A stretch of DNA of 64,000 bases. Origin: a virus. Made by a program: the position numbers and the translations under genes. Below the pieces are notes generated by a model. The model was given only the letters and a program-made list of their open reading frames with translations, did no database searches and was not told where the DNA came from. Location: positions 1 to 64,000 of IMG/VR virus record IMGVR_UViG_3300022848_000011; one strand, 5' to 3'. Shown here piece after piece: positions 1 through 64,000 of this stretch. Positions within the stretch are counted from its first letter, which is position 1. Every line of letters starts with the position of its first letter.

Positions 1-99
1 AGAAGCCTTAAACTTCAATTGTGTTAAATTCTTTTTGTAGGAATTGTCGACATTGTTCTTCTGTTGCATAGTGGTTTGTTTTAGCTTTTAGATATGATA

Positions 100-200
100 G
101 TTCTTTAAAACATAGAAAAATATTCCTATGCAAGTTCTAGGGTAACAGGGACCATACGCTCCTGTTCTACTTCCTTCCAATAAAAACCAGTTCTATTATT
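100..200 (-). ncRNA. Probable TnpB omega/reRNA scaffold overlapping the tnpB 3' end
   Basis: Hairpin AACAGG(144-149)/CCTGTT(161-166) lies at the tnpB 3' end, where TnpB guide scaffolds are known to sit. Limits are not determined. Confidence 0.5.
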
Positions 201-1331
201 TTGAAGTAACCGTTCCTTAGTACCAATTGGTCTAAGATTAGTAACAATATTCCGAGCAGCGTTAAGGTCAGCATTCATAGCATTGCTGCATTGATTACAC
301 CTAAACTCCTGTCCTTTCCTATTGCCACGACGCACCCAACCACAAGAGCTACAGCGTTGAGAAGTATAAGTAGGACTAACATAGACAACTTGGACACCAA
401 GTTTTTCACATGTAAGTTCTAGTTTACTTTTGATCTCTGCGTAGGTCCAGCGGTTCAAAAAATTACTTGTTCGTTTACCTTTACGAACATTCTTTATCTT
501 TTCTAACTTCAATGTTTTTACATTGTCAAAGTTTAAATTGTTGATGTTCCAATTAATGAAACTGGTTCGTTGGCTTTGAACTTTGTTGTAACCTTTGCTT
601 CCTTTAACTTTCTTGTTTAATCTTTGGATTATCTTATTGAAAGTCCAACCATGTCTATCTTCTTCCTTGAACTGTCCGTTACTGGTTGTAGCAACCACGT
701 TGATTCCAATATCCAAACCAATGGTTTCACCTGTTGTTTTCTTCTCAACTTCGCTTTCGAACATGAAAGTTACATGTTTAGCATTAAGCCTAATTCCTGT
801 TTTTACTTTACCATTTAATGAATTAAAATGTTTCGTTTTCTTCAATGGAATCTCTATTTTCAACTTGTTGCCTAAACTTGAAAATGTTAACCAAATATCA
901 AAGCTAGTTTCATTCTCAAAGTCAAAACTAACAAACCTACTATCTAACTCAGGATTTAAATATTTGATGTTAGGTTTATCGTTTTTGTTTATAAAGTTTT
1001 TTAACTTTCTGGCTTTTTTGAATAATTTTTGTTTAAGCAATTGTTCGTAAACGTATTGTCTTTCTTTGTTCTTTTTCTTGGTTCCACGGATGATTCCACT
1101 AGATTGTTTTGCTGCACATTGGACTGCTCTTGCACTTAGCCAAGTTTCTACTTGACTTGTAACTTTTTTTGGTAAAAGCTTAGGAACATCATCTTTTTCC
1201 CATAATAGATCAATGAAAAATTGTGTAACTTTCTTATATTCTTCAATGAATAGAATTAAGTTTTGTTTCTTTTCTTTGTTGGAAAATTTAGTTGAAAGTT
1301 TTGAGGATCTAATCATTTTGTAGTTCCTCAA
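126..1331 (-). CDS. tnpB: TnpB RNA-guided endonuclease (IS607-associated)
   Basis: RuvC motifs GLDIG (D), LKLEKI (E) and NADLNAARNI (D) are all intact. Zn ribbon TSQRCSSCG...FRCNQC. 401 aa. Confidence 0.93.
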   Translation of the reverse strand: MRNYKMIRSSKLSTKFSNKEKKQNLILFIEEYKKVTQFFIDLLWEKDDVPKLLPKKVTSQVETWLSARAVQCAAKQSSGIIRGTKKKNKERQYVYEQLLKQKLFKKARKLKNFINKNDKPNIKYLNPELDSRFVSFDFENETSFDIWLTFSSLGNKLKIEIPLKKTKHFNSLNGKVKTGIRLNAKHVTFMFESEVEKKTTGETIGLDIGINVVATTSNGQFKEEDRHGWTFNKIIQRLNKKVKGSKGYNKVQSQRTSFINWNINNLNFDNVKTLKLEKIKNVRKGKRTSNFLNRWTYAEIKSKLELTCEKLGVQVVYVSPTYTSQRCSSCGWVRRGNRKGQEFRCNQCSNAMNADLNAARNIVTNLRPIGTKERLLQNNRTGFYWKEVEQERMVPVTLELA

Positions 1332-1824
1332 TTAACTTTTCTGTTTTACGTTTACTTCTACGTTGTCCATAAATTTTTGCACAAAAACTTGTAATTATTG
1401 AAACGAAATCTTCAATAATGTTTTCTTTTTCGTCATCTGAGTTGTTTAGGACAACGATTTCACCAGCTAATTTTGTTTCGGCGTAATAATTAACAGGTCC
1501 TAGTTCATCATCTATTTTGTAATCCCCTTTATTTCCACTAAAAACGTAGTCTGTAGAGATATAAACTAATTTAGAATTATTTTTTTGACAGTATTCTGCA
1601 ATATTACAAACACCTTTTATATTGGTCTTCATTCCTAATAATTTATTTTGGATACATTCTTTATTTTTGATAGCAGCACATAAGATAACTACTTCATGTT
1701 TAGGGTAGTTAATTTTTTTTGTGATATCTAATTCTTGGTGGGATGGGCAGGAGGCATTAGGCAGATGTTTTTGAATCTTACTCCCAAGTATTCCACTTGC
1801 ACCTATTATAAGTATTTTGTTCAT
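1309..1824 (-). CDS. Chimera: N-terminal dTDP-4-dehydrorhamnose reductase (RmlD-like SDR) half fused in frame to the IS607 TnpA C-terminus
   Basis: GASGILG Rossmann motif, ISTDYVF and YAETKLAGE (YxxxK), then an abrupt switch near 1460 to TnpA-like sequence. Confidence 0.8.
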   Translation of the reverse strand: MNKILIIGASGILGSKIQKHLPNASCPSHQELDITKKINYPKHEVVILCAAIKNKECIQNKLLGMKTNIKGVCNIAEYCQKNNSKLVYISTDYVFSGNKGDYKIDDELGPVNYYAETKLAGEIVVLNNSDDEKENIIEDFVSIITSFCAKIYGQRRSKRKTEKLIEELQND

Positions 1825-1827
1825 TAT

Positions 1828-1929
1828 TCACAGAGGAATATTGCATATTAAATATAATATAATAACGCTAATTGTTATTGTACATAATAACGCTAATATA
1901 ATTGATAATATTGTTGGTAAACGATTCAT
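1828..1929 (-). CDS. Small 33-aa single-TM membrane peptide (not in ORF track)
   Basis: Manual translation MNRLPTILSIILALLCTITISVIILYLICNIPL*. It fills the gap exactly: 1 nt after the upstream stop and 3 nt before the next ATG. Confidence 0.65.
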   Translation of the reverse strand: MNRLPTILSIILALLCTITISVIILYLICNIPL

Positions 1930-1930
1930 A

Positions 1931-2773
1931 TTACTTTCTATCTTTGATTATTTGTTGCATAAAATGGCTATTAATTGTTGGGTTAAATTCAAGAAGTGAA
2001 TCAAATGGACTTACAGCTAGATTCATTCCATTTTTTGCTTGATAGTGGAGTTTGTGAAAGACGGGAGGTATTCCATGTTTATAGTGAATAATATCTGTAT
2101 CTTCTCTTGCGTCTACAAGATGTGATTCTCGATAGACTCCAGCCATTGAAGAGTATCCTACATATTCTGCCATTGTTAGAATCCAGGCAGCTTTTTCTTT
2201 TGAAAACTCTTCAGGTCTATTTTTTATTATTTTTCTCAGGTTGACTACAAGGCTATTGTGGAAATTTTCGTGTAATTTATAAAAAGATATGGAGCATGTA
2301 GGGATCATTTGTGGTGGCATATCTTTATAGAAATCTTTTTCTTTTGGGACTTTTTTATTTTTTTCCACAAAGATTTCTTTTATTTCTTCACTAAATCTTT
2401 CTAATATTCCAAATTCTTCACCTATTGAGAACACGATATCAGTTTTTGCCTCATCAGAGATGGGTTTTTTCAGTAGCATGTCTGCATGAAGAATTGTGAA
2501 AGGTGTTTTGATATACTCATTTTTTATGGCGGCGTGGAAGGACATGATTCGATTAGCCCCAAGACAGTTCATAGATTTATTATAATCTTCGTGTAGTACT
2601 TTTCTTTTATGAGCAATAATATTTTTTGAGAATTCACCTATTTTAGGTTCACTATCTTGTCCGATACAGATCAGTAGTTTGTCTTCAAGATTTAATTTTC
2701 TGAATGATTCGATCAGTAATTCTGTTTGCCATAGTTGATAATTAGTATTTTTAATACTTAGAATATAATCCAT
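1931..2773 (-). CDS. Glycosyltransferase-like protein resembling the HPAT/SRGT1 (GT95/GT96) peptide O-glycosyltransferase domain
   Basis: NYQLWQTELLIESF, ILHADMLLKKPI, AWILTM and IIHY recall, in order, the YxxWQ..L..SF, LDxDM, WIxEM and HY motifs. DxD appears as HAD. Confidence 0.5.
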   Translation of the reverse strand: MDYILSIKNTNYQLWQTELLIESFRKLNLEDKLLICIGQDSEPKIGEFSKNIIAHKRKVLHEDYNKSMNCLGANRIMSFHAAIKNEYIKTPFTILHADMLLKKPISDEAKTDIVFSIGEEFGILERFSEEIKEIFVEKNKKVPKEKDFYKDMPPQMIPTCSISFYKLHENFHNSLVVNLRKIIKNRPEEFSKEKAAWILTMAEYVGYSSMAGVYRESHLVDAREDTDIIHYKHGIPPVFHKLHYQAKNGMNLAVSPFDSLLEFNPTINSHFMQQIIKDRK

Positions 2774-2788
2774 ATTTTCCTCTAAAAA

Positions 2789-3526
2789 TTATTTGGAGCC
2801 TGCCCATATATTAGAATTAGAGTAATCAACTTTCCATTTAAATGAATTTGGGTTTAAAAAAGCCATAATCTTTTGAACATGGTTTCTTGGATCGTTTGTC
2901 ATTCTTACTTCGCTGTGACCATTATTATAAAAATGCTCACCTGTTTCTTTTCTAAGTTTAATTAATTCATAAACTAGTTTTTTAGACATTTCTTTAGCTT
3001 CGTGGGCACTTCTTACACGAATTCTTGTACCTTCTTTATTAGCCACGATGTATAGTTGAGATAGTCCTTTCATATCTCGTCCAGTAAAGATACTATCGCT
3101 AAAATTGTATAGATAGTCATCTTTCCATGGTTTAATGACTTCCATTCCAATATCATCTCCTGTGTCTCGATATTTTATTTGAAATGGCATTGGACCACGA
3201 GCTACAAGAGGTTTTATTCTTGGGTCTTCTGAATCGACTAAGAACCCATCAACTTTATCATACATATCTTGTGCTTCGGTAGGTTCTTGGATAGTCCATC
3301 CTCTATCTCTTAATGAATTCACTATTTTCTTTTCGATAGATATACCGAATTTTACTGAGTCTATTCGGTTTGAGAATCTACTGTTTTGTCTATCAACTGG
3401 TTGTTTTTGTTTGTCGAAAATACTACTTGTTTGACTTTGTTTTCCAAATGCGCCAGGGGTAGGACCTTTTCTTACTTCATGTAAAAACTCAAATTCTGTT
3501 TTGTATAAAAATTCCTTAAAATTCAT
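2789..3526 (-). CDS. Putative PD-(D/E)XK-type nuclease with capsid-targeting-like N-terminus
   Basis: GISIEKKI...DMYDKVDGFL...FQIKYR pattern. N-terminus MNFKEFL...LHE. Confidence 0.5.
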   Translation of the reverse strand: MNFKEFLYKTEFEFLHEVRKGPTPGAFGKQSQTSSIFDKQKQPVDRQNSRFSNRIDSVKFGISIEKKIVNSLRDRGWTIQEPTEAQDMYDKVDGFLVDSEDPRIKPLVARGPMPFQIKYRDTGDDIGMEVIKPWKDDYLYNFSDSIFTGRDMKGLSQLYIVANKEGTRIRVRSAHEAKEMSKKLVYELIKLRKETGEHFYNNGHSEVRMTNDPRNHVQKIMAFLNPNSFKWKVDYSNSNIWAGSK

Positions 3527-4815
3527 TTAAAATTCCTGTATTTTGTCATAGCCTTTACTTTATTAGCCCATGCTGGTCTTCTTTGTTTAATCAAACCTTC
3601 TGAATCAGATAAATTATACGCTTGAATCCAACTATCAATTAGTTTAGGTGATATACCAAGAATTGACTTATTATGAATAACATCAACAAAATTATCGTCA
3701 TTCAATTGATCTAATTTAACAAAGAACAAGACTTTTTCTCTATCAGAATCTTCCCAGCCTGTTTCATAAGTACCTTCTGGGCTTGTGGTTAATCTGTTGA
3801 TGTACTTTGTAATATTATCTGAAGGGTTATTTTTTAGAATCCAAGATAGTTTAACATGTGGATCAGAGCATCTACTAATACTTTCAGGTACTTCTTGATT
3901 TAAATCGAGATTAGCAAACAAGGAATTTGTCAAATTGTTATTTTTGTATAATTTGATAAGTGTTTGTATATCTATATCATCATCAGACAGAGATTTCATT
4001 AATTCTTCTCTGGCTTGTCTTGGACTAATCCTAGACATATCTTTAATGCTTTTAACTAAATCGTCATCTAATTTAGAGTTTTTGGACATTTTAGATTGAA
4101 ATCGCATTGCTCTTAATGCTCTAGTTGGGTCTTCTGATAATCTATCTTTTGAAGAACCAACCATTCTTACAATTCCATGTTGTATATCGTGCCAACCTTT
4201 ATTAGTTGGATCGAATAATTTATTATTTTCTCCATCTGGTTTAGACAATTCAATATAAAGAGCGTTAATTGTCATGTCTCTTTTTTCTGCATCTACTTCT
4301 AGGTCATTAGTGAAGTTGGTGGAGAAACTACCTGTTTTCGGGTCTTCATTGAGAGTATGGATGTTGAATTGCATTCCATCTACGGTTACTTTAACCCCAA
4401 CGGCTTCATTATTTTCTTCTATTAATTCAAATTCTTTTGAATCATCTTTTTTGGGGTTAACTTTAAAGGGAACTGGTATGTTCCCTTTAGGTTCATTCAT
4501 ATAGAAGTTTGCTGCATTTAGTATATGCATCATCTGTACAGGTGTGGCATCTGTGACCAAGTGAAATTCTTTTGGGGTTTTATTTGTTAGAAAATCTCTT
4601 ACAGATCCACCACAAAGATACAGTGCTTTCTTAGAAAGTTTTATTTCCTTAGAAGTATCGCTCATTATTTCTACATTGGAACTATTTCCGAAAGCCTCGA
4701 TAATCTTACCTAAACTTTTTGGAGGAATAAAACCTTTGTCTAATTGTATAAATTTTTTAGAAGGATTCTTTTTTTCTTCATCCTTTTCTTCTAAAAAAAC
4801 TTTAAAATTTATCAT
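3523..4815 (-). CDS. Class II tRNA nucleotidyltransferase (CCA/poly(A) polymerase family) homologue with altered catalytic motif
   Basis: GGSVRD, KRDMTINAL and EDPTRALRAMRF motifs are present. The catalytic DxD reads EFH. Confidence 0.88.
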   Translation of the reverse strand: MINFKVFLEEKDEEKKNPSKKFIQLDKGFIPPKSLGKIIEAFGNSSNVEIMSDTSKEIKLSKKALYLCGGSVRDFLTNKTPKEFHLVTDATPVQMMHILNAANFYMNEPKGNIPVPFKVNPKKDDSKEFELIEENNEAVGVKVTVDGMQFNIHTLNEDPKTGSFSTNFTNDLEVDAEKRDMTINALYIELSKPDGENNKLFDPTNKGWHDIQHGIVRMVGSSKDRLSEDPTRALRAMRFQSKMSKNSKLDDDLVKSIKDMSRISPRQAREELMKSLSDDDIDIQTLIKLYKNNNLTNSLFANLDLNQEVPESISRCSDPHVKLSWILKNNPSDNITKYINRLTTSPEGTYETGWEDSDREKVLFFVKLDQLNDDNFVDVIHNKSILGISPKLIDSWIQAYNLSDSEGLIKQRRPAWANKVKAMTKYRNFK

Positions 4816-4827
4816 ATTGTATTTCCA

Positions 4828-5643
4828 TTAGTTAGTAAAATCATCATAAGCATTATTAGGATTTTGCAATGTGCCATCAAGATTATAATTCATAGGATCA
4901 TAGGGATTAGCTTCTGTTGGATATCGTTCTCCAGATCTTCTTGAACTATATCTTTGGTTTGTTGATGGATCTCCTTTATTTTGATCTCTATCTGGATCTT
5001 GAGGATGGATATTATCTATATCTCTTTCTTCTCTTAGCCATACGAATCTAGCACTGTATATTTTGCCATCCGAATATTTAGTAACATCTTCTGGTTTCTC
5101 GAAATCCACTTGCCTGATTAGATCTTTTTCTTGAAGCTCATCATGTATGAAAGATAACATGCATTGATATGTATATTTTTTAGCGTTGTTAATTTCTAGA
5201 TTATTGCTAAAATCGGGTGCTCTATTTTTATTTTCTTGACCTAATTGATCTTCAGTTGCAGCTATTTGAGGCGTATTTACATTTTTAAGATTACCTTCTA
5301 TTGGTAGTTGAAGAGGTAATACTACAGAATAGGTAATACGATCATCACTTATAGTTATTTTCACTTTCTTTTTCAATTCGGCTAAAGTGTGCCACATACT
5401 AACTTGTTGAGGTTGTATTGGTAAGTTTTTACTTACATTAGCCCCAATACCTTGTAAGAAACCTGGAATGATTCTGTCTAAAGGTTGTTGTAATTGATCT
5501 GGGTCATGGCTGAAGTCTGCTGATGGACCCCATAGTTGTGTGCGGTTAGCAACAACACCTATTCCAGGTCTTCCTTTTTTGGTTCCTGCAAAAGATGGTG
5601 CTTCTGCTAACATTCTTTCTTTTAACCATTTTTTAAATTTCAT
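4828..5643 (-). CDS. Hypothetical protein, possible head-internal protein
   Basis: 271-aa ORF in the operon. N-terminus MKFKKWLKERMLAE. Confidence 0.6.
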   Translation of the reverse strand: MKFKKWLKERMLAEAPSFAGTKKGRPGIGVVANRTQLWGPSADFSHDPDQLQQPLDRIIPGFLQGIGANVSKNLPIQPQQVSMWHTLAELKKKVKITISDDRITYSVVLPLQLPIEGNLKNVNTPQIAATEDQLGQENKNRAPDFSNNLEINNAKKYTYQCMLSFIHDELQEKDLIRQVDFEKPEDVTKYSDGKIYSARFVWLREERDIDNIHPQDPDRDQNKGDPSTNQRYSSRRSGERYPTEANPYDPMNYNLDGTLQNPNNAYDDFTN

Positions 5644-5652
5644 ACAAATTTC

Positions 5653-6030
5653 CTACGGAACTGCTGGTGCTTGTAATCCAACTTTTGTCAATATGTATGC
5701 AGCAAGGACAACCCACACTAATTGAATAAAAAAATTACCAATCTGCTTCCATCGATCTTCACTACTAGTTGACTTATTTTTCAAATCATTTATTTCATTT
5801 GTCAAATCTTTGATTTTTGATGAATTGTTGTCAATTTTTAATAAATTATCATTTGTATACAAATGATTTATTTTTGACCTCATTTCTGAAGTTTCTCTCT
5901 GTAATTCTTCTATTTTTTTAAATATTTCAACTTGACGAATTTTGAAAGTTTCACACCTTTCTTCTAATCTAGTTACTAGATCTGTCGTTTGTTTCAATAA
6001 CAGAGTTATATCTTCAACCTTCTTTTCCAT
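5653..6030 (-). CDS. Coiled-coil protein with C-terminal TM helix (holin/XhlA-like architecture)
   Basis: Heptad-rich N-terminal region, then FFIQLVWVVLAAYILT. Confidence 0.55.
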   Translation of the reverse strand: MEKKVEDITLLLKQTTDLVTRLEERCETFKIRQVEIFKKIEELQRETSEMRSKINHLYTNDNLLKIDNNSSKIKDLTNEINDLKNKSTSSEDRWKQIGNFFIQLVWVVLAAYILTKVGLQAPAVP

Positions 6031-6109
6031 AAATAAAACTCGATTTTATTTTCGTTTGACATTATTATATATCTATATATTACTAGAACCTATATTTTGG
6101 AATTTTATA

Positions 6110-6544
6110 ATGAAAAATGAATTATCTAGTGAAGATGAAAATAATTCTGATATTTCCGAGGCAGAAGAATCAGAAACCAAGTCTTTAATAACAGATAATC
6201 AGTTGATTTCTACCTATAATGATATTATGCAAAATTTAAAAAATGATAGGGATGAAATTTCTGATTTAGTAAATACTTTTTCAGATATGGTCATAAATGA
6301 AGGTGATGCATCCAATTCTAGCAAAGAAGCATTAGTTAATTTGGTTAAAGCTAAAATAGAGACTTCTGACAAGATGTCAAAAATTGCTGATTTAATGACA
6401 AGAGTGAAACTTAAAGAATCTAATACATATAAACCTTATTTAAAAGGTGGTCCAGACAAACCTGTTATTAACATCTATGATCAACAAGGTTTCAATAAGA
6501 GATCTGTTATTGATTCTTTGACAAAGGAGAATAAAAATGAATAA
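6110..6544 (+). CDS. Helical hypothetical protein (weakly terminase-small-subunit-like)
   Basis: Likely ATG at 6110 after the AT-rich divergent intergenic region. Two long helices plus a short beta tail. Function is speculative. Confidence 0.5.
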   Translation: MKNELSSEDENNSDISEAEESETKSLITDNQLISTYNDIMQNLKNDRDEISDLVNTFSDMVINEGDASNSSKEALVNLVKAKIETSDKMSKIADLMTRVKLKESNTYKPYLKGGPDKPVINIYDQQGFNKRSVIDSLTKENKNE

Positions 6545-7823
6545 TTATAATTTACAAGACTGGTTGAATGAAGATGAGCAAAATATGCCTGATTTCATGC
6601 AAGGTTTTAATAATCAACAATCTCAAGGATTTGATGATAATCAAGGTATGCCCCCTGAACCACAACAAGATCAACCACAACAACCACAACAAGAACCTCA
6701 AATGCCTAACGATCAAGTGGAACCACAAGAGCCACCGTCAGCAGATTTAGAAGATGATGATATTGAACAAGACTTTGAAATATGGAAAAAGAATTATTTC
6801 AAAGAAACTTTAAAACAAGATCCTCAGTTATTACTTGATTACATTCGTTCGGTTAGAGGAAATAATGACTTATCATCATCTCAAAGAAAATTTATTTATG
6901 ATAATTACGGAATACAATTAATCAGAAATAGTGCTGATATATCTAAAATATCAAAGCAAATACGAAGAGATATAAAAGATCAATTAGATAAAAATAATCC
7001 AGGGGTTTCTTTAGTTAATCATATAATGAGAAATTTAGAAGGGTTTCCTCAATTATATGAAACATTTATGAAGATGCAAGGTTATGAAGCTATGAAAGGT
7101 GAATTACACAGAAAATTCATTGCTTCTTTAACTAATAGCGTTCAAGTCACTAGTGGTTTTGATAAAGAAAATTTGATTTTAAATGAAACCGAATTTTCGA
7201 TACCAATCTCTACAAGATTTTTAAATGAATGGGGAGAAGTCCCTATTGGTTTCTGGTCTTTACACGAAGATGATCCTAATAAGTATTTGTCAGAGCCAGA
7301 AGTCAATAAATTAACGGATGGTTCACCAGAAGAAAGAGATGTACTTAGACACCGAATAATTATTGAATCTATAGCTGAATCATTTGAAAATAATACATTT
7401 CTGATCAATTCTGTCAAACGAGATGGAACTATTCAAATGGTTGGATTAGATTTAGGGAATGCTCTTAAAGGCGCATATGCACAAGGTAAAATAATTGTCA
7501 AGTCTAGAAAATCTGATAATAGTGAAGCTGTTCTTGATGAAAATGGTGCATTAGTACCAATGTATGACTTAAGTATAAAGTTTGTTGATGAAACAGGACA
7601 GATGAATGCCGATGGTTATCCAGAGAAGAGAGAATATGATTTTATTGAAAGAAGAAATGGTTTATTAATATTAGCGGCTTCTGATAATACTTTGAAAAAA
7701 GCAGGTTCTAAAATGCAAGGAATTATATACAAAGATGTTCCTTATAATGGAAATCCTGCTGATATTGATAAATTAAGGAATTGTAATTTTACGGCTTATG
7801 AATTATTGATGAGGCAATGTTAA
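6537..7823 (+). CDS. Hypothetical protein with Q/P-rich disordered N-terminus
   Basis: 428-aa ORF with GGAG RBS. N-terminus NYNLQDWLNE. Confidence 0.7.
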   Translation: MNNYNLQDWLNEDEQNMPDFMQGFNNQQSQGFDDNQGMPPEPQQDQPQQPQQEPQMPNDQVEPQEPPSADLEDDDIEQDFEIWKKNYFKETLKQDPQLLLDYIRSVRGNNDLSSSQRKFIYDNYGIQLIRNSADISKISKQIRRDIKDQLDKNNPGVSLVNHIMRNLEGFPQLYETFMKMQGYEAMKGELHRKFIASLTNSVQVTSGFDKENLILNETEFSIPISTRFLNEWGEVPIGFWSLHEDDPNKYLSEPEVNKLTDGSPEERDVLRHRIIIESIAESFENNTFLINSVKRDGTIQMVGLDLGNALKGAYAQGKIIVKSRKSDNSEAVLDENGALVPMYDLSIKFVDETGQMNADGYPEKREYDFIERRNGLLILAASDNTLKKAGSKMQGIIYKDVPYNGNPADIDKLRNCNFTAYELLMRQC

Positions 7824-8314
7824 TGGAGAATTCTTTCAAAAGATTTTTGAGTCTTAAAAATGATCAAAAAAGAAAACATTTAAAGTTAATGAAACAAATA
7901 CTAGAGAAAAATAATATAAAAGTGTTTGATCATTTAGACGATGAAGATCCTTATGTATATGTTGAAAGTATGGAGAAGGGTTTATCCTTTGGTGGAGTGC
8001 GTATTTATTCAATAGGAGATGAATTGGCTTTTCGTGTTCAGAAGAAAGAAAAAACCCATCCATATGGACCAGCTTATTCAATTGATATTCAGGAAATATA
8101 TACTGATCTATTAGATTCAAAAGATGTAACAGACGATGAAATTGGGGTTAAATTGATGAAAATGATTTCAGAAGGATTTAAAAAGTTTTTTACTAAAAGT
8201 AGAGAAGAGGAGAAGAAAACAACGAATCAAGATATGGGAGGTGGTTTGAGCGGTATTAATAATTTTTATTCAAATCAATTATTAGCTAATTTAAAGACTG
8301 GTCGGCGATTCTAA
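7817..8314 (+). CDS. Hypothetical protein
   Basis: Coupled ORF; the start may be the ATG at 7823. Confidence 0.65.
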   Translation: MLMENSFKRFLSLKNDQKRKHLKLMKQILEKNNIKVFDHLDDEDPYVYVESMEKGLSFGGVRIYSIGDELAFRVQKKEKTHPYGPAYSIDIQEIYTDLLDSKDVTDDEIGVKLMKMISEGFKKFFTKSREEEKKTTNQDMGGGLSGINNFYSNQLLANLKTGRRF

Positions 8315-8323
8315 GGTTGAGAT

Positions 8324-8878
8324 ATGGCACAATTAAGTTCTCGACCACTAGGGCAAAAAGCGCAAAAGTATTTCCAGCCAGCTTCATCAGGTTCAAATGC
8401 ATTCAAATCAGGTGAATTAATAAATTTTAACTATACTAACTTTAAGAAAGATCCCTACCCACTTGTTATTATAATTAAATATGATTTACCTAAAAGAAAA
8501 GTTCATGGATTGAATTTACATTATTTAACCTATCCAATCATCAAACAAATACTAATGTCTTACGCAGATAAAACTTTTAGTTATGATAATATAAAACAAA
8601 ATGATTATATTTCTAATTCTTATAGAGTTTATAAAAGTGATCATATTCGTCAAATAAGAAAATTTGATAGTGAGTTATTATTAAAAATTATGGATATAAC
8701 TCGAACGTTTGATTCTGTGGACAATGAATTAATACAAAAACAAATAGAACAACAAACAAACAAAGAAACAAATCAACCAAGTGCAGATCAAATGTCACAA
8801 GGGATACAAAGTGTCAAAACTGTTGATCAGATAGGAACTATTCCCACGATAGGAGATAATTCAAAGAATAATGGCTAA
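8324..8878 (+). CDS. T4 gp2-like DNA end protector protein
   Basis: GELINFNY...DPYPLV...HGLNLHYL matches the gp2 family signature. Confidence 0.65.
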   Translation: MAQLSSRPLGQKAQKYFQPASSGSNAFKSGELINFNYTNFKKDPYPLVIIIKYDLPKRKVHGLNLHYLTYPIIKQILMSYADKTFSYDNIKQNDYISNSYRVYKSDHIRQIRKFDSELLLKIMDITRTFDSVDNELIQKQIEQQTNKETNQPSADQMSQGIQSVKTVDQIGTIPTIGDNSKNNG

Positions 8879-11800
8879 TTTAAAAGATTCACTAGGAAGA
8901 ATGTCTAATATTTCGAACAAAGTTTCCGAAATTGCAGACATGTTGAGTTCTCCTACCACAATTCAAGAAACTTTACGTTCAACCTCGGAAGATAAAGACA
9001 AGTGTTGTGACAAAATCGTTGAAGCTATTGAATCTTTGAAACTAAAATACGAACTAGGGAATGAATCTTTAAAAGACGAAATCATAAATCAAAATGAATC
9101 TGTTGGCAATCTTAGAACGAGTTTGAATAATAATCAAACTCGTTTAGATAGAAACACAGACCAAATGGAACCTATTGCAGTAAGGTCTGCAAATAGCATT
9201 GTAAGAGAAGTAGAAAATTCAACTTATGTTTCTGAGAAATTTTCTAGAAATATTCAAGATGAATTAGGAGATGTTTCTTCTCCTTTTGTAGGTAACATGC
9301 CACCAACCGTATCAGCAGCTAACTCTACATTTACTTCTAGTTACTCAAGCCCTGATATTTCCTTGGATACGAATGATTTGAGTCAATCTTTTTATAGGGT
9401 TGCTGATAATATCAATACTATGGGCAATTCTATAGATGATTATCATGCCTATTTAGCTAGAGAATTTAAGGAAAATAGAACTAAAGATAGACTGAAAGAC
9501 GGTTCAGGTGTTTTAGCTGGTGCTGCATCTCAAGTGTTTGGTGGTTTTGATCCTGCTCAAGCAATATTTGCTGGAGCTATCAATGCAGAATTAGACTTTA
9601 AAACAGAAATGAGAAAAACAGCATTTCAAGTCGAAGGAATTACAGGTGATTTACGAGGCATGCAATCAGAATTCGCCAACATAGGGAATTCTATGGAAAG
9701 AGCAGCAGGCACAGAGGTTGATCGAACTAAATTTCAAGAACTTTATGGAAGAGCACTCAAAAAAGGATACAAAAAACAAAAAGACACATTAGATGTTGTT
9801 ACTACTTCATTGAATTTAAGTAATATGCTGGGTGCTGATGCAGAACCAACATCACAATTATTTTATGAATGGTACCAACACACGAATGCCTCAGCAAATG
9901 AAATGTCACAATTATCAAGAAACATACAAGATGTTGCCAGAAAAACTAAGGTTACTGGTAACGAATTAATGGATGTTGTGAAATCTAGTGAAGAATTTGC
10001 CACTAACTTAAAGAATGCTCGTAATTTCTCTACAGAAACTATGGAGCAAATTATTGGTTTATCAGCAGAAGCCAAGAAAATGGGAATCTCTGAAGTCACC
10101 AACAAAGTCATAAAAGCCACCAATAGTTTTTCGTCACTAATGGCTGCTGATGATAAGACGAAAGCTTTGATGTTTAGTGCAGCAGGTAGTGTTGGTAAAA
10201 CTCAAGAGCTTCTCGATGGTAAAATGATGAGTTCCAAAGAAAACCTTAAGAGTTTATCACTAGGTCTTGGAAATGTAATGCGTAATTTAGGTTACAGTGT
10301 TGAAGATTTGGATGGTCTATCGGATACTCAAAGAGAGTTATTAAACGACAGAATGAAGAGAGCTTATGGTTTAGAATTAGGAGAATTCGAGAAGTTGATA
10401 GATGCTACAAGCAAAATGTCTAGGACAATGACTGAATCAATATCTGACATTGATAATTCGTTACAAAAAACCAATCTTACTGCTGAAGAAGTGAGTAAAT
10501 TAGAAAAAGAAAGAGCAGGTCTTTTGAAGAATGCTTCGTTCAAATTCTTAACTGACTTTGACACACAAGGTAAAAAATCAGAATCATTTAGCGAAGCTGC
10601 TTCTAAAGCAGGTAAGAAAATCCAAGAATCTCCTGAAAGGTTCCAAGACTTACAAGCTATAGCTAAAGAAATGAATATGTCTATAAACACAAATGCAGAC
10701 ATGTTTAAAGTATCAGCCCTATCTGCTGCCAAAGAATTAAAACTTCAAAGTGGCGGAGAAGTTGATTTTACTCAGAAAGTTAAAGATGCTTTTGCTTCTA
10801 ATGATTTGGTTCAAGTTAGAGAATTAATAACAGAAATGAATGCAAAAGATCAAAGCTTGGGTGCAGAAATGGCTAGTAAAGTCGATCCTTTTACTGACTT
10901 GAGTAGACGAATTGTTCTATTGAATGACAGTATTAGACAATTAACAGGTAAGATTGGTGGCGGTATAGTTGATTTTGTTGGTGCGTCTGGCTTATTAGCA
11001 ATGGGGATAGCTTCATTGGCAGCATCAGTAGTTATTTCTGTAAACGCTCTTGTTACTGGATTAACAAAAGTATTTCCAGGACTTGTTCAAATGATAGCCA
11101 ATCTACCTAGTAGAATAGGCGGAATAGGTGGGATTCCTCCTATTGGTCCATTTGGAGGAGGGGGGAGGGGTGGACCTAAATCACCAATAGGTGGACCTAA
11201 ATCACCAATAGGTGGACCTAAATCACCAATAGGTGGACCTAAATCACCAATAGGTGGACCTAAATCACCAATAGGTGGACCTAAATCACCAATGGGTGAT
11301 ATAAGTGGTCCTATGGGACAATCCGCAAGGAAAACATCCATTATAAGAACTAGTTCCTCGTTTGAAAAAGCTGGTGGAGCTATGGGTGACGCTGCTCTTA
11401 GAACACGAGAAGCTAATTTGAAATCGCCCACCGAAAAATTTGGTAACAAAGTCACCAAGTCCGTAAAGAATATTAGATTACCTTGGGAAAAACCACTAGA
11501 GCAAATGAGTGGACCAATGGGTGATATGGCTAAAAAGACCAGACAAGCACAACAATCCGCAAAGATTGGAACAATTAAATCCAAAACTTCTGATTTAATG
11601 AATTTGACTAAATCCAAAACTTCTGATTTAATGAATTCGGCTAAGTCTAAAACTTCCGATTTGATAAATACAACGTATAAAAAGTCTAATACAAATTTAA
11701 TAAATTATACCAATCGAGGTCTTGATAATATGAAAAAATATTACAAGGTTTCAATTGATAATATTAGTGACTTCAAATCAACTTTGAGAAGTCGAATTTG

Positions 11801-14714
11801 GACCCAAATAACCAAAAGCTTATATTCTGGCTTTAGATTAGTAAGAAGAGCAATTAAAGGAATAGGAAGCTCATATGTTGGACTCTGGGCAAATGTTTTA
11901 AAGATAGCTAAAGAATCACCTAGAATGATCAGTAAATCTATTGGTTTTGTTGCTGAATCATTTAAAAATGTGTTTAGAGGTAGTGGAACTACAATAGGGA
12001 AAACTTTAAAGAAAGGAAAAGATAAATCAAAATTACTTACAGCAGGTAATTTGGCAAGAGGTGCCAGAAATGTTGGTGGGGAAGCATGGAAAGGAACAAA
12101 AGGTCTTTCTCGTGCAATGCTTAAACCTTGGACACTTATAGGCACTGCTGGAAAAGTCGGATCTAAAGTAGGTGGTAAAGTTGCTGGTAAGATGGGTATA
12201 AAAGCAACTTTAGGTGCAGCTACAGGTGGTGTAGCTACTGCATTGTTTGCGGCTGTAGAAGGTGCTATGGGAGCTTGGAAAGGTTATGTAGATACACCTA
12301 AAGTCTTTTCGAACGCTCTTAAGAATGCAGATGGTTCTATGAGAGAAGCTACTGTAGGGATGAAGTTCGCATCTACATATGCAGGATTCTTTACGGGAGC
12401 TTTAGATTCAATCACTTTTGGACTTCTCGGACTTATTGGCATCAAGGAACCATTACAAAATATATTATCTTGGATAGTTTACACCCCTTTAAGTATTATA
12501 GAAAATTTGTGGAGTGGAATAAAAGAAGGGTTCATGGCAGGTTGGAACATGATCAAGCCTGCTATTGATCAACTTTGGGATGCTTTTGGGGAAATAGGAG
12601 GGGTGTTTAATAATCTATTATCCTCTATTGGAAAAATGTTTGGAATTGTTGATATAGATAAAGCTTCTGGTGTTTTGGAAAAAATTAGTAAAATATTCAT
12701 GTCTGTTTGGGATGTGATAGGACCATTCGCTAAATCTTTCGGGTATATAATAGGTAAAGGAATTGCACTATCAATACAATATGTGATTCCATGGCTTAGA
12801 TTATTTATAAATCTTATAGTAGATGTAGCAAGAATCGTCACAGGTGCAGTACAAGTCATTGCAGGTATTGTTGGAATTGTCTGGAATTCTTTATATGGAT
12901 TATATGGACTTGTCTATGGTTTATTTACAGGTGATTGGGATATAGCATCTGCTGCTTTAGATGGTTTGATAAATTCAATGAAAGGTATTTGGGAAGGTTT
13001 TGGTAATATTTTATGGGGAGGTTTAAGAGGTGTATTTGATTTATTACTAGGTCCAATAGTAGCATATGGTGCTATGTTAGTTGCCCCATTTTATGATATT
13101 TTTACCCCAATATATGACACAATTAATGGTGTGAAAGATTGGTTTTATAATCTTTATATGTATCTGGTAGGTAATTCGATAGTTCCTGATTTAGTTAATG
13201 GAATAATAGATTGGTTCTCAAAATTACCAATAATTATTTTTTCGCTGGTAGGTAAAGTTATTGGAGCATTTGCTATGTTACCAATAAAAATTGTAGGTAA
13301 ATTAGTCGAGATGGGAACTTCTATTTTGGATTATATAGGTAATCTTGGGAATAATATAGGAGGTCCTATTGGAGCAATAATTCAATCTATTTTTGAACCA
13401 ATAAAAACTATATCTGAAATGATCAAAAATGTATTTGGTGGTGTCCAAGAATACTTTGGAGGAATCTTCAAAATAATACAAGGTGTTTTCTCATTTGATT
13501 GGAGTATGATAAAAGAAGGGTTCAAACAATCTCTATCTGGATTGGGTGATATATTGTGGGGATTATTAAAAGGAGCATTTGATTTAATATCTGCTCCTTT
13601 CACTAACCTGTTCAATAATATTGTTAATAGTATAACCTTTGTGAAAGACTTATTCCTATCAATTCCTGGAAAGTTAATTGATTCCTTCATGTCTCTACCA
13701 GGACAGTTATATGAAGGTTTCAAAAATGCTGTAACCGACTTGCTTGATTGGGTAATGAGTTATCTTCCTGGTGGAGAAACCATTTCTAAAGTAACACAAG
13801 GTTTTTCCGAGACAAACCAAGCAGCTTCTGAAAGAAGATCTAAGGAAGGAGATTCTGTTATACAAGGATCAGGAAGAGTTGTTGGAGGAATAGCTGATGT
13901 ATTTACTGGTGGTGGAGAAGGACGCCTTGCAGGTGCTAAAAAAGCTGTATCAGGAGGTCTAGAAACAGGACTTGCAGTAGTTAACGCAGTAAATCCTTTG
14001 AGTTATTTCGATTCTGGTTCTAAAGAAATACAACAAACAGGAATGGCTGTTGTGCATCAAGGAGAAATGATCCTTCCAAAGAACATGTTTGATTTAATTA
14101 AAGCAAAAGGACTTCCTTTCGATAGTACAACAAATAAAGAAACAAGTAATTTAACTAGTAATAGTAATGCTAAAGAAATTATAAATAAGCTATCTTCATC
14201 TACTAGTCAAATATCTGATATTAAAACAAGAAAAAATGAAACAATACCTTCTTACATGCCTAGAGATTTAGGTAAGGATAAGATAAATAGTAGTAATGTC
14301 CCTATGCAAAGAGTTGTAAGTTCGAATTTAGACACTATGTCTAATGTCGATAATACAAATAAGACGCAAGTTCATACTCGTCCTATCCATGATATTGATG
14401 ATACAATTCTACAAAAGAAGAGAGGAGAAAAAGAAGGTGCTAAAACTTTCAAGAGTGCTCAATTAGTCGCAATCGAAAAATCATCCATGGAACAGGTTGA
14501 ATTATTAGTGTCAATTAGAAATGAAATATCTAGTCTAGCGTCTTATATGAAACCTACTGGTTCTAGTAGTGTAATATCTTCAGAATCTAACTCTAATAAT
14601 GTAAATAGTACAAAAGACAAAAGACGACCAATGCATTCTCCTCAATACGGTAATTTAAAATACGGTAAGGCTAGTGGTAATGCTAACAAAAATATTATAA
14701 ATGATGGAGAATAA
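8871..14714 (+). CDS. Tail tape measure protein
   Basis: 1947 aa, helical and Ala/Gly-rich, with hydrophobic segments, W/F-periodic repeats and a C-terminal AVVHQGEMILP motif. Precedes the baseplate genes. Confidence 0.9.
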   Translation: MANLKDSLGRMSNISNKVSEIADMLSSPTTIQETLRSTSEDKDKCCDKIVEAIESLKLKYELGNESLKDEIINQNESVGNLRTSLNNNQTRLDRNTDQMEPIAVRSANSIVREVENSTYVSEKFSRNIQDELGDVSSPFVGNMPPTVSAANSTFTSSYSSPDISLDTNDLSQSFYRVADNINTMGNSIDDYHAYLAREFKENRTKDRLKDGSGVLAGAASQVFGGFDPAQAIFAGAINAELDFKTEMRKTAFQVEGITGDLRGMQSEFANIGNSMERAAGTEVDRTKFQELYGRALKKGYKKQKDTLDVVTTSLNLSNMLGADAEPTSQLFYEWYQHTNASANEMSQLSRNIQDVARKTKVTGNELMDVVKSSEEFATNLKNARNFSTETMEQIIGLSAEAKKMGISEVTNKVIKATNSFSSLMAADDKTKALMFSAAGSVGKTQELLDGKMMSSKENLKSLSLGLGNVMRNLGYSVEDLDGLSDTQRELLNDRMKRAYGLELGEFEKLIDATSKMSRTMTESISDIDNSLQKTNLTAEEVSKLEKERAGLLKNASFKFLTDFDTQGKKSESFSEAASKAGKKIQESPERFQDLQAIAKEMNMSINTNADMFKVSALSAAKELKLQSGGEVDFTQKVKDAFASNDLVQVRELITEMNAKDQSLGAEMASKVDPFTDLSRRIVLLNDSIRQLTGKIGGGIVDFVGASGLLAMGIASLAASVVISVNALVTGLTKVFPGLVQMIANLPSRIGGIGGIPPIGPFGGGGRGGPKSPIGGPKSPIGGPKSPIGGPKSPIGGPKSPIGGPKSPMGDISGPMGQSARKTSIIRTSSSFEKAGGAMGDAALRTREANLKSPTEKFGNKVTKSVKNIRLPWEKPLEQMSGPMGDMAKKTRQAQQSAKIGTIKSKTSDLMNLTKSKTSDLMNSAKSKTSDLINTTYKKSNTNLINYTNRGLDNMKKYYKVSIDNISDFKSTLRSRIWTQITKSLYSGFRLVRRAIKGIGSSYVGLWANVLKIAKESPRMISKSIGFVAESFKNVFRGSGTTIGKTLKKGKDKSKLLTAGNLARGARNVGGEAWKGTKGLSRAMLKPWTLIGTAGKVGSKVGGKVAGKMGIKATLGAATGGVATALFAAVEGAMGAWKGYVDTPKVFSNALKNADGSMREATVGMKFASTYAGFFTGALDSITFGLLGLIGIKEPLQNILSWIVYTPLSIIENLWSGIKEGFMAGWNMIKPAIDQLWDAFGEIGGVFNNLLSSIGKMFGIVDIDKASGVLEKISKIFMSVWDVIGPFAKSFGYIIGKGIALSIQYVIPWLRLFINLIVDVARIVTGAVQVIAGIVGIVWNSLYGLYGLVYGLFTGDWDIASAALDGLINSMKGIWEGFGNILWGGLRGVFDLLLGPIVAYGAMLVAPFYDIFTPIYDTINGVKDWFYNLYMYLVGNSIVPDLVNGIIDWFSKLPIIIFSLVGKVIGAFAMLPIKIVGKLVEMGTSILDYIGNLGNNIGGPIGAIIQSIFEPIKTISEMIKNVFGGVQEYFGGIFKIIQGVFSFDWSMIKEGFKQSLSGLGDILWGLLKGAFDLISAPFTNLFNNIVNSITFVKDLFLSIPGKLIDSFMSLPGQLYEGFKNAVTDLLDWVMSYLPGGETISKVTQGFSETNQAASERRSKEGDSVIQGSGRVVGGIADVFTGGGEGRLAGAKKAVSGGLETGLAVVNAVNPLSYFDSGSKEIQQTGMAVVHQGEMILPKNMFDLIKAKGLPFDSTTNKETSNLTSNSNAKEIINKLSSSTSQISDIKTRKNETIPSYMPRDLGKDKINSSNVPMQRVVSSNLDTMSNVDNTNKTQVHTRPIHDIDDTILQKKRGEKEGAKTFKSAQLVAIEKSSMEQVELLVSIRNEISSLASYMKPTGSSSVISSESNSNNVNSTKDKRRPMHSPQYGNLKYGKASGNANKNIINDGE
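11169..11294 (+). repeat. 6 x 21-bp tandem repeat GGTGGACCTAAATCACCAATA (GGPKSPI)
   Basis: Five identical copies and a sixth with one mismatch, read directly. Confidence 0.97.
11577..11669 (+). repeat. About 3 x 33-bp degenerate repeat (KSKTSDLMN..)
   Basis: AAATCCAAAACTTCTGATTTAATGAATT occurs twice, followed by a diverged third copy. Confidence 0.85.
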
Positions 14715-14716
14715 TA

Positions 14717-15283
14717 ATGCCAAAAGCAGCAGAGGGCGGGTCTCTAAATGAGTTGACAAATTTATGTTATATTAATATACCAGGTGTTGGTAGAAACACT
14801 GATGGATTAAAACGTAGTTTCACTTACACTTTCAACAACCTACCAGACATAACAGATACTAAAAGTGCAACTTATAATGATGAAATAGTCATAGGAAGAT
14901 CGAATCCAATTAAGACATTTTCAAGTGGTGATAATAGAGCTATTAATGTTACTATTCATTTAATTGTAACTAAACCAACCGATATTGATTATAATATAAG
15001 TATATTAAGAGCTATTCAAAGTTGTGTTTACACAAGGAAAGGGTCAAACGGAGCCCCTTTTATACCACCTCCAATATGCCAATTAAAATGTGGTGCTTTC
15101 TTAGCAGATGAACCATTGTGTGTGATATTAAAAAGTTATAATTTAAAAGCGGATCCAAGTTGTGCATGGGATGAAAGAACTTTATTACCTTATAAATTAG
15201 ATATAGACACTGCTTGGGAAGTTGTCTATAAAAGCAGTAACTTACCTGGGCAGGATAGAATCATGGAATTAGGTACTTCGTAA
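14717..15283 (+). CDS. Tail tube initiator / baseplate protein
   Basis: Directly follows the tape measure gene. The motif ITDTKSATYNDEIVIGRSNPIKTFSSG is typical of gpU/CIS tube-initiator-like proteins. Confidence 0.65.
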   Translation: MPKAAEGGSLNELTNLCYINIPGVGRNTDGLKRSFTYTFNNLPDITDTKSATYNDEIVIGRSNPIKTFSSGDNRAINVTIHLIVTKPTDIDYNISILRAIQSCVYTRKGSNGAPFIPPPICQLKCGAFLADEPLCVILKSYNLKADPSCAWDERTLLPYKLDIDTAWEVVYKSSNLPGQDRIMELGTS

Positions 15284-15284
15284 T

Positions 15285-15608
15285 ATGAAAAGATACATAG
15301 AATATACAGATTTAGATGCAAAAGATTTTGTTTTATCTACAACTAGATATGCTAATTCTCAAGTTGTTTATTATGGTGATAGTAAAATATTAACATTTGA
15401 AACTTACAAACCTGAGAAAATTTTTGAAAGTTCATCAGATTCTATTGCTATAATATCTCCTGGAGTTGCATATCGCCCTGATTTAGTTTCTTATCAATCT
15501 TACGGAACAAGTGAATTTTGGTGGAAAATTATGGAAGCTAATAACATGAAGGATATTTTGGAATTTAAAGCGGGAACAACTATTCGTATCCCAAGTCAAT
15601 TCTTTTAA
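15285..15608 (+). CDS. Baseplate wedge LysM-like protein (T4 gp53-like)
   Basis: RPDLVSYQSYGTSEFWWKIMEAN...GTTIRIP. Confidence 0.85.
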   Translation: MKRYIEYTDLDAKDFVLSTTRYANSQVVYYGDSKILTFETYKPEKIFESSSDSIAIISPGVAYRPDLVSYQSYGTSEFWWKIMEANNMKDILEFKAGTTIRIPSQFF

Positions 15609-15619
15609 CGAGGGGTATT

Positions 15620-17098
15620 ATGGTTTGTAGGACAGGATGTATAGAACAATTTGTTTGTGGAGAAATCAATCTTCCCCACAATAATGCTCAGTCAGAAGTT
15701 TTTTCTCCTTGGGTTAAAGCTAAATTTAAGTCATCTGATTTAGAAATAACAGTAGGAAATGATTCTGCTGTTAATTTAGATAATACTGTATGTATCAAAT
15801 CTTTCGAATTTGGGTTTTCTGATGGTTGGACATCTACTTTAGAAATTATTGATGAAAAAGGTGGGGCTTTTCCGTTATTTATAGACAATATAGTAAAATG
15901 TGCAGAAAAAGCACATATAAGTGAAGTGCAAGTAGAAATGCAGTGGGGATGGACAAGTGCTGCTTGTAATGGTTCAACACCTGTAATAACATCACCTACT
16001 ATTATAGGAACGGGTATGCATTTAGAAATTAATCAGTCTGGTGGTGTTATCAAATACAATATTAATATTAAATGCATAACAGATGTGTCTTTTGCTATGC
16101 GTGAAGATGCTGTTTTTGGAGAAAGTGGAAAGCCAATGCCTTTACAAAATGCAATCCAAGAATTATGCAAAATAGAACCAATTATTGAAGTTGAATTTGC
16201 AAGAAGAAGTAAAGATGGCAAACGCATCAATGGATTTGAATGGAAAGGATTTGGGGAAAAAGGTCCTTCTGGAGTATGGAAAGCTTCTTCGTTAAATCGT
16301 CTGTCGGTAATTTCAAGTTGGATAGAATCATTTAATACATCGAACGATAAAGGAATTGTGTTAATTATGGATAGTACAAAACCTAACACTTTAGTTTTAT
16401 GGGAAGATCTAACAAATGAATGTAATGAAACATCTTTATGCGATACATCAGTAGGCACATTTTTGGTAAATGCTGGCGGTTGTAGTAACGTATTAGAGTT
16501 TAACCCAACAATTAATTGGGTTGGTGGTTTCACCAAACAAAGTTCTGGTGGTGTTGCAGGTGGTGCGATTGATTCTAAACCTCAACTTAAAGAAGACGGA
16601 AGAAAACCATGTAGTGAACAAGGAAAAAATGTTGGTATTCAAGAAACAATCATTGTCAGTGATTTTGCTGTTGAAGCACATGGATTTAAAAATGCTGGTA
16701 ATGAAACAAATAAAGCTCAAAGTGCTCATCAACATGCTGATATTTTCAGTGCTCAATCGGAGCCAATTGAGGCAGACTTGAGAATAATTGGCGATCCACG
16801 ACCTGTATTTATTAATATTGCACAATGTATTGGAAAATTTATTTCCATAGTTGCTATAAATCCTTTTCATATTTTAGGACAAAGTTCTTCTTGTGGTGAT
16901 TGGCTAGCTTCTCCTGGTTGTAATCCTATATTAAGTAATAAAAATTGGATGATTAAGGGAATTAATCACTCTATTCAAGAAGGGTCTTATGTGACCGTTT
17001 TAAAATTATATTTAGCCGCACCTGGAATTAAAATATCAAAATCAGATCCACTGGGTGGTTCTGGTTCAGGTGGCTACACTCCTAGAAATTTATGTTAA
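15620..17098 (+). CDS. Baseplate hub protein (gp27/gpD-like)
   Basis: Lies between the gp53-like and gp5-like genes. C-terminal ADLRIIGDP...WMIKGINHSIQEGSYVTVLKL. Confidence 0.7.
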   Translation: MVCRTGCIEQFVCGEINLPHNNAQSEVFSPWVKAKFKSSDLEITVGNDSAVNLDNTVCIKSFEFGFSDGWTSTLEIIDEKGGAFPLFIDNIVKCAEKAHISEVQVEMQWGWTSAACNGSTPVITSPTIIGTGMHLEINQSGGVIKYNINIKCITDVSFAMREDAVFGESGKPMPLQNAIQELCKIEPIIEVEFARRSKDGKRINGFEWKGFGEKGPSGVWKASSLNRLSVISSWIESFNTSNDKGIVLIMDSTKPNTLVLWEDLTNECNETSLCDTSVGTFLVNAGGCSNVLEFNPTINWVGGFTKQSSGGVAGGAIDSKPQLKEDGRKPCSEQGKNVGIQETIIVSDFAVEAHGFKNAGNETNKAQSAHQHADIFSAQSEPIEADLRIIGDPRPVFINIAQCIGKFISIVAINPFHILGQSSSCGDWLASPGCNPILSNKNWMIKGINHSIQEGSYVTVLKLYLAAPGIKISKSDPLGGSGSGGYTPRNLC

Positions 17099-17107
17099 TA
17101 AAAAATT

Positions 17108-19117
17108 ATGCAAAATACATCAATTACCGATAAATTCCAAATTTTGGAACAAAGATTAATCGACATAGAAGCAAGGTTTTCAGAATTAGGTTATAGCACA
17201 AAAACTTTTGTCCAAACCGAAATGAAAAGTAAATGGAAAATTCCTGCTCAAGCTAATACAATGTTTGGGATACATACAGCAATATGTGTTGAAACCGAAG
17301 ATCCTTATACAACTGGTAGGATTAGATTTTTTAGTCCTTTGATGCATGATCCTCAAACACCTATAAAAAAATTACCATGGGCTTATCCCGTATCAAGTAT
17401 GGGTGGTTTTGATGATAGTGGTTGCCTCTGGGTACCACCCGCTGGGTCTAAAGTTTGCCTTTTATTTGAGCAAGGAAACAGACAAATGGCTTATTACATA
17501 GGCACGACTTGGGATAGGGATCGAGGAAAACCAGGACAGAGAAAATGGAATTATAATATAGAAGAATACTATGAATATCACGAAGGTAAAAGAGATGGGT
17601 ATTTAGTAGGTCCTAATGATAGCTCACAAGTTTTTCCTCCATGGAATACTTCTAATTACAATGTTTATGATATTGATTCCATCGCAGATTTTGAAGAAGA
17701 TCCTGAAGCTCAGAAAAGGATAACTCCTTCTAATCATTATGGTTTTAAAACACCACAAAAGCATTCATGGTTAGGCGTTGATGGTAATTATAAATGTAAT
17801 CATCGTTGGAGTAGATTAGAAATGAAGTCTGGTGGTGGTGGCTTTATGATTTTTAAAGACGATCCTCACCATCCTGCTGGACAATGGGCACATCCTGATT
17901 GTGGTTGTGGTAGTGGAGATGGAGATGTTTCTGTTTGTAGTGATGATAATAATAAAGCACTTTTTGATGCTGATTCTTGTGATAAAGGCGAGCAAGCTAA
18001 GTGTGCTAATCCATTTTGTAAGCATCAAAGTGACTGTAGACCATATAAGGGTCCTGGGACGCCCCAGAACAACCGCTGTGATGACAAAACACTCCCACAG
18101 ACTGGATGGCAAGTTTTATCTCAAAGTGGTCACACGCTATGGTTTGACGACAAAGTAGAGGAACCCCAAGGAGTACCTGATTGGAAACGAGGAGTCGAAC
18201 CATTTGATTTTGGTTGTACTGATTTATTTCAAGGAAAAATACGTTTAGTAAGTGCTACTGGTCATAGTATAGAATTAAATGATGAAGAAGAAACAACAAA
18301 AGTTCGAAGCAAAGAGAATAAAATAAAATTAACTTCTGCTACTGGTAATTTTATTGAACTAAACGATCACACTGAGTTATGTGATTGTGACGGGACTAGT
18401 AATGATAAAAAGGCAGGGGATAGAAGAGGTATTCACATGGGTACAACTTCTAGACATACATTTGATATGAGTGATGAAGGAAATGAACATTGTGGAGAAT
18501 GCAGAAAAGACGGTGGAACACCAGAAAATGAAGCAACAGATGCTTTTATTAGGCTTAAGTCAGGTTATGGACTAGAAATAATGATGGCTGATTATAATAG
18601 CCAAAAAGAAACAGAGTCTCAATTCATACAATTGTTCGCTCCACAAAAAGACTCTTGCTGTGGTCCACATATAATTAGAATGCAAGAAGATAGTGCATGT
18701 GGTCAAATATTTATTAGATCAGGTGGTGATTATATTTGTATGTCAGTTGGAGATCATTATTCTATTGTAGGAGCAGGTGAAGGTGATGATTTCTGTGAAG
18801 GGGGCTGTTTAGGTCCTTCTGACCATATGTTAATGGTGTCTCAACATAGTTTACACTACTCTTGTAAGTTATATTATAATAAAGCTGAGACTCATTTCTT
18901 TGTGGCAGATGACTATATTATATTAGCTGCTGGTCAAGATTGTGATGATGAAGATGGCAATAAAGATGTATCTCCTTGTATATATCCTGTTATGGTTATG
19001 AGAAATGAACAAATAGTTGCAAGTGACAGAGTATTTGCTTCAGCTTCAGACACAACCAAGTCATGTGCAAGTATATTGAATTTATTACCATTCCACAGAT
19101 GTGGTACACCGGATTAA
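17108..19117 (+). CDS. Baseplate central spike (gp5/VgrG-like OB-fold plus beta-repeat), Cys-rich
   Basis: EDPYTTGRIR...LPWAYP...VPPAGSKVCLLFEQGN OB-fold motif. Repeated SATG(H/N)xIELND strands. Confidence 0.88.
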   Translation: MQNTSITDKFQILEQRLIDIEARFSELGYSTKTFVQTEMKSKWKIPAQANTMFGIHTAICVETEDPYTTGRIRFFSPLMHDPQTPIKKLPWAYPVSSMGGFDDSGCLWVPPAGSKVCLLFEQGNRQMAYYIGTTWDRDRGKPGQRKWNYNIEEYYEYHEGKRDGYLVGPNDSSQVFPPWNTSNYNVYDIDSIADFEEDPEAQKRITPSNHYGFKTPQKHSWLGVDGNYKCNHRWSRLEMKSGGGGFMIFKDDPHHPAGQWAHPDCGCGSGDGDVSVCSDDNNKALFDADSCDKGEQAKCANPFCKHQSDCRPYKGPGTPQNNRCDDKTLPQTGWQVLSQSGHTLWFDDKVEEPQGVPDWKRGVEPFDFGCTDLFQGKIRLVSATGHSIELNDEEETTKVRSKENKIKLTSATGNFIELNDHTELCDCDGTSNDKKAGDRRGIHMGTTSRHTFDMSDEGNEHCGECRKDGGTPENEATDAFIRLKSGYGLEIMMADYNSQKETESQFIQLFAPQKDSCCGPHIIRMQEDSACGQIFIRSGGDYICMSVGDHYSIVGAGEGDDFCEGGCLGPSDHMLMVSQHSLHYSCKLYYNKAETHFFVADDYIILAAGQDCDDEDGNKDVSPCIYPVMVMRNEQIVASDRVFASASDTTKSCASILNLLPFHRCGTPD

Positions 19118-19118
19118 T

Positions 19119-19526
19119 ATGGAAATTTTAGGACTACCTTACCCAATAACTAAACACCCAAATGGCTTTTTAAGAACCAAAAAAGGTGTTAGTCAAATAA
19201 AGTCAGATTTATTATGTTTATTACTCACTAATCCAGGTGAAAGAGTAATGATTCCTGCTTTTGGCACTCCTTTAAAAGAACTTCTATTTGATCAAAATGA
19301 CATAAGCACTGCTATTCGAGCAAAAGAAATGATAATAGCTGCTGTTAATCAATGGGAGCCTAGAATAGTTATTACAGAAATATACACCTCTTTAGATGTA
19401 AATGATTTTGATAATAGAATTGAAGATTCTGATACACATGTATTGTTTATTAGTATAAAATTTTCCACATTTGATAATATTACAAATGTAGAAGAAATTA
19501 ATTTAGAATTACCTACAGGAAATTGA
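19119..19526 (+). CDS. Baseplate wedge gp25/gpW-like protein
   Basis: IKSDLLCLLLTNPGERVMIPAFGTPL...WEPRI. Likely start at ATG 19119. Confidence 0.92.
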   Translation: MEILGLPYPITKHPNGFLRTKKGVSQIKSDLLCLLLTNPGERVMIPAFGTPLKELLFDQNDISTAIRAKEMIIAAVNQWEPRIVITEIYTSLDVNDFDNRIEDSDTHVLFISIKFSTFDNITNVEEINLELPTGN

Positions 19527-19527
19527 T

Positions 19528-21102
19528 ATGAACGAAAACACACCTTCCTATATAAACCCATTTGCTCAAAGTAAGTATTCTAAAAATCCTCCTATCGACA
19601 ATCAAAATTATACTAATCAGGAGTTTTGGTCTCTTAGAGCCAGACTTGTTCAATTCTTACAAGAAAGATTTGGTTCAGAAGGTACTGTGTTACCAAATAC
19701 CTTTAATGATTTCTCTGAAGGTTCTATTGCAGTAATGTTAATAGAAATGAATGCTTTTATAGCTGATTTATTATCCTTTAAAATGGATCAACAATTTGGA
19801 GAAATATACATTGATTCGGTGACAGAACTTGAAAATGCTTTTAGATTAGCTAAACTGGTTGGTTATCAACCAACTCCACCTATTGCTTCACGTAGTCTAT
19901 GGGCAGCTACGTTAAATAGTGTCCAAGACCAAGATGTAACCATCATTTCTGGATTACCTATTGACATCACAGTTGATGAAGGACCAATCACAATCGAATT
20001 ATACCCTGCTGATTCTAGTAATAATCCTATCTTTGATAGAGATATTGTTATTCCAGCAGGTTCTTCAGAAAACACAAGTATTGTTGGATTAGAAGGCAAA
20101 ACGAGAGTTGATGATTTCTCTGCAAATGGTGAAACGTATCAGTCTTATGAATTAGCTAATTCACCAGTCATTTATGACTCGATAAGATTAAGGGTTGATG
20201 GAATCATATGGAATAAAGTTGATTTCTTTTCTGAATCTTCACCAAGGAAAGAATATATGGTAGAATTTGATAGTGAATATAGTGCATTTGTCAAATTTGG
20301 TAATAATAAAGGTGGAATGATACCTTCTTCTGGATCTCAAATATCTATTGAATATAGAATTGGAGGAGGAATAAGAGGTAATATTGTTTCTGGATATATA
20401 GAAACTCAGAGACAAGCTAATGTAACAGGATTAGAATTTTCTATTCCTGTTACATTAAGAAATTACACTAAAGGTGAATATGGTTACGATGGTGATACGA
20501 TTGAGACAATAAAAAGGCAAATACCTGTTTATCTTAAAACCCAAGACAGAGCAGTTACTGGTGAGGATTTCGAGATATTAGCAGATCAATTTGTAACACC
20601 ATACCATGGACAAATCGGCAAATCTACTGCTACTCTAAGACATCATGGCTGTGCTGCAAATATTATTGATTTATATGTGTTGGCAAAACAAGAAAATGGG
20701 GTTTTAGCAAAAGCATCAGATGATTTAAAAACCAAATTATATGATTATATTGATGAACATAAGATGTTGAATCAAACAATTTGTATTAAAGATGGTGAGA
20801 TTCTTGAAGTAGATATTTTTGTGGAAGCAATTACAGATATTTTTTATCGTAAATTTGAACCTGAAATAAGAGAACAAATATTGAGAAGAGTAGACTCCTT
20901 TTTTGATATAAACAATTGGAATTATGGTCAAAATTTGAAATCATCAGAATTAATTAAAGCATTATCAGACTTAGTTAGAGTACAAGATTTTGATCTTAGT
21001 TTTGTAACTAACGATGATTCTAATTCAGGAGATTACGTTTCTTCTAAATTTAATCAAATTATTAGACCAGGATCTTTAACTATATCTCTAACTTACAAGT
21101 AA
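19528..21102 (+). CDS. Baseplate wedge gp6/gpJ-like protein
   Basis: NDFSEGSIAVMLIE, LAKLVGYQP, VKFGNNKGGMIP and QDRAVTGEDFE motifs. Confidence 0.9.
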   Translation: MNENTPSYINPFAQSKYSKNPPIDNQNYTNQEFWSLRARLVQFLQERFGSEGTVLPNTFNDFSEGSIAVMLIEMNAFIADLLSFKMDQQFGEIYIDSVTELENAFRLAKLVGYQPTPPIASRSLWAATLNSVQDQDVTIISGLPIDITVDEGPITIELYPADSSNNPIFDRDIVIPAGSSENTSIVGLEGKTRVDDFSANGETYQSYELANSPVIYDSIRLRVDGIIWNKVDFFSESSPRKEYMVEFDSEYSAFVKFGNNKGGMIPSSGSQISIEYRIGGGIRGNIVSGYIETQRQANVTGLEFSIPVTLRNYTKGEYGYDGDTIETIKRQIPVYLKTQDRAVTGEDFEILADQFVTPYHGQIGKSTATLRHHGCAANIIDLYVLAKQENGVLAKASDDLKTKLYDYIDEHKMLNQTICIKDGEILEVDIFVEAITDIFYRKFEPEIREQILRRVDSFFDINNWNYGQNLKSSELIKALSDLVRVQDFDLSFVTNDDSNSGDYVSSKFNQIIRPGSLTISLTYK

Positions 21103-21103
21103 A

Positions 21104-24100
21104 ATGAATTCAGTATTACATAAAAATGATCCTAAAACTAGTGATGTCATCAGGCTAGAAATTAAAACTTTTGATAGTTATGGCTGTTTGATTACTCCTT
21201 ATAAAATAAATAACTTAAAAGTATCTTTTATAGAAAGAATACCTGGGGGTATTAATATATCTTCCTATCAAGACCATTATTATGATCCTACTTTAGAAAA
21301 AGAATTTAATGATTACAAAGATATAGTTTGTGAAGCTTTAGAAGAAAATACTCCAGAAGCCATTAGCGACAAAATTGCAGAATTAGAAAGAATAAAAAAC
21401 AAACTCGAAGATAGTAAATCAACACAAGAATGGTATTATAACTCGGTTTCAAATGTTATCAATTTAGGTTTAGAAAACCCAGCTTGGCTAGATTTGAATC
21501 AGGTGCCTAGTTTAGAACAATCTTCTGTAGCAAATAATAATGTGTTGTCACAATCAGATGTGGGCGTTTTTTACTTTGACTGGAATAGTGATTTTAGAAA
21601 AGAAGGAGATTATTTTCTAACATGGGAATGGCAACCTTTAATTGCTGGAGATACTCTATTTGGTCACGAAAAATTCACAGTTTTCCCAGATAATAAACTT
21701 ACAGTTTCTAATCCTAAGAAAACCGTACCTGATGATAAATATGATATGTTGATGGAAAGATATCTTCCAAAACACATTTTAGAAAAATTTTCTTCTAACG
21801 ATTTAAGTGCAGAGGTAATAACAGAATACAACAAAGCGGTTGGTAAATTATTTCTATTCTTAGACAATCAAGCTAATCAATTATTAGGAATGATTGACCC
21901 TAATTCTACCAATGAAGAATATCTACCTTTATTAGCTAATTTATTTAACATTAAATTAAAATCACAAGATCCTGTAAGATGGAAAGCACAAATAAAAACA
22001 GCTATACCTCTATTTAAAAAGAAAGGTACATTATCTTGTCTTAAATCTAATTTAGATTATGCTGGAATGAGATTAGTAAAATTTACCAATCTTTGGCAAA
22101 TTAAGTCTAAATATTCTTGTCAAGAAAAATTCACGTATCTTACGAACGAATTTAAACTCAAATACGAACCTATCTTACCACTAAATCAAGATGTTTTTAA
22201 ACTTTTTATTGAATTAGAAGATGGTTCTTGGAACGAATTAACATCTGATTATATTAATGTTAATTCAGATGGGACTTTCGAATGGATCGGAGATTCATTG
22301 AATGAAGACCCAATACAATTAAAACTAAATGACAATATTCGTATAATATATCAACATACTGAATATCCAAATTATGAAGAAGAAACTATTGATTTATACA
22401 CATTGTCATTACCTATATCAGACACACGATCAAGTATTGATCAAGAATTTCCTCCTATCGACTGGAATACAAGGGTTATAGAAGAGAATGATGCAATGTT
22501 CGACATTATCATCAATGAAAAACATCCTTTTTTTGACTATTTTCCTTTCGGTAAAATTAGGACTAAATTTCCGTATTCAGAAAATGCTTATAACATGGAA
22601 GAGTACAATGGTTCATTAAGAGATTCTTTTAATGCATGTGACATAGATAAGTATTTCACTGAACCTTGTTATCACTGTTTGTCTAGTAAATATAACATAG
22701 AAGTGGAAATCGAAGAACTATCAGATGATAAAATTATAGAATTTACAAAAATACTGGAAGAAAATGTACCATTTCATCTTTTGCCACATACAATTAGACT
22801 TCATAGTTCTTTTCAAGATTTTATTAATGTTCAAGATAAGTCTTTAGATTATATTTTTAAATATAATATTAAAGATACTTTATTGATAAGCTCTCAATAT
22901 AAATTCATGAGATCAATACCTTTCCAAGAGGCTAACGACAACTTCAAAAGAAATATCATTAGTAATATGGAATTGGAACTTGGACCAATAAATGTAAGTA
23001 TAAAAAATAACGAAATCATATTAGTTTGTCCTGGAACTAGCACAACAGATGATATTTTTAATAATAAAGGTAATTATAAAAATTTGCAAGAATTAGGTAT
23101 AAATTTATCTACAACAAATTCTACAATACAAAATAATTCTAATATATTAGAAATAAAGAGTCCAAGTGTATTAGCTGGGAGTTACACATTGGATAATGTT
23201 ATTAATAGTACAGCAACTATCATTAATCCAACCTTTGCGGAACCAGTAGATGAGTCTCAATTTGTTTTTAAAATTTCCAATAAAATTATTTCATCTAGTA
23301 CTAGTAACATCACTCAAATAAAAACATTTAATTTAAGTGATAAAAATTTTAATCATGAGAAATATTCAGTTGTGACACAATGGGATATAGATAAAGGTCA
23401 TTCATCAGATTCTGTATGGGAAGTTAGAATTGGTATAAACAGTTTTGAAATAATTAACGTTAATCAAAATGGTCAAATATTAATCAAAGATACTGGTGTT
23501 TTGTCTAATTCCAACCAAACAAATGTTTCTTGGGTTTTGTTAGATAGTAATAATGAAGAAGTATTTCAAGGATTACAAGGAGAAATAAAAGTAGATTTTT
23601 TCGGAGAAATTGAACTAGATTCTAATAATTTTTTTAATATCACAGATGTCAAAAATATTCTTAAATTAAACGATGAATTAAAGTATAATTCTAATAATTA
23701 TAAAATTATCAAATTTTTAGATGCTGAGAAAGTGTTGGTATCTAACTATAATTCTGGTGATGCTTTAGGGGTTGCCGTTGATGTATATCGTTGTTTAGCC
23801 GATAATTTAATTGGGAAATTGGAATACAAGGGACAAAAAATTCATAGTCCTTTAAATTTAGAATCAATTTTAAATATACAAAATGGAGCAAATCCCCCAG
23901 TACAGCCTATTCGCAATTCTAATAAAGAAAATTATTTGATACTTCTAGGATCACAAAGTCCTGATTTAAATGATGAAACTTATGATTATTACTATATTAA
24001 AGATATAGATAATAATGATGTTGAAGTTGGTGGACCGAATAAAATTTGGACTCTTTCTAATCAAAACGTTATTTGCAGAATTTATAAATTCACAAAAGAG

Positions 24101-24358
24101 GATGTAGAAGTGTTCGAAAGAGAAAAACCGCCGATTGAAGGTCATATCTTTGATGATATAGAAGGTTTGCCTAAAGGGGTTGATAGATCATCTAGTAATG
24201 TAATTAAAATTGATTCTATCAATACAGTAAGTATGCTTAGTGATGTTCTGAATAAGAATGATAAGGTCGAAGGTCAAAATGATTACTTAGAGCTTAATGA
24301 ATCAATTAGTTTTAAAATAGAATATGATGATGGGAAAATACAAGAAGGTGAAATTTAA
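21104..24358 (+). CDS. Large baseplate wedge protein (gp7/P2 gpI-like domain)
   Basis: IDPNSTNEEYLPLLANL...AIPLFKKKGT gpI-like motif. Follows gp6. Confidence 0.72.
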   Translation: MNSVLHKNDPKTSDVIRLEIKTFDSYGCLITPYKINNLKVSFIERIPGGINISSYQDHYYDPTLEKEFNDYKDIVCEALEENTPEAISDKIAELERIKNKLEDSKSTQEWYYNSVSNVINLGLENPAWLDLNQVPSLEQSSVANNNVLSQSDVGVFYFDWNSDFRKEGDYFLTWEWQPLIAGDTLFGHEKFTVFPDNKLTVSNPKKTVPDDKYDMLMERYLPKHILEKFSSNDLSAEVITEYNKAVGKLFLFLDNQANQLLGMIDPNSTNEEYLPLLANLFNIKLKSQDPVRWKAQIKTAIPLFKKKGTLSCLKSNLDYAGMRLVKFTNLWQIKSKYSCQEKFTYLTNEFKLKYEPILPLNQDVFKLFIELEDGSWNELTSDYINVNSDGTFEWIGDSLNEDPIQLKLNDNIRIIYQHTEYPNYEEETIDLYTLSLPISDTRSSIDQEFPPIDWNTRVIEENDAMFDIIINEKHPFFDYFPFGKIRTKFPYSENAYNMEEYNGSLRDSFNACDIDKYFTEPCYHCLSSKYNIEVEIEELSDDKIIEFTKILEENVPFHLLPHTIRLHSSFQDFINVQDKSLDYIFKYNIKDTLLISSQYKFMRSIPFQEANDNFKRNIISNMELELGPINVSIKNNEIILVCPGTSTTDDIFNNKGNYKNLQELGINLSTTNSTIQNNSNILEIKSPSVLAGSYTLDNVINSTATIINPTFAEPVDESQFVFKISNKIISSSTSNITQIKTFNLSDKNFNHEKYSVVTQWDIDKGHSSDSVWEVRIGINSFEIINVNQNGQILIKDTGVLSNSNQTNVSWVLLDSNNEEVFQGLQGEIKVDFFGEIELDSNNFFNITDVKNILKLNDELKYNSNNYKIIKFLDAEKVLVSNYNSGDALGVAVDVYRCLADNLIGKLEYKGQKIHSPLNLESILNIQNGANPPVQPIRNSNKENYLILLGSQSPDLNDETYDYYYIKDIDNNDVEVGGPNKIWTLSNQNVICRIYKFTKEDVEVFEREKPPIEGHIFDDIEGLPKGVDRSSSNVIKIDSINTVSMLSDVLNKNDKVEGQNDYLELNESISFKIEYDDGKIQEGEI

Positions 24359-24828
24359 TGATATCAACAATTGAAACAAAAGGTTTCGTAGATGTTACCA
24401 TCCAATATGATGATGGGACAACAGAAGTTTCCAACTTTACTAATGCAGTTATGGTTAATGGAAAGTTAGCTATTAGTAAGATTCTACTAAACCAAATAGG
24501 TGATGTAAATAGTTTCTTTATAAATAGGATGCTCTTCGGGGATGGTGGTAGAAATGGTGGAGTTCCACGTATTATTAACTCCACTAATAATAACCTATAT
24601 GGAACTGTTAGGGTTGTGAAACCAGTGTCTTCATCGGTTAACCCAAATGATGCTACAGAAATAAGATTTTCTTCCACTTTAGGAAAAGAGGATGGAAATG
24701 GAATACATATAGATGAGTTAGCATTACAAATGGAAAATGGCGATTTGTTTAGTATGACTACATGGAGCGGATTTACTAAAACAAATAACATGCAAATCAC
24801 ATTTGGTTGGAAAATAGTACTTTTATAG
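24358..24828 (+). CDS. Baseplate/tail-fibre attachment protein
   Basis: NAVMVNGKLAISKIL...GNGIHIDELAL...FTKT...ITFGWKI resembles fibre-proximal (gpH N-terminal-like) domains. Confidence 0.6.
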   Translation: MISTIETKGFVDVTIQYDDGTTEVSNFTNAVMVNGKLAISKILLNQIGDVNSFFINRMLFGDGGRNGGVPRIINSTNNNLYGTVRVVKPVSSSVNPNDATEIRFSSTLGKEDGNGIHIDELALQMENGDLFSMTTWSGFTKTNNMQITFGWKIVLL

Positions 24829-24837
24829 GGGAAATAA

Positions 24838-25626
24838 ATGCCAGATTTATCTAATTTAGACGATTCTTTTTATAAGCCAGAAGATCCTTATCATTTTCAT
24901 TACGATAACCTACCAATAAAAAGTTTATTGGAGAAAATTCAATTAATTAATGCTCAAACTGATATTAATGCTAATATTTTAAGAGGGTCAAATGGAAGTG
25001 TAGGCAGTTTGTCTATTCGGTTAAATGAATCATTGGAAGGTGATGGACGTTTAAAAACAGAAGCAGTCAATAATTCATTACATAATATTGCTTTCCATGA
25101 AGATGGAGAGAAAGATGGTGTTGATTATGTTAAAATGAAACTTGAAGAGAGATCTAAATTATCATTAATTGAGAGTGGTGCAAATAATTTAACTATAGAA
25201 ATTGAATCAATTTCATCAACTCCATTAATAAGCACTGGGCTGTTAAGATTAAAGACAACAGACACTATTAATTATAATTACACTCAAAGTGGATTAGAAA
25301 TTAATACTAACTTTCCTGTTAATTCTGCTCATATACATAACTATAATAAAGAACCAGTTCATGCCAATGTGTCAACCCCTGACTATAAAAACTATAAAGT
25401 CAATTCTATCAGTTCAGATTATATTGCTGGGAGTCTTAGAGTATATGTAAATGGCATAAGATTAAATTCAACCGATCCCGTTAGAGTACCAGAAGCAGAT
25501 GATGTCAATATTTGGACTTTGACTTATATAGAATCAGAAAATAACACAAGTGGTACATTTTCTTTTAATAGAACTTTAAAATCAAGTGATATAATTTGCA
25601 TTGATTTTGACGAAAATTATCTATGA
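24838..25626 (+). CDS. Tail-associated structural protein
   Basis: Context, plus C-terminal GSLRVYVNGIRL...DIICIDF beta module. Confidence 0.55.
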   Translation: MPDLSNLDDSFYKPEDPYHFHYDNLPIKSLLEKIQLINAQTDINANILRGSNGSVGSLSIRLNESLEGDGRLKTEAVNNSLHNIAFHEDGEKDGVDYVKMKLEERSKLSLIESGANNLTIEIESISSTPLISTGLLRLKTTDTINYNYTQSGLEINTNFPVNSAHIHNYNKEPVHANVSTPDYKNYKVNSISSDYIAGSLRVYVNGIRLNSTDPVRVPEADDVNIWTLTYIESENNTSGTFSFNRTLKSSDIICIDFDENYL

Positions 25627-26162
25627 CAGACCCCCAATTTTTAATTATTTCTCCTGAAATCAACACTGGATTAATCAAAACAACTGTTAGTTCTTTAAAA
25701 TTCAGGTATAAAAACCCTAGAGTTCTTTGCTCCGTACCTGAATCTGCTATAAAAAATGATATTAATTTTATCAAAACATTATGCCCTGTAATTCGTGGCA
25801 AAAACACAATAACTTCTTTAATAAATACTGGTGTTAGTCGTATGAAAAAAGATTGGATTGTGTGGATAGTAGAAGGTGCTGTAGTAAAATGCCCATTTCA
25901 TCTGAAATATCATAATTGGTTAGCTAGTGAGAACGACATTTTCTTTCCAGTAGGTTTACAGCATAATAGACATGGTAAACCTATCAATATTACTACTTGT
26001 TTTGAAAATTCAAGTTTAAATGGAGTAATGTTTCATAAACAGATCTTTAATAGAGTAGGTAAATTCTCAGATAATCCTTTAGAAATATCTAGAACGGTCT
26101 GGCGTCAGGAAGCTGAATCGAAGGGTGGTATATTCAAAGGAGTTTTAGGGGTAAGAATATGA
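25623..26162 (+). CDS. Hypothetical protein, possible degenerate GT-A fold
   Basis: ITSLINTGV...DWIVWI...GVMFHKQIFNRVGKF resembles GT2 elements. No DxD. Confidence 0.4.
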   Translation: MTDPQFLIISPEINTGLIKTTVSSLKFRYKNPRVLCSVPESAIKNDINFIKTLCPVIRGKNTITSLINTGVSRMKKDWIVWIVEGAVVKCPFHLKYHNWLASENDIFFPVGLQHNRHGKPINITTCFENSSLNGVMFHKQIFNRVGKFSDNPLEISRTVWRQEAESKGGIFKGVLGVRI

Positions 26163-26854
26163 ACGAAATATTTGATCAGGCAACATCCATATTAGATAAA
26201 ACAAAACAAAAAAATAGACACTCTTTATTTCAGTTGCGATATTTTATATTAGAAACAGAACCTACTATACAAGCCAAAATGATGAAATGTATAGAAGAAA
26301 TAAAATCTCGACATTCAACACTCATGAATTTAAAATGGGGAATTGAAGAACAACAGGATAATATTAGGTTATCTGAATTAGAACTACAACAAAATAAAAA
26401 TAATAAATCTGTAGACTCTATACAAGATGAAATTAACAAAATTATTAATAATAAAACTAAACGTAAAATTGAAAAATTAAAAGATGATTTAAAAAATTTA
26501 TATAACACAAAATTAAGTTGTGAAGAAGAATTAAGTTTTTTTGTAAGTGCTTTTAATAAAATGAACGAAAAACATGATTTGCGTGATTTAGATGATTTTG
26601 ATTCTAATTTAGAACTTTGGGACAATAAATATAAAGAAGACTTAAGCCTTTCATTCCTAGTAAATAAACCTATAAGTAATGAAGTAATACGTTGTATATT
26701 AGCCCTTCCAGATAAATCAAAAACCAAAAAAGAATTAAATTCTTTAATTAAAGCTAAATCATTAGACAATGATATAGAAAGTGCTAAAAAAATTGAAAAT
26801 GGAGAAGAATCATGCCAAATAAAATCGCATCAACAGATAAAGATTACTCAATAG
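26159..26854 (+). CDS. Coiled-coil hypothetical protein
   Basis: 231-aa coupled ORF, heptad-rich. Confidence 0.65.
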   Translation: MNEIFDQATSILDKTKQKNRHSLFQLRYFILETEPTIQAKMMKCIEEIKSRHSTLMNLKWGIEEQQDNIRLSELELQQNKNNKSVDSIQDEINKIINNKTKRKIEKLKDDLKNLYNTKLSCEEELSFFVSAFNKMNEKHDLRDLDDFDSNLELWDNKYKEDLSLSFLVNKPISNEVIRCILALPDKSKTKKELNSLIKAKSLDNDIESAKKIENGEESCQIKSHQQIKITQ

Positions 26855-27855
26855 GTGATTTATCTGTTTTCCCAGATCAAATAGATAGCACTAGAGAATT
26901 ATATGAAGTAAGAAATAACGCTGAATCTAATCTAAAACAAAGTGTTTCTTATGATACAAAATATATAATTCTAGAAAATGGAAGTAATTTTCCATCACAT
27001 GGAATTATCAAAATAGGGGAAACAAATCATCCTGGGGAATTAGTACACTATCAATTACGACAAGGTAATGTATTAAAGGAACTAACTAGAGGTTTCGCAG
27101 GCTCAAGACAAAATCCATGGCAAAGCGGGACACCAGTTAAAAACTCTGTAAGTGCTGAAACACATAATGCTGTTAGAGATGCTATCTATAATATCCAAAA
27201 TAAAAGTGGAACTAGTTATAAACCAGCAGATGGTTCTGTAAATAAATTACTAAAAGATGCAGAAATTAAATATTTGGCTCCCAAGGCACAATTTAGAGCA
27301 TTTCCTAAAAAAGGTAGCCCACCACTGACTGTTAGGTTTCAAAGTACTTCTTCAGGAGATATTGCTCGTTATCTTTGGGATTTTGGCGATGGTTCTCAAT
27401 CAATAGACAAAAACCCTTTTCATGTATATAGAACAGAAGGCATCTTTACAGTTAAACTAAGTGTAGTCACAAGCACAGGAGCTAACGGGATTACTAAAAA
27501 AATAGATTATATTGATGTTTCGGATGATGAAAAATTTAAGTTTTTCTATCTTATCCAACAAGATCAAACAAAGCCAGCATACTCAGAAAAAACAGCTTCA
27601 GAAAAAATATTATCTGGTGAAGATGTTAACGCAGAACCAGCAATCTTTGATTTTGTGGATCAAACTGACGGAGATATTACTCAAAGAATATGGATATTCG
27701 GAGATGGAGAAATAGAAACAGTAGATGATCCATCAATTCATTACACATCACATGTATATAAAAATCCTGGTAACTATGAACCTAATTTGTTACTCGTTTT
27801 TTCTTCAGATAATACTAAGAGAATTTTTTTACAAGACAACATATTGGTAGAATAA
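26812..27855 (+). CDS. PKD-domain virion protein (fibre-like paralogue 1)
   Basis: PLTVRFQSTS...YLWDFGDG...HVYRTEG and a second WIFGDG...HVYKNPG. Confidence 0.85.
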   Translation: MPNKIASTDKDYSIGDLSVFPDQIDSTRELYEVRNNAESNLKQSVSYDTKYIILENGSNFPSHGIIKIGETNHPGELVHYQLRQGNVLKELTRGFAGSRQNPWQSGTPVKNSVSAETHNAVRDAIYNIQNKSGTSYKPADGSVNKLLKDAEIKYLAPKAQFRAFPKKGSPPLTVRFQSTSSGDIARYLWDFGDGSQSIDKNPFHVYRTEGIFTVKLSVVTSTGANGITKKIDYIDVSDDEKFKFFYLIQQDQTKPAYSEKTASEKILSGEDVNAEPAIFDFVDQTDGDITQRIWIFGDGEIETVDDPSIHYTSHVYKNPGNYEPNLLLVFSSDNTKRIFLQDNILVE

Positions 27856-30137
27856 TGACAGATATAGGAAAAACTAAGTATCCAAAACAAATTGATGATG
27901 ACACCAATTTGTTTTTAGTACATGATGGTCTAAAATTAAATTTAGCAATTGATTATACTCCTGGAGATAACTCCATAGCTGTTTCTGGCGATGAAGCTAT
28001 TTTTAATAGATTTCCTTCGTCTGGAATTATTACATTAACAGAACAATACTCCGAACCCAAAGAAAGAGCAATAAGTTTTTTTTATGAATCCAAAGGTGAT
28101 TTATTGTTTAATCAAATACAATTAATCCCAGGATTCAAAGATGTAAAAAAAATAGCAGATCATACTACTGTTACAATGAATGTGTATGACATGCATCATA
28201 ATTCTCTTAAAGATGCCTTAATTGCCACACAGAACTTTATAGGAATCGAAGGTCAAATTGACAACGCACCATTTGGTGGCACACTAGAAGGTCGTTTAAA
28301 CTTTTTGAAAAAGCTTGTGTATTCTCCTAAAGCATGGTTCTCAGTCAATAACCAAATTGGTATTGTTCCTTTCTGTGTCACTTTCAAAGATGAAAGTTTT
28401 AGATTAGGTGAAGGAGATGTTCAATATCATTGGTCATTTGGTAATGGAGAAGAATTTGACAATAACCCCTCTACTCATGTAATTTCTGCAACAGACCTTG
28501 TTCCCGAAAGTAATATATCAAATATACCTATAGAGGTATTAGATGAAGATGGTGGAACAATAACAAAATGTTATTCGGAACCAGGAGTTTTTGATGTTAA
28601 ATTAAGAGTTTCTAACGAATATGGGGAAGATATAGTAGAATTCAAAAATCTTATTATTGCCAAAGTAGAAGCCCCAAAATTAGCTAAATTTAAAATCAAA
28701 CCTAGATCTACACAATTATCTTATAACGATCCTCTAAAAATTAGGACTAAAACAAATATATTTGTAGATTTGGAATTAGAAAACGGAGAAGATCCTAATA
28801 ATTTAGGATATTCTTTAAGAGGAGAGAAGTTGGATGATAGTAAAAATCCAATTGATCCTATCATAGAATATACATGGGACATTGCTGATGATGTGAATCA
28901 CAGAAACTTGCCAATAACTAAAGCTTTATTTTCAGTTGGCGGTATTTATGATGTTTCTGTACGTGTTGATACTAAATTTAATAGTTATAGAATTACAAAA
29001 TATGATAATGTAATTGATGTTATAGAAGATACTAATCTATGGTTGTGGAATTTTACCAATTATAACGAGAATTCTTCAGGAGTCGTAAAAGGATATGAAT
29101 TTGGTTTAGCAAGCGAAACATTCAAGACTCTAGGAAATCAATCTTTGGTAATAAATAGAGATAACTCTTTTTTAGATTATCTGAGTGATAATACCTACGA
29201 AGATGGTACAGAAGCTAAGGCTAAATATGAATTTGACAGAAATACAAACTTCACCCGAAAAGGAAGCTTGAGTTCAGGCAATAATGGCATTAATTTAATG
29301 ATGTATTCTTCAGGAGGTGATTTGAATTCTCAAAAAGTTAAAATAAATCAATATAACGGTTTTTCTGATGTTTACTCCAATGTAGATGATGTTAACAATA
29401 AACCCTGGAATTGGATAGCTTTAAATTCTGCTAGCAATACTCATTTTTTGCTTGGAACTGGGGAATTGTCGACGAATAATTTTGAAAATGATGTTGTTGA
29501 CGAAATGCAACAATTTAATTTATCTGCCTTAGTAGCGACTAGCCCTAAACAATTAAACAGCACTTATTTTGAAAATGGAGCAGAAGATCTCTTAAGAAAC
29601 GTATCTGTATTTAACTCAAGTGGTATTCCTGTTAATGGTTATTTTTCATCTTACAGAAGTGCATGGAAAGATAATTCTGGCTATATATTAAAAAATAGTG
29701 GTGTTAACAACTTCTTTAGGTTAGCGAGTTTTTATAAAACAAATGGATCTGTAGTAAACGAGATTAACACAATAACTAAACTAAACGATTTATCTGGCAG
29801 AACCGTACTGGAAGGTCAATTAGTACCTATGAATAGCGGTTTATTTTTCTTTAATAACTCTGGTCAGGTTTCAGCTTGGAATATTAATTCAAATGTTTGG
29901 GAAACGCTTCGACAAAGCTCTGCCACTCTTGCATTTAGATCTTTACAAGATTCAAATGTTTCATCTTTTGATAATGAATCTAATACTCTTTTGGTAGCTT
30001 CTGATAATAATTCAATGGCTTATCTTAGTTATGATTATAGCGAATCTTCTTTTATAAAATTTAATTTAACTAATAAAACGTTTTCTAGTGCAGGGGGAAG
30101 ACCAATTGGTAAACAGTTTATGATGGGAATATTCTAA
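27855..30137 (+). CDS. PKD-domain virion protein (fibre-like paralogue 2)
   Basis: PFCVTFKDES...WSFGNG...YSEPGVFDVKLRVSN. N-terminal domain shared with its neighbours. Confidence 0.8.
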   Translation: MTDIGKTKYPKQIDDDTNLFLVHDGLKLNLAIDYTPGDNSIAVSGDEAIFNRFPSSGIITLTEQYSEPKERAISFFYESKGDLLFNQIQLIPGFKDVKKIADHTTVTMNVYDMHHNSLKDALIATQNFIGIEGQIDNAPFGGTLEGRLNFLKKLVYSPKAWFSVNNQIGIVPFCVTFKDESFRLGEGDVQYHWSFGNGEEFDNNPSTHVISATDLVPESNISNIPIEVLDEDGGTITKCYSEPGVFDVKLRVSNEYGEDIVEFKNLIIAKVEAPKLAKFKIKPRSTQLSYNDPLKIRTKTNIFVDLELENGEDPNNLGYSLRGEKLDDSKNPIDPIIEYTWDIADDVNHRNLPITKALFSVGGIYDVSVRVDTKFNSYRITKYDNVIDVIEDTNLWLWNFTNYNENSSGVVKGYEFGLASETFKTLGNQSLVINRDNSFLDYLSDNTYEDGTEAKAKYEFDRNTNFTRKGSLSSGNNGINLMMYSSGGDLNSQKVKINQYNGFSDVYSNVDDVNNKPWNWIALNSASNTHFLLGTGELSTNNFENDVVDEMQQFNLSALVATSPKQLNSTYFENGAEDLLRNVSVFNSSGIPVNGYFSSYRSAWKDNSGYILKNSGVNNFFRLASFYKTNGSVVNEINTITKLNDLSGRTVLEGQLVPMNSGLFFFNNSGQVSAWNINSNVWETLRQSSATLAFRSLQDSNVSSFDNESNTLLVASDNNSMAYLSYDYSESSFIKFNLTNKTFSSAGGRPIGKQFMMGIF

Positions 30138-30156
30138 ATACATTTGAGGACTTAAC

Positions 30157-33100
30157 ATGAACAGAATATTTCCACCATCTATAAATTATCCAAATGGACT
30201 TGACAATGATTATACATTGTTCCTAGTCCACAATACTACCGAATCTGTCTTATCTGAAAATAATTCGGCTTGGGCTTTAGAAATAAGTATCGAGCCTGTT
30301 GATCCAGACCAATTAGAAATTTGGGCAGACAATGGGTTTGCTAATTTAAATGGGGAATTATTATATTATGATACGGTAGAAAAAAACGAATTTGGCAAAG
30401 TAATTAAATTAAAAAATTGTGCTAGAAACATAGGTGGGAAACGAACTGTTTTTCAGAAAAAAGGAACTGATATACGAAGCTATGTCGTTGCTGAACACCA
30501 TAACCAATTAACTCAATCTACTATTGCTACAGAAAGATTCTTAAAAGAAATAGAAGATCAGTTATTATTATTAAATGAAGAAAATACTTGTAAAGATGAT
30601 GCTTTTTGCCCAGATGTTAATTTTAATATAGAAATCAATGAAGAATTAACTAATGATTGTGATGGAATTGTTATTGATTATACAATAAACATAGATGGTG
30701 GGTTTTCTAATTTCGAGTTAGATTTTGGAGACGGAAGATCTACAAATAATCCTACTTCTGGATCTTATACTTTTCCTAAAAACACAGTAATTGATCCTAT
30801 CATTAAAATATCTAATAATAACTGCACAATAATACAATCTCCTTTAGTAAGAAATGAATCAAATGAACCTCAAGAACAAATTGTCAATAATGTTAATTTA
30901 GTACCAATACCACAAATACCAGATTTGCCAGCTTTAACTGTTGGAGATTTAGATGTAGCTGTACCGGAAATAGAATTTCCACAATTTTTTGGTCCATGTA
31001 TCAATTTAAATGGATTTGAAATCAATCCAATTAATATACCTAGTATAATAAGCTTTGGTTCTCTTAATATTCCTAGTATTATAAATTTTAGTCCTCTTAA
31101 TATACCAAGTATAATAAGCTTTGGTCCAGCCCCTAGTTTTAGTCCAATAGGCTTTGGTCCTATAAGCATACCAAGTGTAATAAACTTTGGTATAGCCCCT
31201 AGTTTTAGCCCAATAGGATTTGGTCCTGTAAGTATACCAAGTATAATAAGCTTTGGTCCTGTAAGTATACCAAGTATAATAAGCTTTGGTCCAGCCCCTA
31301 GTTTTAGTCCAATAGGCTTTGGTCCTGCTCCTGAATTTAGTCCGATAGGATTTGGTCCTGCTCCTAGTTTTAGTCCAATAGGATTTGGGCCTGTAAGTGT
31401 ACCAAGTATGATAAGTTTTGGACCTTTGAATATACCAAGTATGATAAGTTTTGGACCTTTGAATATACCTAGTATAATAAGCTTTGGACCTCTTAATATA
31501 CCAAGTGTAATAAGTCTTACTACAGTAGATTTCCCTAGTTTGATAGAATTTGGACCTGTTGATTTCCCTAGTATGATTAACTTTGGGCCTGCTGATATTC
31601 CTTATATAATTACATTTGGACCTGTGGAAGTTCCTAGTATTATCGAATTTGGAACTGTTGATATACCTAGTATTATCGAATTTGGAGAAACGAATATACC
31701 TAGTGTTATTACATTTGGACCTGTTGATATTCCTAGTATTATTATATTTGGACCTGTTGATATACCTAGTATTATTACATTTGAACCTGTTGATATACCT
31801 AGTATTATTACATTTGGACCTGTTGACATACCTAGTGTTATTACATTTGGACCTGTGAATATTCCAGATGAAATTACATTTGGTCCTGTGGATTATATCC
31901 CAGATGAAATTGGTTTTGGTCCTGTTAATCTTCCCAGTGAAATTGGTTTTGGTCCTGTCAGTATTCCCAGTGAAATTGGTTTTGGTCCTGTCAGTCTTCC
32001 CAGTGAAATTACATTTGGTCCTGTGGATATTCCAGACGAAATCACATTTGGAGAAGTAAGTATTCCTAGTGAAATCACATTTGGAGAAGTAAGTATTCCT
32101 AGTGTTATTAACTTTGGCGAGGTAGCTTTTCCTAGTGTTATTAACTTTGGCGAGGTAACTCTACCTAGTATTATAAACTTTGGTGAAGTGAGCATTCCTA
32201 GCGAAATCACATTCGGTGAAGTAAGTATTCCTAGTGAAATTAACTTCGGTCCTGCTCCTGATATTGGACCTGTTTCATTTGGTCCAGCACCATCTATAAG
32301 TGTCACTATACCTGATAGTATGGATTTGAATGTTGATTGGGGGACTATACCAATAATTACTATAACTCCAACACACATTGATCCTATACATGTAAATGTT
32401 ACCTTTGATCCAATGCCTCCCATCCCTCCCATATTAATCAGTTTCACGGGAGATGCTATTCCTGTTAATGTTGATTGGGGAATTATACCACCTGTAGGGG
32501 TGGTCTGGGGTCCTACACCTACAATCGATCCTATTCAATTTGGTCCTGCTAATATTTCACCTGTTCAATTTGGTCCTGCCAATATTTCACCTGTTCAATT
32601 TGGTCCTGCTCCACCGCTTACTGTTACTTGGGGTCCTACACCGACTTTAGAATGTAACGTAACTGTTACTTGCCCAAACTCTGCCATGGCTGCACAATCG
32701 AATAAAAATTTCACTGAAGAAGACTTTGTAGATGATTTTGAATCGATGGAAATTGAAACTGAGGGAATTGGAATACCGTCAGAGATTATTATCAGGGCTC
32801 CTAAATTTCCTGAAATAAAAATACAGCATGATATTCCAGAATTCATCGAATTAAAAGCTCCAGATTCTATAGATCTTAATGTGAAACTAGAAAGCAATTT
32901 ACCTAAATCGATTGAATTGAACTCTTCGAAACTGCCCAAATCAATCCAATTATTAACAAATGGATTAGAAAAAGGAATATTACTAGATTCTTCTAATGTT
33001 TCTATTAAACTTGAGATGCCTATGGAACTTCCAAAGTTACAAATAGATACAAGTAAATTATCAGAAGGCATACCTGTAACTGGAATTCCTGATTCGATCC

Positions 33101-33267
33101 AGGTAAATATGCCAAGTGAAATCACTGCAAAGTTTGAACTCCCTAAAGATTTAGAGGTTCCATTAGTATTTAAGGGCGATCCCATTCCTCTTAAGCTCGA
33201 CACTTCATCATTTAATGATGACGATGATGGACCTTGTTTTAGACTACAACCTTGTGGGAAAAACTAA
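30157..33267 (+). CDS. Fibre-like protein with PKD-like domain and long 11-aa Pro/Ile/Gly repeat shaft (paralogue 3)
   Basis: LDFGDG, then dozens of xIPSxIxFGPV units. Confidence 0.8.
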   Translation: MNRIFPPSINYPNGLDNDYTLFLVHNTTESVLSENNSAWALEISIEPVDPDQLEIWADNGFANLNGELLYYDTVEKNEFGKVIKLKNCARNIGGKRTVFQKKGTDIRSYVVAEHHNQLTQSTIATERFLKEIEDQLLLLNEENTCKDDAFCPDVNFNIEINEELTNDCDGIVIDYTINIDGGFSNFELDFGDGRSTNNPTSGSYTFPKNTVIDPIIKISNNNCTIIQSPLVRNESNEPQEQIVNNVNLVPIPQIPDLPALTVGDLDVAVPEIEFPQFFGPCINLNGFEINPINIPSIISFGSLNIPSIINFSPLNIPSIISFGPAPSFSPIGFGPISIPSVINFGIAPSFSPIGFGPVSIPSIISFGPVSIPSIISFGPAPSFSPIGFGPAPEFSPIGFGPAPSFSPIGFGPVSVPSMISFGPLNIPSMISFGPLNIPSIISFGPLNIPSVISLTTVDFPSLIEFGPVDFPSMINFGPADIPYIITFGPVEVPSIIEFGTVDIPSIIEFGETNIPSVITFGPVDIPSIIIFGPVDIPSIITFEPVDIPSIITFGPVDIPSVITFGPVNIPDEITFGPVDYIPDEIGFGPVNLPSEIGFGPVSIPSEIGFGPVSLPSEITFGPVDIPDEITFGEVSIPSEITFGEVSIPSVINFGEVAFPSVINFGEVTLPSIINFGEVSIPSEITFGEVSIPSEINFGPAPDIGPVSFGPAPSISVTIPDSMDLNVDWGTIPIITITPTHIDPIHVNVTFDPMPPIPPILISFTGDAIPVNVDWGIIPPVGVVWGPTPTIDPIQFGPANISPVQFGPANISPVQFGPAPPLTVTWGPTPTLECNVTVTCPNSAMAAQSNKNFTEEDFVDDFESMEIETEGIGIPSEIIIRAPKFPEIKIQHDIPEFIELKAPDSIDLNVKLESNLPKSIELNSSKLPKSIQLLTNGLEKGILLDSSNVSIKLEMPMELPKLQIDTSKLSEGIPVTGIPDSIQVNMPSEITAKFELPKDLEVPLVFKGDPIPLKLDTSSFNDDDDGPCFRLQPCGKN
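31030..32290 (+). repeat. Degenerate 33-bp coding repeat array (IPSIISFGPVx)
   Basis: Recurrent (A/T)CC(A/T)AGT...TTTGG(A/T)CC units at about 33-bp spacing. Confidence 0.9.
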
Positions 33268-34076
33268 TGAGAATAAAAAAATCTAATAATAACAGTTATG
33301 TTAATGAATCTGGATTTTGGATTAGGGATTTTACACAAATAAAAAATAGAAGTATTGATATAAATAAATTCTTTGATAAAGAAGATATGGATTTATTTAT
33401 AAAAAACGAAAAAATGAATAAAAGATTAATGAAAGCAACTAAGCCTAAAGAACAAAAAAAAGTTTTGATTGTTTCTGATGGTTATGCTTTAAAGGAAAAA
33501 CAATTATTTTTAGACAATATTGATAATAATACATATGTTATATTGACAAATAATTCTATTAGATATTGGGAATTAAATCATAATATTTATTTGGTAAATA
33601 ATCCATATGAAGATTGTCTCAAGTATATGTCTAGCAAGATTAAAAATTGTTTATCTTCATGTAGAACTAATCCTAATTACTTAAATAAAATTAAGTCAAA
33701 TATTACTTTATATCAACCAACAAAAAATTCTTTTTATTCTGGGGTTTATGATTGGTATAATGTTAAATTAGATGATTATAGAAGTAGTATTACTGCTGCA
33801 TTACATTATGCGTATTTAATGAATCCTGAAAGAATTTGTCTTTTATGTACTGATAGTTGCCACGAAATTAAAAAACCTGGAATGGTTCAATCATTTTATG
33901 GTTTATATCAATATGAACAAAATTTTTTATCAGAAAAAATACTAGATACTATGTTGTTTTGGCTTCTTGATAAGGATGTAGATGTCAGAATTCATTCTTC
34001 TGGACATGAGTATAAAAACGCCAAATACATAGAAGAGGAAAATATATTAGATTTTATAGGTGGTAAAAATGAGTAA
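33267..34076 (+). CDS. Maf/DUF115-like glycosyltransferase-fold protein
   Basis: KVLIVSDGYAL (GxGPSL-like), VILTNNS and AALHYAYLMNPERICLLCTD. Start ATG 33267 is coupled to the upstream stop. Confidence 0.55.
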   Translation: MRIKKSNNNSYVNESGFWIRDFTQIKNRSIDINKFFDKEDMDLFIKNEKMNKRLMKATKPKEQKKVLIVSDGYALKEKQLFLDNIDNNTYVILTNNSIRYWELNHNIYLVNNPYEDCLKYMSSKIKNCLSSCRTNPNYLNKIKSNITLYQPTKNSFYSGVYDWYNVKLDDYRSSITAALHYAYLMNPERICLLCTDSCHEIKKPGMVQSFYGLYQYEQNFLSEKILDTMLFWLLDKDVDVRIHSSGHEYKNAKYIEEENILDFIGGKNE

Positions 34077-34338
34077 TTTCAGGGATTGGGAATTAGATCA
34101 ACCAAATAAACCAAGTAAAAAACAGAATCGGTTAGTTGGGAGATACGTCGAGAGTAGAGTCAAATCGAAAAAGATTTACAATGAAATGGAAGAAGGCGAA
34201 GCAGATTCTTTAAAAGAACTGGTAATTGACTTTACTGGTAGTGGAGGAGTGATCAAGGAAGTAAATGGAGAGCATTATTTAATCGAAACAAAAGTAGGAA
34301 ACTTCTTTATTCATAAACGATTCCTACGATTAATTTGA
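34069..34338 (+). CDS. Small hypothetical protein
   Basis: Coupled ORF with N-terminus MSNFRDWE. Confidence 0.6.
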   Translation: MSNFRDWELDQPNKPSKKQNRLVGRYVESRVKSKKIYNEMEEGEADSLKELVIDFTGSGGVIKEVNGEHYLIETKVGNFFIHKRFLRLI

Positions 34339-34736
34339 TCGGAACCTTTTCTCAACATAGGTTTTTTTATATTAAGCTGATTCGCAACCACATTCGTAAT
34401 TTTTGTGTTTGCGAATTTTTTTTGTGATCTAGATTCTAATTTGATTCCTTTCTTATTCAGAGAACTTTCCCAATCAGCTAAGTTTTTACCTATTTCTAGT
34501 TTTATTTCATTACTTCTTAAATCTTCTTTTGAAAGAGAGTTAATAAATTGGCTAACTTCCGCAGGAAGTAGTCGTAGATTACTTCCATTAATTTCTATTA
34601 CACCTGTATTATTATTATCACAAGGAAAAGATTTAATTAATTTAGCTTCTTTTTGGTTTCTCTTTAGACTGTAAAGAAATAGGTAGTTCATAAATTTCTC
34701 GCAGGACGTAATCCAATACTTTTTGGGTGTTTTCAT
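34311..34736 (-). CDS. Hypothetical protein
   Basis: 141-aa ORF filling the gap between + strand genes. Confidence 0.55.
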   Translation of the reverse strand: MKTPKKYWITSCEKFMNYLFLYSLKRNQKEAKLIKSFPCDNNNTGVIEINGSNLRLLPAEVSQFINSLSKEDLRSNEIKLEIGKNLADWESSLNKKGIKLESRSQKKFANTKITNVVANQLNIKKPMLRKGSDQINRRNRL

Positions 34737-34786
34737 CTTTATTAAAGTTAGACAGAAAAATATTTAATGCTTTTTGGGATTCCTTA

Positions 34787-35080
34787 ATGATATCTTTTTC
34801 CATTTTTCAACACACTTATAATAAAATTTGTATTTGTTACTTTGGTAATGATGCCTTAATTATAAAACAATTATTCAAAATTATAAAAGAACTAGAAAAA
34901 AAACATCAAGATATAGTATTTAGTGTTTGTTTAAGAGATGATCTGGAAACCGAAGAAAAAAACATAAAAAAAACAAATTTTAAAAAAAATGATTTTGGCT
35001 ACACTTATGTATTAGAAGGAAGTCCGACAGACAACTTGGTAAATATTTTACGTAAAGATTTTGATATCTTTAATAAATAA
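34787..35080 (+). CDS. Hypothetical protein
   Basis: Likely ATG at 34787. Weak resemblance to a GT9 N-terminal lobe. Confidence 0.5.
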   Translation: MISFSIFQHTYNKICICYFGNDALIIKQLFKIIKELEKKHQDIVFSVCLRDDLETEEKNIKKTNFKKNDFGYTYVLEGSPTDNLVNILRKDFDIFNK

Positions 35081-35133
35081 TACCGAAGACGCAACAATTA
35101 AATAAGTTTTTTAAAATTCTATTGGAGAATTAG

Positions 35134-35709
35134 ATGAGTGTTTTTAAAGTTAAGTTAAGTACTGGTAAGCAAGGTCGATTAGATATTGACCCAAGAACTA
35201 ACGAGCCATTTGACGTTTCGAAGCAAAGAACCGTTTACGTAATGGGTCCTGGGAAAGTTAATCGTAAATTGGTTGATGGTGAAACCTTCACCGATTGTAA
35301 TTACTGGAAGAAGTTTGCTTATCCTGCTATGCCTTTGGATGAAGCATATCTTGAAGTCGTAACTGATGATGGATCTGTTTACAGTGAAGATGGAAGTAAT
35401 GTATATCCTAAGGTTTACGATCTTTCGGTTACTGCTACATCAACTTATGTTGATAATGCCGTTGATATCGTTGGTGATAATGGTAGTTATGCAATGTTTA
35501 CACAAATCACTAACAAGCATGAAACTCAAGATTTAAAGATGAAGTTAAATGGAAGTGCTATTTTGGATCTTCCTGCTAACAGTGTCCAAGTTTTCAATGC
35601 AGGTGATTTGGATATCTCTAAGATTGAATTCGACAACAGTGAATCAGGTGCCGTTGGACCAGTATTAGTTCAAGTTGTTCTTTCAATTGCCTCTGGTTGT
35701 AACAGCTAA
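35134..35709 (+). CDS. Probable structural protein
   Basis: GGAG RBS, its own terminator and a beta-rich sequence. Confidence 0.6.
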   Translation: MSVFKVKLSTGKQGRLDIDPRTNEPFDVSKQRTVYVMGPGKVNRKLVDGETFTDCNYWKKFAYPAMPLDEAYLEVVTDDGSVYSEDGSNVYPKVYDLSVTATSTYVDNAVDIVGDNGSYAMFTQITNKHETQDLKMKLNGSAILDLPANSVQVFNAGDLDISKIEFDNSESGAVGPVLVQVVLSIASGCNS

Positions 35710-35732
35710 TTTCAGCTAATTAATCAAATACT

Positions 35733-35771
35733 ATAAGACTTGTGGATTATGTCTGCAAGTCTTATTTTTTT
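35733..35771 (+). terminator. Rho-independent terminator
   Basis: ATAAGACTTG...CAAGTCTTAT stem followed by a T run. Confidence 0.8.
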
Positions 35772-35787
35772 GTACTTTACTAAAATA

Positions 35788-36714
35788 ATGGTTAAAGTAA
35801 TATCTAAGTCACCTATAATTAAAACAAAATTATCACCTATATCATATATAAAAAATTACAATAAAATATTGTTAAAAAGACATACAGGTGGTCTTGGTGA
35901 TATCTTGATGCATAGAATGTTATTCAAAAACATAAAAAAACAAATACCTAAATCCAAATTACACTTTGCATGTCCTTCTTACTATTTAAAGGCTGTTGAA
36001 GATTCTGAGTTTTTAGATCAAGTAATTGATGTAAATAATGTAAATGATTCAGAATATGCAGTTGTTTATACTACTACCCATCAAGCTAATAAATATGAAT
36101 CATGCATAGCTCCAGAATCGGATAAACACAGATCTGATATTTGGGGGCAATCTTTTGGTTTAGAACTTAAATATCATGATATGGATTTTAACTTAAACCA
36201 AAATCTAATTAATCAATACAAAAATAAGTATGGAGATTTTATTTGTTTTTGCCCTGTTTCAGCTATATTAACCAAAAACCTTCTTAATCACCAAATAGAT
36301 GTTTTTCTAGATAATTTCACAAATTTGATATGTTTGCATAAGAATAAAATAGATTATTTACCAAATAATCTTAAACAAATAAACAATACTTCTATAAGTG
36401 AGTGGATGCATATAATCGCTGCTTCAAAAGGTGTTATATCTGTTGATAGTGCAGCTTTTCACATGGCAGGTGGTTTAGGAAAGCCTTTACTTGGTATTTT
36501 TACATATGCAGATGGTACTATTTATGGCAAGTATTATGATCATATATTGATACAAAAACATAGAAAAAATGGAAATTGGGATTGTGGACCATGTTATTCT
36601 TGGTCTAATTGCTGTAAAACTAAACAAAATATAAAACCTTGTTTGACAGAAATTAGTAAATATGAGTTGGTTGAAGGCATAAATACATTTAAAGATAAAT
36701 ATAATTTAAAATAA
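35788..36714 (+). CDS. Glycosyltransferase family 9 (heptosyltransferase-like)
   Basis: GGLGDILM, ISVDSAAFHMAGGLGKPLLGIF and a C-terminal CGPC...C...CL. Start placed after the terminator. Confidence 0.88.
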   Translation: MVKVISKSPIIKTKLSPISYIKNYNKILLKRHTGGLGDILMHRMLFKNIKKQIPKSKLHFACPSYYLKAVEDSEFLDQVIDVNNVNDSEYAVVYTTTHQANKYESCIAPESDKHRSDIWGQSFGLELKYHDMDFNLNQNLINQYKNKYGDFICFCPVSAILTKNLLNHQIDVFLDNFTNLICLHKNKIDYLPNNLKQINNTSISEWMHIIAASKGVISVDSAAFHMAGGLGKPLLGIFTYADGTIYGKYYDHILIQKHRKNGNWDCGPCYSWSNCCKTKQNIKPCLTEISKYELVEGINTFKDKYNLK

Positions 36715-36746
36715 TTGCTAAAGTTACTAATTTAAAGGTGAGGCTA

Positions 36747-36971
36747 ATGCCAAATTTAATTAAAACAGGAGATACAAAGATAATTACAAAAGATGGGGAA
36801 GTCTTTGTAAACATATCGTTGGAACTTAATATTAAATTAGATGGTAACAATTTGTCGATACAGGCAAATGATACTAATGAAATTAAAAAACAAGAAGATA
36901 AAACTGATTGGGTAATACCAAGTTTTAAAAGCAAAAATAAAAAGAAAATAAATTTTGGCGATAAAGAATAA
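36747..36971 (+). CDS. Small hypothetical protein
   Basis: GGTGAGG RBS before ATG 36747. Confidence 0.6.
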   Translation: MPNLIKTGDTKIITKDGEVFVNISLELNIKLDGNNLSIQANDTNEIKKQEDKTDWVIPSFKSKNKKKINFGDKE

Positions 36972-36991
36972 AATAATAGAAAGGTGATAAA

Positions 36992-38002
36992 ATGAATGTT
37001 TTGGGTTTCGATGTTGGTACTTACAATTTAATCTCTTGTTCAAGACAAGAAAACAATTACGAATACAAAAGAGAAGTAAATGGTTTTGTCAAGTTAAATA
37101 TTGAATCTAGAGCAATATTTAACATGATGGAAAAATCAGGCGTAAAATTAGTAGAATTCCCTGATGAAAACGTGGCTTATGCACTAGGAAAAAACGCTGT
37201 AGAAATGGCACGCACTTTACCTAATGTAGAATTGTTGCGTCCTATGAAAGATGGGTGTCTTAATCCAAAAGAACATTATGCTCAAGAAATTATGAGTATG
37301 ATGATTCACGGAATGATAGGAGAAATCGAACAAGACAATACAACTCTTTTTTATAGTGTCCCTGCGAATGCACTTAATGAAGAAACTGATGCTGATTACC
37401 ATCAGAAAGTGTTACAACAAATTTTTGATGATTATGAAAGTGATCAGGGTTTTAAACTTGATGCCAGACCAATCAATGAAGCATTAGCTCTTGTGTATGC
37501 AGAACTAGAAGAAAAAGCCTGGACGGGGATCGGGATCTCATGCGGGTCGGGGATGGTAAATATTTGTTATTCTATATTTGGAGCACCCGTCTTCCAATTT
37601 TCTATTGTAAATAGTGGTGATTGGATTGATAAACAAGCATCAAAAGCATTAGGTGAAACAACTACCACCTATGTAAATAGACAAAAAGAAAAAATCGACT
37701 TCACAATACAACAAGATGAGCTAGTTTTCAGAGCAATCAAAACTCAATATGAAATCATGATTCATAATACTGTTAATAAAATTGTTGAAGGATTCGAAAA
37801 AGCAGGACATAACACAAGAACAGATAAACCCGTTGATATTATTTTGGCTGGCGGAACCGCAACTCCAAACGGATTCGAAGAATTGTTTAAAGAAGCATTA
37901 AATAAAGTTAAATTGCCGATTAAAGTTGGAGAAATTATCAAGCCCAAAGAACCAGTTAAATCAGTAGCAAGAGGTTGTTTGGTTGCTGCTGAAAATGCAT
38001 AA
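36992..38002 (+). CDS. Actin-like ATPase (MreB/ParM/MamK superfamily)
   Basis: Phosphate-1 GFDVGT, connect INEALA, phosphate-2 GISCGSGMVN, adenosine IILAGGTA and VARGCL. Confidence 0.88.
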   Translation: MNVLGFDVGTYNLISCSRQENNYEYKREVNGFVKLNIESRAIFNMMEKSGVKLVEFPDENVAYALGKNAVEMARTLPNVELLRPMKDGCLNPKEHYAQEIMSMMIHGMIGEIEQDNTTLFYSVPANALNEETDADYHQKVLQQIFDDYESDQGFKLDARPINEALALVYAELEEKAWTGIGISCGSGMVNICYSIFGAPVFQFSIVNSGDWIDKQASKALGETTTTYVNRQKEKIDFTIQQDELVFRAIKTQYEIMIHNTVNKIVEGFEKAGHNTRTDKPVDIILAGGTATPNGFEELFKEALNKVKLPIKVGEIIKPKEPVKSVARGCLVAAENA

Positions 38003-38032
38003 TTAGTAAATTAAAAGAAAGAGAGAAAGAAT

Positions 38033-38266
38033 ATGGATAAGAAAGTTTCAGATTTAGGAGCAGGTGCCTATTTGTTAATGCATGGCTATAAAGTTATTGG
38101 AAGACAAGGCAGAGATATTATGTTTGAAGTAGAAGGTGAAAATGCAGATAGAGAATTCGAAGAAAGAAAGATGGAATACTTATCTAGCGAATTTCACAGA
38201 TTTGATTCATATATAATGTCATTAAAGAAAATGAGTGATAATAGTTACTATGGTAAAAAAAGATGA
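38033..38266 (+). CDS. Small protein, DUF5659-like
   Basis: SDLGAGAYLLMHGYKVIG...FE pattern. Confidence 0.5.
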   Translation: MDKKVSDLGAGAYLLMHGYKVIGRQGRDIMFEVEGENADREFEERKMEYLSSEFHRFDSYIMSLKKMSDNSYYGKKR

Positions 38267-39594
38267 GTGAACAAAACAGTTTTGTAAATCCAATGGAACA
38301 ATTAAAAGATAAGTTCGACAAAGAGATTGAAACATTAATTGATAGAGAGTTAATTGCAAAATTGGAACCAATCATTAATCAACAAAGGCAACAAGTAAAT
38401 CCGCAAGTTGATCAGCAACCTACGCAAAGTAGTATGGGGCGACCCACCACATCAACTGATAATATGGCTAGATCAATTAACTCCACAGATCAACAAAGAT
38501 CTTCACAGAGAAATAACCAAGGAGTGATTAAATCGCCTAAGTGGAAAGGAATCAGGGGCTTGTGGCGATCTATTTGGAAAGGTAATTCTTTTGATAATCC
38601 AGACTATCTTAATAATTTAAGATTAAACAATCAATTACCTTGGCAAAATAGAAAGAATGAAAATTTAATTACCTTAGAAGAATATAGTCATTTGAAAGAA
38701 TGTGCAAATATGTTCTTTGAAGATAATTTTGATTTCCAACACCTTAACGAAAACATGAGTCTTGCTGGACCAATTATAGCAAATTTCAAACAAGAATTAG
38801 TAAAAACCTTGAGAGATCAATATACCCGAATAACTAAGTTCCTCAAAGACCAAGATAACAACACTGAACAACCAAGTCATCCTGTCGCTGCAAGTATGCC
38901 ACCTGCTTCGACAACTACAAGTAGATCTCAAGACGTAGAAATTGAAGATGATGACGATGATGATGATGAAATAAAAGGAATCGAAAGAGAACTAGGAATA
39001 GATCCTAACATTAATGATTACTTGGATGATGAAGAAGACGATGATGATGAAGACACTACTCCAACTGTTCGAAATCAAACATCAGATGCAGAAGATAAAG
39101 CTAGAAAAGATGCAGAAGATAAAGCTAGAAAAGACGCAGAAGATAAAGCTAGAAAAGACGCAGAAGATAAAGCTAGAAAAGACGCAGAAGATAAAGCTAG
39201 AAAAGACGCAGAAGATAAGGCTAGAAAAGACGCAGAAGATAAAGCTAGAAAAGACGCAGAAGATAAGGCTAGAAAAGACGCAGAAGATAAAGCTAGAAAA
39301 GATGCAGAGCCAGATGAGTTAGATGATATTGAAGATGATATTGAAGATGATATTGAAGATGATATTGATCTTAGCAATGTAAGTATAGAAGATTTGATAG
39401 ACAGGTTACCAGAAAGACATAAACTTACTGGGCAGAATAGTTATCAGGATTTAAAGCAAAAATTAAAAAATAATAACATGTCTCAGGATGAATTTGACCA
39501 AGAATTAGATGATCTTAAAAACACATTTAGCAATCTTGCCCCATCAAAAAAATCCACCAAAAAAGATTACACAGACACTTTTGAAGATTTTTAG
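38263..39594 (+). CDS. Low-complexity acidic protein with charged helical repeat
   Basis: Poly-D tracts and 9 x DAEDKARK. Confidence 0.75.
   Translation: MSEQNSFVNPMEQLKDKFDKEIETLIDRELIAKLEPIINQQRQQVNPQVDQQPTQSSMGRPTTSTDNMARSINSTDQQRSSQRNNQGVIKSPKWKGIRGLWRSIWKGNSFDNPDYLNNLRLNNQLPWQNRKNENLITLEEYSHLKECANMFFEDNFDFQHLNENMSLAGPIIANFKQELVKTLRDQYTRITKFLKDQDNNTEQPSHPVAASMPPASTTTSRSQDVEIEDDDDDDDEIKGIERELGIDPNINDYLDDEEDDDDEDTTPTVRNQTSDAEDKARKDAEDKARKDAEDKARKDAEDKARKDAEDKARKDAEDKARKDAEDKARKDAEDKARKDAEDKARKDAEPDELDDIEDDIEDDIEDDIDLSNVSIEDLIDRLPERHKLTGQNSYQDLKQKLKNNNMSQDEFDQELDDLKNTFSNLAPSKKSTKKDYTDTFEDF
39085..39309 (+). repeat. 9 x 24-bp tandem repeat GA(T/C)GCAGAAGATAA(A/G)GCTAGAAAA
   Basis: Read directly; copies differ only at synonymous positions. 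A 12-bp GATGATATTGAA repeat follows at about 39322-39369. Confidence 0.97.
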
Positions 39595-41903
39595 AACCAT
39601 TTCTCCAGTTGTTGCCATCCTGGGGAGCGTGATGTATAGTACTTTTTAACATAGTTATGAATTAAACTACTGTATTTCTTTGATTTTGGATCAATATAAC
39701 TAGAGAATTTTGGATTTTGGATCAATTGTTTGATTTTTGGGTCCAGTTCAATCATACTTGATTCATAAGATAATTTCTTTGATATTTCTTTTGCCTTCGT
39801 GTCAATTTCTTCTTCTGTAACTGAATGATTAGTTTGTTGTGCTATTTGTTGTAATGCATGTTTTGCTGCTAAAAAATATTTACCAGCAACTAATGTTTTT
39901 GCAGATATATCATTGTCAGAATGATCGTGTGTTACGGTACTTCTAATTTGATTCAAGAACTCTGGATTATTTGTTAATTTATCCCATCCTGCCTGAATCT
40001 GAGAATGAATCACGTCAATTCCGTGGGAAGTCTGTCCGTGTTGTCCATCTTTCCACATAGAAGGGTCGAAAGGTCTTGACTTTCTTCCCCATGTAATTCC
40101 CAATTCCTTTGCTTTATCTTCAAGACTTTTATCACCAGACAACAACTGTTCTAGATCTTCCATTGATTGTCCTTTGTGAATTCGGTTTTTCAATTGAAAA
40201 ACCATTCCTGCAAAGGTATATCCAGATTGGAAAGCAGATTTTCTCATTAATCTTCGAGCATTGTCCAATGCTGATTTTTGAACAGTACCTTTTTTATAAT
40301 CTTTATAGATTTGAATAAATGGCATAAAGGCTCTAGAACCTAATCGATTTCTAAAATAGGTTGTTGCATTTTTGACAATTTCATCTTGTTTAATTTGCAT
40401 GGTATGGTGTGCAACTTTTGAAGCAGTATACAACTTCTTGATGTATGCATCAACACCTCTGGTGATTTCGTCAGGAATTCCACCTGTGCTTCCAATTAAT
40501 TCTTTAGCATCTTTCCAAAATTCATTTGGGTTAATTTTAAGTTGTTGTAATGCGCCATGAACTGTTTCTTGCTGTTGCCAATTAATATTAATTGTTCCAA
40601 ACCCTGACCATCTTGTGTGAGGGTTGTTTAATTTAGGGTTAAAGTGATGTATGTTCCAATCTTCTACGTCATATCTTGGAGCACTTTTCAAGACAGTTTC
40701 ATATTCTTCTTTGTAACGATCCCTGATTGATTCTAGAATTTCAGAAAAGGTTTCGTCTGGTACATCTAGAGGATCATTATAACCTGTTTGTTTTGTGGTC
40801 TTTTTAATGATATCAATCAAAGAAAACTTAATTTTTAATTCCTTTAATTTTTCTTTATATTTTTTTCTTTGGACATGTTTTGGATCTTTCCCAATAACTG
40901 GCTTTTTGTTTGATGGATCGTCTAACCAAGAAGTAATTTGTTCTATTTCTTTGTTTAAGTTTGAAAGATTTACTGGATTAAGCATACTTCTATACTTTGA
41001 TATATCTTTATCAGAGATATCTACATCTAATTCATCATGAATATTTTTTGCTACGTTATGTTTTCGTATAGATTCACTAGGAATCATTTTAGCTGGTCTC
41101 AAGATGGGTAAATACTGTTTGATTTGAATCATTTCTCCTGAATCTGCCCAATAAGCATACCATATTCTTTTTCCATCTTTTGTTCTACCATACTTTTCAC
41201 CATGTCCAGGGAGTTTACCAAGACCTTCCTTTGTATGAACAACTTTATCAGAACCCTTACCACCACCTATTTTTAATTTTTCTATAACTTCACTGTCTTC
41301 TGGATGTTCACCCAACCATCCATCTTTTATACCTTGATACAAACTAGACAAACGATCTCGTGCCACTTTTTCGGTCATTCCAACCATTCCTTTACTTGCA
41401 CTTAAACCTTTTCCTCTTTTATTTCCGTCAAGTACATAACCTAATGACCCAAAGTTATTATTTTTAGCATGCTGAATGTATTTCTCTTTCTCTGTCGATT
41501 TCAGTTGAGAATACATGTGATCATCGACATCAGCAGTTACTTTATGAAGCAAGTGCTTTCCATAAGTTCTAACTTTTGGAAAAATTAACTCTCCAGATTT
41601 CCTACCATGCCTATATGGTAACTTGGGATTTGCATACTTAGGAATATTACCATTATTTTTTGATATTTCAAAAATATCATAAAGCAGCTTGTCATAACGA
41701 TAGACTAAAGCTTTTGCCCATAATTCTGGCGGGAATTGTTGTAAAAAATCAATATCATGTTGATCAATGAATATAGGAGTTTTTCTTTTCTCGTGAACTG
41801 TATGAATTTCATCTCCGTCACTATAATCAACAGCCGCCGCTGCCATTTCGTTAAGGTGATTAAAATCTAATGAATTGACGATGTTTTTGATGAAATTTCC
41901 CAT
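39591..41903 (-). CDS. Large basic hypothetical protein, possible head-internal protein
   Basis: About 770-aa ORF with HLNE-MA near the N-terminus and TATAAATA just upstream. Confidence 0.65.
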   Translation of the reverse strand: MGNFIKNIVNSLDFNHLNEMAAAAVDYSDGDEIHTVHEKRKTPIFIDQHDIDFLQQFPPELWAKALVYRYDKLLYDIFEISKNNGNIPKYANPKLPYRHGRKSGELIFPKVRTYGKHLLHKVTADVDDHMYSQLKSTEKEKYIQHAKNNNFGSLGYVLDGNKRGKGLSASKGMVGMTEKVARDRLSSLYQGIKDGWLGEHPEDSEVIEKLKIGGGKGSDKVVHTKEGLGKLPGHGEKYGRTKDGKRIWYAYWADSGEMIQIKQYLPILRPAKMIPSESIRKHNVAKNIHDELDVDISDKDISKYRSMLNPVNLSNLNKEIEQITSWLDDPSNKKPVIGKDPKHVQRKKYKEKLKELKIKFSLIDIIKKTTKQTGYNDPLDVPDETFSEILESIRDRYKEEYETVLKSAPRYDVEDWNIHHFNPKLNNPHTRWSGFGTININWQQQETVHGALQQLKINPNEFWKDAKELIGSTGGIPDEITRGVDAYIKKLYTASKVAHHTMQIKQDEIVKNATTYFRNRLGSRAFMPFIQIYKDYKKGTVQKSALDNARRLMRKSAFQSGYTFAGMVFQLKNRIHKGQSMEDLEQLLSGDKSLEDKAKELGITWGRKSRPFDPSMWKDGQHGQTSHGIDVIHSQIQAGWDKLTNNPEFLNQIRSTVTHDHSDNDISAKTLVAGKYFLAAKHALQQIAQQTNHSVTEEEIDTKAKEISKKLSYESSMIELDPKIKQLIQNPKFSSYIDPKSKKYSSLIHNYVKKYYTSRSPGWQQLEKWF

Positions 41904-41908
41904 AAACA

Positions 41909-41916
41909 TATTTATA
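41909..41916 (-). promoter_or_regulatory. T4-type late promoter-like TATAAATA
   Basis: Exact T4 late consensus 5 nt before ATG 41903. Chance matches are common in AT-rich DNA. Confidence 0.45.
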
Positions 41917-41918
41917 AT

Positions 41919-42278
41919 TCAAAATACATTTTCTATATCATCAATATTTAATTTATTGTTTTCGACTACTGTTTTTTTTACTTTACCATTCATTTCTTCT
42001 TTTACTTGTTGAATAATCTTTGCATCCATAGGATCATTAGGGTTTAGTGATTCTTCTTCAGAAATACTTACAATATTATCTAAATTAAACCAGGATTTAG
42101 TTTTCTTTGGAGAAAATACATTTTCTAGCAACAAGCCTTTTTCGTCAACAGATATGACTTTGCCCATGAAGTAATTATGAATTGTTTCTATAAATTTATC
42201 ACCATTCTCTTCTCGGTAATTTCGATTAATACCTAGCGTTGTTATTGTACAGATTTTATTTACAAATATATTTTTCAT
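41919..42278 (-). CDS. Hypothetical protein (Sm/SH3-like beta pattern)
   Basis: FMGKVISVDEKGLLLE...WFNLDNIVSISE. Confidence 0.55.
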   Translation of the reverse strand: MKNIFVNKICTITTLGINRNYREENGDKFIETIHNYFMGKVISVDEKGLLLENVFSPKKTKSWFNLDNIVSISEEESLNPNDPMDAKIIQQVKEEMNGKVKKTVVENNKLNIDDIENVF

Positions 42279-43294
42279 AGTAGATTTAATTGAATATCAA
42301 GGGGATCGAAGTTTTTTGTTTTAAGAACATATTCTCTTATCAACTTTGGATTAACTTTATTGATAATTGAATTCCAGTCTTTGTAACCTTTCGGCGGGTT
42401 TATATATTCAATTTTATTGAACCCTAAAGATTGCATTTTTTTACCATTTTCTATTAAGGCATCAACACCAGGACCATCGAAATCGAATGCTAAAACAGGA
42501 TCATAATCTTTTAGTATTTTGAGTTGACCTTCAGATAAGTATTTTCCTCCACTCGCACAAGCCCACACACCGCATCTAAAGAGACTTAACGCATCAAACT
42601 CCCCCTCAGTCACATACACCTTAGAACCCTTCTCAGGCCAATCCGGGAAGAATAAGACATCTTCTTTAGTAACACCGCTTTCTTCCCCAGCAGCTAAATA
42701 TTTTGGAGCTTTTTCATAAGAGCCAAAATATCTACCATTAAAAAAGATAAGTTTCTTATTTTTGTCATAATAAGGGATAATAATTCTATCCCGATAAAAC
42801 CCTGAAGTACAAACAAAGAAAAAACTTGCTGTAAAGCCTCTAGATTTCAGATATATGTCACATTTCCTTCGTATTGGACTAATAGTAGGTATATCACTAA
42901 CTAAACAAGTTCCAGGTGGCAATTTACATTCTTTAAACTCTTTTTGTACTTTTACTTCTTTTTCGACTTGTTGATCTTGATTTAATAATTCTTGAAATCT
43001 AATTTGGAGATCATCTATTGTAGCATCTCTACAACCTAAGGTTTGTAACGCTTCCCAATAATTACAGCCATCGACTTGCATTACTAAAGATATCAATGAC
43101 CCTCTTTTGTCGGTTTTCCAACAACGAAAGACACCATGTTCTACATTTTTCTTTCCACCACTAGGATTACACCACAAGTGTTGTTTAGAATCATCACAAA
43201 ACACTGAATTAATTTTTATTTCATCATTTTTAATCTTTACAGGATCGAACCTAGCGTTTGCCCATTCTAGGAATATTTCAAAAGGTATGCTCAT
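42275..43294 (-). CDS. DNA primase (DnaG/T4 gp61-like)
   Basis: RIIIPYYD...FFNGR, TOPRIM VYVTEGEFDA, AFDFDGPG and KDWN. Likely start at 43294. Confidence 0.9.
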   Translation of the reverse strand: MSIPFEIFLEWANARFDPVKIKNDEIKINSVFCDDSKQHLWCNPSGGKKNVEHGVFRCWKTDKRGSLISLVMQVDGCNYWEALQTLGCRDATIDDLQIRFQELLNQDQQVEKEVKVQKEFKECKLPPGTCLVSDIPTISPIRRKCDIYLKSRGFTASFFFVCTSGFYRDRIIIPYYDKNKKLIFFNGRYFGSYEKAPKYLAAGEESGVTKEDVLFFPDWPEKGSKVYVTEGEFDALSLFRCGVWACASGGKYLSEGQLKILKDYDPVLAFDFDGPGVDALIENGKKMQSLGFNKIEYINPPKGYKDWNSIINKVNPKLIREYVLKTKNFDPLDIQLNLL

Positions 43295-43373
43295 TTTTTT
43301 CTCTTTCAGATATTTTAAAGTAAAAGTCAAATCAAATCAAGATATTATTCGAGTTAAAGGACTTTAATAGGTC

Positions 43374-44198
43374 ATGAACATTAATCATCTATCTGTTTCT
43401 AGATATAATCTGTACAAAGAATGCGAGCAAAAATACAAATTCAAATATCATTTAAAGGTGCCTTCTCCAAAAGAAGAGCAATTTCATTTTACTTACGGAA
43501 AAGTGATTCACAAAGTAGCAGAAGAGTTTATCGAACTAAAAGGTGAAAAAAGTCTGCAAGATATTTTGCTCAGTATTTTAACTGGAGAAATGTCTTTAGA
43601 AAGATCTGATCAACCTGGGAAACGTATAAACTTGCCGAAAGATTTCCAAGTAAGGGTTCCAGACCACCTACGTTCTATTGAGAAACTTAATAAACAAGTA
43701 GGAGTAAGAGGAGAACTTGAATGGGAATTTAAATATGATTTAGATCCACCTAATGAGAAATTTGTATACGGTTTTATTGACAGAATTATTCAAGAAAAAG
43801 ATCATTTTTTTGTATTAGATTATAAAACAACAAAAAAGGGTGGTTGGAGAAAAAATATCAATACAGTAAAAGATGATATTCAATTAAAAACATACGCTCT
43901 TATGGTAAGGGAACATTATAACGTCCCTGCAAAGAATATTTATACAGCTTTGTATTATCTTGAAGGGGCTGATTTAATTGGTGCTAGATTTACAGAAGAT
44001 GATTTAGATAAAACTAAAGAAGAATTATTAAAAAGTTATAATAGCATACAAGATAAAAACCCAGATAAAGTCTGGGGTAACGTTGGCTTCCAATGTGAAA
44101 GATGTGATTATAAATCTTTATGTCCGTTTGTTGCTAACGGAAAAAATCGGATTTCCATTGGGGCAAAGGCGTATGAACTTCCTGAGGGATGGGTATAA
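43374..44198 (+). CDS. RecB/Cas4-like PD-(D/E)XK exonuclease with probable Fe-S cysteines
   Basis: LSVSRY..CEQKY, GFIDRI, VLDYKT, QLKTYA and CERCDYKSLC. Confidence 0.88.
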   Translation: MNINHLSVSRYNLYKECEQKYKFKYHLKVPSPKEEQFHFTYGKVIHKVAEEFIELKGEKSLQDILLSILTGEMSLERSDQPGKRINLPKDFQVRVPDHLRSIEKLNKQVGVRGELEWEFKYDLDPPNEKFVYGFIDRIIQEKDHFFVLDYKTTKKGGWRKNINTVKDDIQLKTYALMVREHYNVPAKNIYTALYYLEGADLIGARFTEDDLDKTKEELLKSYNSIQDKNPDKVWGNVGFQCERCDYKSLCPFVANGKNRISIGAKAYELPEGWV

Positions 44199-45093
44199 AT
44201 TCAGGGGGATATGTCTTATTTGGGGTTGCCCTGTCTAATATTTTTATATCTCTAGCCAAGTGGTTATTTATTTCAAGTAAATAATTAAATTTGTTTTCTT
44301 TGAACTTACTGTAAATTGCAGATAATGGAGTAAAATAACCAATACCAGATCCACTTTTGGTGTCAGAAGTACCCCAACATACACCTATGTAAATATTATC
44401 ATTAGTAATCATACCACCACCAGAACGTCCAGGACGTGGACTATTACGCCTAAAAATAGCATCAACACCACGATATTCTACAAACTCCATTTCATATCTA
44501 GCTACTTCTCTTCCGCCATCACAACCAACACTATTATATAAATTTCCTTTGTTTATAATATAGTCTTCTTTTGCAATAGGAAAATACCTAGGAACCCAAT
44601 CTGGTTTAAAGCTTAATAAGCTTACGTCAAAACCTCTATCATTACTCCAAAATAAAACATCAGCATCATATTTTTTAGGACTGCTTAATTTTTTATTGTT
44701 TTGATACCAAAATATTAATTGAGCTTTTTGAGGATTTTTTTGCAATTCCACGGCTGTTTTATTACCTGCCCATAGATGACCACAAGAAATAACGTATGCC
44801 GTATTATTTTTTGAGTTATAATAACAAATTGTCCCAGAACCTGATCCTTTTTGGACTTGAACTTTAGGAGAAGCAGATAAAAATTTCCAGTATTCACTTT
44901 CTCTTTGTTCTTTTGGGGCTGATTGAAAAAATGATAATTGTGGAGTAGAGTTTTCAACAATCGGCATGTCGATTGTTCCCTTGTCGGCAATTTTACCAAC
45001 AATAGGATCACTACTCCATTGTTTATGGTACTTGAAAACTATCAAGAAGATAATGCTTAATATTAAGACTATGAGCGTTTTGTTTTCTTTCAT
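44134..45093 (-). CDS. Membrane-anchored trypsin-like serine protease
   Basis: N-terminal TM helix. Triad motifs GSGTI, SCGH (His), DVSLL (Asp) and PGRSGGG (Ser). Confidence 0.88.
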   Translation of the reverse strand: MKENKTLIVLILSIIFLIVFKYHKQWSSDPIVGKIADKGTIDMPIVENSTPQLSFFQSAPKEQRESEYWKFLSASPKVQVQKGSGSGTICYYNSKNNTAYVISCGHLWAGNKTAVELQKNPQKAQLIFWYQNNKKLSSPKKYDADVLFWSNDRGFDVSLLSFKPDWVPRYFPIAKEDYIINKGNLYNSVGCDGGREVARYEMEFVEYRGVDAIFRRNSPRPGRSGGGMITNDNIYIGVCWGTSDTKSGSGIGYFTPLSAIYSKFKENKFNYLLEINNHLARDIKILDRATPNKTYPPEFIPIPQEVHTPLPQWKSDFFR

Positions 45094-45131
45094 GATAATT
45101 ATTTAAAGAGTAATTACACTATAATAGAGAT

Positions 45132-45686
45132 ATGAAATTATCAAATATAAAACCAGATACGATTCTTTTTTGTTCTCATACAATATTCTTAGATAAAAAA
45201 GAACGAAAAATTTTATCTAACGGAAATGATTTAATAGCTGAAGGTGTTTATTCTTTTGTATGGTATATTTATAATATGGAATCTAAAATATTTCTATGCA
45301 CTGAGCCAATTGAAGAATCATTTGTTACATATGAAATAATAGCAACCAAACCAGAACCAGACATTATACTAAATAAACAAAAGAATGGTTTCAAATTAAT
45401 TCTCCCGCAATTACCCTCAGACTATAAGATCCCCCAACCAATTTCTATAGAATTATTGACACAATTAACATTTGAAGACAAATTATTGTATGAAAAAAAG
45501 AGAAGAAAATGGTTTGTCGAAAACCCAATTCCTCCAAATATAGAAATGCTAAAAGACAAGAAAAAATATCCAGGAAAATTAAATTTTCAAATGAAAAAAA
45601 GATTTGTAATAAATAATAAAAATATAGACAACATCAACTTTATTGACATCAAATCCAAGGAATCACTAGTAAAAAGTTTTATTTAA
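45132..45686 (+). CDS. Hypothetical protein
   Basis: 184-aa ORF with TATAAT at 45120-45125 just before the ATG. Confidence 0.6.
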   Translation: MKLSNIKPDTILFCSHTIFLDKKERKILSNGNDLIAEGVYSFVWYIYNMESKIFLCTEPIEESFVTYEIIATKPEPDIILNKQKNGFKLILPQLPSDYKIPQPISIELLTQLTFEDKLLYEKKRRKWFVENPIPPNIEMLKDKKKYPGKLNFQMKKRFVINNKNIDNINFIDIKSKESLVKSFI

Positions 45687-46180
45687 CTTGTACTATCTCT
45701 TAATGATAAACCTAATTGTAGACTGATAAATTCTGAATTAGCAACAATAGTTGAATTAGGAAGCCTTACAGATGAAATCAATAATCCCTCTGAAGAAGGA
45801 GATGTTGATAGAAAGAAATTGGTGACAGGACCCCAAGACCCACCATCAGACCTAAATGTAATAATTGGTGAATTGATCTGAAAAGTCCCATTTTGCTCTT
45901 CAATTGTTTCAAAAGAACTACTCGTTACGAATTGTCTTTGATAACCGTTTATACTAGGCTCAGATTGTATTGTTGATAACGTATCATCTGCACTTAATGA
46001 CGATCTAGCATCTAATCCAAAATAATAATTCAATGGTCTTGTTTGTAAACCAAAACATACTTCAAGCATAAACTTCTCTCCTTCATCATGCAATATGTTT
46101 TTTAAGTTTTTATAACTATACAAAAGTTCATTTTCTCTATAATGATTTAATTCTTTAATTGTTACTAGACCGCTCCACAT
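45683..46180 (-). CDS. Putative virion structural protein
   Basis: NILHDEGEKFML...YFGLD...EPSINGYQRQ...WGPVTNFF resembles phage tail-associated small beta proteins. GAGGA RBS. Confidence 0.55.
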   Translation of the reverse strand: MWSGLVTIKELNHYRENELLYSYKNLKNILHDEGEKFMLEVCFGLQTRPLNYYFGLDARSSLSADDTLSTIQSEPSINGYQRQFVTSSSFETIEEQNGTFQINSPIITFRSDGGSWGPVTNFFLSTSPSSEGLLISSVRLPNSTIVANSEFISLQLGLSLRDSTS

Positions 46181-46283
46181 TAGTTTATCCTCAAAATAAT
46201 TTCTACTTACTTAAAGTAGTTAGATTTATTAAATTATGATAATGTAAAGACTAAATAAAATAATTACTCTGTTTGGTATCACA

Positions 46284-47003
46284 ATGACCAAAAAGCTTCC
46301 AAAGATCATAGGTGCTTTATTTTTATTTGCAATGTTTACATTGTTTTTATCTTTAGAAACACAAAAGAAATATTCTGTTGAAAAATATAGAAATACATAT
46401 ACTAATCAATATGTTTCAAAAACAGGTGTAATTAATCCTGTAGGAACCCAATCATCAATAGAGTACAAAAATAGAGTTCCAAACTATACAGGAATTCAAT
46501 GTGTTTATTCATCTATCGAGACTTTAGGAAGACATGCTGGAGAAATAAAACTAATTGATCCACCAATTACTTCTAGAAGTAATTGTAAATCCTATTCAGA
46601 TCCTTATAGAGCAGGTAAAATTTTAACAGATCTTGGAGTTAAGTTTAAACAAGAATATAATGATAGATCTTTATCTTTGGATTTATTGAAAAAATCCTTA
46701 TCAGAAGGAAGAGGGTGTACTTTTTCTATACCAGGACACGTTATGGTAGCAGTACATTACTCAGAAGAAGAAGATAGATTTTGCTGGATAGATAATAGTG
46801 ATAGATCACTAAAAGTTCAACAAACTAGTATTGCAAACTTTCACAAAATGTGGAATGGTTGGGTTTTAGTAATATACACTGATAATGATCTTTTTCATTT
46901 CAGAGAAAGAATCAAGAATATACCTATTATTGATAGATTAAACCTCAATTATGAGATACCCAAAGACTATGTTCCATTTCCAAAAAATAATGATTATAAT
47001 TAG
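46284..47003 (+). CDS. Membrane-anchored papain-like (C39-like) cysteine peptidase
   Basis: N-terminal TM helix. QCVYSSIE (Cys), GHVMVAVHY (His) and WIDNSD. Confidence 0.7.
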   Translation: MTKKLPKIIGALFLFAMFTLFLSLETQKKYSVEKYRNTYTNQYVSKTGVINPVGTQSSIEYKNRVPNYTGIQCVYSSIETLGRHAGEIKLIDPPITSRSNCKSYSDPYRAGKILTDLGVKFKQEYNDRSLSLDLLKKSLSEGRGCTFSIPGHVMVAVHYSEEEDRFCWIDNSDRSLKVQQTSIANFHKMWNGWVLVIYTDNDLFHFRERIKNIPIIDRLNLNYEIPKDYVPFPKNNDYN

Positions 47004-47370
47004 TATTTTATTTTTATTATTACTTAATGCTAGTTGTGAACCAGCAATCGTATCTCCAATTGTGAATGGCTACATTACATGGCAAAATGGTGAAGCCCAT
47101 AAATACTACGAAAATAATGATGTTATTATAATAAATGCAACTAAAAGAGCGTGTTTAGATTTAGGGTTAAAAATTAAGAAAAATATTAGAAGTCGCTATT
47201 ATTATAATATAATAGCGACTTCTAAAAATGACTTTAATATCAAGATAAAAAAAATCAATAAAAATATATCTAAAGTTTCTATAAGGATAGACTTTATGGG
47301 AGATAAACCATTTAGTGAATTTATTTATAAAAAAATAGACGAAGAAATACCTAGAATAGTTTACTATTAA
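46990..47370 (+). CDS. Lipoprotein, DUF3568-like
   Basis: Signal peptide and lipobox LLNAS-C. Pattern GEAHKYY...ATKRACLDLGL...VSIRIDFMGD. Confidence 0.6.
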   Translation: MIIISILFLLLLNASCEPAIVSPIVNGYITWQNGEAHKYYENNDVIIINATKRACLDLGLKIKKNIRSRYYYNIIATSKNDFNIKIKKINKNISKVSIRIDFMGDKPFSEFIYKKIDEEIPRIVYY

Positions 47371-48743
47371 GCGATCTTATTCCTAATAATTTTATCTTCT
47401 TCTATATTCCAATAGTTTTTATCTCCCAAAAGATCCTTTCTATTAATATAATCTATACAAAATTTACTACTTTGAATTATAGACATAAAATCACTTTTTT
47501 CTATATCGATTAATTCATTGTTAGAATTAAAATAGTATGCATCGTCACTAGGAACATCTAATTTATAATTTGCTAAATCATTACTTAAAGAAGAAATATC
47601 ACCACTATCAATATAACTAGAAAGTTTAATCTCTCTTCCGTTATCTACTACAATAGATTTTAAATCACCTTCTTCTTTTATTTTTAATTTAGTATCATCC
47701 AACTGATCAATCACCTGATCTAAAGTTAATTTGTTGAATATTTTTACTTTAGGTCTAACAATCTTCCAATCAAGAAAAACTTTATGTAAAATATCGTGTT
47801 TTTCTTGATTGTCTTGTATTTGTCTTAACATAGTTTTTGCGACAGATCCAAGAAACAAAATTTGTCTTGGAGCTTTAGTAGCAGCAGAAACTAAATCGAA
47901 ATATGCTTCATCAATTGTTTTCAATAAAATTTCTTCTTTGTTTATTTTGTTTTTAGACCTTAACTCGAACAATAAAATAAAATACTCATACCAAGCACTT
48001 AAAAACACTCTTCCGAAACTATGACATTCAGCAATCAATTGATTGTTTTTTCCTTCTTTGGGTAATAAAAGAGGGTCTTTATATTTAAACTTGACAGTTG
48101 CATCTCTTAACGAATGAGACAAAGATCCGTTTTGTCCATTTGACATTTTATGAAGAAGAATGCCGAACTCTTCAGCTAAACTAGAAGCAATATTTTTGTT
48201 CCTAATATTATCTTTTGTTTGTTTTATAAATAATTCTCTAGTTGCTTCGTATTGCAGAATCGAGAAAATAGCATATGCATCAGCAAATGTTTCATGAAAT
48301 GACCATACTTCTAAACTCACAGTATTCCACAAGTCGGGTCTTATAGCATCTAATAATGCATGACCTAATTCATGAGCAACAATGTCTTGAGAGTCACTTG
48401 TATATAAGATTGGTTGATTCTTACTTTTACCAACAAAGAAAGAAAGCGATCTTCTATCATAATACGCATTATAATTATATCCTGCATTGGGATGAATCAT
48501 GAGTCTTCTAGTTCCTGCCCAGCTTTTTACAAAAACATTAGACATACCAAGAAATTTATTTATCCCGTTTGACAAAGTTACTTGTATATTATTTTTCCTA
48601 TATAAATTATTTTCATTCAATTGATTTATAAATATTTTATAAGCAAGTCTACCAGTTATCTCACGAGGCAGGTCCACTTCTTGTGTTAAGTCAGGTGTAG
48701 ATGGGTCATTTATCAAATAATTATGTTTATTTTCCATTTTCAT
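47367..48743 (-). CDS. Zinc metalloprotease (M4/M36 gluzincin-like)
   Basis: NAYYD, DIVAHELGHALLD (HExxH), FHETFAD (third ligand), LRD and ECHSFG. Confidence 0.88.
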   Translation of the reverse strand: MKMENKHNYLINDPSTPDLTQEVDLPREITGRLAYKIFINQLNENNLYRKNNIQVTLSNGINKFLGMSNVFVKSWAGTRRLMIHPNAGYNYNAYYDRRSLSFFVGKSKNQPILYTSDSQDIVAHELGHALLDAIRPDLWNTVSLEVWSFHETFADAYAIFSILQYEATRELFIKQTKDNIRNKNIASSLAEEFGILLHKMSNGQNGSLSHSLRDATVKFKYKDPLLLPKEGKNNQLIAECHSFGRVFLSAWYEYFILLFELRSKNKINKEEILLKTIDEAYFDLVSAATKAPRQILFLGSVAKTMLRQIQDNQEKHDILHKVFLDWKIVRPKVKIFNKLTLDQVIDQLDDTKLKIKEEGDLKSIVVDNGREIKLSSYIDSGDISSLSNDLANYKLDVPSDDAYYFNSNNELIDIEKSDFMSIIQSSKFCIDYINRKDLLGDKNYWNIEEDKIIRNKIA

Positions 48744-48767
48744 TCTCCTTAATTAAAAAAACCTAAT

Positions 48768-48775
48768 TATTTATA
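48768..48775 (-). promoter_or_regulatory. T4-type late promoter-like TATAAATA
   Basis: Intergenic, upstream of the AGGAG RBS of the metalloprotease gene. Confidence 0.45.
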
Positions 48776-48786
48776 CATGGTGTTAC

Positions 48787-49392
48787 ATGGTTTCCTTCGA
48801 AGATAAATTTAATAGACTAAAAGAACAACGAGTTATAGAGGCTAATAATAAAAAATTAATTGGAAACAAAGGCAAAATAAGGTTTATTTTGAATTTATTT
48901 GGAGAAGAGATTTACGATCAAGGAGAAATTGATTTTAACCACAATACCGTTTATTCTAACCCTAATAATTTATTAGAAAGTATGCCTATGTTCGATATGT
49001 ACGAATCTGGGACTAGTGTTAATGATAACAAAAGGTTTGAAGGAGATGTTTGGAAAAATTTTAATCCAAATTTTATACAAGGTCATACTAATATAGTTGG
49101 ACTATACTTTGATGGGTTATCTATGGGAATGCATATAGAATTACAATATTATTCAATTGAAGAAAAACTAGAAGTTACTTGGCAAGGAAGAATTGTATTA
49201 CAGGAAATTTCTGGGGATTTAATTCGATTCACGCCTGCCAAAGATTGGGAAGAAGCAATTGATAAACTTCATCTATTAGCAACAAAGAAAAAGAAGATAA
49301 CTACTAAGACAGACAAACAAAAAAATGCGACCTTACAAGAAGGTCGCAAAAAGAAGATCCTAGATCATATAAAAGATTTTTGGGGTGTTTGA
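48787..49392 (+). CDS. Hypothetical protein
   Basis: 201-aa ORF. Confidence 0.65.
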   Translation: MVSFEDKFNRLKEQRVIEANNKKLIGNKGKIRFILNLFGEEIYDQGEIDFNHNTVYSNPNNLLESMPMFDMYESGTSVNDNKRFEGDVWKNFNPNFIQGHTNIVGLYFDGLSMGMHIELQYYSIEEKLEVTWQGRIVLQEISGDLIRFTPAKDWEEAIDKLHLLATKKKKITTKTDKQKNATLQEGRKKKILDHIKDFWGV

Positions 49393-50010
49393 TTACATGA
49401 CAAATAATACATAAATAATTCCTGCAACAATAGCAGCCATCACTCCGTACAATAACCAATCCACCCAATCATTATTAGCAGAATTGCCATCATATTTTTC
49501 TTCAAGAGTACTTTGAACAGAAACCTTTTCTTTCGGTGCTGTTAAAGGACCAACTCGATTAAGATACTCATCAAAAGCATCCCGAATATCTTGTCTGACA
49601 TCATCACGAGAAACACATTCTGAATTACGTACAACATCTTGTGATGTTATGGTTTTTTGTGAATTAAGTGCTTGACGAGAAACAAGATGTTCTACAACCG
49701 TTAGAGGAGCACTTGGATCTGCTGATTCCTTGACCCTGTCAATGACTTCACCAGTAGCTTCATCAATGTATTCTGTTTCTCTTTCATATACACAAGGACG
49801 GCGTTTCTCAACTACTCTTTGTGCTAAATTTTTCTGAATTGGCGGTTCAACATAAACCTCAGTTATAGTTTCACCGTCACATTCGGTACCTTCATCAAAA
49901 ACATGTCTTTCTGCTCTACGACCATCTTCGTAAAGAAATTGTCTTTTATCTTTGCTCATTCTATTCCTCTTTTTTACTATTGGATCTTCTTTTATATGAT
50001 GCTTAGTCAT
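49393..50010 (-). CDS. Hypothetical protein with C-terminal TM anchor
   Basis: Ends in WLLYGVMAAIVAGIIYVLFVM. Confidence 0.7.
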   Translation of the reverse strand: MTKHHIKEDPIVKKRNRMSKDKRQFLYEDGRRAERHVFDEGTECDGETITEVYVEPPIQKNLAQRVVEKRRPCVYERETEYIDEATGEVIDRVKESADPSAPLTVVEHLVSRQALNSQKTITSQDVVRNSECVSRDDVRQDIRDAFDEYLNRVGPLTAPKEKVSVQSTLEEKYDGNSANNDWVDWLLYGVMAAIVAGIIYVLFVM

Positions 50011-50066
50011 ATTAAAATAGTTGTTAAAATTCTAAAAACATCAATTAATATAATTATTTTTCTAAA

Positions 50067-50975
50067 TTATGGAGGTGTAATCAAATCGCCTGCCTCTAAT
50101 GTATGAGGAACAGAAAATTCCCGTAAAACATTCCCACTTCCATCTAATTCTGTAATATTTTTTATTGAAAAATCGCCAGCTTCAGCACCAGCAGGATATA
50201 CAATTTCTTCAACTGTTGATGCTGATGCAACATTGCTTCTAGACTTGAACATAAATGTCGTTGATTTACCTACAAGTAATTCCCAATCTGCCTTAGTTAC
50301 AGATGAATTATAATTTTTTGATTTACCAAATTCATCTTGATTATTTTCGATCACATCATCATCTACTTCAGAATCTCCTCCACTATTAGAAGGACTCAAT
50401 TCCACAAGCATGTTATTACCGTCTTCAAACGCTAATAAACCATTAGAATTGCGATTAAAAACAGTATGCCGCCTAAAGTAAGAAGGTAATTGTGCTACAC
50501 CAGCCCTGTCATTAAAACCAAGAACTGATTCTGCTTGACCATTCATGATATAAAACTTCATTCTATCAGCACTTCTCTTCTGCTCAAGAACAATTTTATT
50601 ATTTTGGAAAGACGCTTTAAAAAAGGTTGCAAATAAATCATTCTTGTTAAGACTATCAACAATCTGATAAGGTTTAACATTAGATGAATCTATTGTGTAA
50701 GTCAATTCTGAATCTTCTGTTAAATCATATTCAGAAGTCATCCAATTCAAAAAATTTGAATCTATTGCATATCTGATTTTTAAAATATTATTGTTATTAT
50801 CATCTGAATCCGTACCACTCAAATCATAACCATCTTCAGTTGGTCTCCAATTAGCAACTGATGTCAATGATCTTCCTGAATTGATAGGACATTTAAAAAC
50901 AGGGCTTAATTGCCTATCTTCTAATGATAAATTTCCATAAAAGTCAGCGAAAAATGGATTTTGAAACCATGCCAT
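50067..50975 (-). CDS. Hypothetical, probably structural protein
   Basis: 302-aa acidic ORF with AAGG RBS. Confidence 0.65.
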   Translation of the reverse strand: MAWFQNPFFADFYGNLSLEDRQLSPVFKCPINSGRSLTSVANWRPTEDGYDLSGTDSDDNNNNILKIRYAIDSNFLNWMTSEYDLTEDSELTYTIDSSNVKPYQIVDSLNKNDLFATFFKASFQNNKIVLEQKRSADRMKFYIMNGQAESVLGFNDRAGVAQLPSYFRRHTVFNRNSNGLLAFEDGNNMLVELSPSNSGGDSEVDDDVIENNQDEFGKSKNYNSSVTKADWELLVGKSTTFMFKSRSNVASASTVEEIVYPAGAEAGDFSIKNITELDGSGNVLREFSVPHTLEAGDLITPP

Positions 50976-51050
50976 AATTGAATTACCTTATCAGTTAATT
51001 TAAAAACACACAATTATGTAGTGTTTTTGTTTTAATATAGTTTATATATT

Positions 51051-51095
51051 ACACAAAAATAGGGATAATATCAAACATTATCCCTATTTTTGTGT
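51051..51095. terminator. Perfect 19-bp inverted repeat; likely bidirectional terminator
   Basis: ACACAAAAATAGGGATAAT-atcaaac-ATTATCCCTATTTTTGTGT. Confidence 0.8.
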
Positions 51096-51104
51096 CATTT
51101 ATTC

Positions 51105-51437
51105 TTAAACACCTTCGGTCAAGACTGACAGAATTCCTGATTTTCGTAGTGTACTTAGTTCTAATTCTGATTTTTTAGCAGACTTTCGAAGGGGAAGACG
51201 CTTATCAACACTCTTGATTTTAGCTATTTTATCCAATCGGTAACTTTTAACGGGTGCCGTTTCTAAAGTAGAATAAACACTTTTTCCACTTCTCAATTCA
51301 TATCCTGTAACTACATTGCCTGTTCGCTCAATAATAGCAACCACTTTCCTCACAGGATGTGAGTGCGATCCTTTGTAATAAAATCGCCAAATAGGGGTCT
51401 TCTTAACTAAATTAATATCATTCATTATATTCTCCAA
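51105..51437 (-). CDS. Stand-alone WYL-like domain protein
   Basis: FYYKG...RKV...GYEL...KSYRLDKI resembles the WYL RxFRLDRI motif. Confidence 0.55.
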   Translation of the reverse strand: MENIMNDINLVKKTPIWRFYYKGSHSHPVRKVVAIIERTGNVVTGYELRSGKSVYSTLETAPVKSYRLDKIAKIKSVDKRLPLRKSAKKSELELSTLRKSGILSVLTEGV

Positions 51438-51440
51438 AAT

Positions 51441-51986
51441 TTAAAATTTTCTTAACATTCGTAACATTTCATTCGCATCAGATCTAGAATGCATAATTTG
51501 ATCTTCTAAGAAAATCTCAATATACTTTCCGTCTACTTTAACTTTATCAACGTTACTTTCCTGTAACAATTGTGTATCTTCAATTCTTTTTACATAATTA
51601 TTTACAACCTCATCTTCAAGATTAATGGCTTGTTGTAACAAGGAACTAACATCGTTTTTTGCTATAATATTTTTAGGAATATCACAATTACTTAATTTTT
51701 CATTGATGTTATTTTTACCTGAAAAATTAACGTAAACACCATGCCTAATAGACAAGCTGAAAATAAGATTTCGAAATTCATCCACATGACCCATTTCACT
51801 CTTAGCTTCTTCTAAAAAGAACTCTCTGTATTCTAATCTTTCAGGACCCGCTATAGAAGAAGCTGCCTCTAAATAGAATCTCATGTGAGACATTTCATTA
51901 CAAAAATCATCGATTAACACATCAATCATTTTTGTAATTATTTTTAATGGATCATCAGTCGTCTTTTTTTGCAAAACCAATTTCAT
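51441..51986 (-). CDS. Ferritin-like di-iron protein
   Basis: EMSHMRFY, EEAKSEMGH (ExxH), LEDEVVNNY and FLEDQI four-helix pattern. Confidence 0.75.
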   Translation of the reverse strand: MKLVLQKKTTDDPLKIITKMIDVLIDDFCNEMSHMRFYLEAASSIAGPERLEYREFFLEEAKSEMGHVDEFRNLIFSLSIRHGVYVNFSGKNNINEKLSNCDIPKNIIAKNDVSSLLQQAINLEDEVVNNYVKRIEDTQLLQESNVDKVKVDGKYIEIFLEDQIMHSRSDANEMLRMLRKF

Positions 51987-52239
51987 CTCCTATAAGTACA
52001 AGCTTTACACGTTGTTGAAAAATAGCATTTACCAACAACTTACCACTTATTTTATCTTCAACAAATCTAATCACTTTCTCTATATCATCTAATTCTGTTA
52101 TATCCGACTCTATACACGTTTTTATTACAGAATCAATTTCTTCTTCAGAGATCAAACAAAACTTATCGTCTTTTTCTACCCAATTCAAGTCATCCATTGG
52201 TATAATATCATTTAATTTTTTTAAATCTAAATCATTCAT
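51955..52239 (-). CDS. Hypothetical protein
   Basis: 94-aa acidic ORF in the operon. Confidence 0.6.
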   Translation of the reverse strand: MNDLDLKKLNDIIPMDDLNWVEKDDKFCLISEEEIDSVIKTCIESDITELDDIEKVIRFVEDKISGKLLVNAIFQQRVKLVLIGDEIGFAKKDD

Positions 52240-52245
52240 AATAAA

Positions 52246-53370
52246 TCAATGTTGGTGGAAAGGAACATCTGGGTGACCATGATCATGAACATAATCCATT
52301 CTTTGAAAATTACTGTAATCAAATACCAGATGTTTGTCATCTTGACTAATTTCCCAAGCTAATTCAAGTGCATAGTTAGTAATTTTTTCCATGCCTTCAT
52401 AATTAATTTTATCTGCCGTGTCACTAGGAGTGTGGTAGTGGGGGTGACCACCTGTATGTAAGAAAGCAACTGGAATACCCCTGTTGTAAAAAGGTGCATG
52501 ATCGCTACCACCAGAACCTCGACTCGTTATTTTCTCAGCAAAATCATACTTTTGATTCAAATTTTCTATTATTCTTTTCAAATCTAAAGATGATTCTCCT
52601 TCATTAAAACCAACACTAAACATACCCTTACCCAACCAACCCACCATATCCATATTAACCATAGCAACATGGGATTTAATATCAGGATTATTCATTGGAA
52701 ATAAAGGTTTAGAACAGTAATAACGAGAACCTAATAAACCCATTTCTTCAGCAGAATACGCTTGGAAAACAATGGTTCTATCTGGTTTTAATTGAGAAAT
52801 ACCTTTAGCAACTTCTAATAATACAGCAGTTCCACTTGCATTGTCATCAGCACCAGGATGAATCTTATTACTTGTTCTTGATCTAGAATACTGTGGCCCG
52901 TAACCAATGTGATCCATGTGCGCCCCAACAATCACTACTTTATCAGGTGATTTACTGCCTTCTATCCAACCATAAATATTTTCTGTCCATAAATCACCCA
53001 TTTCACGATTCGGACCAGGATTGACTCTTCGTATAGGAATTCTTTGCCTAATTGTTTTTAAACCATAACTCTTAAATTTGTCTTCTATAAAACTAGCAGT
53101 AAGTTTATTCCCTGTTTTACCAGACATTCTTCCTTCAAATTCATCAGAAGCTAATTTATAAACCACATCCTTTAGATTATCTAAAGAAATTTCCTCTAAA
53201 ACATCTTGAACTGTCTTGTTTTGTGGCTTTTCTGCAATTGGAGCAGTTCTTTGTAGTAATGGAATTGTTTCATCGCTTGTTTTTTTTGATTTTGATACAA
53301 AAATAATAATCGAAAAAAACAATAAACTAAACATCATCAATATTATTTTGACTTTTTTGTCTTGACTCAT
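52246..53370 (-). CDS. Membrane-anchored M28 family aminopeptidase
   Basis: N-terminal TM helix. GAHMDH, GADDNASG, SAEEMGLLGS, NMDMVG, SDH and YHTPSD. Confidence 0.93.
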   Translation of the reverse strand: MSQDKKVKIILMMFSLLFFSIIIFVSKSKKTSDETIPLLQRTAPIAEKPQNKTVQDVLEEISLDNLKDVVYKLASDEFEGRMSGKTGNKLTASFIEDKFKSYGLKTIRQRIPIRRVNPGPNREMGDLWTENIYGWIEGSKSPDKVVIVGAHMDHIGYGPQYSRSRTSNKIHPGADDNASGTAVLLEVAKGISQLKPDRTIVFQAYSAEEMGLLGSRYYCSKPLFPMNNPDIKSHVAMVNMDMVGWLGKGMFSVGFNEGESSLDLKRIIENLNQKYDFAEKITSRGSGGSDHAPFYNRGIPVAFLHTGGHPHYHTPSDTADKINYEGMEKITNYALELAWEISQDDKHLVFDYSNFQRMDYVHDHGHPDVPFHQH

Positions 53371-53587
53371 CTTGTTCCTCTTTTGGTTTTTCGGAGTTTG
53401 CTTTTTCTTTGAAGAAAAAACCTAAAATATAATTATTGAACAAAAAAGAAATACAAATTCCTCCAATTGTTCTTAGCAGCCACCAACCAAATGATGTTGC
53501 TGTGACTGGATCAACAAATTGTTTTTCAATTTTGTGATTTTCTTTATCTTCGTTAAATTCTTCATCACTCAAATTATTAATTTTCAT
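53327..53587 (-). CDS. Small membrane protein
   Basis: Hydrophobic segment FGWWLLRTIGGICISFLFNNYILGFFF. Confidence 0.6.
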   Translation of the reverse strand: MKINNLSDEEFNEDKENHKIEKQFVDPVTATSFGWWLLRTIGGICISFLFNNYILGFFFKEKANSEKPKEEQDESRQKSQNNIDDV

Positions 53588-53642
53588 TTATTTTTTTTGC
53601 GTTTTTACCAAATTGTGTGCTAAATAATATAAAAGGTTAATT

Positions 53643-54584
53643 ATGTCAGAATATAAAATAAACAAAAGTTTGCAATATCCTAATGTAGAATTTCAAGATT
53701 ATTACAACAAGTTCGAAACGGTTGAAGATATGCTGGCTGGTTTGGAGTGGAATGATTTTTTCTCTCACTTTTACGAAATTAGCAGAGAAGAGCAAGAAAT
53801 ACTAATTGGTGAATCTCTCCAAGAACTTAACATGTTCAATGAGGCAAAACAATCTGAAGAACTTTCAAAATGCGCAAATAGTTTCAAGTATTGGTGTCAT
53901 CGCTATGTTGAAATTTATCATTACAAACATGGACAAATCCCATTTATTAACTACAAATACCAAGATCGTGTAATAGAAGGTTTCGAAAACAATAAATTTA
54001 ATATAGTTTCAAAATTCAGACAAGCTGGATTGACTACACTTAGTTTGTTGAAAAGCATACATAATTGTTTATTCAAAAATGATCAAAAAATCAATATAGT
54101 ATCCAGAACAGATCGTGAAAGCATTGATGCAAGTTATATTACCCAACAAGTTATGGATAATTTGCCTAAATGGATGTATGACCCAAAACAAAATAATACT
54201 TCAAAATATGAGAAAAAATTCCATACCACAAATTCTCGCATTTATTTCAATACCCCACTATCTACAATTGGACAATCTAGTACTTGCTTAATCTTCAATG
54301 AAGCAGCTTTCATTGAAGATATGGAGAAACATTGGGAAGCTATGTATCCAATTATTGCTAATGGCAGTAGTGTACAAGTTTTTTCAAGTGTTAATGGAAT
54401 AAATAGTTGGTATAACAAAATATACAAAGAAGCTATTAAAGGTAATAATCAATTTAATCCAATTGCAGTTGACTATTGGGAACATCCTACGTTTTCAAAT
54501 CCTGAGTGGGTTGAAACAGTAAAATCGAACTATAGTAAAAAAATATGGAAACAAGAATTCATGAGAAATTCTTGCGCATACTAA
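53643..54584 (+). CDS. Terminase large subunit ATPase-only paralogue (no nuclease domain, Walker B D to N)
   Basis: Colinear with residues ~15-315 of the downstream TerL. Motifs KFRQAGLTT and LIFNEAAF. Confidence 0.88.
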   Translation: MSEYKINKSLQYPNVEFQDYYNKFETVEDMLAGLEWNDFFSHFYEISREEQEILIGESLQELNMFNEAKQSEELSKCANSFKYWCHRYVEIYHYKHGQIPFINYKYQDRVIEGFENNKFNIVSKFRQAGLTTLSLLKSIHNCLFKNDQKINIVSRTDRESIDASYITQQVMDNLPKWMYDPKQNNTSKYEKKFHTTNSRIYFNTPLSTIGQSSTCLIFNEAAFIEDMEKHWEAMYPIIANGSSVQVFSSVNGINSWYNKIYKEAIKGNNQFNPIAVDYWEHPTFSNPEWVETVKSNYSKKIWKQEFMRNSCAY

Positions 54585-54594
54585 TGAGTATACT

Positions 54595-56424
54595 ATGTCT
54601 AAACACAAAAGCAATGAAGGACCACCAAAAGATTTAAAATACCCCACTATAGCCTTTGAAGATTATTATCATAAATTTGAATTTGTCAAAGATATAATTA
54701 AAGATCCTGAATGGGATAAAGTATTTTCTAATTTCTACAGATTTAGTGATGAGGAAATGGATATTCCATGTGGCGAAACTGTACATGATCTCAACGTTTT
54801 TGAACCAAAACAACAATACCAAGAAATAATAAAATGTACTAATAACTTTAAATATTGGTGTCATCGTTACGTGAAGATCCTTCACGCAAAATATGGCACA
54901 ATACCTTTTATTATGTACAATTATCAAGAACGTGCTATTGATAATTTTGAAAATCATAGATTTAATATGATTTCTAAATTTAGACAAGGTGGATTAACTA
55001 CTATTGGCGCACTCTGGGGTTTGCACAAATGCTTGTTCAGAAATGATCAACAAATCTATATGCTTTCCAAAACAGATCGTGAAGCCGTCGCAGCAGGTGA
55101 TATTGTCAAAAAAGCAATGGATAATTTTCCTGAGTGGATGTATGACAAAGAACAAGCAGAAATATCAAAACACGAAAAGAAATTTAATGATACTGCATCT
55201 AAAATTTGTTTTTATACACCCGAAGCCGCTCGGGGCAAAACCGCCACCTGTCTAATGATTGACGAAGCAGCTTTTATTGAAAAAATGGACGAACACTGGG
55301 AAGCTATGTATCCAGTGGTATCAACTGGTGGTAGTGTTCAAGTTATATCTACAGTTAATGGTGTAGGCAACTGGTATGAAGAAACTTATAGTGAAGCTCT
55401 AGAAGGTAATAATTTCTTCAATATTATTGAATTAGATTACTGGGAACACCCAACATATGCAAACCCTGAATGGTCTAAGGTTGCAAAAGCAAATATGGGT
55501 GAAAGGAAGTGGAGACAAGAAGTCTTAAGAGATTTCTTAGATTCAGGAAATACCTATTTTACTTCAAATGTTATTCAAACTATAGACTTATTTACTCAGA
55601 AAATCAAACCACACAGAACGCTATTTGAAAAATGGCAAAACCCTAATTATGATAAACTAAAGTGGGAACCAGGAGCATTACATATATGGCAAGAACCTAT
55701 TGAAGGACATGAATATTTACTAGCTGGTGACTGCGCAGAAGGTATAGGAGAAAATGGAGATAATTCCTGTTTTCAGCTTATTGATATTAATCGAGTAGAA
55801 CAAGTAGCTGAATTTTACAGTAACAATGTACCTCCTCACATATTTGCCCAAATAATTAACCAAATAGCACTGTATTACAATACATGTAGTGTCGTTATTG
55901 AAAATAATACTATTGGTGGTGCTGTTATAAATGTTTTACAACATGAAGTAAATTACGAAAACATCTATCATGAACCATTATCTAACAGACAAAGCAAGCC
56001 TGGGATAAGAATGTCCCCGCAAAATAGAAAGTTGTATCTAGAATCATTAGCCAAAAGATTAACAAACGGTAGTTTCGTAGTTTATAGTAGAAGGTTTCTT
56101 CATGAATTAAATACATTTGTTTTTGATAATCAAAAAAACAGAGCAGAAGCACGTAAAGGAAGACACGATGATGCTATTATAGCAATGTCAATAGCTATCT
56201 ATACAAGAGATGAAGCAATAAGAGGGATGCCTGTAGGTGGTGGTGTAAGCACTACTACAAAAGATGTTATTAGTAGTAGTGTTTTCGAAGAAATCAAAAA
56301 AGAAATATTAGAAGATGATTGGGAGGATGAAGACTATGATTTTGAATCATCTTTAGAAATAGATATACTTAGACCAATGTATGGGCAACCTCATTCAAAA
56401 ATTCTTGAAGAGTTCGGGTGGTAG
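54595..56424 (+). CDS. terL: Terminase large subunit (T4 gp17-like)
   Basis: YQ adenine motif, KFRQGGLTT, MIDEAAF and ISTVNG. RNase-H-like GDCAEG...DNS...HDDAIIA. Confidence 0.95.
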   Translation: MSKHKSNEGPPKDLKYPTIAFEDYYHKFEFVKDIIKDPEWDKVFSNFYRFSDEEMDIPCGETVHDLNVFEPKQQYQEIIKCTNNFKYWCHRYVKILHAKYGTIPFIMYNYQERAIDNFENHRFNMISKFRQGGLTTIGALWGLHKCLFRNDQQIYMLSKTDREAVAAGDIVKKAMDNFPEWMYDKEQAEISKHEKKFNDTASKICFYTPEAARGKTATCLMIDEAAFIEKMDEHWEAMYPVVSTGGSVQVISTVNGVGNWYEETYSEALEGNNFFNIIELDYWEHPTYANPEWSKVAKANMGERKWRQEVLRDFLDSGNTYFTSNVIQTIDLFTQKIKPHRTLFEKWQNPNYDKLKWEPGALHIWQEPIEGHEYLLAGDCAEGIGENGDNSCFQLIDINRVEQVAEFYSNNVPPHIFAQIINQIALYYNTCSVVIENNTIGGAVINVLQHEVNYENIYHEPLSNRQSKPGIRMSPQNRKLYLESLAKRLTNGSFVVYSRRFLHELNTFVFDNQKNRAEARKGRHDDAIIAMSIAIYTRDEAIRGMPVGGGVSTTTKDVISSSVFEEIKKEILEDDWEDEDYDFESSLEIDILRPMYGQPHSKILEEFGW

Positions 56425-56429
56425 GTAAT

Positions 56430-56720
56430 ATGAAAAAATATGAAACAATTTTAAAACTTCTCAATGAAGTTCAAAAACATACAAAAGATTATAAAGATAA
56501 AGAAATAAGAAAAACTGTATCTAAACTTATTGAAATCGTCGAGTCCAAAACTAAAATTAAATCAAATTATGACAAAAAAATGACTCCATTAGAGAGTTGG
56601 AAACTTAATTTAGAAACAGGTAAATTACAGCATCCAATTAGTGATGAACTTGCACAAAACGCATTAGATAATTTAGAAAATATGATCGAAATAGAACTAA
56701 AGAAAACTTCAAACAACTAA
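56430..56720 (+). CDS. Hypothetical protein
   Basis: Helical ~96-aa ORF after terL. Confidence 0.6.
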   Translation: MKKYETILKLLNEVQKHTKDYKDKEIRKTVSKLIEIVESKTKIKSNYDKKMTPLESWKLNLETGKLQHPISDELAQNALDNLENMIEIELKKTSNN

Positions 56721-57296
56721 TACATTATTTTTTTTACAAACATAAAGACAATTTTCATAACTATTATTACAACTTTGAATTAAACTAGATTTAACATTAA
56801 ATTCTACTGAATCTATTTCAATAGGATTTAAACTAACATTGGTATTAAACATATTGTTTATTGCTGAAGTAAACTCAGGTTTAGAAAATGACGACTCAGT
56901 CAATAAAATTTTATTAATTGATTTAACTGAAATTTCCTTAATCCTTTGTATTCTGCTTTGATAATAATCAACAGCCCTTTGGGTCGCATAAGGTTCGGAA
57001 AAAGCATCTATGATTCTAGGCAAAGCTAAACTTGGTTTAGTAATGAAATTGATCATATATACTATATCCAAAAGAGCTTTACACCTGATGCTGGAATTGT
57101 TTAGTATTATGTCACCATATATAGCAGCAGAGTTTTTACAAGTATGATGTGTACTAAACAACCAATCTAAATCATCAGGATGTGTATATAATGAATGGGT
57201 TGTTTGTACAGAAAACAACTCATTTTGATTCAATTGATGAATTAATTCAGAAAATTTGCTTCCTATATGTGAATTAATAAAAGTTACTCTATTCAT
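56709..57296 (-). CDS. Hypothetical protein, weakly sulfotransferase/P-loop-like
   Basis: N-terminal VTFINSHIGSKFSELIHQLN recalls the FIxSxxRSGSTLL motif but is degenerate. Confidence 0.4.
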   Translation of the reverse strand: MNRVTFINSHIGSKFSELIHQLNQNELFSVQTTHSLYTHPDDLDWLFSTHHTCKNSAAIYGDIILNNSSIRCKALLDIVYMINFITKPSLALPRIIDAFSEPYATQRAVDYYQSRIQRIKEISVKSINKILLTESSFSKPEFTSAINNMFNTNVSLNPIEIDSVEFNVKSSLIQSCNNSYENCLYVCKKNNVLVV

Positions 57297-57305
57297 AGTG
57301 ATATT

Positions 57306-59861
57306 ATGGCTTGGTGGGATATTTATAAAACATGGAACTACAACCTTAGTAGAGATCCATTAAATCAACAATCAATAGAAGATCGTGCAATTGGAGGAGG
57401 ATTAACCTCTCCCGGTGGTGTTCCTGATATTCGTGACCAAAATGTTGGAGGTATGACCGATACAAACTTCCGACAATCTAATGATTTTATCGACCTTCAA
57501 ACTGTAGAAGATAGATTATCTAGATATAAAGAATACGAAAGATTATTATCAGTTCCAGAAGTCGAAATGGCATTAACTGTCATTGCTGATGAAGCCTGTA
57601 TTGCAGGCAACACTATGATATCAACACTGTTTGATGGATATAGAACCATAAGTTGGTTGGAAAAACGATGGCAACAAGATCAAAAACCGTTTTTAACCTA
57701 TTGTTGGGACTTTGAAAAAGAAGACTATACTCTTGACTGGGCCTATAATCCAAGAAAAGTTAAAACAGAAGAAACTGTATGGGTTGCTCTTGATGATGGA
57801 AATCATTTTGTCACCACGCTTGACCATAGAATATTACTTAGTAATCAAGAATGGAGACATGCAGGTGATCTAAGAGAAAAAGATGAACTTATCCCTTTTT
57901 ACAAAATGCCACCACATCCTGAATTAAATAACATTAAACACAATCAATTTTCTAGAATACGTACAAATAAATATGGTTGGGTCAACGAAAGACAATTTGT
58001 TGATATATGGAAAGGTCAAGAACCAGATCAAAAAACATTAGAAACTCTTAGATATGGTAACTATATCGCAAATGGATTCACTCGTGAACAAATCGCTCAC
58101 ATGTTCGAAAGAGATACAAGAAGCCATAATGAATGGGTTAAGGATATAGGATTTACACATAAAGAACTTAGATGGTTGGGGAAAAAAGAAAAAACCCGAA
58201 AAGTTATTGGCGTTTTTCCTCACAAAGTATTAGACGTATATGATCTATCAGTGAAAACACACCAAAACTTCTGTACTGATGCAGTCGTTATGCACAATTG
58301 TCAAGAAGACGATGATGGTAATTTATTCAAAATATTATCAAAAAATGAGGAAGTGGTCAAGGAATTAGAAACGATTTGCTTTGGGAAAAGATATCTCAAC
58401 CTGAATAGAAACCTAAGAGGGAAGATTAAACGACTTTGCCTAAAAGGCGATCTGTTTGTTGAATTACTTTCTGCCCCAGAAATGCCGAAAAAAGGTGTTC
58501 TGAAACTAGCAGAATTACCACCAGAAGAAATGTTTAAAATTGTTACAAATAAAGATCGAGTTGTTGAATACCAACAATCAGGTAATGGACCCGATATTGA
58601 TGTTTTGATGAAATCGACAGATGATGATATCGAATTACAAAAGAGTACTGCTATTAGATTTCATCCAAAACAAATCATTCACTTCAAACTAGGTGACGAA
58701 AAATCATTCTTCTATCCATACGGTAAATCAATAGTAGAACCAGCTAGAAGTCCTGCTCATCAATTAAGACTCATGGAAGATGCTGTAATGGTATATCGAT
58801 TGGCTAGAAGCCCAGAAAGAAGAGTTTTTTATATTGATGTTCAACAATTACCTCCATTCAAAGCAGAAGCATTTGTTAGTAGATTTAAAGATCAATTCAA
58901 GAAAAAGAAAGTTGCTTTAGATAAAGGAAAAGGAGGAGCTTCTGCTGTCGAAGAAAGATGGCATCCACCTGCTATTGATGAAGATATTTGGTTGCCAATT
59001 CGACCAGGATCAAATACTAGAATTGAAACATTACCTGGGGCTACGAATTTAGGTGAAATTGGAGACTTAGAATATTTCCAATCTAAATTATTTACAGCAT
59101 TAAATTTTCCAAAAGATTATTTTAATACTGATGATATCTCCAAAACGAGAATTACCCTTTCTTCACAAGATGCTAGATTTGCAAGGATGATAGAAAGAAT
59201 ACAAGGAGATGTTGCTGATGGCATCCATCAATTATGCGAAACACATTTAGAAATGCGTGGATTTCCATATGAAATGTACAGAGATATTAAAATAAAAATG
59301 ACTCGTCCATCTCCTTATAAAGAAATAAGCGAAATGGAGGTAATTAATCATAGATTAAATATTATAGCTCAATTAAAAGGTATGATGATTATGAGTGATT
59401 ATGATCTATTAACAAGATATTGGAATGCTACAGAAACAGATGCTGAAGATATAATTGCTAGAGCTAAAGCTCAAAAAATGGAAGATATGAAATTTCAAAT
59501 ATTAGGGCAAAATCCAGCATTATTAGGAATGGGAATACCAGGACAAGAAGGTGATGAAAACGAAATGGGAACAGGTGCTGATGGGCCAAATCCAATGTTA
59601 GGACCTACACCTGATAAACAACCAGATGGTAACCAAGAAAATAAAGAATCTCCAGATGAACAAAATATTAATCCCGATAATCCCGAAAAAGATAATTTAA
59701 ATAATCAAGATACAGACTCTCAACCTAATATGGATTCAAAAGTCGAACCTTTACCAATACCATCTGATGAAGATCTTGAAAAATATAATCTAGAATTACA
59801 AGATTATGACAGATATCAAGATGCTGAAGATATTGATTTTGGTACCGAAGAAGGATTGTAA
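57306..59861 (+). CDS. Portal protein (T4 gp20-like) containing an intein
   Basis: PEVEMALTVIADEA, QLRLMEDAVMVYRLARSPERRVFYIDV, EDIWLP and IETLPGATNLGEIGD. Confidence 0.95.
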   Translation: MAWWDIYKTWNYNLSRDPLNQQSIEDRAIGGGLTSPGGVPDIRDQNVGGMTDTNFRQSNDFIDLQTVEDRLSRYKEYERLLSVPEVEMALTVIADEACIAGNTMISTLFDGYRTISWLEKRWQQDQKPFLTYCWDFEKEDYTLDWAYNPRKVKTEETVWVALDDGNHFVTTLDHRILLSNQEWRHAGDLREKDELIPFYKMPPHPELNNIKHNQFSRIRTNKYGWVNERQFVDIWKGQEPDQKTLETLRYGNYIANGFTREQIAHMFERDTRSHNEWVKDIGFTHKELRWLGKKEKTRKVIGVFPHKVLDVYDLSVKTHQNFCTDAVVMHNCQEDDDGNLFKILSKNEEVVKELETICFGKRYLNLNRNLRGKIKRLCLKGDLFVELLSAPEMPKKGVLKLAELPPEEMFKIVTNKDRVVEYQQSGNGPDIDVLMKSTDDDIELQKSTAIRFHPKQIIHFKLGDEKSFFYPYGKSIVEPARSPAHQLRLMEDAVMVYRLARSPERRVFYIDVQQLPPFKAEAFVSRFKDQFKKKKVALDKGKGGASAVEERWHPPAIDEDIWLPIRPGSNTRIETLPGATNLGEIGDLEYFQSKLFTALNFPKDYFNTDDISKTRITLSSQDARFARMIERIQGDVADGIHQLCETHLEMRGFPYEMYRDIKIKMTRPSPYKEISEMEVINHRLNIIAQLKGMMIMSDYDLLTRYWNATETDAEDIIARAKAQKMEDMKFQILGQNPALLGMGIPGQEGDENEMGTGADGPNPMLGPTPDKQPDGNQENKESPDEQNINPDNPEKDNLNNQDTDSQPNMDSKVEPLPIPSDEDLEKYNLELQDYDRYQDAEDIDFGTEEGL
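57597..58298 (+). mobile_element. Intein (234 aa) in the portal protein
   Basis: Block A CIAGNTMI, block B TTLDHRIL, block F VYDLSV, block G VVMHN followed by Cys+1. No LAGLIDADG motifs. Confidence 0.93.
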
Positions 59862-59887
59862 ATAATAATCTTCTAGAAAATTTAGTG

Positions 59888-59919
59888 AAAAGAGCAGTAA
59901 AATAGACTGCTCTTTTTTT
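59888..59919. terminator. Bidirectional Rho-independent terminator
   Basis: AAAAGAGCAGT-aaaatag-ACTGCTCTTTT between convergent genes. Confidence 0.85.
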
Positions 59920-59923
59920 GTAA

Positions 59924-60181
59924 TTATTGCATAGAAGGATCTGATTCAACATCATTTGGATTCTGTAAAACTCTTTCTTCTTGATCCGTGGTTTCTTCGT
60001 CTTCTTCCGAAGAATTTTCTAATGCGTCTTTAATTTCATCATCTTTATCAGCAAGTGTTTGTAATAATTGCATCAATTCTGTTTTGTATTTTTCCTTGCA
60101 TATATCTAAAGCTTTATCCATATTACCTTGGAAAAACTGCTCGTTTTCATATAATTTAACCCAATTTGTAAATTCTAACAT
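59924..60181 (-). CDS. Small acidic hypothetical protein
   Basis: AAGGA RBS. N-terminus MLEFTNWVKLYENE. Confidence 0.6.
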   Translation of the reverse strand: MLEFTNWVKLYENEQFFQGNMDKALDICKEKYKTELMQLLQTLADKDDEIKDALENSSEEDEETTDQEERVLQNPNDVESDPSMQ

Positions 60182-60360
60182 ATTATTTCCTTTTATGTGA
60201 TTTTTAATAAATGAATGTATTTTATATATTAAAAAATAATATTTTTAAAATCTAGATGATATATAATATTAATTGTGGATTATTACTATTCCACTTAAAC
60301 TTAGGTTTACCTATATTAAAAATAAAATAACACAAATTTGTAGTCAGGAGTTAAAAAGTC

Positions 60361-62211
60361 ATGCCAATAAAAAGAAGACTAATTGATTATAATGTGTTCG
60401 AAAATATTGAAAGAAATAGTCTTTCAAACTACAGAACCGAATTAGAAGCTGCTGCCCCAGTTGTTGCAAAAGCACTTGGATCAGCACAAGCTGAATTAAA
60501 GAGCTATGGAAATGAAACAGCATTATATGAAACCATTGAAGGTAATCATATTTATGCAACTTTCAATATTCAAGACGGTTATGTAAATTTCGAAAACATT
60601 GAAGAGTTGGTTTTGAATGAAGAAAGTGAAATTCAAAGTCGTAAAGAGATTGTCAAAGATCTTCTAGAAGCCTTATTGGCTAACAAACCAGAAGTTGCCG
60701 ATCAAAAATTCAACGAATTCAATCATTTGCCAATTAGTAAAAGAACACTTGAAGAAGTTCGTAAACAGAGAGTTGTTCCTATTAGAAAAACAGTCAATGG
60801 CAAAACCAAAACTGTTGGTTATAAGAAAGCTAAGTGGGAAGTAAACCCTAAACACAAAGAATCTTCTGCTCTTACCAACAAGAGAATGAAAAGCAAGAAG
60901 AAAAATAATAAAAAATTGACCGATGGTCAAAAGAAAATGCGGTCTTTGAAAAGAAAAGCTGCTGGGCATGGTATTAACGAATGGGTCAAGTTAATTGGAA
61001 ATTTGAACAGCTACGTTGAATTTAGACTTATGACTCCAACCTTGAAAGAAACAAATGTCAAACACGACGTTAAAGGTAATGTTGTAGGTTTAAGAATACC
61101 TACCAGACAAATCGTTAACGAAGCAAAATTACTTCAATTTGATTGGGATACAATTAATACTGATTGCATTATCCTAAGAAAAAAAGCTAAGAAGTTGTCG
61201 GAAAATACCGAATTCTGTAATGCAGTTGCCAACCTCAAGAAACAAAATGCTCTATCCAATAATGAAGAATTGATGGAATCTTTGGAAGCTATTGTTGTTC
61301 AATTCCCACAAGTAATCTATCTGACTGAATCAGAATTATCCGTAGTTATTAAAGAAAGTTTAGAGTTCGTTCAAGCTTCTAATTATGATGATAACTCTTG
61401 TGATTTTATGGCAGAAGGTATCTTGCGTACTGCGTATGACACTTATACTGATAAAGTAAATGATATTTTAAAATTATCTGGAAGTCGCTTGTCGGAAGAA
61501 GCAGAAGATCCTTATTTAGATTTCTCGAAAACAGTTGCTGATTTTTATTCACACCTAGAAGAAGCATCCGAATTAGAAAAACAAGCTTTTGTTGATATCT
61601 ACGAAGCACTTCGTGAAGTTTATCAAATGGCTTATGAAGATGAAAATGAAGTTGTTCAATATGAAACAGCTACTCACTTAGATTTATTACTTCCAATTAT
61701 CAGAAATGAATCAGTCGCTGATCTAGATGTAATGGAAGCTGCATCCGATTGGTTGAAAGAGTTGTTAGAAACTAACTTGGAAACCCAAGCTTGGAATGTT
61801 TCTAATAAACCTCACATGACTCTTAATGGAGATCACCCAGAATTAGCTAATAAAGCTAGAAAGTCATACTCGCCAGCTTCTGATTTCTCAGGAGATTGGG
61901 GTGATAATGCACCAGCTAGTGATGGAAGCAGCTACAGAGGAAGTGAAGCAGATGAAATGAGATCTGGTTCATGGGGTAACTTGGGTGGAGATACTTATCC
62001 AGAATTAAGTAATCCATACGTTCCAAAACCTTTTGGTGATTATAAGATGAAAGGTGAAAAGTCTGTGGAAGACGATAATGATACCCTAGCTTATAAAGGT
62101 GGAAATGATACATGGCCTAGCTTGAAAAATACAGTATCTCCAAATGCAGAAACTCCACAAAGCTATAAAATGAATCATGGAAAAGAAGACGATTTAGTAG
62201 TTGACCAATAA
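60361..62211 (+). CDS. Putative prohead core protein
   Basis: Between portal and protease. Glu-rich with a basic insert and many (L/I)xE sites. AGGAG RBS. Confidence 0.6.
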   Translation: MPIKRRLIDYNVFENIERNSLSNYRTELEAAAPVVAKALGSAQAELKSYGNETALYETIEGNHIYATFNIQDGYVNFENIEELVLNEESEIQSRKEIVKDLLEALLANKPEVADQKFNEFNHLPISKRTLEEVRKQRVVPIRKTVNGKTKTVGYKKAKWEVNPKHKESSALTNKRMKSKKKNNKKLTDGQKKMRSLKRKAAGHGINEWVKLIGNLNSYVEFRLMTPTLKETNVKHDVKGNVVGLRIPTRQIVNEAKLLQFDWDTINTDCIILRKKAKKLSENTEFCNAVANLKKQNALSNNEELMESLEAIVVQFPQVIYLTESELSVVIKESLEFVQASNYDDNSCDFMAEGILRTAYDTYTDKVNDILKLSGSRLSEEAEDPYLDFSKTVADFYSHLEEASELEKQAFVDIYEALREVYQMAYEDENEVVQYETATHLDLLLPIIRNESVADLDVMEAASDWLKELLETNLETQAWNVSNKPHMTLNGDHPELANKARKSYSPASDFSGDWGDNAPASDGSSYRGSEADEMRSGSWGNLGGDTYPELSNPYVPKPFGDYKMKGEKSVEDDNDTLAYKGGNDTWPSLKNTVSPNAETPQSYKMNHGKEDDLVVDQ

Positions 62212-62225
62212 TAAAGGAAGGTATT

Positions 62226-62975
62226 ATGAAAATATTATTAGAACATAGTTCCATCCCTGGTACTACTTACGAAGAAAGCTTGATTTGTGGAAGTGGAGGT
62301 TTCGTTTTTAATGAAATGGATTTCCACGAATCTTCTAATTCGGGAGTTTGTAAATTCCGTGGTAAGTTCCAAGAAGCTGGAGCCGTAAATAAAAATAAAA
62401 GAATCTATCCATACGAAGTCTTAGAATCAAATGTTAAAGGTTTGAACGAAGCTATTGCAAGTGGAGGATTATGTGGTGAATTAGATCACCCAACCGATAG
62501 TATAATTCACTTTGCTAACGCTTCCCATAAAGTTACCAAACTATGGTGGGAAGGAAAAGTTTTAATGGGTGAAGGAATTATATTAAATACACCTGCCGGT
62601 AAAATACTCAAGGCACTTATTAATGATGATGTAAGAATCGGAATTAGTAGCCGAGGAGTAGGAAACGGAAGAGTTAACGAACAAGGAATATTAGTTATTG
62701 GAGAAAGTTATAAATTAATAACTTTTGATGCAGTAGCTGACCCTTCGACGAATAAAGCATTCCAAAAAAGAATAAACGCTAACGAAAATATACTACCACA
62801 ACAAATAATAACTAATAATTTTCAAGATAATTTTAATAAAAATGATAATACTTGTATAAATAATAGACAACAAGAATCCAACGTAGCCAGCGGGGTTACA
62901 AAAGAATTGTTGTTAGCTGCAATCGGCGGCATCCTTAAAAAGGATCTTAACGAAACTAGGTCGAGGTTAAGTTAA
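62226..62975 (+). CDS. Prohead protease (T4 gp21-like)
   Basis: NKNKRIYP, GELDHP, GISSRGVG and TFDAVADPS. Confidence 0.95.
   Translation: MKILLEHSSIPGTTYEESLICGSGGFVFNEMDFHESSNSGVCKFRGKFQEAGAVNKNKRIYPYEVLESNVKGLNEAIASGGLCGELDHPTDSIIHFANASHKVTKLWWEGKVLMGEGIILNTPAGKILKALINDDVRIGISSRGVGNGRVNEQGILVIGESYKLITFDAVADPSTNKAFQKRINANENILPQQIITNNFQDNFNKNDNTCINNRQQESNVASGVTKELLLAAIGGILKKDLNETRSRLS
62855..62862 (+). promoter_or_regulatory. T4-type late promoter-like TATAAATA upstream of scaffold/capsid genes
   Basis: Exact consensus about 115 nt before the scaffold gene. Confidence 0.4.
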
Positions 62976-62976
62976 C

Positions 62977-63903
62977 ATGGAAAAATTAATAGAAGCTCTC
63001 ACTAAACTTCTGCCAGAAGATCAACTGCAACAAATCGATGAGATTAAAGCAGCCGTCGAGCAGGAGTTATCTTCTTATAAAGAAGAACTTGAGAAAGAAT
63101 ACAACGCAAAACTTGATGAAGCTTACGAGCAATTGCAATCTGAAATTAAAGAAACAGAAGATACTGCTACTAAAGGTTATCAAGAAGCCCACACAATTAT
63201 TGAAGACCTTCGTAGAAGACTTCAAACACAACAAAATGAATTTGAAGCTACTATGCATGAAGAATATGAAGAAGCTTACAAAGTTATTGAAGAAGAAAGA
63301 AAGAAGAATGAAACCATTGAAGAAGACTTGTATTCAAGATTCGAAAATGATCTCACCGAAATGAAGAGTTATATGGTTGAAAAAATCACTGACTATCTAG
63401 AATTCAAAAATATTGACATCTACGAAAATGCTCGAAGAGATATTTTGAATGATCCAAGATTGGTCGAACATAAAGTTGTTCTTGATAGAATTACTAATGA
63501 ATTGTCCGATTATATTGACCATGATCAATTTGCTATTATCAATTCAAATAAGATTGAAGAAGCTACTAAAGAAAACGAAACACTTCGCTCAACCTTAAGA
63601 AGATTAGAAGCAAAGAATATTAACCTTGATACAAGAAACAAGAAACTCGATGAAGCTGTTCGTGGTCTTCAAAGTGTTATCAATGAAAGCAAAGTGAATG
63701 AAGAGAAAGAAAGAGAAGTATTGGCAGAGAATGTGTCGGGGAGAGGTAATACCGTTTCTAAAGATCGTTTAGAAATCGTCAAGGAATCAGTTAGTCCTAC
63801 AGTCGAAACTGTAGAAGGAACCGATTCTACATTGTCAGAAGCATTCAATCAAGCTGACTTAGAGCAGATGAGAAGAATTGCCGGTGTGACAAACAAAAAC
63901 TAA
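62977..63903 (+). CDS. Prohead scaffolding protein (T4 gp22-like)
   Basis: Glu-rich coiled coil between protease and capsid genes. Ends in MRRIAGV. Confidence 0.8.
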   Translation: MEKLIEALTKLLPEDQLQQIDEIKAAVEQELSSYKEELEKEYNAKLDEAYEQLQSEIKETEDTATKGYQEAHTIIEDLRRRLQTQQNEFEATMHEEYEEAYKVIEEERKKNETIEEDLYSRFENDLTEMKSYMVEKITDYLEFKNIDIYENARRDILNDPRLVEHKVVLDRITNELSDYIDHDQFAIINSNKIEEATKENETLRSTLRRLEAKNINLDTRNKKLDEAVRGLQSVINESKVNEEKEREVLAENVSGRGNTVSKDRLEIVKESVSPTVETVEGTDSTLSEAFNQADLEQMRRIAGVTNKN

Positions 63904-63925
63904 TAATTTTTTCTAGAGGAAAATA

Positions 63926-64000
63926 ATGTCTAATTTTAACGCAGAATTTTTTAATGAAGCTACTAAGCTTGAAAGCAGTTGGAAACAGACTGGTCTTTTA
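63926..64000 (+). CDS. Major capsid protein, 5' end (truncated by window)
   Basis: GAGGA RBS. Manual translation MSNFNAEFFNEATKLESSWKQTGLL; WxxTGLL and the position fit a gp23-like N-terminus. Confidence 0.75.
   Translation, partial: MSNFNAEFFNEATKLESSWKQTGLL

Follow-up and report, generated by a model that had tools for sequence, protein, structure and literature searches.

The window analysed here, a 64,000-nucleotide stretch of DNA from a huge uncultured phage, contains two adjacent genes related to the large subunit of phage terminase (TerL), and these are the only TerL-like places in the whole record. The upstream gene codes for an ATPase domain alone (hereafter the paralogue). The downstream one codes for full-length TerL, where the ATPase occupies approximately residues 1–320 and the RNase H-like nuclease approximately residues 360–540 (Table 1). 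The short region preceding the paralogue is bordered on its other side by a divergent ORF of the minus strand (53327..53587) and presumably harbors the promoter of the pair. A scan for sigma-70 promoters gave sites no commoner than in shuffled sequences, comparison of upstream regions revealed no promoter motif in common, and a scan for terminators yielded no excess over shuffles, with none between the paralogue and TerL. The spacer separating the two genes seems compatible with their co-transcription and possibly with coupled translation.

Table 1. Features of the paralogue–TerL gene pair (positions are those of the window).
Feature	Position	Strand	Remarks
Upstream region, 55 nt	53588..53642	+	AAAGG Shine-Dalgarno-like element 8–12 nt before paralogue ATG
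Paralogue, TerL ATPase domain only, 313 aa	53643..54584	+	Intact frame; TAA, then in-frame TGA
P-loop/deviant Walker A, SKFRQAGLTT (TerL SKFRQGGLTT)	54009..54038	+	Retained; G to A at one position
Arginine-finger loop, PLSTIGQS (TerL PEAARGKT)	54255..54278	+	Ile209 at TerL R213
Walker B, CLIFNEAAF	54285..54311	+	Asn219 (AAT at 54297) at TerL D223 = T4 D255; catalytic Glu retained
C-motif, FSSVNG (TerL ISTVNG)	54381..54398	+	Ser249 at T253, aligned with T4 T287
Spacer TGAGTATACT, 10 nt, paralogue stop to TerL start	54585..54594	+	Without clear Shine-Dalgarno element
Full-length large terminase TerL, 609 aa	54595..56424	+	All catalytic motifs intact

Several trivial explanations of this arrangement were rejected. 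Misassembly is contradicted by contigs from three other runs (X5, X6 and X8), which bridge the paralogue–TerL junction with 0 differences; none of these runs is marked as a potential source. The 15 runs found are all DNA runs of lake metagenomes from a single year, possibly from one campaign, and no sequence variants were registered across the 4 of these 15 that were compared. Production of a paralogue–TerL fusion via readthrough or frameshift was rejected, since TAA TGA stands between the two genes and their frames differ. For the window, the completeness of the downstream gene speaks against a TerL split into an ATPase gene and a nuclease gene, and this reading was rejected as well.

According to the original prediction, made from the letters of the sequence, the 313-residue product is about half identical to the ATPase half of adjacent TerL and stops at the ATPase–nuclease linker. 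BLASTP bore this out, registering 165 identities over 313 residues (53%, with 75% positives and E 1e-130) and a single gap of 4 residues near the N-terminus. The paralogue ends at the position of residue ~313 of its own TerL, supplemented by 4 further residues before the stop codons. Pfam family Terminase_6N matches both proteins (PF03237 for the paralogue, E 6.6e-6, above the cut-off), while the nuclease family Terminase_6C (PF17289) matches only the 609-residue one. The paralogue also matches TerL families in PHROGs, and its family matches in both collections are exclusively those of large terminases. Its AlphaFold2 model (pLDDT 94.3, pTM 0.92) predicts folding as a complete TerL ATPase domain, and the top Foldseek matches of this model are structures of T4 gp17 (3cpe and 2o0h, E ~2e-17). 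The ATPase domain of gp17 (2O0H, 3CPE, 3EZK) thus belongs to the same fold and family (profile E 2e-36), and the positions of the adenine-binding YQ, P-loop Arg-Gln, Walker B and C-motif align residue-for-residue. Unlike gp17, the paralogue has no nuclease, and in it D255, the Arg of the “AVRG” loop and T287 are replaced by Asn, Ile and Ser, respectively. Therefore, from the set expected for a functional T4-type TerL it possesses the ATPase fold and P-loop, and lacks the nuclease, the Asp-Glu pair of Walker B and the loop Arg.

All motif changes listed in the original prediction, i.e. the altered Walker B, PLSTIGQS and FSSVNG, were found exactly where it had placed them. Deviant Walker A motifs are reportedly a subject of work by Mitchell and Rao, and in the clade of this phage Walker A is itself deviant: compared to T4 gp17 (161-SRQLGKTT-168), the paralogue and its parental clade have Leu at the position of K166 and a Lys placed four residues ahead of the Arg of the P-loop. 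Residues K, R and G of the P-loop are present in all 8 paralogues compared. In Walker B LMIDEAAF of TerL became LIFNEAAF, where TerL residues D223 and E224 correspond to D255 and E256 of gp17. R213 of TerL aligns with R139 of phage P74-26, the residue that distinguishes PDB entry 4zni from 4znj (R139A in its title) and that Hilbert et al. 2015 are said to have worked on. E256 of gp17 is named as the catalytic glutamate in PMC5737356. R139 figures in another paper as a biochemically confirmed trans-arginine finger, and trans action of the corresponding Arg in T4-type terminases is stated there as unconfirmed (PMC5727402). Like the P74-26 R139A mutant (4ZNJ), the paralogue misses Arg at the aligned position, but it is a natural gene preserved by selection, which in addition has the changed Walker B and about 20 more substitutions at invariant positions.

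The loop Arg, the Walker B Asp and the Walker B Glu are each 100% conserved in 120 TerLs of the clade, and the Asp-Glu pair is present in 26 of 26 nuclease-bearing TerLs of the exhaustive search. At the finger position the 26 more distant nuclease-bearing TerLs have R in 19 cases, A in 5, M in 1 and S in 1, so that Arg is not universal there. The paralogue is altered at 25 of 109 near-invariant TerL columns, including R213I, K215Q, D223N and T253S, and among the 176 columns with conservation of 90% or more it differs at 58, compared to 1 for the median TerL. The earlier suggestion that hydrolysis is dead in this copy gains weight from the coincidence of the changed Arg with the R139 position and from the universality of Walker B Asp-Glu in the TerLs compared. 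The replacement of Asp by Asn in Walker B alone is no proof that all activity is lost. In the best reading of these data the paralogue would be an ATP-binding, hydrolysis-deficient pseudo-ATPase that modulates terminase.

The paralogue of the window originates from the phage's own lineage. It was sister to its own TerL with SH-aLRT 94 (end branches 2.9 for the paralogue and 0.26 for TerL) and, in another tree, with support of 97 (1.11 and 0.22), while FastTree placed it within a clade of 4 rows at 99. Since the split its branch has become approximately 5–11 times longer than that of TerL. In a test for mosaic structure or gene conversion, all eight segments of the paralogue were more identical to its own TerL than to other TerLs at the median. 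Upstream ATPase-only copies with the same end boundary were also found in the related contigs L021, L089 and L162, so that the tandem pair, which the original prediction had suggested looking for in related phages, does recur. The change of D to N itself is not shared, the Walker B pair being E-E in L089, D-D in L162 and D-E in L021. One common origin of the four copies was rejected by the AU test, in which they were forced into one clade (lnL difference 96.4, p-AU 1.8e-13; the tested group was chosen after the tree had been seen). In the copy of L089 the first 80 residues are far closer to its own TerL than the remainder, and its core shifts elsewhere in FastTree, which makes an independent origin less certain for it than for the copies in the window and L021.

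Tandem copies are rare. They were registered in 2 of 81 unique related TerL loci having at least 1 kb of upstream sequence, plus L021, and the other 79 loci contain no TerL-like gene upstream. Packaging in this clade can accordingly do without the copy. It is absent even from close relatives of its carriers, such as L024 (~95% TerL identity to L021) and L087 (~82% to L089). In L085, L087 and L007 a gene of M28 peptidase lies directly and divergently upstream of TerL, and this adjacency is the ancestral arrangement; these two genes are separated by the paralogue in the window and by the upstream copy in L089. When IMG/VR was scanned for close relatives of the paralogue, there was no match, and the word-indexed protein search, covering the range of 172–548 aa, returned only its own cluster and P0002.

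A much broader set of nuclease-less proteins was revealed by the exhaustive search. Among its best 150 matches, 149 were analysable and 87 of these are shorter than 400 aa, with 76 of the 87 ending at the ATPase/nuclease boundary. Within 1.84 billion representatives the nearest to the paralogue is its own cluster, and the next matches are only 38–44% identical. With these homologues (L021, L089, L162, P0167, P0171, P0159, P0002 and 81 short representatives) the paralogue shares the ATPase-only composition, the boundary QEVLxxF... and the P-loop, but it differs from them in having been derived independently, and more recently, from its own TerL. The combination of an ATPase-only protein, an end at the boundary and a full TerL in the same genome was found in the window, L021, L089, L162 and a complete genome of 572,167 bases (G002). 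Huge phages apparently spin off nuclease-less proteins from the TerL ATPase domain repeatedly, and this habit appears to be undescribed; our literature search found no paper on ATPase-only TerL paralogues. In metagenomic huge phages such proteins are widespread and of many kinds; they have originated again and again, frequently with loss of catalytic residues. This broader finding may prove of more use than the single gene. Such proteins can also mislead TerL-based classification of phages and gene calling.

Many nuclease-less homologues are located far from TerL and some belong to an actin-like operon, so a role outside of packaging should be considered. The paralogue would then be an exapted protein of ATPase fold engaged in DNA handling, positioning or transport, with adjacency to TerL marking only its birthplace. 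The abundance of short homologues ending at the boundary is in line with this idea, as are the 25 kb that separate the full TerL from the ATPase-only ORF in G002, and the form of 510–607 aa with a different C-terminal domain, which in L167, L168 and L174 is flanked by an actin-like gene on one side and by the small neighbours of that gene on the other. Most short forms also retain Asp-Glu (65 of 81; it is changed in 16, and Arg is absent in 48). The copy of the window, however, branches with its own TerL rather than with older short lineages, has lost both the Walker B Asp and the finger Arg, and lies on the same strand as TerL at a distance of 10 nt. For this particular gene we consider the role outside of packaging rather unlikely.

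Neutral substitution to an equal nucleotide identity left 0 of 5000 simulated sequences free of stops (16.9 stops on average), and 10–41 stops occur in the five alternative frames of the actual ORF. For the window pair pN was 0.259 versus pS of 0.722, with dS saturated, and saturation of synonymous sites means that the copy is of long standing. Substitutions affected 23 of 108 columns with at least 98% conservation (21%) versus 32 of 57 columns conserved by less than 90% (56%; Fisher p 1e-5). The frame of the paralogue is kept by purifying selection and not by chance, as the original prediction had argued from its intactness, and a pseudogene or decaying duplicate was rejected, as the frame is open, pN is below pS and changes avoid conserved columns. 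The refuting condition of the original prediction, a copy found only here with dN/dS near 1, does not apply, given the analogous copies and omega on the paralogue branch of L021, where dS is 0.28 and dN is 0.126. This omega was 0.45, or 0.33 with another outgroup, compared to 0.03–0.07 on the TerL branches of L021, and the approximately tenfold excess over TerL in this sole unsaturated case also fits relaxed constraint. As an alternative, the copy could be a functionless by-product of tandem duplication, tolerated owing to its end at a domain boundary and its ability to fold, “detoxified” by loss of catalytic and interface residues, and kept open only by the transcription and perhaps translation of TerL that pass through it. 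Its rarity and patchiness and its absence from L024 and L087 would agree with that, and so would the junctions, where TerL lacks a Shine-Dalgarno element and starts 10 nt past the paralogue stop in the window, while in L021 stop and start overlap. Avoidance of stops alone, however, would not yield pN well below pS. Nor are the omega values of the L021 branch, the sparing of conserved fold columns, the long persistence and the several independent arrivals at the same architecture expected from a by-product, which makes this explanation unlikely.

Participation in counter-defence was also proposed in the original prediction. The paralogue would serve as a TerL look-alike that binds or soaks up terminase-sensing Avs/STAND receptors without triggering them. 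Avs proteins were reportedly studied by Gao et al. 2022. The paralogue would be produced simultaneously with TerL, and PDB entry 8dgc is among the fold matches of its model. Avs1–3 are described as recognizing the TerL fold (PMC13581612), and KpAvs2 is reported to bind the TerL ATPase domain (PMC11564622). Avs proteins, however, are switched on by binding their target, and a close imitation of TerL would be expected to set them off instead of inhibiting them. Moreover, the gene belongs to the packaging module and is not among recognizable counter-defence genes, and no TerL-like decoy or TerL-like inhibitor of Avs was found by the literature search. Such a decoy is improbable and less likely than a pseudo-ATPase modulating terminase. 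Replacement of the small terminase (TerS) is highly improbable: though the paralogue lies directly upstream of TerL, as T4 gene 16 (TerS, gp16) lies immediately upstream of gene 17, may like TerS regulate TerL, and the neighbouring ORFs that were tested include no recognizable TerS, it has no sequence or fold relation to TerS, matching large-terminase families only, its position is empty in relatives with adjacent M28 peptidase and TerL genes, LR756511.1 has a single TerL only, and the role of TerS suits better a conserved ORF of 100–126 aa located downstream of TerL.

The reading that we favour, tentatively and with a chance approaching an even one, is a functional duplicate of the phage's own TerL acting as a non-catalytic partner of the packaging machinery. 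Tandem partial duplication of the 5' half of the TerL gene would have left an upstream copy ending exactly at the ATPase/nuclease boundary. Its product, probably made from one transcript with TerL, may bind nucleotide but hydrolyse it poorly or not at all, and would be unable to activate the neighbouring subunit. Being TerL-like, it could occupy TerL–TerL or TerL–portal interfaces or hold TerL monomers, thereby tuning the timing or manner in which the motor and nuclease assemble. Non-catalytic paralogous subunits are known in other P-loop and AAA+ assemblies, for instance delta and delta-prime of clamp loaders. As a working analogy, the paralogue may resemble these pseudo-ATPases in preserving the fold and possibly nucleotide binding upon loss of hydrolysis and finger residues. 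If it joins or gates the motor, this would be a new layer of packaging control, which could matter to phages filling their capsid with about half a megabase of DNA. A naturally selected TerL copy that has the fold and P-loop but no nuclease, Walker B Asp or finger Arg would also be a convenient probe of inter-subunit communication.

According to a broader version of this reading, which is possible but doubtful, a dedicated non-catalytic subunit that co-assembles with the motor or gates it was derived from the motor half of terminase in huge phages several times, each time independently. In the review and research literature consulted, for instance PMC9410871, the ring of the terminase motor is regarded as homomeric and built of one large subunit. 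With co-assembly or gating, some packaging ATPase rings or assembly intermediates would be naturally heteromeric and regulated by a TerL-derived pseudo-ATPase, and the gene of the window would be a young, clean example beside its parent. The recurrence of nuclease-less copies in related huge phages points to an apparently undescribed class of helper proteins connected with packaging. The paralogue of the window retains the first 75 residues, which are absent from most short forms.

The upstream gene of the tandem pair aligns with residues 1–313 of the adjacent large terminase (TerL), interrupted by a single gap of 4 residues (53% identity, 75% positives, E 1e-130), and Terminase_6N is the sole domain of its product. 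TerL itself has both Terminase_6N and Terminase_6C domains, covered together by its alignment with T4 gp17. The original observation of an ATPase-only paralogue upstream of TerL was right. No third TerL-like sequence was found anywhere in the record (85,362 bases, completeness about 17% according to CheckV). Since relatives of this TerL reside on contigs of 360–630 kb, the virus is a huge phage. Contigs from 4 of the 15 listed runs were compared at the junction of the two genes, and those of three runs not flagged as possible sources bridged it with zero differences, which rules out an assembly artefact. No terminator-like site was seen between the genes.

Features of the window and of loci on other contigs (L numbers)
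Feature	Position	Strand	Remarks
M28-family peptidase gene	52246..53370	-	N-terminal hydrophobic stretch; conserved divergent TerL neighbour
Paralogue ORF	53643..54584	+	313 aa; 10 nt before TerL ORF
TerL ORF	54595..56424	+	609 aa; T4-type large terminase
Deviant Walker A SKFRQGGLTT	54970..55005		TerL residues 126–137; common to whole TerL clade
Small ORF directly 3' of TerL	56418..56720; L003 8054..8434; L089 6674..7036		100–126 aa
T4-type portal gene with intein	57306..59861		Pfam Intein_splicing, residues 154–331
302-aa ORF after TerL	L021 2562..3470; L024 6896..7804		
TerL-type ATPase plus C-terminal domain protein	L167 5914..7446; L168 5980..7668; L174 5536..7359		510–607 aa

Conservation was estimated from an alignment of 120 TerLs of the same clade. 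Within its span the paralogue deviates at 25 of 109 columns conserved to at least 98%; for columns conserved to at least 90% (n = 176) it deviates at 58, the window's own TerL at 16 and the median TerL at 1. As originally noted, catalytic motifs are altered: Walker B carries D223N (own-TerL numbering; codon AAT at 54297), the loop directly ahead of it R213I and K215Q, and the C-motif T253S, accompanied by H193Y, G258N and N259S. T4 residues D255 and E256 are the alignment partners of D223 and E224, and T287 that of T253. In a profile alignment PDB entries 4ZNI and 4ZNJ differ at the position equivalent to R213, the latter being, by its title, the P74-26 TerL ATPase domain with the mutation R139A. 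According to the relevant part of PMC5727402, R139 is a biochemically confirmed trans-arginine finger, and T4 has an arginine at the same place, whose finger role was then not yet confirmed. The P-loop is retained (SKFRQAGLTT versus SKFRQGGLTT in TerL). Throughout the clade Walker A has Leu where T4 gp17 has K166, and a conserved Lys precedes the P-loop Arg by four residues, an arrangement that resembles the “deviant Walker A” type known from some terminases. Loss of the Walker B Asp and of the finger Arg beside an intact P-loop supports, at the level of sequence, the proposal that the copy may be hydrolysis-deficient.

The same proposal held that the copy is selected rather than decaying, and this is supported by Nei-Gojobori counts for the pair (pN 0.259 versus pS 0.722, synonymous sites being saturated) and by a neutral simulation, in which the TerL sequence received substitutions only, until nucleotide identity had fallen to the observed 65.7%: stop codons arose in every one of 5000 replicates (mean 16.9 stops). 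Read in its other five frames, the actual ORF has 10–41 stops. Where own TerL has the clade consensus, the paralogue is changed at 21% of columns conserved to at least 98% versus 56% of columns conserved below 90% (Fisher p 1e-5). Judging by this pattern, fold constraints are still acting. An AlphaFold2 model built from a 40-row alignment represents a complete domain (mean pLDDT 94.3, pTM 0.92), and structures of the T4 gp17 ATPase match it most closely. What the data show is a TerL ATPase domain that is selected, predicted to fold and devoid of the nuclease, with an intact P-loop and without the Walker B Asp or the finger Arg. It is best regarded as a TerL-derived pseudo-ATPase, a new variant within the known TerL family. 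We tentatively favour a reading in which it would bind nucleotide but hydrolyse it poorly, be unable to stimulate a neighbouring subunit, be co-expressed with TerL and act on the terminase by occupying TerL–TerL or TerL–portal interfaces or by holding TerL monomers.

Behind this copy stands an unexpected and broader pattern of such proteins. An exhaustive search with HMMER through 1.84 billion representatives yielded 3063 matches at E ≤0.001, with nothing nearer to the paralogue than its own cluster and the next matches 38–44% identical. Among the 149 proteins that could be analysed from the listed best of these matches, 87 have a length below 400 aa; of these, 76 end at own-TerL residues 300–329 (61 within 310–319) and 51 start at residues 70–79. 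Sorting by the sequence that follows the ATPase domain was applied to 56 longer and 82 short proteins (78 of the listed short ones, P0167, P0171, P0159 and the window's copy). Walker B Asp-Glu is present in all 26 long proteins with the nuclease domain (R213 position: 19 R, 5 A, 1 M, 1 S), in 21 of 29 long ones with a different conserved C-terminal domain (12 R, 12 C, 5 other) and in 65 of 81 short ones with neither (33 R, 25 C, 23 other). Outside these classes fall a long protein that has neither domain and a short one that has the C-terminal domain. The complete huge-phage record G002 (572,167 bases, terminal repeats) encodes a full TerL (604-aa frame) and an ATPase-only homologue (228-aa frame) about 25 kb apart (loci L185 and L190), so at least some short forms are true paralogues and not halves of split genes. 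Some other short matches, such as P0125, P0137 and P0143, may be pieces of interrupted TerL genes: together with P0131 they run 15–60 residues past the ATPase/nuclease boundary into unrelated tails, on contigs of up to 667,745 bases, which suggests that some huge phages have their TerL gene interrupted, whether by frameshifts, introns or insertions. In other huge phages (L167, L168, L174) a protein of 510–607 aa combines a TerL-type ATPase, a low-complexity linker and a conserved non-nuclease C-terminal domain of about 100 aa. Its gene lies between an actin-like gene (55% identical to window 36992..38002) and the small neighbours of the latter, and is split or permuted in L169, L171 and L176, the C-terminal module in L176 having an ORF of its own upstream of the one for the ATPase. 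A gene of this kind is absent from the window. That the paralogue, like other nuclease-less TerL-ATPase proteins, serves a role outside packaging is unlikely, albeit the strongest of the alternatives. The selection tests weaken the case for a tolerated by-product of duplication whose frame stays open for the sake of TerL expression, a reading that appears rather improbable. The decoy against Avs defence, suggested originally, has a small probability.

A 53-row tree built on the ATPase part makes the paralogue sister to own TerL (SH-aLRT 94, end branches 2.9 versus 0.26), and the two also pair in a 47-row tree (support 97, branches 1.11 versus 0.22), while a 153-row FastTree places both within a 4-row clade at 99. 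The ATPase part of own TerL is about 65% identical to other TerLs of the clade and only 53.5% to the paralogue, which therefore evolved much faster since duplication. The M28 peptidase gene adjoins TerL divergently and directly upstream in L085, L087 and L007 and was matched in 54 fetched loci; the extra copy lies between them in the window and L089. LR756511.1 (595 kb), which is the closest phage in GenBank, shows unchanged gene order with only one TerL, and the L021 copy ends a few codons past the boundary with its stop overlapping the TerL start. Taken together, these data fit simple tandem duplication of the 5' half of the TerL gene with a few upstream bases. Substitution for the small terminase is very improbable, as this position is empty in relatives.

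Upstream ATPase-only copies do recur; the expected D-to-N change does not. IMG/VR supplied 99 related TerL loci, all unique. Among the 81 with at least 1 kb upstream sequence, two (L089, L162) have such a copy, and L021, where the contig breaks off within the copy, adds a third. The L021 copy (75% identical to own TerL) keeps the motifs, with TDRE changed to TARE and a 5-residue deletion; the L089 copy has Glu-Glu in Walker B and lost the finger Arg; the L162 copy, separated from TerL by a 165-aa ORF, has Asp-Asp (catalytic Glu lost). All three end at own-TerL residues about 314–317. Each copy clusters with the subclade of its own TerL in the 47-row tree, and forcing the four copies, the window's included, into one clade, a group named after the tree had been seen, cost 96.4 log-likelihood units (p-AU 1.8e-13), so a single common origin is rejected. 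Three-taxon Nei-Gojobori distances gave the L021 paralogue branch dS 0.28, dN 0.126 and an omega of 0.45, or 0.33 when a different outgroup was used, versus 0.03–0.07 for TerL branches; by these rates the copy is under relaxed selection, but clearly not neutral. In the L089 copy the first 80 residues are far more similar to own TerL than the rest, and its core shifts in FastTree; gene conversion of an older copy is possible.

The literature searched (subscription journals and supplements lay outside its scope) contained nothing relevant on terminase paralogues, duplicated, truncated or inactive TerL, or TerL-like decoys, and the pertinent part of the jumbo-phage comparative paper PMC7824862 mentions canonical two-domain TerL only. 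As far as these searches reach, ATPase-only TerL paralogues are apparently not in print.

The small ORF directly 3' of TerL, which overlaps the TerL stop in the window, recurs in relatives; it gave no Pfam or PHROG match and is a possible small-terminase candidate. The 302-aa ORF, present with (L021) or without (L024) an upstream TerL copy, carries a helix-turn-helix at its N-terminus (Pfam HTH_38, weak), and its middle part resembles by eye PD-(D/E)xK-type endonucleases; it may be a homing-endonuclease-like gene. Portals of relatives are enlarged as well, to 857 aa for LR756511.1, 893 aa for L089 and 1270 aa for L162, the last of which probably holds two insertions.
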